Below are positions 1 to 64,000 of a stretch of 64,000 nt of DNA, in pieces (within the stretch, counting starts at the first letter, position 1; every line of letters begins with the position of its first letter). The position numbers were made by a program, and so were the translations under genes. This stretch comes from Octopus sinensis (Eukaryota): the NCBI RefSeq assembly GCF_006345805.1, contig NC_043017.1, positions 17,360,001 to 17,424,000 of the forward strand, read 5' to 3'. Below the pieces are notes generated by a model, which saw only the letters and a program-made list of their open reading frames with translations, was not told where the DNA came from and made no database searches.

Positions 1-482
1 CGGATAGAACATGTATTTCATTTGTTTTTCCTTTGTTAATGAAATGAGTTATTTGACCATGTGAATAAAGCTTTAAATTATGTATATACTTTTCATTGGG
101 TGGGTAAAAAGTATAAGGCTGAATTTACCGCTAATGAATTGGCTCATTGGCTCAATACGTAACTACTTTGCGATGAAATGGCAGGCGATGTAATTACCCG
201 CAATAAATTTACAACGAATGGTTTTGTGAAGCGGGGTATTTCATGTAGGACAGGAAAAGAAACTTCGGGAATTTTGAATGGTTTTACTGAAACCTGTTTG
301 CATGTTTTCAAGAGGATTGTCAGGAAAGTATCGACGTTGGTGAGTTTAGGTCCACTTCACTTGCGACTGATACTGCATCACTTTGAGGATGTGTAGCCAC
401 AATTGTTTTAAGGAACACCAAACAAAAGTTGAATTTCCAAATCGATTTTCTTTTAACGACCAAAATAGAAAAACAAAATATT

Positions 483-1482
483 TGGGTGACTCAAAATTAT
501 TGGTACATCTACAACTTTTGATGATGACTTTCGATCAATAGTGTATTCTTTATACTTAATAACTTTCTTCATTCCACTCGCGTAGTTTCCTGTAAACTTC
601 AGCGACAGATCAGAAGGAATTGAAACCTGTTCTTCAATCGCATATTCTTCCAACTGCATCAAATTAGACGGCGTTCTTACTTTCACTCTTTTCTTTAGCT
701 CATGCCATGAAGCTTCTATCGACTTTTAGTCAGGACTTTGAGCCGACCTTGGAAGTACATCTACCTTGTTTTCTTTCAAACAATTTTCGATTAAAAGTGA
801 GGTAAACTTGAAATCAATTTCCAACTGTGGAAGGTCCAACTGTGTCCTAACCCCAGTTGTTTCGCCGATGACTTCAGGTTTTCATTCAAAACATCGAAAT
901 AATTCTCTTTTTTCATAGTTCCTTCAATTCGAATTAATTTTCCTATGCCTTTAGCCAAAAACAGACTCTCTATTGAGAGTTCGAGTATCGTTAATCTTGA
1001 AACATGGACTCTGATAGCTGTCAAATTAGTTTTCGTCATCACAGTTGTTATTTTAGGGTCATTGTTGACCATTTTAATTAACATCTGCTCATCTTGTCCT
1101 AAAAAAGAACTTTCTGCCGCATCTACTCTCATTCATTATCAAACCGTTATCTCGGTGCTTCATAATTATGTTGCCAACAGTTGATCTAGCCATACTGAAA
1201 TTCTTAGATATTGCCTTATACCTATCTCCAGCAGCATAAGCATCAACAATTTGATAAAGGTGCTCTTGCACCTTTATCATGACGTCGATGATAGAATAGT
1301 CTGTTGCCCAAAAGAAGGTTGCAAATTGATTGTGTAAGTAATGTCACGTAGCCTTGACACACGTTATTCTAGAAGTTTCTGTATCTTTGAACTTTCTCAG
1401 GATGACGTAACCTCTCATATTCAGTGTTTATTGCAGCGCAATAATCAAATTGTCATGAAGGTGCCAATAATTTTGAACCGTG
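483..1482 (-). mobile_element. Degenerate Tc1-family DNA transposon
   Basis: Inverted TIR cores tcaaaattattggtac (491-506) and gtgccaataattttga (1461-1476). Minus-strand fragments resemble Tc1 transposase (KKENYFDVLNENLKSSAKQLGLGHSWTF; VRTPSNLMQLEEYAIEE) across several frames. Confidence 0.75.
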
Positions 1483-1724
1483 CTTGAAATCTTTATCGCC
1501 TGAGATTACCATATTAAACATCACCAGATGTCCTCCTTTGGCAAAATTTATGCTTTAGTTGTTTATATTATCGTGACTTAAGAGCGTTTTCGTTGACATC
1601 TAACTTTAGCGAGAAATTCAATAAAAACCCATTTTTGACAAGGAGTGCCATTAACTGTGGGTACCAGTATATGAATGTATATATAACCTTATACAGACAT
1701 AAGGCCGGAAATTAGGGGGAGGAG

Positions 1725-1870
1725 GAGTTAACTAAGTAAATTGACCCCAGTTATCTTGACGTATTTTATTTTACCGATATCTGAAGGGCGAAAGGCAAAG
1801 TTGACTTCAACAGGATTTGAACTTAGAACGTAGAAAGTTGGAATAAAATACCATAACACATTTTGACCAC
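1725..1870 (-). mobile_element. SINE family A fragment
   Basis: Reverse-strand match to the SINE-A body seen at 8725-8958 (ttctaagttcaaatcc...gtcaactttgcctttcgccct). Confidence 0.6.
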
Positions 1871-2039
1871 ACTCAAACGATTCTGTACCACCACCACCAC
1901 CCACACACCCAGGCATACACGCTGTATGTGAGATATACAGTATAAGCTTTTATGAATAAACAAAATTCCTCCAAGATAAATAAAGAAGGAATGCACTTAT
2001 ATTAGAAATTATTCAAAGGTCGGTGTGCAGTGCACATTA

Positions 2040-2375
2040 TATCTGTGAATGAGTGTGTCTACACCAATACTCATACATACATACATACATATATACATAT
2101 ACAAACAGATATGCATACATTGTATATACTGATACATATACATATATATATATATAAATGCATACCCATATATACATATATAAAGGTTTATGTGTATATA
2201 TACATATGTATAAATATATATGAATATATAAATTTACATATGTATGTACATGTATGTATATATATATATACATATGAATGTAATATATGTGTAAATACGT
2301 GTATCTATCAGTAGGTAGATATATATGAATCTGTATACATATATTATAATATATATATATACATGTATATATGTG

Positions 2376-2407
<32 letters not shown>

Positions 2408-2933
2408 ATATATTATATATAATATATAATATATATTATATATGCTTCTATATATGCTTCTATATATAGAGAGAGGCGTGGGGAGGAAGAGACAAATGAA
2501 CCATCCATCATGCTAGTTATCTCCCCATCATTTAATCTATATCTGCCTATCTCTTTCTCGAGTGTACTGCTGACAATCTATATACACACGTATACACACT
2601 CATACGTAAACATACACACATACATTTATACACGAACACACACTCTCTCTCTCCCTCTCCCTCTCTCCCCCTCTCCCTCTCTCCCCCTCTCTCTCTCTCT
2701 CACGTATGGTATGCATTGTAGAGACTGTTTATGAAAGACCACAGAAGTCACATTAAATCAACGCAACAGTGGCGTATTTTGACGGAGCTTCTAAAGACTG
2801 GAAGAATGGAACTCCAGTTAAAGACGATAAGGAATTTTATACAACACTGTCCTCTTTCTGCGTCTTCCATATACATATACATATGTATAAATATATCCAC
2901 ACACACACCACATACACACAGACACACATACAG

Positions 2934-2993
<60 letters not shown>

Positions 2994-3032
2994 TTTTATA
3001 CATATGTATATATTATGTGTGTTGTAGATATA

Positions 3033-3077
<45 letters not shown>

Positions 3078-3244
3078 GTATATGTATGTATATAGGTACA
3101 TATATATATATAACTATATGTGTATATATATATATATATATATACAAAATTATATATATATATGTGCATGTATTTATGTATGTGTACATATACATATACA
3201 TACACGTATATGTTTGTATGTATGTATATATATATATATATATA

Positions 3245-3319
<75 letters not shown>

Positions 3320-3420
3320 CATGTATGCATACATATATACAAAATACACACACACACACACACACTCACATTATACATATTTACGTATAATGTCTGTATA
3401 TTATATAGGGCACAGTTAAC
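2040..3420. repeat. (TA)n/(CA)n/(TACA)n microsatellite field, representative of many such fields in the window
   Basis: Directly visible dinucleotide and tetranucleotide runs. Similar fields occur at ~4.17-4.9, 7.7-8.3, 10.7-11.05, 11.85-12.1, 18.05-18.9, 21.1-21.4, 22.6-22.8, 24.05-24.7, 28.35-28.7, 50.1-50.8 and 63.35-64.0 kb. Confidence 0.95.
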
Positions 3421-3604
3421 GCATCTGAATTGAGTCCACACCCTTTGACATTGCATTTCATAACAACGTGTGTGTTCCCCAGTCAAGAGAGATGGTGGTG
3501 GCAGTGATGGAGTAATCCGGTCTTCTATTCTCTCGTTTCTAGAACTGGTCTGCTTTGATCTTCACTCGCTAAATAGCGTTGTATGTATAGACTGTCTGGT
3601 CGTG

Positions 3605-3645
<41 letters not shown>

Positions 3646-3705
3646 TCACACATACATATATATGCAGATACATACACGTACATATGTATATGTGTGTGTG
3701 TGTAT

Positions 3706-3737
<32 letters not shown>

Positions 3738-4243
3738 TGTGTGCGTACAGCTTACATTCGATCTATCATTTACAATATAGTTATGAATATTCATGTAATT
3801 TTTCTTATCTTTCACTTGTTTCATTCATTAGACCTTGGCCATGCTGCAGCACCGCCTCACAGAATTTTTATACGAATCTTATCAACCCCGGTGCTTTTGT
3901 TTTTTCTTTTTTTTTTTCTTAAGCCTAGTTCTTATTCTATTGGTTTGTTTCACCTTAGAGAAATTCGTATTCTTTTTGCTTTCAAATGATACAAAACCGC
4001 TGCCTAGGCAGGTAGACAGGACGAAATCTCCGCTCCGTTACTGGAGTAACGTGGAAAGGAAACTTTTTCCTCAAGAACACAAACCAAAGCCGGTCCGGAA
4101 ATTGAAACCACTATCTTGTGATCATGAATGCAACCTTTAGACATAACGTTACGAGACTTCACCCTAACATGCACTCATATATACATATATATATATATAT
4201 ACACACACACGCATATGTATATATAATATATATATATATATAT

Positions 4244-4296
<53 letters not shown>

Positions 4297-4914
4297 CTAT
4301 AATGCATATATATTATATATACACCACACGCATATGTATATATACGTATACAGACACACACGCAAACATACATATATATATATGTATGTATGTATATGTA
4401 TGTATGTATGTATGTATGTATGGGTATGCACATAAATTTGTGTCTGAGAGTACGATTATACATACAATATGTTACTATAATATATTCATATATACGCATG
4501 CATATATATATATATATTGTATGTGTGTGCTATATATGATATGATAAAATATAGATAGCACATAGACAGTCTAAACATTCCTATATACTCCCATTTATCT
4601 AAATAGATGTTGAAAGAAAACTTGACAGGGCATGAATATACATCAATAAAGAATGGGATATAAATATGCGTTTGCATATATATATGTGTGTGTGTGTGTG
4701 TGTGCATAAATTTACATATATATAAATATATATATGTTTATATATACATATATACACACACACACATATATATATATGCATCTTTGTACATATGTGTGTA
4801 AGTGTATATATATATAAGTGCATCACATATCTGTGTGTATATAAATGTATAAATGTTCATATACGTGTGTGTAGTATGTGTGTGCGTGTGTGCATGTGTG
4901 TGTGTGTGTGTGCC

Positions 4915-5115
4915 TGTGTTTGTCCCCCACCGTCGCTTGACAACTGATGTTGGTGTGTTTTTTACGTCCCCTTTAAACTAGCGGTTCGGCAAAAGAAACT
5001 AATAGAATAAGTACTAGGCTTACAAAGAATAAGTCCTGGGGTTGATTTGTTCGATTAAAGGCGGTGCTCCAGCATGGCCGCAGTCAAATGACTGAAACAA
5101 GTAAAAGTATAAGAG
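4915..5115 (+). mobile_element. SINE family B, 3' half
   Basis: cgcttgacaac...gcggttcggcaaaag...gcggtgctccagcatggccgcagtcaaatgactgaaacaagtaaaag. The same module recurs at ~6972 (-), ~29185 and ~57490. Confidence 0.75.
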
Positions 5116-5146
5116 AATATATAAGCTCATACATATATACATATAA

Positions 5147-5200
<54 letters not shown>

Positions 5201-6971
5201 CATATCTATATATATACATATATATATTCAAATGTGTATGTATATTTATTCACACACTTTCATACAAACATGCACACACATACACACCCACACACACACT
5301 CACACACACACACACACACATACACACAAACATACAAAAAGATACAAGCACACGCACATCGCTCCGAATATATACGCAATATTTATCAATGGTTCATTCA
5401 GTATAGTTTACAAAAACCCGGTACGAAGTGTCGTGGGTGAGAGAATGAATGGGATGGCAGAAGGAGGCGGAGTCGGAGGGAAGCGGAGGAGAAGGGTGGA
5501 GGAGATGGAGGGAGAGGAAAAAGAGGACAGGAGAAGGAGGTTATTATGAGGTGAGTGTTAACGAGTAGCTGTTGATTTATTAACTATCTTTAACAGTGTG
5601 TTATCTGTTTTAGTATTTTAGTAGTTATGTAGCGATTGTAGAGGTGGGTCGGAGTGATGGGAACCTATAGAATGGTGATGTGGAAATACTATGGAAGAGC
5701 CGGTCAACGATTGATAGAACCTGTTTTGTGGTTCCTCGTCCTCGCTAGAAATATCAGCCACTTCCCCTCCGTCACATCTTGGTTAGTCTTATACGTCGTT
5801 GGTCACTACCTCTGCTGTCCCTGGGCTGTTTCAAGCAGCAAATGCCTAGTCCCAGGTTCACTTACCACCTCCCCACACATGGATTCGCCCCGAAAGAATG
5901 ACAAACCAAAACGTTTGCAACATCCATAGAACTGTCATGGGGATGCCAAATAGTGGTCAAGTTTAAACCTTTTGCACTCACATTATTCAATCAAATATAA
6001 TACTTATTTTCATTGTTTTGATTTAATCATGTATTATCTCATAGCTTTGAGACTTTGATGATGTAATTGCATATTTTTAGAATAACTTAGTAAGGGTAGA
6101 TCCGGGAGACCAGATCTGGCCAGTTTGAACATAAAACAGGTAGAATATTTGGGGCAGATATGGCTGCTTTAAATGCTAAAGGGTTAACTGTACATATTTA
6201 CCTTAGGGCCCCTGCCCCACTGCAGTTTTTTGTAGCTTCTTTTCTTAAAACGTTTCATAAATTACTTTACAAAACAGTTGGAAGTTTATCCTTATAGGGG
6301 ACATGGTTTACGCAGAGCTAGTCTCACCCTTGTCCATCAAACTTGTACTGGTCCGGTGCAGTAATTATCAAGATGTAGGAGTTGTATGGAGTTACCTTCT
6401 CCTGGATAACAGCTACAGAGCTAAAGGACCTCATATACCCTACATCCGTTGAAATGTCTGTCAGTGACTTTAACTAGTGTTTTAGAAAAACGAAAAACGA
6501 AAAACGAAAGATAAACTGGAGAATGTAGTCCGAGATACGTTTTGGCTAAGAAAGCATATTGGTTTGGTCTTGGCTGGAATGCATATGCCCATACGTATGT
6601 TTAATCAGGGTTTACTAGAGGTGCTAAACAACTATAACAAGAACAATATGATCATAAACTTTATCAATGTATAAGCTTGTATATGGACGCTTGACCCATT
6701 AGAAATAGCAGCTAATTGTCCCTAAACATAAAGCCCGATTGACCTGTGAGATAGAAATGAGGAACATCAACTCACACGGCTTTGGTCGGTCTTGAGCTAT
6801 AGCAGGTGACACTTTCCAAAGGCGTCACACAATGATACTGAAACCGAGACGGTGTTGTTGGGAAGCAAGTTTCTTACCACACAGCCACCACAGCTCTGAC
6901 CACTCAACTTCACTATCAACCCGTTGACTAATATTCTGGTTTCTTCAGCTCGTAAATATTTTCAGCCAGCT

Positions 6972-7370
6972 TCTTTTATCTTTTACTTGTTTCAGTCATT
7001 AGACTACGGTCATGCTGGGGCAACGCTTTGAAGAATTTGTAGTCGAATGAATCGACAACTCTTCCTATTTTAATTGTAAATCTAAGCTTATTTTATCTGT
7101 CTCTTTAGCTGAACAACTGGATTATGGGGACGTGAAAATACCAACACCGGTTGTCAAGCGGTGTTGGTAGGACAAGAGAGACGACACCCACACACCCACC
7201 TACACACAACATGTATGCGACGGGCTTCTTTCAGTTTCTGTTTACCAAATTCACACACAAGGCTTCGATTAACCTAAGTTTATAGAAGACACTTGCCCAA
7301 GGTGCCGTACAGCGGGACTGACCCCGGATCCACGTGGTTGGGAAGCAAGCTTCTTGCTACACAACCACTC
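6972..7370 (-). mobile_element. SINE family B, complete layout (tRNA-like head, microsatellite, tail)
   Basis: On the minus strand the head gtggttgtgtagcaagaagcttgcttcccaaccacgtgg is followed by a GT-rich spacer and the tail. It contains an uninterrupted AAGAAGCTTGCTTCC at 7341-7355. Confidence 0.8.
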
Positions 7371-7868
7371 TGTTAACATTAATTTAACTTCAATTTGTTT
7401 TGCATTACCATAGTACCGACACAGCGTGAGTTATCAATAAATATGACATCACTCATTACTGTTGAGTGTAACTCGAAAATGGAATTTGAGTGACAAGTTG
7501 AGTGTTAAGTAGAGATGAAGTATCAAGTTACATTGTTCAAATATTTACTTCCATCTCTACAGTTTCATGTTAAGTAGCAGATGAATAATAATGATAAGGA
7601 TTCAAATCGCGGGACGGCTGGGGGTGTCTTTTGCATATGTGTTTATGTATTGGTAGCGATTGGAATGACGATAACACTGTATACATTGCAGTCATTCCTT
7701 CACGTGTAAAAGATGTGTTCGCGAGCGCGTGTATGTATGTATGTTTGTATGTATATATACATAAATACATATATACATACATAAATGCATACATACACAC
7801 ACACTCACGCACACACACACACACCACACACACACACAAACCACACACAAACAACATACATATGTATA

Positions 7869-7913
<45 letters not shown>

Positions 7914-7915
<2 letters not shown>

Positions 7916-8077
7916 TGCAGGAGTGGCTGTGTAGTAAGAAGCTTGCTTACCAACCACATGGTCCGAATTCAGTCTCACTGTATGGCATCTTCGGCAAGTG
8001 TCTTCTACTAAAGCTTCGGGCCGATTAAAGCCTTGTGAACGGATTTGGTAGACGGTAACTGAAAGAAGCCTGTCGTA
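7914..8077 (+). mobile_element. SINE family B head
   Basis: ggtgcaggagtggctgtgtagtaagaagcttgcttaccaaccacatggtccgaattcagtctc has an A/B-box-like tRNA head and follows a (TA)n run. Confidence 0.8.
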
Positions 8078-8165
8078 TTATATTATATATATATTATATA
8101 TATATATATATGTGTGTGTGTGGGTGTGTATGTATGTATATATTATATATATATAGTATATATGC

Positions 8166-8218
<53 letters not shown>

Positions 8219-8724
8219 TATATATATGTATATATGTATGTGATGTATGTATGTATGTATGTATGTATGTAGTATGTATGTATGTATGTATGTATGTATG
8301 TATGTATAAGGTTAGCTGACTTAGAGGTTAAAATAACGTCTAAAGGATAGAAATAACCATTACACTACCGATATACTACCTAGGTTTAACCATGGGCATC
8401 CATATGCAAGCATATTATGCTCATAAATTAAAGGTAAAGACAAGGATAAACATGAGTTTATCAAGAATCAAAATTTAAAGAAAACAAAGAATGGAGAAAT
8501 ATTGATGAACAACAATTGACTTACATCAATTATTATTTATTTATTCAATACAAATAGACTGCATCCCATCTGACAGCTGTTTCTGCTTCCAACGTTGTAT
8601 GGTATTGTCACTGATATGATAAAAGTATTTATCATATTTGGTAATAAAATCGATCTGAAACATGGAGCATCATCAGAGTGAAGAATAAATAAAGAAAAGC
8701 TGAATACGGTTGTAATCATACCAT

Positions 8725-8958
8725 AAAGGCGGCGAGCTAGCGGAATCGTTAGCACGTCGGGCGAAATGCTTAGCGGTATTTCGGCTGCCGTTACGTTGTG
8801 AGTTCAAATTCCGCCGAGGTCGACTTTGCCTTTCATCCTTTCGGGGTCGATAAATTAAGTACCAGTTAAGCACTGGGGTCGATATAATCGACTTAATACC
8901 TATGTCTGTCCATGTTTGTCCCCTTTATATTTAGCCCCTTGTGGGTAATAAAGAAATA
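8725..8958 (+). mobile_element. SINE family A, full length, with 17-bp TSD
   Basis: ggcggcgagctagcggaatcgttagc...gagttcaaattcc...tttagccccttgtgggtaataaagaaata. TSD ggttgtaatcataccat at 8708-8724 and 8959-8975. Confidence 0.9.
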
Positions 8959-9460
8959 GGTTGTAATCATACCATTTGCTTGTGTATCTCTTTGGGATGT
9001 TAAGTAAATCTACTTAACATCTGAGAGTTTCGTGCATTGTATATAGAAGCGTAGCCTTACGTATGTATTTAGTCGCTCCGTGAAATTAAGGCCCCAGGTT
9101 TGTTTTTATTTTCATATATCTTGGCATTGCGTATCGAGGCAGTTGGCTTTGCCCTCGTTAGGGTTTATCAAGTTATGCTCACTTCTTATATCCAAGCGGC
9201 CAAAGATTAGTGGCGGAATACTTATCAGATTCAACTTATTTCCATAAAGCTACAAGCTAAACAAGCCTGGTCTTAAAGAGTCTATACTATTTCACGTTCA
9301 TTCAATACGGGAATAATTCCATTCACAATGAGAATATTAAAAACGAGAATTAAAAATACAGTAATTTTGCTTTAATTACGTATCATTAATAATAAACAGA
9401 TTTTTGCATTATATCGTTCCATTCATTGTCAATTTATTCACTAAGTTTATTTATTATTTA

Positions 9461-9848
9461 CTAGCAGTATCGCCCGGCGTTGCTCGGGTTTGTAAGGGAA
9501 ATAGCTATATAAGCATTTTTAGAGAGTTATAGCCAAAAAATAGCAAAAAAAAGGGAAAAAAAATTATGGTAAATTTATTTTTAAATCGTTGACTCATCGT
9601 AGACATTTTTAGAGAGTTACTTCCCTTATATAATAGTGAAAAAATGCATTAAAATGGAAAAAAATGATGGTAAATTATTTTTAAAATCGTAGACTCATCG
9701 TAGACGCGCGCTAATACCCAGAAGGGCTCGATATTAATCACGACTATAAGATACCCGCTTTTGGTTACACTGCACCGCAAAATGTGGGAGTAGTTAGGAA
9801 TCTAAATTGTAGGAGACAGACACACAACTTGACTTTTATATATAAAGA
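9461..9848 (-). mobile_element. Non-autonomous Helitron-type element
   Basis: The minus strand begins A|TCTTTATATATAAAAG and ends with hairpin cccgagcaacgccggg followed by CTAG|T, the canonical Helitron termini and A-T insertion site. Confidence 0.85.
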
Positions 9849-10162
9849 TTTCCAGAAAGCATTTTACACTGTATGTAATATGTATACAACGAATACACAT
9901 CGTTCTACCTTGAATGTTCTATCTCAGACGGCTATGAGCCACGCCTTCAACGTTCTTTTATACAATTCGTTCAAAGAAATATTATGCCAATATTTAGCTT
10001 CGTTTAAATGTAATTTTGAAGACTAGTTGTAATAAACTGAAATTAATAGTGATTCTATTATCTTTATAGAAGTTTCTTGGCGCCGTTTCATAACATTGAC
10101 TAATGTCGGGATGGGTAGAAGAGTAGATGGATGGGTGGAGATCTACACTAACCGCCCTTCAT

Positions 10163-10216
<54 letters not shown>

Positions 10217-10455
10217 CAATAGCTAACCCAAATACATCGTATAACAGGTGCAGGATATAATATCAGACTTTTTCAACAATATATGAATATAGACACACAT
10301 AGTGTTTATGTGTGTGTGTGTTGTTATGTATGTGTGTGTGCATCAGTGTATGTATGTTTGTTATTGTTGTGTATGTATATATATATATATATATTAATTG
10401 TCGTGATTAATAATAAAACCTCGTATATTCCATATTCCGTCTTCATTTGCCATAT

Positions 10456-10526
<71 letters not shown>

Positions 10527-10643
10527 TACATATACATATATATAAAGTTAATCCAAACATGAAAGCACAAAAAACACAACAACGCGAGGACGTGGAACAA
10601 ATATAGTATTATTGGACGCTCAGGAAAGAAGGAAAGAAGGAGG

Positions 10644-10678
10644 GTTTAACGTTTCGAGCGGAGCTCTTCGTCGGAAAC
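10644..10678 (-). ncRNA. Minimal type I hammerhead ribozyme motif (Penelope-like element remnant)
   Basis: Minus strand reads gttt-CCGACGA-a-gagc(tcc)gctc-GAAA-CGT-T-aaac: 4-bp stem I, U4C core variant, 4-bp stem II, palindromic ACGT stem III. Confidence 0.6.
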
Positions 10679-10711
10679 ATTGAAGAAGGAAAGATCCAGA
10701 GAAGGGAAGAC

Positions 10712-10743
<32 letters not shown>

Positions 10744-10797
10744 ACACTCACACACATGCATATACACATGCAAAAATTTATATTCTGTATATGCATT

Positions 10798-10833
<36 letters not shown>

Positions 10834-11569
10834 AATATATATATATATACATATATATATGTATGTGTATGTGTGTGTATATTATCTATTTATGTGAGTA
10901 TATGTTGCGTATGTGTTGTGTGTGTGTTAGTGTGTAAACATATATATACGCATACATACCCACATGTATACATATATAAACACCTACTTATATACATGCA
11001 CTCATACATTCATACACATACACACACATATACAACACATATACACACACAACATATGATATTGGCTGGTTAAAACTAAACCTGGATATGGTGTCTTGGA
11101 GAAAAAACGTGGTTCCATAATTCAATCACACCACATCACCAGGACGATATTCATCTGCGAAATATAAATATCTGCAAGACATTCTTAAAATTTCAAGGGT
11201 GAATACTTGTGCAGAGGTCGTCGTAATGAACAACCCCACCCCCTATACCTTTTGTTTTCATTTTGTCCCGTCCCCAAGCAAAAGAGAAACATTTAGTATA
11301 TGTGTTTACCAGCTGAGGTTGTATATATTAGCGACAGAAATAACATCAATACTGAAAAGTAATATTTATCCCCACTTAAAGAAAGGATGTTCTGTTAGAA
11401 CAAACTATACTGCAGTAGATACCATGAGAGACACTCTCATACAGGCTTTTGGTGCAAAATCTACGCTTGCTTATATCGCTAGTGGGGAGTGAAATCCCCA
11501 CCAACTCCAGCACTGAGACCAGCAGATCACGTGCTTTCGAACGTTTGTACTACGAAAAATATTGGTTTC

Positions 11570-11775
11570 AAATTTTAGTACCAATCCAGCAATTTCGGAG
11601 GAAGGATAAGTCGATTACACCGACCCTAATGCTTAGCTGGTTGTTATTTTATCGACCCTGAAAGGAAGGAAAGAAAAGTCGACCTCGGCGGTATTTGAAC
11701 TCAAAACGGAAAGGCGGAAGAAATGGCGTTAAGCACTTTGCCCGGCGCGCTAACCATTCTACTAGCTCGCCGCTA
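11570..11775 (-). mobile_element. SINE family A copy
   Basis: Reverse complement of gcggcgagctagtagaatggttagcgcgccgggc...gagttcaaataccgccgaggtcgac. Confidence 0.8.
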
Positions 11776-11880
11776 TGGCATCACTAAAAGTATTCGTTTC
11801 AAATTTTGGCACAGGCCAGCAATTTCGAGGTGAAGTTATTCTTACTGTGTGCGTGTGTTTGTTTGTTTGTTTGTGTGTGT

Positions 11881-11914
<34 letters not shown>

Positions 11915-11964
11915 GTGTGTGTGTGTGTGTGTGTGGTGTGTGTGTGTGTGTGTGTTGTGTGTGT

Positions 11965-12002
<38 letters not shown>

Positions 12003-12774
12003 TGTGTGTGGTGTGTGTGTGTGTGTGTGTTGTGTGTGTGTGTCTGTGTGTGTGTGTGTGTGTGTTGTGTGTGTGTGTCTGTGTGTGTGTGTGTGTGTAG
12101 TCGATATGATGAGGCGATATATATACAGTATATAGTATAAAATTTCTAAAAATCCTTCACGTAATCAAGCGGTTCTTATCACTTCTCTAAACACACATAT
12201 TTAGGATACAAATACGTAAACATCGACACAAAATAGTTACTAACTATAGCAACGAAATGATTAAACCTTTTGATTAAATTCTCTCAAATCCATATTACTT
12301 CACTTTTTACGTTTATTATAAGCAGCTGTGTTTAGTCATAATCGGGGTTGTTCTCTCATCTAAGATGTGTTTCAACACATTTGTATCGTTATTCTGTTCA
12401 GGTCTCTCTTGAAGTGATAAATCTAAGCTAGACCAAGTTCAGCTAAGGAGATACATCACCTGAAAAGGATATGAGACGTTTTAGCACAGCTGTTTCATCG
12501 TCGCCTATTTGGCTTCGTTGAATCGACGCTGGCTTATTTGACATCGGACGTTTCTTTCTTTTGCCCTCCTTCCCTCCCTCCTTCACATACATACATACTC
12601 TCTCTTTCTCTCGTTAAGTGTATGTCAAGAGGGAAAGTGTTTATGTCAGTTGTGTCCAATTAATAAATTGTAATTGTATTTTCTTTCTTTCACTCTCGCC
12701 TCTATTTCTCTTCCTTTCTCTCTCCCTCTCTCTCACTCTCTCCCTCTCTCTTTCTCTCTGGTTGTAATGGAGGC

Positions 12775-12830
<56 letters not shown>

Positions 12831-13329
12831 CAGCAGCAGTTGTTGTTGTTGTTGTTGTTGTTGTTTTTGATGTAGTGATCGTCCTGCATTCAGTTGTGAG
12901 ACTCAATACTCAGGAGTTGGAGGAAAAGAAGTATGGCGCTACCCGCCACCTTAGTCATCACTGCTCTCCAGTCCAATGCATATGGAATTGAAAAGAGGGC
13001 TGGACCCTAGACAAGCGTCATACATGACCACCTTGTGTGAAATATTCCCTGATGTCAAGTGAACAACCAATCCACATACTTAAGGGTTAAAGATGCCCTC
13101 TGCCTCGAGGGTGAGCTCAGAAGAGCATAAGACTAACGGAGTAAATTATAAACAGGCTGGCAGAAGGCAATGGGAAACCGCACCTTATCTTTCTCAAGAA
13201 AAATCACAAATATTCAGATTTTAGCATGGAATTCCATGATTGCTGGTGTGCCATGGCTGTAAAACAGGTGTGGCGCATGAAGGGAGAGATACCGTCAACA
13301 AGACGCAGATTATCAGTGGATCGAGTGAC

Positions 13330-13683
13330 CAATAGGTCTATTGTTCCAATTTACCGTCATTCCTCTTCCTGACTGAATCTTGTTTGTTCCTTCTCGAGCC
13401 ATGCCTGGTTCATAAGGGCCGGTTTCCCGGTTTCTTGGCGTATAGGTTCCCCACCTGGACGGGACGCCGGTCCGTCGCAGGTGAGCTGCAAGATGAAGGA
13501 GGAAAGAGTAAGAGAAAGTTGTGGCGAAAGAGTCAGCAGAAGTTTTGCCATTACCTTCTGCCGGAGCTGCGTGGAGCTTAGGTGTTTCGCTCATAAACAC
13601 ACATATCGCCCGGTCTGAGATTCGAACCCGCGATCCCTCGACCGCGAGTCCGCTGCTCTAACCACTAGGCCATGTGCCTCCAC
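13330..13683 (-). mobile_element. SINE family C (tRNA-derived head)
   Basis: Minus strand gtggaggcacatggcctagtggttagagcagcggactcgcggtcgagggatcgcgggttcgaatctc. Related copies at ~58030-58410, ~60020-60342 and ~61310-61575. Confidence 0.75.
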
Positions 13684-14869
13684 TGACTGAATCTTACTAC
13701 ACACAATCTAGCTTTCAGTGATAAATTGAATTCTAGTCTAGTTAGATGCTGCTGATTCTCCACTCGATTTCGTGTGGTGATAACTCTAACCTACCAACTC
13801 TAATCACTTACTGGCCTCATTGACAGACTATAGTTGTTGAAGTGCTACTGTCTATTTTATTTGAGTGGATATGAATGCTAATTACAGATGAAAGTCAGTA
13901 TATTGCTTTTACTCTTCGCGTTTTATTCTACATGTCCTATCACGTGTTCTGTCATGTGGTCTATTAGGAGTACATAAACAATTAGTATTGCTATAAAGAT
14001 TATCAACGGTTTAGAGTTTCGCAACACATAACAATCAGTATATTCTTGTCCTCTTAACGATTTATTCTACCTGTTCTATCACGTAGTCTGTTACAAGTAC
14101 ACAAACACAATTAGCATTTCTGTGAAGATTGTCAACGGTTTAGGGTTTCGCAGTAATTTCTTCGAGTATAATAAAGGAATGGATTGGATACGCACCATTG
14201 TAATGAATTTCCTGTTGAGACTCAGTCACCACTTTCTGAACATAACAAAAGTTTTATGAGGGACCTGAGGTTAAATCTAGTCAACTACCTCTCTCCGTTG
14301 TCTTAGATCTGATGGCAAAGGGTAGAAGAAACCTCGCTGGTGAGCTTTAATAAGGGAAAAATACTCTTAAATTATCTGCCATTGTACTTCTAACGAACAG
14401 ACTATTGCAAACTGTTTCTTTTTTAATTTCCATTTAGTTTTACATAATTAATTAAAATCCCGGAGTTGTCGCCTTTATCTTATTAACCGGCAATAGTCAT
14501 TAGCATAATGTAATGGCTGCGTGTGAAATTTCAATTGATTCATTATAATTTAGTTTAATCTAAATAATTTATTGCCTCACTATATTAAGTATATTTACGC
14601 CAACTTTACTGTTTGCTAGCAGAATGCATTACTACTACTACTACTACTACTACTACAACTACTACTACTCAAGAACCGAGAATTTATTACAGAGCAGTTT
14701 AATAATTGCCATGAACGAAATTTTCGGTCTTTGAATCACCATTATAAATTTCAGTCGAATAAGCGATGGCGAGAACAAACACATACACACACACACACTT
14801 ACATACATACACACAAACACATATACATACACACACATACACGCATGCACATACATATACATATATAAA

Positions 14870-15050
14870 TAAATACAGACAGACGACAGGCTTCCACTCA
14901 GTTTCCGTCTACCAAATTCACTTACAAAACATTGATCGAGCCGAAGCTATAGCAGGAAACACTTTCCCAAAGTGCAACAACGCAATGGGACTGAACCCAA
15001 AACGACATGGTCGGAAATCGAGCTTCTTAGACCGCACAGCCATACCTGCA
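14870..15050 (-). mobile_element. SINE family B head, diverged
   Basis: Reverse match to ggtgcaggtatggctgtgcggtctaagaagctcg...gggttcagtccc. Confidence 0.7.
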
Positions 15051-15916
15051 CCAAATGCGGTGCTGATCAACCAAAGTTATTTCATACTTTATCGAATCTC
15101 CAAGTGTCAGTGATATGGTAAACAGACATGGAGTAAAGAGGGCACGTTATTAACGAGCTTACGACGTCCATGCTAATATAATTGTTATAAAATTAACGTA
15201 GTTTACAATTTCGTTCTTCTTCTCGACGCCATCTTGTTTCTGAATTTTTTGTTTTGGTTATATATTTTTCTTTTTCTTTTTCCGACAATGTTCGTTTCGT
15301 TATTATTAGTTTTCTTTTTCTTCTTTTTTTTTTCTTAGTCCAATAATCGTATCACGCTAAAACTCAATAAATTACTTCATTTGTTTGTGTTGTGTTTTCT
15401 AAATTTAAGTTCCATAATTTATTAGATTCTAAAATACAAGATATACCCTTGTGTACATACGTGCGTGCGTGCGTGTATGTATAGGTATGTGCTTGTATGT
15501 ATACGTATCTGTATACGTCTTTATAGGTACATGTGCGTATATGAGTATCTTTTTCGTATGCTTGTGTGTGTATGTATGTGATTGAGATGTGTCTGTGTGT
15601 TTGTGTATGTGTGCGTGCACAGTGTGTGTACGTCTTTATCGGTAGATGTGTTTATATGAGTATGTATATTAGTTGAGTAAATGTATGTCCCTATGACTAC
15701 GTTTCTGTAAACGAGTCTGTTCGTCCGTAGATTTGTGTGCATGTGTTTGTGGGTGTATGTGTGTGTGTACGTGTATCTATCGGTTTATGCGTGTGTGTGT
15801 GTGTGTGCGTGTGCGTTTGCGTCAGTATGTATGTATGTTTGCAAGCCATTAATTTTGAAAGATCTAAGGATATGTCCCTATGGCTACGTAAGTGTATATG
15901 GTGTTTGTCCTTAGAG

Positions 15917-15955
<39 letters not shown>

Positions 15956-16382
15956 TGTGTGTGTGTGTACATTTGTGTCTATCGGTTTGTATGTGTGTGT
16001 GTGTACATTTGTCTGCAACTCTGTATGCGTGTATGCTCGTATTTTCCCGTGTTCTCTTGCAAGTGGGTCTGTAGTGTGTGTGAATGAATATGCATGTTTG
16101 TACGTATGTACGTATGTATTTATGTATGCATGCGTGTGTGTGTGCATGTGTGTGTGTGCATGTGTGTATGAGTGTGTGTGTTTGCGTCAGTACGTTCGTG
16201 TGTTTGAGAGCCGTTAATTTTGAAAGGTTTAGCGGTTACCACTTCATCCCTCCGCAGTTTTCTGTTGGTGCAATTTATTTCTGTTTGTGGTGCAGACACT
16301 ACAGGGGTATTTACTTCATAGGCACACCATATGCATACACAGACATGAATATTCACAAATATACATACATGTGTGTGTATAA

Positions 16383-16418
<36 letters not shown>

Positions 16419-16825
16419 CTGTCTGTATGTATGTATGTATACAAGTCAAAATATGTATATGCATATAATTATATATATATATATATGGCACATGAAAGAT
16501 GGAAGATGGAATATACGAGAATTTATTATTAATCACGACAATTGTTTCGACACATCTACCATCGATTCTTCATGGGTGAGACACTCAACAACTTGTTCAG
16601 GAGCATCCGATGGTGCAGATGTATCTCATCGGGTGATAAATAAATACAACTCGTTAAAGTAAAAGTTCCGCAATGTAATATATATATATATATTTTATTT
16701 AGGAGCCCTTAATTGTATAACTACATGAATAATATTTTTCTATATGAATAATATTTTTGTCTTATGACTAATTCGTCTTTTGTGCTGGGCACCTGGTAGT
16801 AAATAATATTACTACCCTTCTTGTT

Positions 16826-16856
<31 letters not shown>

Positions 16857-16894
16857 AGATAGATCGATAGATAGATTATGACCAGTTTATCTTA

Positions 16895-18025
16895 TCTCTC
16901 TCTATATAAAAGGCAGTTTGTCTGTCTGTGTGTCTGTGTGTCTGTCAGGTTGTACCCTCACTCTGACCACGGCTTTCAACCGATTCTGATGAAACTTGAC
17001 ACACACATAGCCCAATGTCATAATTCAAAACTAACGCAGCGAAAATTTTGAAAAGTTCCCCCAGTTCTGAAAATCATCGATAAATTCGACATGGGGTTCG
17101 AGAATCTAAGCTTTTTATATGCAACACATTTTCTATTGTAGTTTTCGCAACTTGCAATCGATTTTCACCAAACTCATCGTGAAGCTTAATGTTACCCTAA
17201 GAAACTTAATTCTGACGTTAGTTTTCCATGCAATACCTTACCATCAGAAAAAATCGATAAAATCATGCCATTTTGGGAAATCGCGTTCAAATTCAAGATG
17301 ACATATTTTCGACAATATCTTTCACAAATTGGCAGAAATTTTTTTTTAAATTCACAGCGAGCATCATGTCTGCTCCAAGGAGCTATATGGCCCTTTTAAT
17401 TCCAATAGGATACTTTATTACTGGAAAAAATCGGTTAATTAAATCATATGTGGCACACATAGCAAACCGATTTGTGTATTAAACACAAACCACAGACTGT
17501 CTAGGGGACGCAACTCGACCTTTTTAACTCTCGGAACACGTGGGGTAAGTATCCCAAAATGTATAAAGATGTACAAAAACGGCAAAAAAGAGGGCAGCAA
17601 TGTGAGTGACAACAACGAAAAAGTCAAAAGTGACCAAACTGAACAAACGAATGGAAAAGGTTTTTTGGTGCACACGACAAAAGCGGTTTATAATAAACCA
17701 AGAGTTTGCAAGTAGCGTCCGAGGACTCTTAGGGTACGTCAAAAATTTAAGGTAAAACGTTTGGGGTGATAGTTATAAAGAAAGTTTAAACAAAAAAAGT
17801 ATTCGAATAACTTGCGGCTGTAAAGTCTCGAATGTAATTTCTTCCTGGTAGGAATTGGTTGGGTTGAATTATCGATAGCTGTTTGATAGTTATTTGGGAG
17901 TGAAGAGAAGACATTGCAACCTACACATGCGCCTTCGTTCCCTAGAGGGAAAGGACTAGATTGGGATTAGTCCTTGCCTACTAGGGGCTCTTACATACCC
18001 GGGCAACGCCGGGCTATGCTGCTAG
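16895..18025 (+). mobile_element. Non-autonomous Helitron-type element (~1.13 kb)
   Basis: Starts A|TCTCTCTCTATATAAAAGG and ends with hairpin cccgggcaacgccggg then CTAG|T (18022-18026). No Rep/helicase ORF. Confidence 0.85.
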
Positions 18026-18330
18026 TTTTGTATTAAATAGAAAAATATCAAACTTGGGCATAGATGTGTAAATGCAATATGTGTGTGTGTGTTTATAAAT
18101 ATATACATATATATATGTATGTATATAAATATATGCGTGCATTTGTATTCATATGTATACACATATAAATCTATACATACATACATACATACATACATAC
18201 ATACATACATACATCATACATACATACATACATACATACATATAAGTATAGGGGCATATAATTATATGATATATCTTTTTTGTCTGAGTTGTATGCAGAT
18301 ACATATAAAATATCTTTTATACATACACAC

Positions 18331-18378
<48 letters not shown>

Positions 18379-18608
18379 TATAAATCAATGAACGTATCTA
18401 TGGATGCATGTGGTTGTTCTTTACGTGCAGTCCGTCGTACGTGATGGCACAAGTTAATGCGACTAAATGGGCGTATAAATTCTCCCATCCAGCCCCTCTC
18501 TCATACGGTCTCTTTAGAGTCCCTGTCTTTCGCACTTACCTGCTTTGTACGTATACGCATTCATACACATCCAAGTGTGAGTGTGTACACATAGGTATAT
18601 ATATTATA

Positions 18609-18697
<89 letters not shown>

Positions 18698-18698
18698 T

Positions 18699-18746
<48 letters not shown>

Positions 18747-19605
18747 TATATATCGGAATTTATGTGTATGCCCATAGAAATATGTTATGTGTGGGGGGGT
18801 GAGCTCGTGCGTGCGGATGCGTGCATTTGTATTCATATGTATACACATAATGAAATGCGCATGTGCATGTGTGTGTGTGTTAAACGCGTGTGTATTCTCA
18901 TGTTTGTTTGCGCGCGCGCATGTGTGTATGTGTGTGAATATTAATCCTCCAATGTTTCTTTGAGTCGCCTATTTTAATATGGCTACTGTTTTATTCATCG
19001 CTGCCATTATGTAAATTAAAAACGTTTATTCTTTCCGCCCATTTCTTATGAAGTATTGTTAAACAATAGAGATATAGTACAGCACTAAGCGACCTCTGGT
19101 GGGATGGACGAGGCGGTAAATTGCTTGACTGCCTCTCCATGTGTTCATTGGTTCAAATTTTCTAGCAGACATTTGCATTTTCTTCTCGTCACAACATTCA
19201 AGAGTAACTTTTACAAGAGAAAAGTTCACATCAGGGGTTCTCACTCATATTTTACCTATGGACCCCTTTGGTTACTATTTTATTCTGGTTGACCCTCATA
19301 ATCATTCGATGTTTAAAAACAAGTTTTATAGAAACCTCTTTCAAATTTCCTCTTTTGTTTTTTTTGTTTTGTTTTGTTTCACATTAACTTGTGTAAAAAT
19401 GTTAGAGAAAGAAACCTAGCTGTTTCTTGGAATACATACCAATATATTCCAATAAATACCAGTATCTAAAACAAAATATTTTCAGGAGCCCTTAGAATAT
19501 TATTTTGGATCCCTAATCTACTATTTGTTACGTGGACTCTCAAAACGATTGTACAAAATTACCGGAATTATTCTTGTTGCTTATTTTGATATATATATAT
19601 ATGTG

Positions 19606-19744
19606 TGACGGACTCCTTTCAGTTTCCGTCTACCAAATCTACCCACAAGGTTTTTGGTCTGCCCAAGGTATCACACAGTGGGGCTGAAACTGCAACTATT
19701 ATGTGGTTGGGAAGCAAACTTCTTACCATAAAGCTATACCTACG

Positions 19745-19748
<4 letters not shown>
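19606..19748 (-). mobile_element. SINE family B head
   Basis: Reverse match to the SINE-B head; its 5' end abuts a (TA)n run. Confidence 0.7.
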
Positions 19749-19790
<42 letters not shown>

Positions 19791-19917
19791 TACAAGGAAA
19801 TGTATGACTTTCAGCACCGACTAATATCACAGGTATTAATATAAACTCTAACCTACATATTGTTGCCCTTTATCTCAAGCCCTCAATAGAAAACATATCG
19901 CATGTTTATATATATAT

Positions 19918-19976
<59 letters not shown>

Positions 19977-20253
19977 TGATCGATAGATAGATAGATATAG
20001 ATAAGTTTTTGTATAATTATTATAATTATATAAGAAGAAATATACGAATTACTACAGTAATCCTCCCTTCTCAACACATGAAATATGTATGTACCTATGG
20101 TTATGTTTGTACGTAAATATATATATGTATGTATATATATGTATATATATATATATATATAATTTTAATCCAAAAGGGAAACAAAAAAACAACAACAACA
20201 GGAACAATTACAGTATTATTATTAATAGGCGCTCAGGAGATGGAAGCAGGGAG

Positions 20254-20290
20254 GTATGACGTTTCGAGCGGAGCTCTTCGTCGGAAACAT
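20254..20290 (-). ncRNA. Minimal type I hammerhead motif, second copy of the 10.6 kb family
   Basis: Minus strand atgttt-CCGACGA-a-gagc(tcc)gctc-GAAA-CGTC-atac, with a GUC triplet and one stem I mismatch. Confidence 0.55.
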
Positions 20291-21176
20291 AAAGAAGGAA
20301 GAGAGAGGAAAGAAAGATCCCAGAGCGGGCAACAGGGAAAGAGAAAAAAGACGACTGGTGTTTACGAGTTGCACATGGTGAAAGGCGGATGTTGACGCTA
20401 ACAAGAGCAAAGTGGGTTTTTAAAGGCAAAAGAGTGGAGACAAGGTTGGTAACCAACAGATGTGTGTGTATGTGTGAGTGTGTGCGTGTGCGTGTGTGTA
20501 TGTGTGTGTGTGAGGCGAGATGAAAAAACAAAAAAATATGTGTGTGTTAGTGTGTGCGTCTGTGTGTAGGCGTGTGAGGTAGGGCGAGACTAGTGGTCAG
20601 CTAGCAGACAAGGTCAGTAGTAAGAAAAAGAAGGAAGGAGGAAGGGAGGTCAGTAGTAAGAAAAAGAAGGAAGGAGGAAGGGAGGGAGGGGAAGGGGTGG
20701 GGGCGTATGTAGCGTGCCAGCGTGTGTTGAGTAGTAGTGTGTTGTGTGTCCAGTGTCGTGGTGGTATTAATGGCGAGTAGATTGAATGTGTGTAAGAGTG
20801 ATGTATATATATAGGCAAGGTGTGTATATGTGTGCGCGTGTGTGTAACGAAAAAGGGGGGGGGGTTAAGGAAAAAGGACTCCAGCTGAGGGGAAGATGGA
20901 AGAGTGGTACCGCGGAGACAGGCGTGGGAAAACCCAACGACACGCGACGGTCCCAGAACGGGCGGGAGGTCTCGTCAGGTCCAAGGGCGAGGTGTATGCG
21001 GCGCGTATGCCGCGCGAGCCGGCGCAAGTGCGTATGTGCGCGTGCCTGCGAGTATGCGCGTAAGTATGTATGTGTGTGGATGTGTGAGTGTGTCTGTGTG
21101 TATGTCTGGGTGGCAGTGTGTCCGATGAATGTATGTGAGTATGTGTGTATGTATGTGTGTGCATAGATGTATGTCC

Positions 21177-21207
<31 letters not shown>

Positions 21208-21316
21208 TGAGTGTGTATGTATGTACGTGTGGGTGTGGGGAAGTGTGTGTATGTGCATGTGTGTGCGCGTACATACAGGTGTGTGAGTGAGTGTGTGTGT
21301 GTGTATGTATGTGTGA

Positions 21317-21396
<80 letters not shown>

Positions 21397-22596
21397 TCCT
21401 CATTTATATACCTTTTCATTCCTACATAACTACAATAATCTTAAGATAGATTGATTATTTAAATTCCACTATTATTTCTCTTTTGATAATTTTCTGTTTC
21501 CTCTGTTTATACTTTATCTAATAAGAAATGCATATACATATACATATAAATGTATAGACATGTATTTATGTATATTTATTTATATGTATGTATATGTAAA
21601 AGTGTGTATATATGTATGTATTCATATTTATAACTTAACCTTATGAACTTTCTAAACTCTCTGACGAAGCCCAGAGGCACACCCAAGTACCTTAATCTTA
21701 TCTACCAAATACTTTAATTCACTGAAGGGATGGAAGTAAAGTGGGATAGTATGACATCTTGGCTGAAACAGGTGTAAGAAAATATTTTACTTTCTATGTT
21801 CTGCATTATATATTTTAATAATTACTGGTATTTTTATATTTTATATGTTATATATGTAAAGCATAATATGTTATACATGTATGTATATTGTTATAATTGT
21901 TTCTTTAAAAATAAATAAATAGACGTAATATAATGTCTAAAAGTTGATGAATACCACCTCTCATCCCTTCAATTTTCTTATTGCCGTATAAATTAAGGGT
22001 AAAACAACTTTTTACCCTCACCCATTTATTACATTCAGTAGTGTAATTGCCATGCAATGAAAAAAACACTTGTGTAGTAATAATTGGGTATTCTACCAAC
22101 AGTAAATTGGATAAAAATTATCCCTTAGTTGGTTGGATTCACAACCTCTAACTCTCTTTGGATTCATAACTCTCTAGCTATATATATATATAAAGAAACC
22201 GATACATGCATGCATGTATAGGCACACACACACACACACACACAATAACCCACACACATGCGCACAAACAAACAAAAGGGAACGCAGTGTAAATAACGGA
22301 CAGAGTCAAGACTATTGAAAAGGTTGCAAGACGCAACGAAAATTTTAGGAAAATAAAAATAAGGAAAAAGTGGAAATTTTACCAGTGAGTGTGTTACATT
22401 ATAAGGCACAAAAAGAAAATGACTCTCCCCAGACACAACAGAATATGCTTCAACACACGAAATCATATAAAGAATCTTGCAAGCCAAATCCAAAAACGAA
22501 ATATATATATATATATATATATATAAATTAATAGTAATGATACGACAACAAAAGAATGAATGAGTCCTCGACATTATATAAATAAAGACAGATATA

Positions 22597-22736
<140 letters not shown>

Positions 22737-23254
22737 ATGTATATGTATATATACGTATGTATGTATGTATATATGTAAGTATAGTCTATATATGCTTGAG
22801 GAGGTGTCTGTGCGTGCAGGTGAATGAGTGTGTGTCTGCTTGCGCACGTGTGCGTCAATACAGAAAACATACCAAAAGAAAATTTCCTCGGATGAATAAT
22901 AGCGACTTGCAAAGTAAGTATATAAACGTTGATACATATATATATATATATATATATCTACTTTACGGCTAAGTAGAGACTTTAGTTCATAATAGCGATT
23001 CACATAATTACCATCGCACAGATACGAATTAGGGGCTATAGTGGGAAAGAAATCCTTAGAAAACGAGTTAGTTCCATTTTTTTCTCATTTCTTAATCATT
23101 CATGATCAGCGTTTGCCCCCTAAGCAATGCTAATTGTGTGAAAACCAAGAAGGCATTAAAATACGCATTTGCGCCCATATATACATACAGGCATACATAC
23201 ATACATGTACGGGTATATGTATGTATACATATATACGTCTCTACCAATTTATAC

Positions 23255-23316
<62 letters not shown>

Positions 23317-23476
23317 TTAGGGAGTATAACTCCAAACTTACAGGGAAAAATTCAATTTAGTATTAAATCAAATTTCACAATATAAATATATAATATATAT
23401 AAATATATATATGATATGGTTTATGTCTATCATTGTTTGAATTACATAATTCTATTTATTTATATGTGTGCGTGTA

Positions 23477-23519
<43 letters not shown>

Positions 23520-24103
23520 GCGCGCACGATACTGTTTGTCCTCAATCCCTCAATCCATAGCGCGAATATTAGCTGCTGAACCGGCTCTAACTGCCAGACC
23601 ATCACCACCAATTCCTTATTCCTCTTTATATGCCCACTAATATATCACCGAACAAAAATTGTAGCATGTATAATGAATACCTGTCTAACTACGTGTATGT
23701 GTGCATATGCGAGTGCGTGTGTGTTTATACATGCGTATGGGGGCGGGTGCACGCGTAACGTATGCCGGTGTTAGTGTTTGAGCTCCTTAAATGAAATGTC
23801 AAGAAATATATTTTATTTAACATCTCAAGACGGAAAAAAATCAGTGGATTTTTATATTTTTTTTTAAGTAAGATATATAAATTTGGCGGCGAAAAGGTGA
23901 CAGCTTCAGAAAATTTTGCTTGTAAATCAAGCCAGGCCGGTTCTCATTGTAACACGCAGACGACAACTTCGTTGATTGAAGCATGGTCTGACAAAGGTCA
24001 AACGGATCTGAATATACACCTTCGACTTAACAAAAATTTTATACCATAAACCAATGGAAAATCTTATGTGTTTGTGCGTGCGTGCGTGTGTGTGTGTGTG
24101 TGT

Positions 24104-24147
<44 letters not shown>

Positions 24148-24672
24148 TCCATGTGTATATGTGTGTGTGTGAATGTATGTATAGTTATATACACATTTAC
24201 GCATGTATGTACATATATAAGCATACATTTATAAACTTTAAAATATCAGCACCCAATCACTCGTGTATACATGCACAGACGTATGTATAATATATGTATA
24301 CACACACATGCATACATCCATACATACATATACACAATATAAGTGTGTGTATACATGCAACTGTGTGCATATTTTATGTATGCATGTGTGAGTATGTATA
24401 TGTATGTACGTATGTATATATATATGCATGTTTGTATATGCAGATATGTAGATATATATATGTATGTAGATATATATATATATATATTGTATGCGTGTGT
24501 GCGTGCACGCACGCACACCTACATATATGTGTGTGTTTGTTTTGTTTTATTATTGCTTATTCTTTGAAGATATCCTATAAAGAACTGCCAGTTTCTAACC
24601 AAAAATAAAACAAGACTAAACAAAACTACACCACTGAACCTAACAGAGTATGGACGTGCACACACACACACA

Positions 24673-24713
<41 letters not shown>

Positions 24714-24729
24714 TATGTATGCATGCATA

Positions 24730-25490
24730 TACGAAATCTGATCAATAAGTATCCGGACTGTTGCCATAGTAACGAAGCTAAAGCATGCAGAGCAAAAGTT
24801 GCTCGGCAGAGATTGATCTTGAACACTGCAGTGCATGCGCATTAAGTTTTAACGTTCGTTAGCTCATTTCTACTGTTTACAGTAGTGCTTGGAAGGAAGG
24901 TGTGTAGCGTGTTATTGTCGCATTGACAATAACAGACAAAGTTGTCGTGGCGATACCTGCTCCGAGGCCCATGCAAAGTTGCAGAAAGTGTATGGAGAGG
25001 AGTGTATGAGCTGCACACGTATACGAGGGGGTCAGACACTTCGAAGATGGCCGAAAATATCGATATTGATGAATGGTCTGTGAGACCCGCAACGAGCAGA
25101 ACTGAGAAAAACATCGTAGATGTGCATGCATCTGTGAGGGGAAATCGTCGAATCACCATCCATGAGTTTTCAGAGGATGTGTAAATTAGTTACAATGTAG
25201 TCCAATCCATTATCACTTAAGATTTGGGTATGAGACGCATATCTGCCAAGTTTGTACCAAAACTGCTTTCAGCTGACCAAAACGACACTCGAATTTCAGT
25301 TGCACAAGATCTTGATTATGTCGAGAAGTTTTTGAAAACTTTCTGAAGGCCTCTGAGCAGATATCACCAAGCTTTTAGCAAAATTTGATGCAGATTCTCT
25401 GTTCAACTTTCTCTGTCATGTTCAATGCAACAATCACACGCTACACACCTTCATTCCAAGCACTATTGAAAACAGCGGAAGTGAGCTAGA
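24730..25490 (+). mobile_element. Degenerate mariner-type transposon
   Basis: TA followed by a cgaaatctgatcaataagtatccggactg TIR-like start. The plus-strand fragment SVRPATSRTEKNIVDVHASVRGNRRITIHE resembles the mariner HTH region, and atctgccaagtttgtaccaaaactg (SAKFVPKL) resembles the WVPHEL-like motif. Confidence 0.7.
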
Positions 25491-26284
25491 ATGTTAAAAC
25501 TTTGTTAGTAATTTTCTCCACTGTAACTGCAGTGGATTTGCCTTTTAACATATTTTAACTAAGCTAAACTTTGCTTATGCCTAGACACTGCTTGGTGCTA
25601 ATACGGTAATATATGTGTGTGTGCATGTGTGTGTGAGTGTGTGTGTAGCTGACTAATGAAAATTTAGAACCTTCTAGAGAACATGAAATAATTCTTTTTG
25701 GTGCGGACGGTTTAACTTGAAGCAGAACTATATATAATAATGAGTAAATGTTAGGTTAAAAGTACCTTTGATAGTAAAAGTTGAAGGCTGCTCGTGAGTG
25801 TGTGTGTGATTGTGTTCGATATAAATAGATACAGATTCGAAGACTACACTGGCTTCATTTTCTTTCTTTTTTTCTTAAAAATGTGTTGTTTAATAATGAA
25901 ATTGATTAAATCGACCTCTTCACAAAAAGGAAGATTTGAGGGTTTTTTCGCTGCTATTTCTCGTAGTTCGATCTACCTCTTAACTTTTCCCTCCTAGTAA
26001 ACCCCCAAAATGTACATCAATGCTCTAATAAATAATGCATTCTATATATTATTTGTATTCAGTTGCGATCCCTTTGGAAATAGATTCTATAGAAAGACAC
26101 CAAGCGATTTAAGAGCGTCTTTCACACTACAAAAGCAGGAAGAGAAACAAAGGCGGGGTCTTTACCATTGGCTGCCTTTTGTCCAGTTTCTATTAATAAA
26201 TATATACTTGATTATCATAATTATGTAAATTTTATTCAGTTCTCACAATAAACTACATAATATAGATATATAATTAATATATAT

Positions 26285-26511
26285 CTTTACTACCCACAAG
26301 GGGCTAAACACAGAGGGGACAAACAAGGACAGACAAAGGGATTAAGTCGATTACATCGACCCCAGTGCGTAACTGGTACTTAATTTATCGACCCCGAAAG
26401 GATGAAAGGCAAAATTGACCCCGGCGGAATTTGAACTCGGAACGTAACGGCAGACTAAATACGGCTACGCATTTCGCCCGGCGTGCTAACGTTTCTGCCA
26501 GCTCGCCGCCT
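26285..26511 (-). mobile_element. SINE family A, full length
   Basis: Reverse complement of ggcggcgagctggcagaaacgttagc...tttagccccttgtgggtagtaaaga. Confidence 0.85.
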
Positions 26512-26559
26512 TGATATATATATAGTTATATAATTAATAGTATCATCGGACACCCAGAG

Positions 26560-28350
26560 AATTCAGAAAAATCTAACAGGAATTACTCGTATCCCATCCG
26601 ATGAAGCACCCAAACATAGCTGTTACTGAAAAATATTCTAGTATATAGTAATTATAATGAATAGTCTTGTAGAGTGGCTTATGAATATAAACTCAGCAGC
26701 TGGTGTGCGGTGCAGAAACAAATGTGATCTACTATTAAAGTTTGATATCCTCCAACCGCGTGTTATATTATTCTTATGTAAAGAGGAGTTCCACATTTGT
26801 ATCCAGCTCTGGAATATACCCTACTGTAGAATAACATGTGATAGCCAAATCCACAAAGAAACAGTGTGTAATTTTGGCATTTCTGTTTCCTTGTGAACTG
26901 GTGAGATATCCTTCAGACTTCCTTAACATGAATGACAAGAGGTTTACAGAAAGTATAAACAACATCACAGAGAGGCTGTCTCCTTGGAATACGGTTTGCA
27001 ATACTGTATTCTATCGGTAATAATACAAGCACTCTTTGTCTTTAATTTCAAGATGGTGGACCACGATGAAGTCAAGTCAGCTATGGCTTTGACTATTCTC
27101 ATTGGAACTTTAGCAAGTTGAAGGGCTTCTAGCATTCATGAGTGGGGAACCGAGTCAAATGTTTTCTTGTAATCTAGCCACATTGAAACTAGGTTCCTCC
27201 TATGCTCTCGAACCTCTGACATCACACTTTTGTTGATTAACAATTGCTCGGCACATCCCCAGACGCCCTTCTTCCCAGCTGTTTGCTCTGCTGTGATAAT
27301 GTTATTGGTTTCACAATGGTCCTGGAAGAAGAGGTTTAAACATGCTGTATATCTTATACATTAAGTTCTGGCATACAATTGGCCGGAAATTTTTTGCCAT
27401 GTGGATGGTTCTGCATTTGGGGAACAGTTTTGTCTCTGCCAGAGCTAACCAGTGTGGTATGCTACTGTTCTCAATAAGAGCTTGCTGGTACAGATTGATA
27501 AGATATGGTCGGCGGTAGAATGTTGGCTTCTTGTACCAATATCCAATAATCAAATCTCTTCCAGGTGCTTTTCCATCCTGGAATTTCTGGATCACCGTTG
27601 CAAGAGTTTCACCATCAATGTTGTATATCTTGGATGTAAAGCAAGAGCAGTAACTTTTCCAGATTTTTTCCTGCCACAGAGCGGCACTTTGATTAAATTC
27701 CTTCTCTTCACTCCAGATTTCTCTCCTGAAGGAGTTTATGTCTTCTTGTGAAGGAACTTCTATGATGTTTACTGCTCCTCTTCTCATGTCCCTGTATACT
27801 CCTTCCTGGTTGCGGTTACATTTTTTGCTTATTGTTCTTCTCTCGATTATTCTCTTCTAATGTCAGAGTTTTTCACTCACAGCTTTTAGCTCCTGCTTGA
27901 GGGTAATCAGTTTGCGAGTGTCCTTTTTTTGCTATCTCCAAACGTCATTTCTATATCCTTCTTTGCTTGGTGGGACGTATAGTGATTTGCTCGTTTGCAT
28001 GCAATAAGCATCATTTCATGACTGATGGTCTTCCATAAACCAGCTATCTTTCTCTGTTTTCAAAACCTATGATTGTACTTTCTTTATTTCGGTTTTGTTT
28101 ACTCTTTGAATATCATTCATGTACTATTTTACAGTAGTAGCCAGAACATATAGACAGGCATTAATCTACCAGTATGTGGATTCATCACACTGTTGTAAAT
28201 ACTCATCACCAATTTCGTTAACAGCTTTTAATACCGTATCTGGTGGGGTTTTTTTACTTACTTTAGTAGAGAATACTCTCTCTACAAGAGAGTACTTCAA
28301 AGCCAGAGCTATTTTTTCTTGGAAAATTTCAGTAAGGGTACATTTCACCG
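26560..28350 (-). mobile_element. Degenerate R4/Dong-like (RLE-type) non-LTR retrotransposon, RT region
   Basis: Fragments KFQDGKAPGRD, KNFRPIVCQNLMYKIYS and VFQGDSLSVMLF match non-LTR RT motifs; several frameshifts and stops. Clade assignment from memory. Confidence 0.75.
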
Positions 28351-28565
28351 GCATATGTGTGTATGTATATATGTATCTATGTATTATGTATGTACGTATG
28401 TGCATGCTTGTATATATTTATGTATGTATGTATGTATGAGTTTTGTTGGAAGGGACCGTGTGTTAGTGTGCTGGTATGTGAACGTCGTTCACATTTCGGT
28501 ATGTGTGCGTGTATATATATGTGTACACATATATATACAGTATACCAGTATACATACACACAAAC

Positions 28566-28607
<42 letters not shown>

Positions 28608-28623
28608 ATGCATATACGTACAT

Positions 28624-28678
<55 letters not shown>

Positions 28679-28783
28679 ATATAAAATCAAATTGTACATA
28701 ACGCGTCTACCCCTTTATCGCTATTTCCTCTCTCCCACTTTTAACCTTATTTCAGTGATTCCTCGATATATCCACTTCTCTTC

Positions 28784-28815
<32 letters not shown>

Positions 28816-28990
28816 TTCTCTGTCTTACCTTCCTTTTCTATCCCCACACATCTTTTCTCACAACTACCTCCTCTCTCTATACAAATACCCCCCTTTTTTT
28901 TCAATATAAAACTTGCTACTTTTCCGGTTTGCTTTCTTTTCTTTCATACCTTTGTGTTCATAACCACTCTACCTCTCTCATTCTTATCTA

Positions 28991-29024
<34 letters not shown>

Positions 29025-29734
29025 CATACATATCTACCCACGTAAAATACGCGCGCGCACATACACACACACTTACATACACATACATATATGAACGTGT
29101 GTGTGTGTGTGTGTGTGTGCAGGTATGTATGTTTTTAGATGTATATGTCTGTGCGAGTCTTCGTACTTGTATTTGTATCCCTTACCAATGCTTGACAACT
29201 GTTGTTGGTTTGTTTACGTCCCAATAAACTAGCAGTTCGGCAAAAGAGATGGTGGAATACCAGACACAGAAAATACTTACGGGGGTCGACTAAACCCCGT
29301 AAGGCGGTGCCCCAGCATGATCGCAGCCCAGTGACTGGAAAAAGTAAAAGATAAAAGATATATTGTATCACTGTATCGACCAGACTATCGGATGTAGTTA
29401 CACACCGCTGCTCACAATGCGCCACCTCGCATTGTTGTAGCTTTCAAATGATGCCATCCCACTGGATAAGTGGGTAGGCCTACATTCCCCCTGAATAAAA
29501 TGCCAGTCCTTCGCAGGATTACCAATTTACAACTATGTGGATTTGAGCTATGTGAAATAAAGTGTTTTGCTCAAAAATACAACGCACCGCAGGTCTGAGA
29601 ATCGAAACCACGATCTTGCGATCAAGAGTACAACCCCCTAACACACACATGCATTGTCGTCGTCGCCGGTAAGGTCTCGTTTCCAAGTATTTATTACATT
29701 TTAGTGAGGTAGTGGGGGATAATTTGTGCTGTAG

Positions 29735-30760
29735 GGTAATTTGTGCTAGAGGTAGTTGATAGCTTCCGTTACCTAGGTGACCAAGTCAGTAGTGGGGGAG
29801 GGTGCGCTGAAAGTGTAGCTGCTAGAATAAGAATAGCCTGGGCAAAGTTCAGAGAGCTCCTACCTCTGCTTGTGGCAAAGGACCTATCGCTCAGAATAAA
29901 AAATAGACTGTATGACGCATGTGTGCGAACAGCCATGCTACATGGCAGTGAAACATGGGCCGTGACTGCTGAGGATATGCGTAAGCTCGCAAGGAATGAA
30001 GCCAGTATGCTCTGCTGGATATGTAATGTCAGTGTACATACTTGACAGAGTGTAAGTACCTTGAGAAAAAAGCTGGACCTAAGAAGCATCAGATGTGGCG
30101 TGCAAGAGAGACGACTGCGCTGTTATGGTTATGTGGAGAGAATGGATGAGGATAGCTGTGTCAAAAAGTGCCACACTCTAGCGGTTAAGGGAACCTGTGG
30201 AAAAGGTAGACCCAGGAAAACCTGGGATGAGATGGTGAAGCACGACCTTCGAACATTAGGCCTCACCGTGGCAATGACTAGTGGCAATGACCGAGACCTA
30301 TGGAAATATGCTGTGCGTGAGAAGACCCGGCAATCTAAGTGAGACCATAACCCGTGGCCTATGCCAGGGGTGTAACCAGCCCACTTATGCGTATCTTTCC
30401 TTCATTGGACACTAAACTCTGCTTGCAAAGACCTATTAAGGCAAATGAAATCGAAATCGAATCAAATTCGACGACTGGCACCCGTGCCATTGGAGCGTTA
30501 AGAGCACCATCCGAGCGTGATCGTCGCCAGAGCAGCTGACTGGCTTCCGTGCCGGTGACACGAGAAAAAACATTCGAGCGAGGAAGTTCGGTAGCCAGAG
30601 ACCGATACAGAAAGTCATGGTTACACTTTTGGGAGATAACAAGGCTTGGTTTGAAGATTTCTCTTCTATTTCTACCGGGTGGAACGACTAAGAATTTCGA
30701 GTACGTTTTGTGGTTCGCTACCTCAACAGCTCCTTTATAGGATCCAGTGGCTAAAGACAT
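29735..30760 (+). mobile_element. 5'-truncated RTE-clade LINE
   Basis: LEVVDSFRYLGDQVSSGGGCAESVAARIRIAWAKFRELLPLL...LYDACVRTAMLHGSETW...RGRPRKTW-like, the typical RTE ORF C-terminus, with a stop at 30043-30045. The 3' boundary is approximate. Confidence 0.85.
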
Positions 30761-31567
30761 CATCTGGAGGAACCACGTCCGGTTTCGGCCCCTACTCCTC
30801 TACCGTTTTCGACGTGGTGCCCCTCCCCCCACTTTCGGAGGTGTCTTCACCTTTGGTGTTAAGTGCGTTTTTTTCTTTCTCCTTTTCTCTTTTGTTCTTT
30901 AGTTTCTTCGAGATTCATTCTTAATAAATCTTTGCATTGGCATTTATAGAGATGTATTGCCATACAACTAACCCCTTTGTATGACTGGTAACAATTTTAT
31001 CGACCCGGGATCATGAAAATCAAAAATCTGCTTCGATACTGCTTGAAATTATAACTTAGAATGAAGAAGCACGAAATTAAATCGAATTTAACATTTCTGG
31101 TGTTAATTACTTTCTGGAGGTTGATGAACTTTTAGAGGTTACTTAAACTGCTAGGGGTAGATTAAGTAACGAGAAAAGGAAAGAAAAATATACGAAAAGC
31201 AACGAAAAGAGAAAAAATGCTATTTGCTTATACGCGATTGACTTACAGGAGAATAGAACTTAAATTGTTCTCAAAACTGGTAAAGAAATAAATAGAGAGA
31301 ATGCTAGAAAGGAATAGTGAGAAGAAAAAGGAAGCAAAATATGTGTGGGAGAGGATGAATAAAAAACTTAGTTTAGGCAAAAATTAATTTGAATATTAAA
31401 CAGAACATATCTGAAAGATTGAAATTTTAGAATCTAATTTTAATAACAATCACTACAATGAAATTGGTTTAGTATTTAATCTGAAGAAATTGTGAGCAAA
31501 AAAAAGGTCATTCCGGGAAGAGCTGGTGAGCAGATTGTTATTGTAAATACATAGAGAGGACTCTATA

Positions 31568-32251
31568 ATGGAAGGAATTCTTTATTTCTTATGCTTTGCC
31601 ATTACACAAGTTTGGCTGTTATCCGTTACCCAGCGAAATGTTGCGGCAAATCTTCCAGAAGCTTCCGTCATCCAACCTAAATTCTTTGCTGCTGTCAACA
31701 ATTTAAAGCAGTCTTCACACAGCACTTTGCCGTCGCTGGGATTATCTCGAAACCATACTGCGTTCGATAAATTTCGAACCAGCTCGAGTTCTATCCATCC
31801 TGTTGTTGCTAACTTCAGTACGACAACAGAAGCTGAACGAAATTCTACAGAATTTAACTCTGAACTTACCAGTCTGTACCGAACACAATCATTTTTGTCC
31901 AACATCACTGACACACTGAACTTGAAACAGACGACAAAGAATGGATTAGCAAACACAACTCTTACCAGTCCTCTTTACTCTCTGCTACCTAATGAAACGG
32001 TCACTATATCCGCTACCAATTCTACCAGAAGTCCGACCAACGGAGTTATAACCTCCACTACAGAAATAGACTTAATAACCTACTTGCATTTTTCATCAAC
32101 TCCCCCACCTGAACAAGAGTCCACAATGAGGACCTTGGCTTTCTGGTTATTTATTGTTGTTTGTATTGGATTAGTTGTTCTCTGTATTTACCTGTTTTAT
32201 CGCAAATATTTGCGTGAAACCCCACTTATTGTAGTTCCAACGTACTACTGA
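31568..32251 (+). CDS. Single-exon mucin-like type I membrane glycoprotein (227 aa)
   Basis: Hydrophobic N-terminus, Ser/Thr-rich ectodomain with 7 N-x-S/T sequons, TM helix LAFWLFIVVCIGLVVLCIYLFY followed by RK, and short tail ending VVPTYY. Non-repetitive sequence. Confidence 0.75.
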   Translation: MEGILYFLCFAITQVWLLSVTQRNVAANLPEASVIQPKFFAAVNNLKQSSHSTLPSLGLSRNHTAFDKFRTSSSSIHPVVANFSTTTEAERNSTEFNSELTSLYRTQSFLSNITDTLNLKQTTKNGLANTTLTSPLYSLLPNETVTISATNSTRSPTNGVITSTTEIDLITYLHFSSTPPPEQESTMRTLAFWLFIVVCIGLVVLCIYLFYRKYLRETPLIVVPTYY

Positions 32252-32777
32252 ATGACTCGATTTATTAACTTGTACCCATTACACGTTTTCACTAAGAACT
32301 TTAACCGTTGTGAAATTTTTTTTCCTTCCTGTTTTGAGATTGAATCCCCGTTCTGATTTTTTCTAAAACCTTAACGACTAAAACTAATGTTATTAACTAT
32401 TTGTTTATGTTCCTGTTTACCAGCTTCCTTTATAAATTCAAAGGTTCAATATAAGCAAAGGAAAGATTCAAATTTCCGCAAAAAATCCAGTTTTGCTTAT
32501 CAAACTTGTTCAAAAATAACTCGATTTTTCACTATTGAAAGTATATACAAAGCTTGCCGTCGTATCTAAATGACTGCAATTAAATCGAAAAAAATCCGAT
32601 CCTTTTGAAAATTCTCAACAATGAAGCAAAGACGTTCCAACCCTCAGATCCCGCTTTCTTTTTCTCTAGACTGGATTCGTATTTATCAGATATTCCCTTT
32701 CCTTTGATGTAGGGTGTAATAAAATCTGTTCGGCAACTTAAGTCTAGCAAGAAAAGCCCTTGCTTGTATCGAATTGT

Positions 32778-33918
32778 ACGAGGGGGTGTGCTGACGAGTT
32801 CACACGCTTCCTATCAAGAAGTGATAGAGCAGTTAAATCTCACATGCATTAATTTCCACTTTTAATAACTATTTATTTCCTGTGAACTTACCATTAACTG
32901 TTCAGAATCGACTTTAAAAAAAACTAACGACTGCTCTTGGAAATTGACAAAAATTAGCATTGTCGTCTCTAGTACCTGCAAAGAAATGGTTTGTCCCCCC
33001 AATGGTATACTGACAGGGTTGCTATATTACGAGGTGACTCTAACTTTATCACCAATGCAAAAGTGGGCAGCTGAATTTAGGAAGGAAGCGAAGTCTTGAA
33101 GATGACCCAACGTCTGAACGTCCTGCAACTGTCGCTAGAGAAAAACGTTGCTCGTGTTCACATGTGTAATAGGCGATTAGCTATGTAGCAAGTAGCCAAT
33201 ATTAGTATATCCTGTGGGGAATTAAGACTATTCTACACGATGAACTGGGCCAGACACGAGTTTCTACTCGATGGGTGCCACGTCTTCTGACACTTGATCG
33301 AAAGTACACAAGGCTGATCATATCACGGGAAAATCCGACATCGTTTGACGTAGATCAGCTGGTTTTCCTTGAATGTTTCCTGCCCCATGGTGCGCATTGG
33401 CTTTCTCCATGCAATGGAAATAACCCTCTTCAGCTGCTCTAAAGATAGTTGCGGTTGTTTCATCTACAGGGATAGTGATGGCCTCGGCCATTTGTAATGC
33501 AAAGGATATTAACTCTTCAAAAAAGCCACACTATCAATGGAGAGTCCCATGCTGAGGCATTTACGAAAGGAAAACTGACAAAAAAGTCTCGTTTCATCAG
33601 GACAGTACTCCAGCATAGTTTTTGGCTTCGGTTGCTGTTGTACGTGACTGGCTTTAAATTGGTTGATTACTCTCTTGATTTTGGTTCCATCTGACTCGCT
33701 CAACTTCAACATGGCAAAAACCCGCTTGGCTTGGAATCAAAATCGCGTTAACGATAACGTGATATCTATTGACTTTTTTGAGGAGCAGGATGAAATCTTT
33801 GGGATTAAAGAACCACAACAGCCATGAAAGAACTGTGGACCACAAGAGACTGAAAAAATCGATTTCATTCCATGAAGATATCTTGGTCAGCCGATGACCT
33901 TTTCAGTCGATCCTCGTA
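32778..33918. mobile_element. Composite of mariner remnants
   Basis: TA-cgagggggtgtgctga at the left end and tcagtcgatcctcg-TA at the right end, with degenerate transposase-like pieces between. The two ends are not a matching TIR pair. Confidence 0.55.
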
Positions 33919-33999
33919 GAGTAGTCGATGTTTTGACTTCCTAATAATTGTAACTATGTATCCCCACCGACTTAATCAGTTGCAAATGTTTAAACTCGA

Positions 34000-34860
34000 A
34001 TATTTAGCTGTTTCACTCCATTCCTAATCCTACTGAGGAGCCGTGACCACCATCCTATTTGTTTTTTCTACATTAGGTTTGACTGGAGTTCAGGGTTCTT
34101 GGTTTGTATTGACATTTCAATGGTACTTTACTATCAAAGTATTTTTCCATTATACGCAGGTTCAGCTATTTATAAAGGTACCCGCCACCGAAAAAAAAAA
34201 ACTATCTCGGGAACCGTTGGTCCTGTTTACTTGTCTTTTGACAGTATTATTCACTCCATCCACTCCTTGAGGAAAGAACTTCTTCGGCCCCAAAAGATGT
34301 CATTTAGAACAGTTGCCCAAGGTTGATCAGTACTAAATAAATTGCTAAATAAATTGAAGTTCCTGGGTGGGGGGGTAAAGGGTGCATATTCCCCAGCGTA
34401 ACTTTTCATACAGCAAAAGTTAGCAGTGTCACAATGAAAAAGCATTGCATTACAAGACGCGGTTCTTATTCATCTGCCCAATATTAGCAGAGATCACTGT
34501 CCTTGCTCTATTCTCAATGGTTTGTTGGCAAAGACGTTCAGCTCTCCGAGCGTCTGATTCGTGATCTCTTTTCTGTCTTTTTCCCTCTGTTCTGCTAGAA
34601 GCTCAGCTCTCCGAACATGCTATTCCTGAACTCTTCTGTTTTTCCCTCAGTTCCGCCACACGCTTAGTTCTCCGAGCGTCCGATACATCTCGCCAGCTTC
34701 TGTCTCTTTCACTCTTCCGCGAGACATTCACTCTTGTCGATCCTTCTATTCGCATGCCTGTCTTGATCTTGTTTTTGGCGTTCACCACTATCTTGCTGAC
34801 ATTCTTCGGCTCTCTTACTATCTATAGACCAACCAGCTGTTTTCTTCCTCATCGAGGCAT
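34000..34860 (-). mobile_element. Degenerate Helitron Rep N-terminal remnant
   Basis: Minus strand gives Arg/Glu-rich repeats followed by IGQMNK...CNA..FHCDTANFCCMK, resembling the Cys-rich motif near the Helitron Rep N-terminus. Heavily frameshifted. Confidence 0.45.
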
Positions 34861-37233
34861 GCTCTAAGAATGAAATCGTATCCATATTCGAAAAATTCCT
34901 ATTACCTCAAAATATTTTTTTTTAAATCACTGAAAAATATTTGTAAATGAAAATATTGTCTGTTTAAAGACATAGTTATTTACTGTACAAACTCATAGTT
35001 TTCAAATCCTATTCACTTAAAAATACTTTCTAATAATTAGAATATTGTTTGTTTAAAGAAAGCTGAAATATAAATACTCGCTGTACAATTTGTAATTTTT
35101 AAGTCACTTTTACTGAAAAATATTATGTCATTCACTTGAAAATCTTTTTGAATTAAAATATTTTCTGTTTAAAGAAAACTATGATATAAATACTTACTGT
35201 ACAAACAACTTGTGATTTTTGATGGTGTTTAATCTTTAATACAGTAATTCCAAATAATTTTTTATAAATTTGAAATAAACTTAATCTTTAAAATCAGACT
35301 TTTTTTTCTGAGGTACACAAATTTTATGCAGTTATCTGACACTGGTACTAAAGGTTCGAGCTTGGTTGTGTAGAACGGGTCTTTTTTTTTTTTCCTTCCC
35401 TCTCTCTCTCTCTCCTTTTGGTTCCTGATGGAAGTCTTTGCAGGCAGAAAGGATTGAGGCAAGAGGAGTGTCTGGGTTTTAACAGCCCCGCTCCAGGGAC
35501 GAGTGCATTTAAAAATGGTAATATATTTACCCCTTTGCTTATACAGTGTTATCGCAAGTTTGTTTTGAACATCCATGCTTGTTTTCAGACTTAATGCTTG
35601 TTCTGAATAGGGCTTTTACTTTCATAAGTCCTATGTTACTCTGGTGGTTGGGAATAATGAAAACAAAAAAAAATGTTCTGTAATACACAGGACCGACAAG
35701 TGGTTAATAGGAATTGGTGGATTGAGCTTTGGAAAAGTTACTTATGGTTGACTTAGCTAATTTCAAGATTATTCCAGTCATGACCACCTCAACTTAGAAC
35801 ATATCTTTGCTCGGTTTTTATTTCTGGCAAGTCACAAGAGGGCTTCAGTGGCCCGAATGAAGTGTATTTATAATTATTCGAATTGAGATGAGGATTTTTG
35901 TTGTGACCCAGTTCTTGTTATTGGGACTGAGGGGGTTGCTATTCAATGTGGAAGATTAATCTTAGCTGGATTAGATCAATCTCTCTTTGATTCGTCTCTA
36001 TCCTAATTAAATTCATCTGATCATGAATTGCAACCATTTATTTTACTAGCAGATAAACTACCTGGTTAACTCATCTTCTCAACTGGATCCTTGAAATTCC
36101 AGAAATTATTTCGCCTCTTTATCGCTGAAACTCTTGTACATTAATGCAAACGGTAAGCCCTCGTGGTATGGGAGAATCTATTTAACGTTTTGTTTGATTG
36201 CAAGTTCGTTTCATTTTCTACGACAATGTTACTCATACTACGAGCGTTCTTCGTCAATAACAAAGTAGAGAGGGAGGCGAAGTACCTGGTTCGAATCCAG
36301 TTTGTGGCTGTGTACACACCCAGAAATATGAGAATTGATGGTAATTGGATAGGAATGAATATCGCGCAGTCCAGCGTTTTGGGGTCTTGAAAGAATGAAA
36401 TCATTAACTAGACACAAAAAGGTTTAGTGGCAGAATGACAAACGGCAGTGCCGAAAGAAATGGCTCACTATATTCCGCTTTTAACCCGAGGATATACGAT
36501 AACGAAATAAAGGCTGTAATATTGGATAATGAGACGGTAAATAAATTAATAAATTTGTTTTCAAATACAGTTGTGTGCATTGCGCACTACGTTCGATATG
36601 ACAGTTTACCCGGCGTTATAGAGCAGGAAGAATTACTCGTTTATATTACTGTCGAACACTCCGGATAGTACAACTGTAATTGTAAATGAAACTGCGCGCT
36701 TTGGGGGGCTCGTAAGCCATTTCATTTAATTCATTGCTAATATTTCATTTCATATCATCCTTTCTGTATTTTTGCTATATGTACCCCATGTCCTGTATTG
36801 TATTGTTATGTCCCCTCTTCATTCAGGCCATTGTGCCTATAATAAAGAGAACTATATTCCGCTTTATCGTTTTAAAATATTTGGCACTGTTTACTTATAG
36901 ATACTTAAATTAGAAGTTCAAAATCCAGCTGTGGCCATCGGTAGTTGTTGAAATACTAATAGAAGGGGAAGGATTAATATAACTTTTTTTTTTAATGCCT
37001 GCCTTCCCTACCTCTACATTTTTGGCCTTGTGTCTAGGTAAGAAATTAATTACATCCCTCAGATGGTGGATTCGTGATAACCCTTAGAGCGTTAGATAAA
37101 ATGTTTTTCGATATTAGTCACGTCATGTCCGTTCTGAGTTCAAATCCTGCTAGGTCAGCTTAACCATCGATCCCCCCAGGGGTGGATTGATAAAATAAAT
37201 ACCAAATAAACACTGGAGTAATTCTAATCGACT

Positions 37234-37435
37234 ACAAGGGGGCGCTGAAAAGTTCCTGGCTTTGGGTAAAAGAAAATACTGGAGGATTAGTTAGTTTACT
37301 CAACATATTCCTTTCTGATTCACACACTTGGTCCTCCAGTTTTTTCTAACCCTGTAAAAGAACTCAGAAGGTTGGGTCTCCAACTGGACCTTTCGCGATG
37401 CCTTTACGCCAGTAACCTTTAGGTACCCCTTCGTA
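37234..37435. mobile_element. Mariner-derived MITE
   Basis: tacaagggggcgctgaaaagttcctggc ... gccagtaacctttaggtaccccttcgta are degenerate TIRs bounded by TA. Confidence 0.55.
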
Positions 37436-37919
37436 GGCTAACTCTACCATACCTCCTGAGGCATTTGTGCCAATGTTTAGAAGTCTCTCAGACTGGCAGA
37501 ATGAGTAGAGCATCAGACAAATTACGACATATATTGGTTACATCATCTCATGATTTTGGTTCAAATCTCACTAAAATTTTATTTTTCGTCCTTCTAAGAC
37601 CTATAAATTAAACATCTGCCAAACGATGTAATCAATGATATACACACGTCTCAAAATATAGCCGGGTAACATATTACCTATCGAGGTTTGAAATAGTAAA
37701 AACGGTTGTTTAGCCTTAGGTCAATCACCATCTAATAGACCTGTGATCGAAGGCATCCCAGCCATGATCATCTCATGCAGAGAAGCCAGAACCACATTAT
37801 TCAACGCGGAGTTTTTTCCTTTGTTTTTTTTTTTTTCAAGATGGTTGTAGCATTTGAGAGGAAATCTGGCTGCTAGTTCTAGAGCGACGTTAAATGAGCC
37901 CTGAGCCGTCTACGTGCAG

Positions 37920-38502
37920 ATTCATGAAGACGGAGGAGAAAAGAGAGGAAGAAAAGAAAAACGGAGGAAAGGAGGAAGAATGGGTATTAACAGAGGGTAG
38001 AAGGAAGAAGATGAAGACAAGAAAGAACATAGAGTGTGATGTGGTACCCCAGTCCAACTCCATTCCACCCAAGACCACTCAGATCCACCCTCCCCATACA
38101 GACACCAAACCCACCCACCCCATTTCCGCACAAGAAAAGAGAAAAAGAAAAAAACAGACACCACAAAATGTAGAAGACCCACTCCCGGTGAAAAATGTCA
38201 CGTCTACATGGAGGCGAGTGTGTTGTCACTCAGCGATGGGGAAAGTGAGAAAAGAACTGGACTAGAAGCTAAAGAGGACTTAGGACTCAGAGGCAGCGAG
38301 TGGTGTTACTCAGTGGTGTTTCATATTTCATTTTCAAGATATCGTTTATGTTATCAGAACTATAATATTTTGATTTTTCCATGTACATTTTCATGTCACT
38401 CATTGTATCATATTTTATTTTTATATATTTTTTAATTGATATGTCCCCACATGTTTTGTAATGTCTCCTCTATGTTATGCCTATGTGGCAAATTCTGAAA
38501 TA
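37920..38502 (+). mobile_element. 5'-truncated ORF1-only retroposon (family of the 53.6/55.1 kb copies)
   Basis: Encodes EEEW..EGRRKKMKTRKNIECDVVPQSNSIPPKTTQIHPPHTDT, matching the C-terminus at 55532-56368, and has the same 3' UTR ending tgcc-tatgt-ggca...gaaata. Confidence 0.85.
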
Positions 38503-38977
38503 AAGTCGCTTGCTTACCAGAAACGGTAGAGCTGCCCAATGGAGGGAAGCTGGAGATAGTGTTGGACGGAAGGCTCCCTAGCTGCTGTTCTTGCGAGGAG
38601 AGGGGACATATTAAGAAAGGATGCCCGAAACAAGTGAAGGAGGTTGCTGAGATGAAGGCGCGAAACATTGAAGCAGAGGAGGAGCACACAACCAAAACAC
38701 GGAACTGGTTACAGATGAAGAGTTTACAGAGGTAGAATCAAAGAAGGAGAGGAGAAGTTCACCGCCCAAGGAGGAACTACAGCAGAAACAACACGATGCA
38801 GGAAGCAGAAGCATATTCAACGAAAGAAGCATCAGTAACAAGCAGAGGTAATGTTCCTGCAGTTTCACCAAAAAGGAACATCAAAAACAGAACTAAATCA
38901 CCAAGCAAACATACGGACGCACAAGACACACAACACGGTGAAAACAGAAACAGAAACAACATATATTTGATAACATA

Positions 38978-39388
38978 AGGCGGCGAGCTGGCAGAATCGT
39001 TAGCACGCCGAGCGAAATGCGTAGCCGTATTTCGTCTGCCGTTACGTTCTGAGTTCAAATCCCGCCGAGGTCGACTTTGCCTTTCATCCTTTCGGAGTCG
39101 ATAAATTAAATACCAGTTACGCACTGGGGTCGATGTAATCGACTTAATCCGTTTGTCTGTCTTTGTCCTCTCTGTGTTTAGCCCCTTGTGGGTAGTAAAG
39201 AAATACGTATTTCGTCTGTCGTTACGTTCCGAGTTCAAATTCCGCCGAGGTCGATTTTGCCTTTCATCCTTTCGGGGTCGATAAATTAAGTACCAGTCAC
39301 GCACTGGGGTCGATGTAATCGACTTAATCCGTTTGTCTGTCCTTGTTTGTCTCCTCTGTGTTTAGCCCCTTGTGGGTAGTAAAGAAAT
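38978..39388 (+). mobile_element. SINE family A with internal partial duplication and 17-bp TSD
   Basis: Full SINE (38978-39205) plus a head-less repeat (39206-39388). TSD atatatttgataacata at 38961-38977 and 39389-39405. Confidence 0.9.
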
Positions 39389-39664
39389 ATATATTTGATA
39401 ACATACTGTGCAGGTCCAAAAATTGAAAAGAAAATATGTAAAATGAAAAATATTACAAGGGTTAAGCTAACAGAGGGATGTGATAGGAACATGAAATGTA
39501 TTTTGACAGAGGAAGGAAAATAGAGAACATTAAAAGAAACATTTCCATTGGAAGTGAACCCACTAGGGCTGGAGGTGAGAAATGAACCCCGTCCGCCAGT
39601 GGTAGATTCTGAGGATATTAAACAAGACATAAAATGGGTAAGTAAAAAGTATTGTGAAATAACG

Positions 39665-41293
39665 ACGTAGGTTGTGTTTTTTTCGGCTCGTGAAATTTGT
39701 AAAAAAGAACAAAAAGTAAGTGGGAAAATTGTTGTTGTTGTGGAATTTTGTACGTTTGTTGATACGGTTTCGTGTTTCTGTTCGGGCGGCCGTTTTCGGT
39801 CTGCCAGACAGGAGGATATGGACGACCCCTCCCTGATGGGAGAGACGTCTAGAGTTTTTGGGTCTCTATCAGACTTGTCTACGTCCGAGGAGGAACTAGA
39901 AGAAGCAGTGAGGAAAATGGATCAGAAGCTGGGTTATACCTGTGCCGGTGTGACCAAGAAGGCGGAAGAGAAAGGGGTGGACTTGGCCAAGCTGCCAAGT
40001 TTCCAGAAATATATGAAGAAGGACAGCGGTGAGGTCGAACTAGCACCGACACCCAAGAGAAAAGAATGGTACGAGAAAAGGACAATCACATACAGGGTAT
40101 ACGCAAGCGGAAAGAGAAAGATAGAAGTGGTGAACATGGAGTGGATAGAGGAGGCGCTAAGAAGAACGGAAGAGGAAATTAATTTTCTGACGAGAGGTTC
40201 AAAATATGGTACTGTGGTAGTACAGTTCAAAAGTGAGAATGCAGCAAGGAAGATGGCGGCGAAGTCGGTGAAATCCGAGAAGGTAATATTTTTGCCTACA
40301 TATTTAAATAGAAAAATTACAAGAGTAAGGGTCGAGGGAATACCCCCAAACGTCGAAGCCGAGTGGATTGTGGCGGCTATAATCAGCAGCCCCGAGGATG
40401 AAGTGGACATCCTCCATGCCTCGGTTAAGACCGAGGGCTGGAGAGATGTGACAGTGGAACTAAATGTGCAGGCAGAGGATGATGTACTGGTGGACCTAGC
40501 AGAAAACATCAGATTGGGAGACGTAATCATGAGAGTGTGGGTGGAGGGCAGAGCTCCACGTTGTTACAAGTGTGGCCTGAGGGGTCACATAAGAGCTTAC
40601 TGCCCTCCCCCAGTGAAAGAAATGGATTCCGAGCCACAAAGAGAGGAGGAAAAAGAACAGAAACCAGAGGAAGAAAATTCACAAGAATGGGAAGAAGCCA
40701 GGAAAAAGAGGAAGAGGAGAATAAGAGGAAAAGAAAACAACATGGAACCCCAATCCACCCCAACACCACCCACACCCTCTGAGTCCCACCCTCTCCCTGC
40801 AGACAGTGAACCCACCCGCTCCCCTCCAACAAGAAAACAGAAAAGAAAAGACACACAAAACCAAAACACAAAAAATGAACCCAGGCCAAACATTGTATGT
40901 ATGACGGGAAAAGAAAAGATTAAAAAGAAAATGGAAGAGTATCAATGGTGTGACAGAGGAAAGATCAGGTATGCAGTAATTGGAAAAGGACGAATGGACG
41001 AGTTTATGGAAATGTGTGAAAGGGAGGATTGGGAAGTAATCATGAGGGATTTGGAAGAGACGTTTGAAAAAAGGATGGAGATGGAAGGATTTTGTATAGG
41101 AACGGAACAAGGAACATTTGTGTGGGATTAACAACTAAAGGACAGGTAAGTGATGTTAGCGGATGGGGCCGTTAGCATCACTTTCATAATATCATTTTCA
41201 AAATCCATCTTTCATTCTTGTAATTGTGATGTTCTATGTCCCCAATGTTTGTAGTGTCCCCTCTGTGTGGCCCCTCGTGGGTAATAAAGAATC
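39665..41293 (+). mobile_element. Full-length ORF1-only non-LTR retroposon (1629 bp) with 18-bp TSD
   Basis: TSD aagtattgtgaaataacg at 39647-39664 and 41294-41311. One long ORF, ~160-bp 3' UTR, no RT or endonuclease. Confidence 0.9.
39818..41131 (+). CDS. Intact LINE ORF1p/gag-like nucleic-acid-binding protein (437 aa from the first ATG)
   Basis: Acidic N-terminal motif SDLSTSEEELEEAV, an RRM-like region (GTVVVQF; ITRVRVEGIPP), zinc knuckle RCYKCGLRGHIRAYCP, and basic/Pro-rich C-terminus. The ORF track starts upstream at a non-ATG codon. Confidence 0.85.
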   Translation: MDDPSLMGETSRVFGSLSDLSTSEEELEEAVRKMDQKLGYTCAGVTKKAEEKGVDLAKLPSFQKYMKKDSGEVELAPTPKRKEWYEKRTITYRVYASGKRKIEVVNMEWIEEALRRTEEEINFLTRGSKYGTVVVQFKSENAARKMAAKSVKSEKVIFLPTYLNRKITRVRVEGIPPNVEAEWIVAAIISSPEDEVDILHASVKTEGWRDVTVELNVQAEDDVLVDLAENIRLGDVIMRVWVEGRAPRCYKCGLRGHIRAYCPPPVKEMDSEPQREEEKEQKPEEENSQEWEEARKKRKRRIRGKENNMEPQSTPTPPTPSESHPLPADSEPTRSPPTRKQKRKDTQNQNTKNEPRPNIVCMTGKEKIKKKMEEYQWCDRGKIRYAVIGKGRMDEFMEMCEREDWEVIMRDLEETFEKRMEMEGFCIGTEQGTFVWD

Positions 41294-41625
41294 AAGTATT
41301 GTGAAATAACGGTTTTAAAAATTTGGGAAAAAAGAGAAAACCGTGAATGGATAATGAACATTTTAAAAGGAAAGAGAAATCTTGTAAAACATTTGAAATA
41401 ATTGTAAAAACGTAACAGGCCAGGAGTGGCCGTCTAATTCTCATTTGTATAAATCCATATCATTCATTTTTCATGTGAAATGTCTTCGTGATGCATTGTG
41501 GGTAAAAATAAATTAGCATCGTGGATAATAAAAACCAAGCCTATAAGTGTAAATTTTTTATAGACGAGTAAGGCACACAAAGAACCAAACCAGCAGAGAA
41601 GTGCTAATATACGGAACGAACAAAA

Positions 41626-42273
41626 ATGGTCCTTAAAGGTATTCTAGCGTTGGTCTTCAACCAGTTATGTCTTACAGCTAATTGTGTTATTATTGCTTCA
41701 CCTGACAACGTGAATAACGATAGTGTTCCAGTAATGGCTCTTCTCACGAAGGAACACGACGATTTCTCTGTAGACATTAACGGCAAGAGTTTTGAAAGTA
41801 ACAATACTAACACCGCTGCTAATTTTACTGTGACACCTGCTACTCACAAAACCGAAATTCAACTTTTCTTAGAGCCAACAACGAAGGAACAGACGAAAAA
41901 TTTTTCTGAAAGCAGTACAAAAATGGAACGAACAAAACGCTGGGTGAGATCTGTGCTGATGAAAATTTTCTCGCCCTCTCGTAATTTCACTGATAGAAAT
42001 TATCTTGAAGTAGCTCCTGATAATACAGTTGTTCCTTCAGAAGAGGTTTTCTCTAGTGGTACCGCAGCAATGAGCACAATATCGAATTCTAAGGTGCCAT
42101 TAACCAATATTATGGAATCTTCTGACCAGGAATTGACGACACCTGTATACAACTGGACAACGACTCCAAGAATGAGTCTTAAAAAAGTTGTGACGATTTG
42201 GACCCTCTGTGGAATTAGTATAACTATTCTCATTATAATCCTTTCAGTGTGTTTGTATGCTTTCTGCGGATGA
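41626..42273 (+). CDS. Single-exon membrane-anchored glycoprotein with predicted furin site (215 aa)
   Basis: ATG in caaaaATGG context, hydrophobic N-terminus, 6 N-x-S/T sequons, RTKR|W at mid-protein, C-terminal hydrophobic helix ending CLYAFCG. Paralogue of 47768-48406. Confidence 0.8.
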   Translation: MVLKGILALVFNQLCLTANCVIIASPDNVNNDSVPVMALLTKEHDDFSVDINGKSFESNNTNTAANFTVTPATHKTEIQLFLEPTTKEQTKNFSESSTKMERTKRWVRSVLMKIFSPSRNFTDRNYLEVAPDNTVVPSEEVFSSGTAAMSTISNSKVPLTNIMESSDQELTTPVYNWTTTPRMSLKKVVTIWTLCGISITILIIILSVCLYAFCG

Positions 42274-44081
42274 GAAACCAATGTGACTTTTGTTAGTAAA
42301 ATAATTCTCGTATTTATTAAATTTCACTACTTATTTTTAATTTCAAATGAAGTTTTTGTTCGAAGACTGTGATTATGATGCAAAGCTACATTATTTTCTC
42401 TAATATTTATACGTGCATTCTTCCAAATACTTTCAGTTGTCGAAACTGAGATTCCGTCCGGTCTCCAGACGGTGAGTGTAGCCAACGAAAGTTATTGGAA
42501 ATAGCGGACAGTGACTTGCAAGCTCGTCTATTTCACGCTTGAAATAAAAATTTCAAGGGAAGAAATTTTCCCCTGTAGAAAATCTTTATGGATTGGCATA
42601 GCCTGTCCTAAGTTAAGCTTTACTATTTTGAAGGTTATTTGAAGTTTGAAGATAAACAAATTTTGTGGTTGCTGTTGAAGTCCGACTTTAACTTTGTCAA
42701 ATTTGTTACGGTTGTTCTTTGTTTTTGAGCACAATTCTTGTTCTAACCAGTCTTCATAACGTGATTTCTCACCTAAAGTTGAATAACATTTCATGTATGA
42801 ATGATCGCTTTGTAGAAGAAAATTTTGTTTGAACCAGAAGGGAATTGGCCATAACTGGTTTCAGGGCATCAGATCTCTTCAAATCGGAGACTGTCTGAAT
42901 GCGTGCAACAAAGTAACGTCTACGAGAAACCCGAAAGTGCATGTAGTGGTGGTTAACCGGAGAACAAAGAGCATTTACATCTTAATTTCAGGTGCACATG
43001 GGCTCGAACCCAAAACCACATTATGAAGCAAACGTAATTGCACACGCATTGTAATTTAGCAATGTAAACTGGCTTTTGTATATCGGATCTAGATATTGTG
43101 CCAAGGAGGCAGACTCATTATAATATTGGAAAAAATGCCTTGCTGTATTTTTCTGCCTCGTAACGCTCTGGGTTCAAATTCTACCGAGTCCAACTTTACT
43201 TTTTTTTATATATATAATCAACTAGCCTCTCCGGCAAAATTTCAGGTCTTGTGCCTATAGTAAGGATATAATCGACTCGCCAACTCCACATGCTATTTTT
43301 GGCTTTGTGTCAATATTTGAAACCAGTATTAACTTAGATTTGGCAAAACCAATTAATAACACTTTGTCATTCAATGCTGTCATATCTTTGGAAGGTGTAT
43401 GAGAGAAGTGTGGATGCAGAGAAAAAAAATTGCGAAATGGAAGGGACTGAGTGAAGCTACAAAGAGAGGGATTTGATATGATGATAAAGGTGTTTGGGTA
43501 CCTGATGGAAAATGAGACTTATGGATGGATTATTTTTTTTTTTTTTTTTTTTTTTTAAACATTTGCAAATGGTAGATGGGTTCTGGTTGTATGAGGATCC
43601 ACCTTCTGTAGTGGAATACGGGAGGTTGAATTGAGATACCAAGATAAAAAAAAAACTTAATTTGAAAAAAGACTGGAAAATAATATGAACTTTGAAAAAT
43701 AATCCACATATGTAGATGTTGTTAATGAAAAGACTGTTAAAAAAAAATCTAACCACTCGACTTCGGAGATCGAGTGGGCATTGCGCCTCATTTTCATTCT
43801 TTCATATTCTCATTCGTTTCTTTTTTTTTTTTTCTTGTTTCATTCTCTGTTTGTAATTTTTAGTTCCCCTGGTTTGTCACGTTTTATATTGTTGTTTTGC
43901 ATTTGTCGACAAGCATCTTCGTGTTACCTTTTATAGGTAATAAAAAAAAAATTAGACCATCTTTGGAAGAATTGACGAGTTCACCATCAAGAACTTGATT
44001 CTGTGAGTTCCCGCAATAGCGTTTTCTGTGATTGTTGGCTTTAAATATGAAGTTCTAACTTTGGCTCCGTCAAATACTTAC

Positions 44082-44216
44082 AATGGACGGAGTGTAGTAG
44101 ATTGACAGTACCTCCACAGTACTTGACTGGCACTGTTTGCCCACACCTCCGATGGTTGCGAGGAAAAGTTGACATCGGCGAAATTCGAACTTGGAACGTA
44201 ATGTCTCCTACCGTAT
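44082..44216 (-). other. Candidate 135-nt internal exon of an unidentified gene
   Basis: Acceptor-like ttctttaag|, donor |gtaagt, length divisible by 3. Two frames are open (phase 1: TVGDITFQVRISPMSTFPRNHRRCGQTVPVKYCGGTVNLLHSVH). Unique sequence, no recognised homology. Confidence 0.3.
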
Positions 44217-45099
44217 CTTAAAGAATTTAGTACAACGTTCTCACGATTCTGATACTGCATGGACCTTAGATTTAGATTCCAATCAATCTGGGAAGTATAT
44301 ATATTAACGATATTAAAAATTTCTGCAATTGTAACATTTTGAGTTGACGGAGCACCAAAGATGGCCTGAATGTTAATAAACGTGTGTATTTTGAAAACTT
44401 TGTTACCATTTATATAACAGAATATATCGTGGAAGTATATTTTTATCTGATCTTTAACCCATTTGATAACTCTATATAAACATGACAGTTGTACAATTTT
44501 CATTTATTTTTGTATAAAATTCTTTATAGAGGCCGTATCTCTATTTCCTTTCCTGTTTCAATCCGCTAAATAAATCCCAGAATGTTTATAATTGTGATAC
44601 CTTACACCCAAATCTTGACACTCAAATTCAAGTCTTCTGATTTTTTTTATTTACTCAATGGAACCCTATAAGTGCCTTGCAGTATAGTTCCGATTGTTTC
44701 TAAATTTGACACCCGCCTGTTATTTCATTATTATATTCCGGGAATTTAACCATAATAAAACTTTCTTTCACACGAGATATTCAACTTTAAATATTTGCTG
44801 CTTCCTCCTCCCCGTAACACTTAAATATTAAAATCTCTTGGCGACATTCACACCATAAAATATAAGGGTTTTAAGACGTGTTGCGTTTTATTACATTTGA
44901 TAATCTACTCAATCTGTGTGTGTGTGTGTGTGTGTGTGTTACTCTTTCTTAATGAAAAAGGGTGGGGGGCATTAATTCGGAAACCTTCCCTCAGCACCCA
45001 GTTTAAGTATACAAGAAGCACAATTTTTCTTTCTAACATTAAAAGTCGGTTTGGATAGATTTGAACTCGTGTATATACATGCATTATAACCAACGTATT

Positions 45100-45402
45100 G
45101 GGGTACTACTAGTGAACAGTGGTCCCGGTGCGCACACTCGCGCATCCGCGCTAGCTGGTCGTAAGTAGTCGATCCTACAACGACTTTCTGACCCTAACCT
45201 TAGTTTGTTTATAAAAATAATTTATTTACTTAGTTTAAAACTTTGCGTTTTATTTACTTTGTTCGAGAAATATTCAATTTTCTTTGATACGTGTTCAGCC
45301 TTGAAAAACAAACATACGCGCAAGTCGTTGTAGGATGGACTACTTACGACTGGCTAGCGCGGATGCGCGAGTGCGCACACCACTGTTCGCTTGTAGTACC
45401 CA
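45100..45402. mobile_element. MITE with ~80-bp GC-rich TIRs
   Basis: Left gggtactactagtgaacagtgg...atcctacaacgactt is the reverse complement, with a few differences, of right aagtcgttgtaggat...ccactgttcgcttgtagtaccc. AT-rich core; possible tatt TSD. Confidence 0.85.
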
Positions 45403-47767
45403 TATTGGACTCTTAATTCACAGCCCTAACTCTGGGTTAGATTGTTCTCAGTATCTTATGCATTTATTGAACTGAAGACTTGTCAGCACTTTTTGTAGAG
45501 TACATGTTTGTTATAATTTTTTAGAAGATTTTTTTGTTATAATTTTTTTTTAATGTTCCACATTAAATTAAATTAAGTGGAGGAGAAAGAAAAACGGCAT
45601 TTCTTCCAGCACTTTACGTTCTGAGTTCAAATCCCGCCTTGGTCAACTTTGTTTTGCATTCCTTCAGGATCAATGAAATAAAGTACCAGCCAAATACTGC
45701 TATCGATTTAATCGACTTGTCCCCTCCCTTCAAAATTGAGGGAAGAGGTACATAATTCCAAAACGCCACGGCTATTTCATCCCCTGCATATAAGTTGTAT
45801 CTCTCCGTCTTTCAGAATATCGCTCTGTATATTCAGTAGAGCAGAAGAGCACCTTTCATAAATGCTTATCCTTCCTGAAATTCAATTTCAGCCTCGATTT
45901 GAGAATAACATTTTACCTCCAAAGGAATAAAGATGACTTCTTGCTAGAGTGTCTTGATAGTGTTAAGAAAGTCTCTAGGGGAGGGGTATTAAAAAATAAA
46001 CAAATATCAATGTGGATTAAACTGTGCCGAAAGGGAGGGGAGACGTTCTAATTCCTTCCCTAACAGAAGGGGATAGAGGCGGTAACTAGACACACAACAG
46101 CGGAGCTTCTGAGTAGAAAGAGACAACCTTTATTCAATACATGAAAAGAAAAAATAGAAAAAAATGAAGTCACGGTTGGGACTGCTTTGATTATAAGCAT
46201 GTTTGGTAACACCTATGATCAAAGCTTTTCCAACAGTGACTATCCAGAATTGATCAGGTGATAAGCACTAAATGGTATGTATTTGTACAATAGAGTACAA
46301 TAGTCACAGTAAGTATGGCTTGGTAATGTGCACCATACTTTCGCTAACTGTTTTAGGTGCCTGTATAGTCGTGTGCGGACATAGACGTCCTCTTGAGCCT
46401 CTCACACTTGAACCAGCAGAATGTCTATGGTGTAACAACCGCAGAGAAAAATAGAGGGGATGCTGCATCGGCATCTTGGTTGATACTCATCATAGTAGAC
46501 TGAGGCAACATGAAAAGAAGTACCTTGTTTAAGGACACAATGTATCGCCCGCTTCAGGATTTCACTCCACATTATCATCAAGAACACTAGACCACGTCAT
46601 TATATTGTACCTTTCTGAAAATTGAACCCGCAATTATGTCTGTAAATTAAAAATGTTCGAAAGGTTTTTTAAATACTTTTTATTAAAATGTCACTATCAA
46701 ACCACGCCTACTTGGAAGCTTTTTTGTTGTAAATACAGAATAATTAATAACTAATATTTCTATTTAAAAATTATTATAATTAATATATGGAGAAAAGAAA
46801 AGTAAAGACTATTGATAAAGTGTATTTTGAACAAAAACAAGTTTGGAGTTTAGTGTACTCCAGAAATGGTCTTCGTATAAACGGGGTCGATAAAATAATT
46901 ACCATTTGAACAACTGGGGTCGATGTAATCGACTTAACCCCTTTTCCCGAACTTGCTGGCCTTGTGCCAAAATTTGAAATCAATATATATGATGGGGTCA
47001 CCTGTCGAAAACAACGTATGATTGTTCAGTAATGAGGACAGAAGCAACTCCAACAAGTTTTAAATAAGCGGGATAACATTCAAACAAATGGCCTGCTGAA
47101 CTTGACATTCACAAGATTCAAACACAAGAATGGCACACACACACACAAACACATCATCCACGGATAAAAATCCTTCAATACAGTTAATTTGTTTTCATTT
47201 ATTACAATTCTAATATGTACAAAGAACATTCAATTTGATGATTAGGCATATGTATTTTCAATATAAATAAATAAATAAAGATATATATATAATGAATGAT
47301 AGTCGTTATTGCAGATGAAGTAGATGTTGAGCACTTCAAATCTAGTGGTGTCGCCTTAAGGAGGTCGACTTATAAATGACTCTTATTTTACTTGAGATAA
47401 ACTGAAACCGTCACAAAAAAGTTTAACAATTTCATTTTTAAAGCGTTACTTAAATTGTAACAAAAGTATTAAAAAAATTGTTATGGAAACTTGATATTGT
47501 TTTCAAAACTGTAAAGTTTAACAAGATTTAAGATTTAAAATCGTCAAAACATAAATTTTGTCTTTCTTCAACATTTTCTTTGCGCTGGTAAGAGAATGGC
47601 TTGGGTTCGGTTGAGTCGAGGTACGTAAGCAATACTGTAAAAAAAAATGGTAGTCTGGCTCGGTACCATCTTCGCTGTTCTCAGACAGGTTCCTTTAAAA
47701 TATATATTCTGTGCGGAATGAAATTTAGTAAACACAGGGATTCTCTTCTACAAGCCACATTCGTTTT

Positions 47768-48406
47768 TCAGTCGCAGAATTCAAGACCACACATAGAAAT
47801 GGTTATAATCAGAACAATCACACTAATTGCAGTCATTATCCAAATTATAATCATTTTTTTACTACTCCATTTTATATCATCTGGCTCTCTCGTCTCATGT
47901 GAACCCAGATCCTCTTTTTCCTCTATAGGACCAAGATAAAGATTACTCCAGTCTTTTTTGTCAAGAATCAATGCATCATGAAGGGAGATTTTGTGCTTTT
48001 TATCTGGCTTTTTAATATTTGTCAATTTATTCACGTCATTCGCGTCATAGGGGACAATCTCTACTGCCGAATGACCCGGCTGATCTTTTTCTGTTTCGGT
48101 AGATTTGGTACCTTCATGATTATTTTCTGAAGCGAAATTCTGAGATGTTGAGAAATCTCTCAAAAATACAGTTCTAAGCCAACGTTTGGTTTGATCTAGC
48201 ATTGCATTTCTTTCAAAGGAATTCCTCTGTTCCTTCATTGCAGGCTCTCCTAAAAGAATTGGAATTTCCGTTCTGGGACTATGCATTATAGAAGGTATTA
48301 CAATGCAATTATTAACGTAATTTGTATTAGTATTATTATTTCTAAAACTTTTACTGTTAAGATTCATACAAAAACAACTGCTTTCTCTTGTCGGAAGAAC
48401 CTTCAC
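47768..48406 (-). CDS. Paralogue of the 41626 glycoprotein with a disrupted or spliced 5' end
   Basis: Shares NxKSFxxNNTNT, TEI, EPxxKEQ, TKRW.R.V, FS.S.NF and the C-terminal KK...IW...IS...LII..S.C...FC helix. The ORF starts at GTG, and the signal-peptide-homologous codons upstream are out of frame. Confidence 0.65.
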   Translation of the reverse strand: MKVLPTRESSCFCMNLNSKSFRNNNTNTNYVNNCIVIPSIMHSPRTEIPILLGEPAMKEQRNSFERNAMLDQTKRWLRTVFLRDFSTSQNFASENNHEGTKSTETEKDQPGHSAVEIVPYDANDVNKLTNIKKPDKKHKISLHDALILDKKDWSNLYLGPIEEKEDLGSHETREPDDIKWSSKKMIIIWIMTAISVIVLIITISMCGLEFCD

Positions 48407-48727
48407 TGAGTGAGGTTGTCGTTCTCAACGCAATCACGTGATGTTATTTAACGTTTTATTATGACACAATCGACTGTATGACTCGATTAACGTCAGAATA
48501 CCGTTAAAGTACAAGTTTATTTCGGTTGTTGATTCTTCCATACAGATTTGGTTGTTGGTGGAACAGAAATTTCGCTCTTCTCCTTTATTCATTCTTCCAT
48601 ATATTTATAAAGACAACACTTGCCTTTCTCATCATGGATGTTGTAATTCATCAACAAAAACTTGAAGCTAAAAACACTACCCTACCTACCTACCTACCTA
48701 CATACATACATACATACATACATACAT

Positions 48728-48783
<56 letters not shown>

Positions 48784-48804
48784 CAGTTTATCATGAACAA
48801 ATAA

Positions 48805-49460
48805 CCTGATTACTACCTCCCACTTTAAAGGGTATGCGTTTTCAATCCAGGAACAGGAAGTATCAACCAAATACCTGATGCACTAAATGCATAGAGATGC
48901 AGGAAAAGCAATAAAATGTGACAACTGATGCAAACTTTGTGTAACTAGGACACTCTATAATGAAATCCGTCGGAAGGATAACCCCGAGGACAAAGAATTA
49001 AGAATCCACAGTATGGTAGAAGCCATAGCTACTCATAATAAAAAGGAGTACTGATGGAATGTCCCAGTGAAAACCTCAATAAAATATAAATACAACAGAC
49101 CTGATATAATGATTTGGGATAGAGAAGAGAAACCGTGTACAGTTGTGGGAATTAGCTGCCCAGCGGATGTTAACATACAGCTGAAGATCAGGGAAAAAGA
49201 AAATACTTGCACTGAACTATTGAAAAATCTGCAGTTACTCTATTTAGATTACAAGTTCGGGTTTATTACCTGTAATTATTGGGGTCCTGGGATATGTAGC
49301 ACACTGCCTAAATACCAATCTTGAGAAATTAGGCTTCTCAAAACCAGAAAGGAGAAAGCTAATTCGAAGACTACAGATCCAGTCTATCACTGAAACTGTG
49401 AAAATCTGTAAAACCTTCCAGAAATTTATCATTCAAGTATTTATGAGCGTTCAATATATG
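48805..49460 (+). mobile_element. 3' fragment of an R4/Dong-like LINE (restriction-like endonuclease domain)
   Basis: KYNRPDIMIWDREEKPCTVVGISCPADVN resembles the RPD...(D/E) RLE motif and is preceded by a CKLC remnant. Confidence 0.75.
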
Positions 49461-49624
49461 CAACTATATGTATGAGAAGACACATAATACAAAACATACG
49501 AATCTGCACGTATACATACAAAATTACCTGGAACCATGTGACAGAGAAGCAAGTTTCTTACCACATAGCCAAACCTGCGCATATATATACATATGTACCC
49601 AGGAATGGTTCCACGTGTAGCATA

Positions 49625-50115
49625 TGTATAAAGAACAGAAGTGGGGTTCAAAATTCGCAACAGCTTCTCCGTCACCATTTTATTGATGCATTCTTGGATT
49701 ACATTACGGCAAAAATCTACCATCTTCAAGTAAATTTTAAGCCTAGAAACAGAGATGTCTAGTTCCCCAACAATCATGGTGGGACAAGTGAAATTTTGAG
49801 AAAGCACAGTAGTTCAAAACTACTTATTTTCGATTTGCTGTCTTAATTAGTTTCTAGCTCTGGCCGGTGGTCAAAGACAACACATGGCCAGAACAATGAA
49901 CTAATTAAGATAGCAACTCGAAAATAAGTAGTTTTGAACTAGTTGCGTTCTGTGCTTCTGACCCACATCCCCTATAAATTCTATTGTACTTTTTCAAAAT
50001 TTCACTTCTTTCTCTGTGATTGTTTGGCAGGTTTTTGCCATGATGTAATCTAAGAATGAGTCGATAAAAAATTTGGCGAAACAGCTGTTGTGAATTTTAA
50101 GCCCACTTCTGTTAT

Positions 50116-50120
<5 letters not shown>
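49625..50120. repeat. Degenerate large inverted repeat with a tight central hairpin (49810-49941)
   Basis: tagttcaaaactacttattttcga... pairs with ...tcgaaaataagtagttttgaacta. Outer arms share tcaaaatttcactt, tttttgcc..atgtaatc.aagaatg and agctgttg.gaatttt...cccacttctgtt in inverted orientation. Confidence 0.8.
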
Positions 50121-50206
<86 letters not shown>

Positions 50207-50428
50207 TTGTGTGTGTGTACATATATAATTTAAACGGAATGCTTTCTTTGATGCATGTATATATATATCAATGTCTATATTTATGAATATGTGTATGTAT
50301 GCATATATACATACATTTATACATATATATATATAAAATATTTGCGAAGGCAATCGAGTAAAAGTTCTGACATATAAACAGGATATAAAAGCTGAATAAT
50401 CTCAGTCATTTGTCTATAATACATCTCG

Positions 50429-50462
<34 letters not shown>

Positions 50463-50507
50463 ATATATACATACATACATACATGGTTATTTTTATACAC
50501 AAACGCG

Positions 50508-50583
<76 letters not shown>

Positions 50584-50597
50584 ATATATATATATTG

Positions 50598-50647
<50 letters not shown>

Positions 50648-50659
50648 ATATATATATTG

Positions 50660-50714
<55 letters not shown>

Positions 50715-50719
50715 TATTG

Positions 50720-50783
<64 letters not shown>

Positions 50784-51016
50784 TTGTATTTATACCTATG
50801 TTTATATTTATTAACTTACATATTTTGGTCTGCTACCAAATGCCAGATGAGATATTTTGGAACTCACCGAACACATGTGTTTGAACGAAACTTTTGGCAC
50901 ATACCATTTAGATAGAACAATGCTTCTTTCTCTGCTGTTTTACATATAGAGACCAAGTTTTCCGCGTATGAAAGACTGTGTTTGCGCGCCTGTGTGTGCA
51001 TGTGTGTTTATGTATT

Positions 51017-51057
<41 letters not shown>

Positions 51058-51352
51058 CAATAATAAATCTCTGAGCGAGATATAAACAGTAACTGCTCTA
51101 TAACATAAGGGGGATCAGCCATCTGAATGTGGCTAGGGTCAGGGCGGGGTGGTGGGGGTGTTACTGATGCATTTAGCCCCAGGCGAACATCAACGTCACC
51201 AGAAGGGCTGACACCATCTCGGTGTCCTTGCCAGCCTGCAAAGGGAGATCAGCCTCCCCGAAAATACGGATACTACATACGGACCGGTTTTACTGTGAAA
51301 ATCTATATATCCAGCCTGTAGAGGAAGTCCCTCAACGAAGAGCGGTGCTTAC

Positions 51353-51395
51353 CATACGTTGACAAGAGGCAATAACCTCGAAACCGGTCCGTATG
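51353..51395 (+). ncRNA. Type I hammerhead ribozyme, copy 1
   Basis: catacg-TTGACAA-gagg(caataa)cctc-GAAA-CCGGTC|cgtatg: 6-bp stem I, core U3 U4 G5 A6 C7 A8 A9, 4-bp stem II, palindromic ACCGGT stem III, GUC triplet. Predicted cleavage after 51389. Confidence 0.85.
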
Positions 51396-51710
51396 TAGTA
51401 TCCGTATCTTCGGGGAGGCTGATCTTCCTTTGCAGGCTGGCAGGGACACCGAGATGGTGTCAGCCCTTCTGGTGACGTTGATGTTCGCCTGGGGCTAAAT
51501 GCATCAGTAACACCCCCACCACCCCGCCCTGACCCTAGCCACATTCAGATGGCTGATCCCCCTTATGTTATAGAGCAGTTACTGTTTATATCTCGCTCAG
51601 AGATTTATTATTGTTTTCGAACGGATTTTCTACGCCAGTGACTGTGGTTACTGTGAAAATCTATATATCCAGCCTGTAGAGGAAGTCCCTCAACGAAGAG
51701 CGGTGCTTAC

Positions 51711-51753
51711 CATACGTTGACAAGAGGCAATAACCTCGAAACCGGTCCGTATG
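51711..51753 (+). ncRNA. Type I hammerhead ribozyme, copy 2
   Basis: Identical to 51353-51395. Predicted cleavage after 51747. Confidence 0.85.
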
Positions 51754-51922
51754 TAGTATCCGTATCTTCGGGGAGGCTGATCTCCCTTTGCAGGCTGGCA
51801 AGGACGCCGAGATGGTGTCAGCCCTTCTGGTGACGTTGATGTTCGCCTGGGGCTAAATGCATCAGTAACACCCCCACCACCCCGCCCTGACCCTAGCCAC
51901 ATTCAGATGGCTGATCCCCCTT

Positions 51923-51969
<47 letters not shown>

Positions 51970-51974
<5 letters not shown>

Positions 51975-52156
51975 ATAATATGTACAATTAATAGTCAAGA
52001 TAAAACTCTGAGTTTCAGATGCCGAAGTGGAAATCCACAACGACCATCTCTTCGGTTATCTGGCCAGATAACCAAAGAGATGGTGTTGTGGATTTCCACT
52101 TCGGCATCTGAAACTCAGAGTTTTATCTTGACTATTAATTGTACATATTATTTTAT
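51970..52156. repeat. Near-perfect spacerless palindrome (187 bp)
   Basis: Centred on gttatctgg|ccagataac (52063/52064). Arms differ by one substitution and one small indel. Confidence 0.9.
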
Positions 52157-52231
52157 AGATAAATTTTCCTCTATTTACATAATATTGAGGTTTCTTTCTT
52201 TCTTTTGTTATCTAACCATTTTTACCAATAT

Positions 52232-52274
<43 letters not shown>

Positions 52275-52311
52275 TATACTATACTATACTATACTATACT
52301 ATACTATACTA

Positions 52312-52870
52312 TACGGAGGTGTACCCAAAAGTAATCGGAAACGTAGTTCAGACTTCCACTGCTAGAAGCCACTTGATACAACCCTCAGGTTCAGTCCGCC
52401 GACCGGCGTTGTCGAGTGGGGTCATACTGGGTGCTTCTTTGTTTTCCAGTGCTTCCTCCTAGTTCGTCGATTTTTACGATGCTTGGAAAGAATGGACAGA
52501 GTGCTTCTGTGAAATTCTGTTTTCTGCTGGGGAAAACGGCGGGCGAAACAGTTCTCATGCTTCTCAGCTTACACGGACACTGCCATGAGCAAAACACGAG
52601 CAATACGAGTGGTTTTCTTACTTTAGGAATGGTCACTTGTCACTTGAAGACCAATCTCACAAACGAATGAAAACATCACGAAAATTCATGGACTGATTTT
52701 GGAGGACCGTCACCGAACAGTTAACAGACTTGATATGACTGGTGTGTCCTGGAGCTCCTGCCAGCGAATTTTGAGCGAGGAATTGCGAATGGAAAGAGTT
52801 GCAGCAAAATTTGTGCCTCGCTCGCTCACGGAAGATTAAAAGCAGTCACGACTGACTGCATGTCGTGATT
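52312..52870 (+). mobile_element. Mariner 5' fragment
   Basis: TA-cggaggtgtacccaaaagtaatcggaa TIR-like start. QSASVKFCFLLGKTAGETVLML is typical of the mariner N-terminus. Confidence 0.8.
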
Positions 52871-52917
<47 letters not shown>

Positions 52918-53309
52918 TCACACACAATAGGCGTCTTTCAGTTTCCGTCTACCAAATCCACTCACAATGTTTTGGTCGGCCTGTAGCTATAGCAGAAGAC
53001 ACTTGCCCAATGTGCCACTCAGTAGAACTGACCCCGGAGCCTTGTGAAATATAAGATCTTCTCTACTTTGATGACGGAGACTTGTCTTATCCAATGTTAA
53101 TTGCATCCATACGGCCGAATACTGTGATGAACTAAATCTACCAACATTATTATGTATCTCCGAGCCCCCAGAAACAGCTGTTGGATTTATAACACCCATA
53201 AAAATTCTTCATCTGAAAGTCTCCACTTTTTGCTTTCTCTCGTTTTGCATGTATACACACCCAAACTAATATATTTGATATTTTTAATATATTTAATATA
53301 TTTGATGTA

Positions 53310-53495
53310 TGAAGGCGACGAGCTGGCAGAAACGTTAGCACGCCGCGCAAGATGCCAAAAGTTATTTCGTCTGTCATTATGTTCTGAGTTCATATTCCAC
53401 TGAGGTCTACTTTGCCTTTCATCCTTTTGGGGTCGCTAAATTAAGTACCAGTTGCGTACTGGGTCGATCTAATCGACTGGCCCCCACCCCCAAAA
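53310..53495 (+). mobile_element. SINE family A, 3'-truncated
   Basis: ggcgacgagctggcagaaacgttagcacgccg...gagttcatattcc...gggtcgatctaatcgac. Confidence 0.75.
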
Positions 53496-53531
53496 TTCGT
53501 ATGTATCTAATTTGTTTATCCGCATAATTGC

Positions 53532-53570
<39 letters not shown>

Positions 53571-53605
53571 CGCAGGCGTGGCTGTGTGGTAAGAAGCTTG
53601 CTTCC

Positions 53606-55051
53606 GGTTACCCATAGTGCATTTGGTTTGTCGTTTGTGTGCGAGTCGGTTTTGTTGCAACGGTAAGACAATGTACTCAGACATTAGCGGGTCTGAGCTG
53701 TCTTCTTCAGAGGAGGAGCTGCTGAGAGCAGTAGAAGGCATGGATGAGTACTTGAGGAAAACGAAGAGTTTCGCAGAGGCTGTGGAGGTGAAGAGAAAAG
53801 AGGTGGATTTATCAAGAATGAAGGAGCATGGAAAAATGGTGCAGAAAGTGGGCGGCAACGTGACGTTGTCACCCCCACAAAGAATAATGGATGGCATAAA
53901 AAGAAGAACCGTCATATACAAAGTTTACTCGATAAAGAGTAAGAAGTTCGACCAAATAGAAATAGAGAAAATAGAAAAGGCAGTAAAGGAGGAATCCAAC
54001 GGAGTAATATACATGACAAGAGGATACCAATATGGGACAATGGTAGTCCAGTTTAGAACAGAGGAGGAGGCAAGGAGGCTGGCGAGCAAAACGGTAAAGA
54101 CGAAGGAAATGGTCCTTCTACCTACGTATCTTGGAAGAAGGACCTCCAAGATAAGGGTAGAAGGAATTCCGCCTGATATAAATGTGGCTTGGGTAGCGGC
54201 AGCTGTCCTTGTTGGAAGCGAGGAGAAGGTGACTGTCCTCCAAGCCACAGAAACAGAAGAAGGAGGGTGGAAAGGAAGAACGCTCGAGTTAATTATTCAG
54301 ACGGAAGAGGGACAACTTGAGAACTTGGCAGAGACTGTGACGCTGGGGGAAATCGTGCTGAGGGTGTGGGTAGAGGGCAGAGTACCACGTTGTTTCAAAT
54401 GTGGCCAAAAGGTCCACATTAGAGCACACTGCCCTCTACGAAGGACTACGGCTGAGGATATAGTTGCGGAGACAGAAGAGAAAAGAGAGGAAGACAAAAT
54501 AGACGGAGGAAACGATAAAAAAGAGGAAGAATGGAAAATTGCAGAGCGCAATGGGAGAAAGAGGAAAAAAAGAAAAGACACTGAGTATGATGTGGCACCC
54601 TAGTCCAACCCCATCCCACCTAAGACCTCTCAGACCCACCCTCCCCATACAGACACCAAACCCACCCAGCCCATTTCCCCTCAAGAAAAAAAGAAAAAAC
54701 AGACACCACAAAATTTAGAAGACCCCCCCTCCCGGTGAAAAAGGTTATGAATGCATGACGGAGAGAATGTTATCATTAAGTGTCAGTGAAAAAGGAAAAG
54801 GATTGGACGAAAAGACAAAAAGGACTCAGGACCCAGAGACAGCGAGTTGTGTTACTCAGTGTGGGGTGAGTAGCACACTCTTTATATTATCATTTTCAGA
54901 TATCAGTCATATTATCATATTTTAATTTGTTCTTCATGTGCATTTTCGTGTTCATTCATTATATCATATTTTATTTTTAATTGTTATATGCCCCCACATG
55001 TGTTGTAGTGTCCCCTCTGTGTATTACCTTTATGGCAAATTTAATAAAATA
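53606..55051 (+). mobile_element. ORF1-only retroposon, stack copy 1
   Basis: Flanked by AAGAAGCTTGCTTCC at 53591-53605 and 55052-55066. Short 5' UTR, ORF1, 3' UTR with stem-loop and A-rich end. Confidence 0.9.
53671..54603 (+). CDS. ORF1p with zinc knuckle, C-terminally truncated (310 aa)
   Basis: MYSDISGSELSSSEEELL...RCFKCGQKVHIRAHCP. The TAG at 54601 corresponds to CAG in the paralogues (VPQSN), so it is a premature stop. Confidence 0.8.
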   Translation: MYSDISGSELSSSEEELLRAVEGMDEYLRKTKSFAEAVEVKRKEVDLSRMKEHGKMVQKVGGNVTLSPPQRIMDGIKRRTVIYKVYSIKSKKFDQIEIEKIEKAVKEESNGVIYMTRGYQYGTMVVQFRTEEEARRLASKTVKTKEMVLLPTYLGRRTSKIRVEGIPPDINVAWVAAAVLVGSEEKVTVLQATETEEGGWKGRTLELIIQTEEGQLENLAETVTLGEIVLRVWVEGRVPRCFKCGQKVHIRAHCPLRRTTAEDIVAETEEKREEDKIDGGNDKKEEEWKIAERNGRKRKKRKDTEYDVAP

Positions 55052-55066
55052 AAGAAGCTTGCTTCC

Positions 55067-56559
55067 GCGCCTGCGTCGAATTATTTGCTGTGTTGAGTTT
55101 TGACGAGGCGGACGGAATCTTTTGGGCTGCTCGCCAGCGGTTTGTTGGCGAGTGTTGTACTAGTGGAAAAGAATGTATTCAGACCTTAGCGAGTATGAAC
55201 TATCCTCATCAGAGGAGGAGCTCGTTAAGGCGGTAAACAGAATGGACGAGCATTTGGAAAGAATAAAAAGTTTTGCTGACGCGGCAGAGGTAAAGAAAAA
55301 GGAAGTAGACCTAACCGAACTGAAGGAGCTGTGTAAGATGACACAGAAGGTGGGAAGTGATGTAAAGTTATTACCCCCGAAAACGGTTATGGTAAATATG
55401 GAAAAGAAGACTATTACCTACAAGGTGCACTCAGTGGAGAGTAGGAGGGTGGAGCAGATGAAGATGGAAAAAGTAGAAAAAGCTCTTCGAAGGAAGTAAG
55501 ATATATAGCAAAAGGAAGCGGATATGGGACGGTGGTTGTCCAGTTTAGGACAGAAGAGGAGGCAAAGAGGCTGGCAAGTACAACTGTAAAAACTGAGGAA
55601 CTAGTACTTCTACCCTCCTATCTTGGAAGAAAGAATTCTAAGGTGAGGGAAGAAGGAATTCCACCTGACATAAAAGTGGCTTGGGTTGCGGCAGCCGTCC
55701 TCGTTGGAAGTGAGGAGGAGGTGACTGTCCTCCAAGCCACAGAGACAGAGGAAGGAAGCTACAGAGGAAAAATACTGGAAATAATAATACAAGCGGAGGC
55801 GAAGGAGCTGGAAAATTTGGCGGAAACGGTGACGATGGGAGAAATAGTATTGAGAGTATGGGTAGAAGGCAGAATCCCGCGATGCTTTAAATGTGGCCAA
55901 AAAGGCCACATTAGAGCACACTGCCCACTACAGAAGAAAAAGATAGAGGAAAAAACAGATGAACCAGTTGTGGAGACGAAGGAGAAAAAAGAGGATAAAA
56001 AGAAAGACGGACGAAAGGAGGAAGAATGGATAGTAGCAGAGAGTAGAAGGAAGAAGAGGAAGAAAAGAAAGAACACTGAGTGTGATATGGTACCCCAGTC
56101 CAACTCCATCCCACCCAAGACCACTCAGACCCACCCGCCCCATACAGACACCAGACCCACCCACACCCTTTCCCCACAAGAAAAAAAGAAAAAGAAAAAA
56201 GAGCAGACACCACAGAATTTAGAAAACCCCTCCCCCGGTGAAAAAGGTTGCGAAAGAATGTTGTCATTAAGCGATAGTGAGAGTGGAAATAGAAGGACTA
56301 GACCAGAGACTAAAGACGAATTCGGACTCAAAGGCAGCGAGTGGTGTTACTCAGTGTGGGGTGAGTAGCACACTCTTCATATTTTCATTTTCAGATATGC
56401 ATGTTATCATAAACTTAATTTATTTTCTCATGTTCATTTTCATTTTCATGTCACTCACAGTATCATTTTATTTTTACATATTCTTAATTGTTATATGTCC
56501 CCACATGTTTTTGTAGTGTCCCCTCTGTGTAATGCCTTTATGGCAAAATAATTGAAATA
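55067..56559 (+). mobile_element. ORF1-only retroposon, stack copy 2
   Basis: Flanked by AAGAAGCTTGCTTCC at 55052-55066 and 56560-56574. Confidence 0.9.
55173..56368 (+). pseudogene. ORF1p split by a frameshift near 55490-55530
   Basis: The two track ORFs (55173-55499 and 55532-56368) align collinearly with the 53671 protein. Knuckle RCFKCGQKGHIRAHCP is intact. Confidence 0.8.
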
Positions 56560-56574
56560 AAGAAGCTTGCTTCC

Positions 56575-56815
56575 GCGCATGCGTCGGGTTATTGCTGTCT
56601 GGATTTTGTAAGAGTCGGGCGTAGTTTTTCGTGTTGCTTAGATGATGTATTCAGACCTTAACGGGTCTGAGTTGTCATCGTCGGAGGAGGAGCTGGTAAG
56701 GGCGGTCATAAAGATGAACGGAGTGTTGAAGACAAGGAGTTGTGCTGAAGTCACCGAGATGAAGTGAAGGGAGCTGGACTTGGCTCAGAAGGTGGGCGGC
56801 GATGTGAATGTGAGT
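56575..56815 (+). mobile_element. ORF1-only retroposon, stack copy 3 (5' stub only)
   Basis: 5' UTR gcgcatgcgtcg resembles copy 2 (gcgcctgcgtcg). Encodes MMYSDLNGSELSSSEEELVRAV...MK* then QKVGGDV; the rest is deleted. Confidence 0.85.
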
Positions 56816-56886
56816 CAACGTGTATGTGTATAAAAGAGAGTTCGTATATATGTATTTATGCGTGTATGCGTGCATATATATATATA

Positions 56887-57421
56887 CAGGGTGTCCCCAA
56901 AAAATGTATACACACCTTAAATAATTGTAAATTTGGGGTTTATTATAATTCGAATAATTTTCAACATGTAAAAGAATTTACAAATATCATTCTATTGTCT
57001 TGTTATCGCATGTTCTCAAACTGATGTCCGTTCTGCTCCAGACACTGCTGACAACGCGAAGCGATGGAATGGCACACATCATGGAACAATTCCCTTGGGA
57101 TATTCGTACATTCATGTTCAATGGTTGCCCTCAATTGAACGACTGTTGCAGGTTTCTGTGCGTGTACTTTGTCCTTTAGGTATCCCCATAAAAAGAAGTC
57201 TAGTGGTGTGAGGTCTGCTGAACGTGGAGGGTATTCGACAAAACCTCTCCGTCCAATCCACCTGTTTGGCAAGATCCCATCAAGAAAGGATCTAACATCG
57301 CGATGGTAGTGTGGAGGTGCCCCGTCTTGCTGGAAATAAAACTCTTCCTGTTCAAAGTCCTCTCTAATGCTTGGCATGACAGACTGTTGCAGTCTGTGTA
57401 TACATTTTTTGGGACACCCTG
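56887..57421 (-). mobile_element. Internally deleted Tc1/mariner element (535 bp)
   Basis: TIRs cagggtgtccccaaaaaatgtatacaca (56887-56914) and its near-complement (57395-57421). Transposase C-terminus FQQDGAPPHY...YPPRSADLTPLDFFLWGYLKDKV directly abuts one TIR. Confidence 0.9.
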
Positions 57422-57423
57422 TG

Positions 57424-57460
<37 letters not shown>

Positions 57461-57589
57461 GGACGTGTGTATGTGTAAGTGTGTGTTCGTTTGTCTTAGT
57501 CACCCACTACCGCTTGACAACTTGTGCTGTGTGTTTACGTCCCAGTAAATTAACGGTTCGGCAAAAAGACACCGATTGAAGGCTTAAAA

Positions 57590-57797
57590 TATATATTTCT
57601 TTATTGCCCATAAGGTGCTAAACAAGGGATTAAGTCGATTACATCAACTCCAATGCGTAACTGGTACTTATTTAATCGACCCCAAAAAGGTGAAAGGCAA
57701 AGTCGACCTCGGCGGAATTTGATCTCACAATGTAACGGCAGACGAAAAGCGGAAAGCGTATCACCCGACGTGCTAACGTTTCTGCCAGCTCGCCACC
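57590..57797 (-). mobile_element. SINE family A nested in the SINE-B tail
   Basis: Reverse SINE-A with cttaaaatat repeated on both sides. Confidence 0.75.
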
Positions 57798-58029
57798 TTA
57801 AAATATAAATAAGTAGTAGGGTCGCTTTGTTCGACTAAAATTCTTCAAAGCAGTTCCCCAGCTTGGCCACAGTCTAATAAAAAAAAATGATAAGAGATGT
57901 ATATATATTTGGACACGAATACGTGTTTCTAGTAGTCTCAAGTTTAAAATACATACTTAAGAGATATATAAGTTTGTGGTTCCGAAATTCTGTAAATAGG
58001 CGAAGAAACAATTCCTAATTCACAATATT

Positions 58030-58410
58030 CTTATGCTACCGTTGCTATTACTATTATTGTTGCTGTTTGTTTGTTGAGCGAAGTGGTCTTCGTCCCAGTG
58101 GACGAAGTCCGAAACGTGGTCCTTTGCTATTCGTAAGACCCGCAGAAGGGAAAGCAGATCAACCCCCGACACCGAGAGCATCGGCGGATGGATGAATGCG
58201 CATCTAGGCTCAGCGGTTGCGTAGGAAGTCGGAGACAAGAAACAGGAAGAAAGAGTGAGGGAAAGTTGGAGCGAAAGAGTACAACAAGGGTCGCCACCAC
58301 CTCCTGCCGGAGTCTCGTGGAGCTTTAGGTGTTTTCGCTCAATAAACACACACAACGCCCGGTCTGGGAATCGAAACCGCGAATCCGCTGCCCTAACCAT
58401 TGGGCTTCCA
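58030..58410 (-). mobile_element. SINE family C
   Basis: Related to the 13330-13683 head; the body is repeated in the same orientation at ~61310-61575. Confidence 0.7.
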
Positions 58411-58992
58411 CTGTTGTTGTTGTTGTTGTTGTTGTTGTCTTGTTATGATTGGTATTACAGATTGCTGAATCACGAAGTATGTGGACGTTACTCCATCCTG
58501 ATAATACGACTATTTTCTCTATAGATATTCTGCAAGATCTATTGTCGTTTCAAAGCATCGTTTAAATTACTGTTTAAGACCACCAGAACAAACTTTATGT
58601 ACTAAGACGTCAGAAGAATTTGCTCACTTCTAGACATCATTTAAATTACGGTTCACACAACAATAGATTGAACGATTGGTCCAAGACATTAGAGACAAGT
58701 CTGTATCTAGACAACGTTTACAATTTCGCTTCACAAAACCATAAATTTAATTAAGTGAAGGACTCTGGAGAAGTTTTGCTAAAACTTAATTTTCTCACTA
58801 ATGGAGTAGGAATTCTTTAAGTGCTATTCAATCAAAAGACTTCTAAATATCGATACCAATATTGGTAATTGATTAGTATCGATAATTCTGTGTTGAAATC
58901 GTTGTATATTTACATGCATACACACACGCGCGCGCGCGTGCGTATGTACGTGTATATGACTATCAGTCAATGTATGTATCTATAGCTTATAT

Positions 58993-59213
58993 ATTTCTTT
59001 ACTACCCACAGGGGCTAAACATAGAGGGGACAAACAAGGATAAAGGGATTAAGTCGATTACATCGACCCCAGTGCGAAACTGGTACTTTATCGACCCCGA
59101 AAGGATGAAAAGTAAAGTCGACCTCGGCGGAATTTGAACTCAGAACGTAGCGGCAGACGAAACACCGCTAAACATTTCGCCCGGCGCGCTAACGTTTCTG
59201 CCAGCTCGCCGCC
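58993..59213 (-). mobile_element. SINE family A, full length
   Basis: Reverse SINE-A flanked by near-TSD atctata(g/t)ctta. Confidence 0.85.
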
Positions 59214-59518
59214 CAATCTATATCTTACATCAAGAAATTAAACAGATGACAAGGGAATAGAAATTTCATTATCAAATTCATTAGGTTATAGCTGTTTCTG
59301 CTATGAGACATCGGTAGTCAGGGTAGAATGCTTGTGCGTCACCTTATTGTACCTTCCTCAGAGTTTTTAAAATGAAGTGCATGTTTATTTGAGAAAATAT
59401 TTACATTCATGGAAAAGATCACCGTCGAAAACAAGAATACAAAAGAAATAGAGTATAAAGTTTGAAAGATAGAAGTCATTCTCAGAAATGCGCAGATTAA
59501 AATAATTATATAAATTAA

Positions 59519-59985
59519 TTCTTTTTATTGGCCACAAGGGCTAATGTAAATCAAAACATTAAAGGACGACACAAGACGATATAGAAAGGGTTTTGCAAAA
59601 AAAAAACACAACCGTGTAAACATTTGATAACAAAAATAATATAACAAGTAAAAACTCCCAATAGAGGGAGGTGCTCTAAAGGTTACTCATGGAAAAAAAA
59701 ACATAAAAGCCACGGGTGCCTGGTCAACAGGGTAAAAGCCCTTTCTCCTTTTATACCTTCTTTACAGGTGTAATCTAAAAATTGGTCCATCCATACTGGC
59801 CATTTTCCCGACATTCACTCACCTTTCAGAAAATTTGCTAGAAAACAACACTTCCCTTTCTACCCTCACCTTCCTCAACTTGAAAAGGTTGAGGCCTTGC
59901 CAAAGAGGATTCACCATACTACTTCTTTCGCTACACCCACCAGACAAATGAAAACTGCCTTCCCCTTCCGGGAAAAACCGTTCAA
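59519..59985 (-). mobile_element. 3' remnant of a Tx1/L1-like LINE (ORF2 C-terminus and 3' UTR)
   Basis: Minus strand, two frames: VFICLVGVAKEVVW* and FKLRKVRVEREVLFSSKFSER*VNV, resembling the Tx1-type ORF2 C-terminus as I recall it. Ends tagcccttgtggccaataaaaagaa. Confidence 0.6.
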
Positions 59986-60019
59986 TATATATATATATAT
60001 GCTGAGACCCACTTCGGTC

Positions 60020-60542
60020 ACGACTGACCATGGGATTACACCTAGAAAGTTACCCTCTCAGGCACAAGTCCAGGCAAGGTTGTTTTATGGAAGACCAGCA
60101 GTCGCCCGTGCATAGCGGCCTCCCTTCTCCACTCCACCAATGTTATCCAAGGGAAAAGCAAAGGGGCCGATACAGCTTGGCACCTGTGACGTCGCAACTC
60201 ATTTCTACAGCTGAGTGAACTGAAGCAACTTGAAATAAAGTGTCTTTCTCAAGAACACAACACGCAGCCTGGTCCGGGATTCGAACTCACAATCTCACGA
60301 TCGTAAGCTCGACGTTCTAACTACTGAGCCTTGCGCCTTCACTATATATATATAGATAGATAGATAGATAGATAGATACACACATACAGTATATACATAC
60401 ATACACGACAGTCTTATTTCAGAACTAAATCCATTCACAAGGCTTTGGTCGGCTTAAGGCTATAGTAGAAGACACTCGCTCAAGCTGCAACACAGTTGTG
60501 GTTGGGAACCAAGCTTCTTACTACGCCGTCACACCTGCGCCT
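60020..60542 (-). mobile_element. Adjacent SINE-C-like (~60020-60342) and SINE-B head (~60400-60542) copies
   Basis: Reverse tRNA-like heads gtgaaggcgcaaggctcagtagttagaacgtcgagc and ggcgcaggtgtgacggcgtagtaagaagcttgg. Confidence 0.65.
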
Positions 60543-61690
60543 ATATATGTGTGTGTGTGTGGGTGTTTAATTCATAGTGGCACTGCACGGTGCTGGAAAA
60601 ATAAAGATGTAAGCCTTAAGACGTGTGTAATAAAAAAAATAATAAAAGTTCCTAACTTTAACTTACATCTGTGCGTGTGTTTGCACAGGCGCGCACACAT
60701 ATATAAATGAAGTAAGGTCTATCAGAATCTACTTTCTTTCCCGCTGTAGCTCGTAAATATGAAAGATTAACATTAAAATCTGATTTATTATAGACATTCA
60801 TTTACATATCTTACATATACATTACATGCCTTGCATGCATGCCGGAAAAGTCACTGATACATATGTATGTATGTACTGCGTTTATATCTATATCATAATA
60901 GAGATAGCTGTTTATTAATTAGGTATGTAATAGTTACTAAAAGAAAGCAATTATTAAAGGCTTGACCGTCTGGAATTTACCAAGATATTTCCTACAATTT
61001 TGATTTTTGAAGTTTATTGAATATTTGAACTAAAAGTTTTTCACACATTTAAATATTCGTTGCATTCACTGCGGAGTAGATTTTAAAGTTTAATAAACAA
61101 TATTGATTCGTTACAGGCTAAATTTTCTGCTTTCATTTGCAACAGTCTCTCACTCTCACCTCTATTGTCGTTAATGATAATTTAATATATATTCATTTCA
61201 ATGTTTTCATTTCAAGTTTTAATTCGCTATTTACAAAACCCACTATTTATTCTATATACGTAATGTAAAAACATTTATTGAATTTAAAGAATGCTATTAG
61301 ACAAAATAGCTGTATAACCACGAGACTCCGGCAGGAGGTGGTGGCGACCCCTGTTGTACTCTTTCGCTCCAACTTTCCCTCACTCTTTCTTCCTGTTTCT
61401 TGTCTCCGACTTCCTACGCAACCGCTGAGCCTAGATGCGCATTCATCCATCCGCCGATGCTCTCGGTGTCGGGGGTTAATCTGCTTTCCCTTCTGCGGGT
61501 CTTACGAATAGCAAAGGACCACGTTTCGGACATCGCCCACTGAGACGAAGACCACTTCGCTCAACAAGCAAACACCATCCTTTCCTTACATGGCGCGTAT
61601 ATTCCTGCAGGTTCCTACCGTCTTCTTGCCTTTTATTAAATAACAAAGCACGCGGTGTCGCTAATATTTGTTTCCGTTCTCCATTTTCAG

Positions 61691-61762
61691 GGTAATCCCA
61701 AGCACACCATGTCTATTTGCAAGATGGCGTTGAACTACGCTGAAGTGTCAAATATCTACCGA
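61691..61762 (+). other. Candidate 72-nt exon
   Basis: Strong acceptor ttccgttctccattttcag| and donor |gtaaga; open phase-0 frame GNPKHTMSICKMALNYAEVSNIYR. No recognised homology. Confidence 0.35.
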
Positions 61763-62012
61763 GTAAGAACAGACTCAAGTTAACAACTGATCAGAGTGCT
61801 TGAAGTTTAGTATCAACAAAAACCGAACGAACTTCTTGGCCAACTCGATACATACACTCACTGCATAAGTATGAGAAGGGAGAAGAACGTGTATACTTAA
61901 TGGCTAGTATAACCAGCTGTTGTGTGTGTGTGTATGGGTTTCAAAAGACAGCCGTGTTCAAACAAACTCCCGAATATTCTAACACTCGACTGTAGTTACA
62001 CACACACACACG

Positions 62013-62029
<17 letters not shown>

Positions 62030-62054
<25 letters not shown>

Positions 62055-62360
62055 TGCTCTCTCTTCTCTCTTTCTCGTTCTCTCTCTTTCTTTTACTCTC
62101 TCTTTCTCTCTTCCTCTATCTCTTTCTCGTTCTCTCTCTTTCATTTACTCTCTCTTTCTCTCTTCCTCTATCTCTTTCTCGCTCTCTCTCTCTTTCTTTT
62201 ACTCTCTCTTTCTCTCTTCCTCTATCTCTTTCTCGCTCTCTCTCTTTCTTTTACTCTCTCTTTCTCTCTTCCTCTATCTCTTTCTCGCTCTCTCTCTTTT
62301 ACTCTCTCTTTCTCTCTTCCTTATCTCTTTCTCGCTCTCTCTCTTTCTTTTACTCTCTCG
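62030..62360. repeat. Polypyrimidine minisatellite (~45-50 bp unit)
   Basis: Repeated ctctttctctcttcctctatctctttctcgctctctctctttcttttact units. Confidence 0.85.
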
Positions 62361-62775
62361 CCGCCGCCTTCCAGCCATAATCTTCCTGTATTTTCCCAGT
62401 AACAAAGAATCCAAGAATTCATTATGGAACCAACAAGCACCATATCATTCTTTACTAAGACGACAAGCTGTGAGTTGAGAAAGATATGGCTACTGGTTTT
62501 AGCAGTTCAAGTGACTTCGATTTCAATCAACTATAGCCGTTTCTGTCAAATATTCTATGACAAATTATTAAGTTTGGCCACAAAATTTATTCCACTCCCT
62601 CCCACCACCACCACCTCCTGTCCCACCTATCTTAACACCTTGCATTTACTTCCTTCCCACTTCGTCAAATTCGTTCTTTCGTTCAACTAGATTCATTAGT
62701 GACGGAACATTAATTATTCTTCGCTACATTCCACCCCAACCCTACATCTCTCTCTCCCTCTGTCTCTCACTCCGT

Positions 62776-62837
<62 letters not shown>

Positions 62838-63455
62838 GCCCTCGATTTCTTTCATTGTCAAAGAACAGAATCAATGAACGGAAAGCTTCACGTTCACACT
62901 CCAGTGCTGCTCCCATTTGTCCCTTAATTCCGCCCTTTCTTCCTTCCGCGTTCCCTTCCCCTTCCTCCTCCTCCCATCATCTCTCACTGCTTCTTCCCTC
63001 CTAACACCTACTCTCTCTTACAGACACTCACACACACACACGCCACGCACACACCCCACACGCATACACACACATACACACAAACGCACAAACGTTGACC
63101 AATTTGACAATATTCCAATCGCACACCAAAGGAATTACCAATCCAATAGACTAAGAATGGTTAGATAAGGAGAGCGAGGTAGGTGTAATGGGAGAGAGTG
63201 AGTGAGAGAGACAGAGAGACAGAGAGAAACAAAGACAGGGTGCTAAGAAGAAGGGATGTGGTCAGGGATTTCAGATAAGAAAATAGAGTCGGGAAGGTTG
63301 GACGACTATCCAATCAAGAAGTCTCTCCTTCTATCGATCTATTGATGACTGTATATATATATATATATATGGACGCCTCCATACAGACATACACACACAC
63401 ATCAGCGACCGTTTGTTACTTCTCACACAGCGATTTAATATTGTGTGTGTATATG

Positions 63456-63491
<36 letters not shown>

Positions 63492-63957
63492 TATATACAT
63501 ACATATATATATACATATATGTATATCTACATACATATATGTATATATACATACATATATAGATATATACATACATATATGTATATATACATACATATAT
63601 ATATATATGTGTGTGTGTATGTATATATATACATACATATATATATGTATGTATATGTATGTGTATATATATACATATATATATTTATGTATATGTATGT
63701 ATATATATATATACATACATATATACATATATGTATGTATGTATATATATATATATATACATACATATATACATATATATATATGTATGTGTGTGTGTGT
63801 GTGTGTCTATGTATGTATGTATATATACATACATATATATGTATATGTATGTATGTATGTATATATACATATATATATATGTATGTATGTATGTATATAT
63901 ACATATATATATATGTATGTATGTATGTATATATACATATATATATATGTATGTATG

Positions 63958-63988
<31 letters not shown>

Positions 63989-64000
63989 GTATGTATGTAT

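What the first reader, a model, noticed from the sequence alone, without database searches (positions are those of the whole stretch)
53569..56815. Three ORF1-only retroposons stacked head-to-tail at one 15-bp site in a SINE head: apparent sequence-specific targeting
The layout is SINE-B head...AAGAAGCTTGCTTCC [copy 1, 1446 bp] AAGAAGCTTGCTTCC [copy 2, 1493 bp] AAGAAGCTTGCTTCC [copy 3 stub], with the 15-mer at 53591, 55052 and 56560. The same 15-mer is a normal part of uninterrupted SINE-B (7341-7355, minus). The copies have different 5' UTRs, diverged proteins and different lesions, so this is not a simple tandem duplication. It fits repeated independent insertions regenerating the same TSD, with copy 3 oldest. 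Target-specific insertion into multicopy RNA genes or repeats is established for Tx1-clade LINEs. A non-autonomous ORF1-only family using a tRNA-derived SINE as its landing pad, a parasite of a parasite, would be new to my knowledge.
Basis: partly seen in the sequence, partly recalled or inferred. Interest (0 to 1): 0.9.

Follow-up and report, generated by a model that had tools for sequence, protein, structure and literature searches.

The report
Retroposons stacked at one octopus SINE site
Three diverged copies of a small gag-only (ORF1-only) octopus retroposon sit head-to-tail, each separated by the same 15-bp piece of a SINE, which is best read as repeated site-directed insertion; this pattern is already known for other retroposon families that target transposons, so it is a new example rather than a new principle.

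Summary
AAGAAGCTTGCTTCC occurs exactly at 53591, 55052 and 56560. It delimits units of 1446 and 1493 bp plus a 240-bp stub, directly after a genuine 22-nt SINE-B 5' end.

The units are real retroposons. Relatives in this window and in two other octopus genomes are 0.9-1.6 kb, carry one ORF and have 13-18-bp target-site duplications. The ORF is predicted as tandem RRMs plus a CCHC knuckle, with no room for a reverse transcriptase.

The stack is not a local duplication. Copies 1 and 2 are 75% identical with dN/dS 0.15. Copies 2 and 3 each have a closer relative elsewhere (83% and 79% amino-acid identity, against 55-65% within the stack). All three 15-mers are nevertheless identical.

A fourth clade member, at 37.9-38.5 kb, is followed at the same junction by a variant SINE-B 15-mer. 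More distant relatives sit at other sites, one of them in another SINE's head.

Best reading: sequential, site-directed insertions that regenerate their own target. The Tx1 assignment and the insertion order are untested. The "parasite of a parasite" novelty claim is overstated: Tx1-Mar/SINEU-3 stacks in a Mariner transposon are published. The evidence amounts to one array plus one junction.

The parts
53535..53568 (.). (TA)n microsatellite, the usual 5' flank of SINE-B copies
   Evidence: Sequence read. The same (TA)n-to-GGCGCAGG junction occurs at SINE-B copies 7936, 19710 and 60505.
53569..53590 (+). SINE-B head, first 22 nt (GGCGCAGGCGTGGCTGTGTGGT), including the A-box-like TGGCTGTGTGG
   Evidence: Aligns in register with nine other SINE-B copies from the window and L001.
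53591..53605 (+). 15-mer X1 (AAGAAGCTTGCTTCC), SINE-B positions 23-37; upstream copy of the target-site duplication
53606..55051 (+). Copy 1 (1446 bp). Its ORF at 53671-54603 (310 aa) ends at a stop where copy 2 and c38 read on. The 3' UTR carries the conserved block TGTAGTGTCCCCTCTGTGT and ends ...AATAAAATA.
55052..55066 (+). 15-mer X2, identical to X1
55067..56559 (+). Copy 2 (1493 bp). It starts GCGCCTGCGTCG. A 10-bp deletion splits the ORF into 55173-55499 and 55532-56368. It ends ...TTGAAATA.
   Evidence: Its N-terminus is 83% identical to P0009, a protein encoded elsewhere.
56560..56574 (+). 15-mer X3, identical to X1 and X2
56575..56815 (+). Copy 3 stub. It starts GCGCATGCGTCG. It holds the first ~57 codons with one stop and a 27-bp deletion, and is cut off at its 3' side.
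   Evidence: It is 79% identical to the N-terminus of P0002, an O. bimaculoides gene model.
37925..38502 (+). c38, a 5'-truncated fourth member of the same clade (80.5% identical to copy 2)
38503..38519 (+). AAGTCGCTTGCTTACCA, a variant SINE-B 15-mer plus the next two SINE-B bases. It abuts the c38 3' end at exactly the boundary seen in the array.
   Evidence: Compare SINE-B 7936 (AAGAAGCTTGCTTACCA) and L001 19146 (AAGTAGCTTGCTTACCA).
38514..41525 (+). cX, a 5'-truncated distant family member joined to the variant 15-mer through TTACCA microhomology. It carries two nested insertions, a SINE-A dimer and c40. No 15-mer follows its 3' end. The end coordinate is approximate.
39665..41293 (+). c40, a distant subfamily member (1629 bp) with an intact 437-aa ORF at 39818-41131. 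It is flanked by a perfect 18-bp TSD, AAGTATTGTGAAATAACG (39647-39664 and 41294-41311), and is not in a SINE head.
7100..7375 (-). Reference uninterrupted SINE-B carrying the exact 15-mer at 7341-7355

Best explanation
The array records at least three separate retrotransposition events. Three already-diverged lineages of a non-autonomous, ORF1-only non-LTR retroposon clade each entered the same 15-bp site (positions 23-37) of one tRNA-derived SINE-B head. In the proposed mechanism, an unidentified partner LINE supplies endonuclease and reverse transcriptase in trans. It nicks the bottom strand at GGT|AAGAAG and the top strand 15 nt downstream. Target-primed reverse transcription then duplicates the 15-mer, so each insertion regenerates an intact target next to itself and further insertions stack head-to-tail.

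Shown here: the anatomy, the TSD-type mobility of the family, the independent origin of the stacked copies, and a second occurrence of the same element/SINE-B junction.

Inferred: trans-mobilisation, the nick positions, and that the preference comes from the partner's endonuclease or from RNA-target pairing rather than from something peculiar to this locus.
For: 1. Three exact 15-mers bound the units, and the first is in register with a genuine SINE-B 5' end.
2. The family moves like a LINE-dependent retroposon. c40 has an 18-bp perfect TSD. The O. sinensis relative in L001 has an 18-bp TSD with both halves of the host SINE-A present. The O. bimaculoides relative in L002 has a 13-bp TSD. c38 and cX are 5'-truncated. 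No copy has a poly(A) tail. A conserved 3' block is present, and the last ~38 nt of c40 match SINE-A tails at 82-87%.
3. The TSD-delimited units are 0.9-1.6 kb with one ORF. The AlphaFold model (pLDDT 63) matches tandem-RRM proteins (Foldseek E ~1e-4), followed by CxxCxxxxHxxxxC. Pfam zf-CCHC hits homologues. None of the ten longer homologues scanned (341-1135 aa) is fused to an RT or EN domain.
4. The copies originated independently. Copy 1 versus 2 gives dN/dS 0.15, pS 0.61 and codon-position differences of 0.17/0.17/0.45. Copy 2 is closest to c38 (80.5%), not to its neighbours. Copy 2 versus P0009 is 83% and copy 3 versus P0002 is 79%, against 55-65% among the stacked copies.
5. The three 15-mers show 0 differences in 45 nt, while the adjacent 3' UTRs are only 80% identical. 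This is expected for young TSDs and not for a co-diverging terminal sequence (0.8^15 is about 0.035 per pair, my arithmetic).
6. c38 is followed at the same boundary by a variant SINE-B 15-mer plus CA. The chance of up to 2 mismatches in 15 nt at a fixed position is about 1e-6 (my arithmetic).
7. There is published precedent for this exact pattern (PMC4494074).
Against: - Only one array and one further junction could be examined. About 105 kb of octopus DNA was available, and all other look-ups failed.
- Three more distant relatives lie at unrelated sites or in a different SINE, so any specificity is confined to one clade or is a preference rather than a rule.
- Twelve other SINE-B heads in the sample are unoccupied. 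With SINE-B this abundant, three hits on one copy need an extra explanation, such as a preference for already-occupied sites.
- The SINE-B body expected after copy 3 is not recognisable.
- c38 lacks the SINE-B head on its 5' side, and cX lacks the 15-mer at its 3' end. That locus is rearranged and could also reflect 3' transduction.
- No autonomous partner was found.
Confidence: 0.65

Rival explanations
1. Occupancy-driven stacking without real SINE specificity. The first insertion landed in this SINE-B head by chance or through weak A-rich microhomology. Later RNAs were then drawn to the 3' junction of the resident copy, for example by pairing of the RNA 3' tail with the identical tail DNA next to the nick, or by locally open chromatin.
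For: Distant relatives insert elsewhere. TSDs of this family and of a SINE-A begin with A-rich sequence (AAGAAG, AGAAAC, AAGTAT, ACACAA, ATATAT), which fits loose microhomology with the ...AAAGAAAT/AAATA 3' ends. Three hits on one of very many SINE-B copies is easier to explain if occupied sites attract insertions. A second cluster of nested or stacked family members lies at 37.9-41.5 kb.
Against: c38 (or its parent) sat at the same position in a different SINE-B copy, shown by its variant 15-mer. That is not expected from a chance first hit (about 1e-4 per insertion given SINE-B density, my estimate). Both boundaries of the 15-mer are reused exactly, three times.
Confidence: 0.15
2. The 15-mer is carried by the RNA rather than duplicated from the target. 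It could be a 3' transduction tag from a master copy sitting in a SINE-B: AAUAAA lies at the element's end, so cleavage about 15-17 nt downstream, after CA, would include it. Alternatively it could be a clade-specific terminal sequence. Arrays would then arise by RT template jumping between RNAs, or by pairing of the carried 15-mer with SINE-B targets.
For: An AATAAA/AAATAAA sits directly at the 3' end of copies 1, 2 and c38. In c38 the SINE-B-derived flank ends exactly after CA and is joined to non-SINE sequence (cX) through TTACCA microhomology. The copy 1 terminus plus the start of the 15-mer (AAATAAAGAAGC) resembles the intrinsic ends of c40 and L001 (AATAAAGAATC, AAATAAAGAAATC).
Against: The three 15-mers are identical while the neighbouring 3' UTRs differ by 20%. 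Relatives (L002, c40, L001) have neither end bounded by it. No poly(A) follows it. The first 15-mer is continuous with a genuine SINE-B head preceded by the usual (TA)n, so at least that copy belongs to the target. This variant would still imply homing to SINE-B.
Confidence: 0.12
3. Local tandem duplication or unequal crossing-over of an [element + 15-mer] unit, followed by divergence in place.
For: Head-to-tail layout with a constant spacer.
Against: dN/dS is 0.15 with 45% third-position differences, so divergence occurred under protein-level selection, yet all three ORFs are now broken. Copies 2 and 3 have much closer relatives elsewhere than in the stack. The spacers are identical although the units are 25-33% diverged. 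The 5' UTRs differ in length (65, 106 and 70 nt).
Confidence: 0.03

Closest known systems
Tx1-Mar LINEs and their non-autonomous partner SINEU-3 in crocodilians (Kojima 2015, PMC4494074)
   Same: A non-autonomous retroposon is inserted at one specific sequence inside another, abundant transposon (Mariner-N4_AMi, 11,801 copies) with a constant ~16-bp TSD. Tandem insertions "sandwiching a TSD" are interpreted there as sequential insertions.
   Different: There the target is a DNA transposon and the passenger is a non-coding snRNA-derived SINE whose partner's RT is placed in the Tx1 clade. Here the target is a tRNA-derived SINE head, the passenger encodes an ORF1-type protein, the host is an octopus and the partner is unknown.
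Tx1L inserting into Tx1D (Xenopus), and other Tx1-clade target-specific families such as Keno (U2), Dewa, and Kibi/Koshi (microsatellites)
   Same: Sequence-specific TPRT into multicopy sequences, including another mobile element (PMC4494074).
   Different: Those elements are autonomous, with ORF2 EN/RT. Clade membership cannot be tested here.
HAL1 (half-L1) and other non-autonomous LINE derivatives (Bao and Jurka 2010, cited in PMC4494074); Drosophila HeT-A (from my own knowledge)
   Same: Non-LTR elements that keep an ORF1/gag-type gene, lack ORF2, and depend on a partner's RT.
   Different: HAL1 is not target-specific. HeT-A targets chromosome ends. No homology with either was tested.
Type I LINE ORF1 proteins (RRM(s) directly upstream of a CCHC knuckle; Khazina and Weichenrieder classes as summarised in PMC4120745 and PMC5203782)
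   Same: Predicted tandem RRM folds followed by one CCHC knuckle and a basic tail.
   Different: No significant Pfam match for the window proteins. There is one knuckle rather than the three typical of Jockey. This layout occurs in many clades, so it does not identify the partner.

Membership tests
LINE-dependent (TPRT) non-autonomous retroposon, ORF1-only type | Copies flanked by target-site duplications of variable length and sequence | tested here: met
   18 bp for c40, 18 bp for L001, 13 bp with 12/13 matching for L002, and 15 bp for copies 1 and 2.
LINE-dependent (TPRT) non-autonomous retroposon, ORF1-only type | 5'-truncated copies with intact 3' ends; no LTRs or TIRs | tested here: met
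   c38 starts at about position 905 of the unit. cX starts inside the ORF.
LINE-dependent (TPRT) non-autonomous retroposon, ORF1-only type | No reverse transcriptase or endonuclease inside the mobile unit | tested here: met
   TSD-bounded units are 898-1629 bp with one ORF of about 310-437 aa. Pfam finds no RT/EN in the window ORFs or in ten longer homologues.
LINE-dependent (TPRT) non-autonomous retroposon, ORF1-only type | 3' tail shared with an autonomous LINE partner | not testable with these tools
   No RT-bearing element with this tail exists in the 105 kb available. The tail is shared with SINE-A (82-87% over ~38 nt), which suggests a common partner.
Type I LINE ORF1p | [quoted passage not shown] | tested here: inconclusive
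   The model (mean pLDDT 63.4) gives Foldseek hits to tandem-RRM proteins at E ~1e-4 but with low TM (~0.2). The CxxCxxxxHxxxxC columns are invariant. zf-CCHC is below the Pfam cut-off in c40 and above it in P0013 and P0103.
Target-specific non-LTR retroposons | Most independent copies lie at the same target sequence with the same junctions | tested here: inconclusive
   In the copy 1/2/3/c38 clade, 4 of 4 junctions lie at SINE-B position 22/23. For more distant relatives the count is 0 of 3. The sample is far too small.
Target-specific non-LTR retroposons | Tandem insertions separated by exactly one TSD | tested here: met
   Same pattern as SINEU-3.
Tx1 clade | RT/APE of the autonomous element groups with Tx1 in phylogeny | not testable with these tools
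   No partner was found. The ORF1 layout is not clade-diagnostic (PMC4120745).
Tandem gene or segmental duplication | Neighbouring units are each other's closest relatives and diverged neutrally in place | tested here: not met

The most novel reading that the evidence does not exclude
Octopods harbour a LINE system whose integration machinery recognises a defined site in the tRNA-like head of an abundant SINE. Several diverged ORF1-only lineages exploit it, using the SINE as a very high-copy safe harbour that each insertion regenerates. A distant relative (L001) hit a similar AGAA-C-TT-GC motif in another SINE's head, so the preference may extend to tRNA-like heads in general. This would be the first SINE-targeting retroposon system and the first target-specific LINE system described in cephalopods.
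Probability: 0.4. Interest if true: 0.6.

Novelty: new variant of a known kind. Interest (0 to 1): 0.5.

Why it matters
If a genome-wide census confirms it, cephalopods would join the few lineages known to have target-specific non-LTR retroposons. It would also show that a SINE head can serve as the landing pad. It would give a natural system for asking how an APE-type endonuclease, or RNA-target pairing, reads a 15-bp site. It would explain some head-to-tail retroposon arrays in the very repeat-rich octopus genomes. It also shows how SINE-head-plus-LINE-tail junctions, the raw material for new composite SINEs, arise. In practice, several public octopus gene models (for example A0A0L8GU38, LOC118767527 and LOC106871568) appear to be copies or chimeras of this element family.

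Tried and rejected
- Obtaining more octopus copies. Three word-index protein searches returned only six family proteins. Two of them had contigs on record, giving L001 and L002. Look-ups of P0001-P0003 and of three window ORFs found nothing.
- Representative-library hits. The search found 866 family proteins from O. vulgaris, O. sinensis, O. bimaculoides and Argonauta.
- Collection scans. Two metagenome scans and one viral-contig scan gave nothing, or only chance 20-mer hits in gut bacteria.
- Pfam on ten other long window ORFs returned nothing.
- A conserved RNA structure in the last 90 nt was sought; RNAalifold predicts none, only a conserved sequence block.
- The SINE-B body downstream of copy 3 was sought; only a weak TA-rich match was found.
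- I considered that c38 inserted into cX at a look-alike site. No cX sequence is detectable upstream of c38, and the 17-nt flank matches SINE-B variants too well. The order of events at that locus remains unresolved.
- I considered that the SINE-A and SINE-B insertion points are homologous tRNA positions. A-box alignment places them 8 nt apart unless an indel is assumed. I kept this only as a suggestion.
- The sequence profile against PDB matched only retroviral-type CCHC knuckles.
Full report
OBSERVATION

The window is octopus DNA. Every protein homologue of the element comes from Octopus bimaculoides, O. sinensis, O. vulgaris or Argonauta hians.

The 15-mer AAGAAGCTTGCTTCC occurs exactly at 53591, 55052 and 56560 on the + strand. 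Allowing two mismatches there are nine matches in the window against 0.10 expected by shuffling.

The 22 nt before the first 15-mer (53569-53590, GGCGCAGGCGTGGCTGTGTGGT) are the normal 5' end of that SINE. They are preceded by the (TA)n tract that also precedes other copies.

One point could not be confirmed. The SINE-B body expected to the right of the stub is not recognisable, apart from a short TA-rich resemblance to a SINE-B tail. A deletion must have removed the rest of copy 3 and most of the SINE.

WHAT THE UNITS ARE

Each unit has a short 5' UTR, one ORF, and a 3' UTR of roughly 200-450 nt. The 3' UTR ends in ...AAATA without a poly(A) tail.

Relatives with clean boundaries show that this small unit is the whole mobile element.
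- In the window, a distant subfamily member (c40, 39665-41293, intact 437-aa ORF) is flanked by a perfect 18-bp duplication, AAGTATTGTGAAATAACG.
- In O. sinensis (L001), a relative of 1599 bp is flanked by AGAAA[C/T]GTTAGCACGCCG. It sits in the head of a different SINE (SINE-A), and both halves of that SINE are present on either side.
- In O. bimaculoides (L002), an internally deleted relative is flanked by ACACAAC[A/C]CAGTT in non-SINE DNA.

Two copies in the window (c38, cX) are 5'-truncated. Variable TSDs of 13-18 bp, 5' truncation, and the absence of terminal repeats are the marks of target-primed reverse transcription.

There is no room for a reverse transcriptase in the unit. None was detected in the window ORFs or in the ten longer homologues scanned (341-1135 aa).

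The protein is predicted as two RRM-like folds, followed by an invariant CxxCxxxxHxxxxC knuckle and a basic tail. The model is only moderately confident (pLDDT 63). Its Foldseek matches to tandem-RRM proteins have E ~1e-4 but low TM-scores. This is the "Type I" LINE ORF1 layout, which occurs in many LINE clades (PMC4120745, PMC5203782).

The last ~38 nt of c40 match the tails of SINE-A copies at 82-87%. A sequence block (TATGTCCCCA..TGTAGTGTCCCCTCTGTGT) is conserved in all 3' UTRs, without a predicted conserved fold. This fits trans-mobilisation by a "stringent" LINE partner that recognises the tail. No such partner could be found in the DNA available. "ORF1-only non-autonomous retroposon" is therefore well supported.

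IS THE STACK A LOCAL DUPLICATION?

No, for three reasons.
- Copies 1 and 2 are 75% identical, 2 and 3 are 70%, and 1 and 3 are 67%. Copy 2 is closer (80.5%) to c38, 17 kb away.
- Between copies 1 and 2, dN/dS is 0.15 and codon-position differences are 0.17/0.17/0.45. They therefore diverged while the protein was under selection, not as dead neighbours. All three ORFs are now broken in different ways.
- Over the N-terminal ~105 residues, copy 2 is 83% identical to P0009 and copy 3 is 79% identical to P0002. Both proteins are encoded at other loci. Within the stack the figures are 55-65%.

Three distinct lineages are thus represented.

IS THE 15-MER A TSD OR PART OF THE ELEMENT?

The three 15-mers have no difference in 45 nt, while the adjacent 3' UTRs of copies 1 and 2 are only 80% identical. 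The termini of L002, c40 and L001 lack the 15-mer. The first 15-mer is continuous with a genuine SINE-B head. The conserved 5' terminus ...TGCGTCG of copies 2, 3 and L002 begins directly after the 15-mer or after the TSD. A young, regenerated target-site duplication is the simplest reading.

SECOND JUNCTION

c38 (37925-38502) ends ...GAAATA and is followed by AAGTCGCTTGCTTACCA (38503-38519). That is a SINE-B 15-mer of the ...TTAC variant plus the next two SINE-B bases. The same variant is seen in uninterrupted copies at 7936 and at L001 19146. The boundary is the same as in the array.

The 15-mer there differs from the array's, so c38, or the copy it was transcribed from, sat in a different SINE-B.

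This locus is rearranged. There is no SINE head upstream of c38. The 17-mer is joined through TTACCA microhomology to a 5'-truncated distant family member (cX), and cX's own 3' end is not followed by the 15-mer. Two readings remain open:
- cX stacked onto c38 with loss of target DNA.
- A c38 RNA carried 17 nt of SINE-B flank (AAUAAA sits at the element's end and the flank stops after CA) and inserted into cX.

LIMITS ON "SPECIFICITY"

Within the copy 1/2/3/c38 clade, all four observable junctions are at the same SINE-B position. The three more distant relatives are elsewhere.

The L001 insertion begins at GGC|AGAAACGTTAGC in a SINE-A head. This loosely resembles GGT|AAGAAGCTTGC (9 of 12 columns matching with two gaps, my comparison) and is only suggestive.

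Twelve other SINE-B heads in the roughly 105 kb examined are empty. SINE-B is very abundant, so three hits on one copy call for something more than recognition of the 15-mer. Candidates are a preference for occupied sites, open chromatin, or a much higher occupancy genome-wide than this sample shows.

COMPARISON WITH WHAT IS KNOWN

Kojima (2015, PMC4494074) describes the same anatomy. Tx1-Mar LINEs and the non-autonomous SINEU-3 insert into one site of the DNA transposon Mariner-N4_AMi with a ~16-bp TSD. In that study 90% of 347 near-full-length SINEU-3 copies are flanked by the transposon. Tandem copies "sandwiching a TSD" are explained there as sequential insertions.

Tx1 itself targets the transposon Tx1D. 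Other Tx1 families target LTR elements and Harbinger transposons. ORF1-retaining non-autonomous LINE derivatives are also known (HAL1, cited there; HeT-A from my own knowledge).

"A parasite of a parasite" is therefore not new. What I did not find described in five literature searches is a SINE head as the target, an ORF1-coding passenger with such targeting, or any target-specific retroposon in cephalopods.

Assignment to the Tx1 clade is untested. "Copy 3 oldest" is plausible, since it carries the most lesions per length, but it is unproven: defective RNAs can be mobilised in trans, and any of the 15-mers can receive the next insertion.

VERDICT

Tandem duplication is rejected. Sequential site-directed insertion is the best explanation (about 0.65). 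The rivals are occupancy-driven stacking (0.15) and an RNA-borne 15-mer (0.12). This is a new variant of a known kind, resting on one array and one extra junction. A genome-wide flank census would settle it.

Noticed in passing
window 39665-41293 (TSDs 39647-39664 and 41294-41311): A distant subfamily member has an intact 437-aa ORF and a perfect 18-bp TSD, so it looks young and possibly still mobile. It is nested in the 3' region of the older element cX.
   Followed up: partly
window 38978-39388 (TSDs 38961-38977 and 39389-39405): A SINE-A dimer is flanked by a 17-bp TSD, ATATATTTGATAACATA, and is also nested in cX. Its tail (..CCTCTGTGTTTAGCCCCTTGTGGGTAGTAAAGAAAT) matches the c40 tail, which implies a shared LINE partner.
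   Followed up: partly
L001 9440-11074 (O. sinensis CM016880.1): An ORF1-only relative lies inside a SINE-A head with an 18-bp TSD and both SINE halves intact. NCBI annotates part of its ORF as LOC118767527.
   Followed up: yes
window 56888-57420 (perfect TIRs at 56896-56914 and 57395-57413): A short mariner/Tc1-like remnant with perfect 19-bp inverted ends lies immediately right of the array. Its minus-strand ORF contains ...FQQDGAPPHY.... Pfam gave no hit at E<=0.01.
   Followed up: partly
window 54604-54850 versus 56095-56368: After copy 1's stop codon, the region that is still coding in copy 2, c38, c40 and L001 is more conserved between copies 1 and 2. It shows no third-position excess (0.19/0.11/0.17). 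This suggests constraint at the nucleotide level or a different selective regime for the proline/threonine-rich tail.
   Followed up: no
window 54862-54900, 56364-56400, 41146-41200; L001 10900-10950: A conserved intron-like motif (GGTRAGY ... TCATTTTCAG) occurs in the 3' UTRs. In c40 and L001 it overlaps an imperfect 12-13-bp hairpin (GTGATGTTAGCGG/CCGTTAGCATCAC). Its significance is unknown.
   Followed up: no
window 53591-53605: The 15-mer contains the inverted repeat GAAGC-TT-GCTTC and a HindIII palindrome (AAGCTT). The L001 TSD contains AACGTT at the corresponding place. This may be relevant to recognition or may simply be a tRNA stem remnant.
   Followed up: no
proteins P0002 (A0A0L8GU38), P0037, P0043: Public gene models fuse fragments of this ORF to C2H2 zinc fingers, a Helitron/PIF1 helicase or LDL-receptor repeats. 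These are probably annotation chimeras caused by element insertions.
   Followed up: partly
window 41626-42273: A 215-aa ATG ORF has a hydrophobic N-terminus and a C-terminal membrane-like segment. It has no Pfam match and is not on record as a called gene. It may be a real single-exon gene next to the retroposon cluster.
   Followed up: partly
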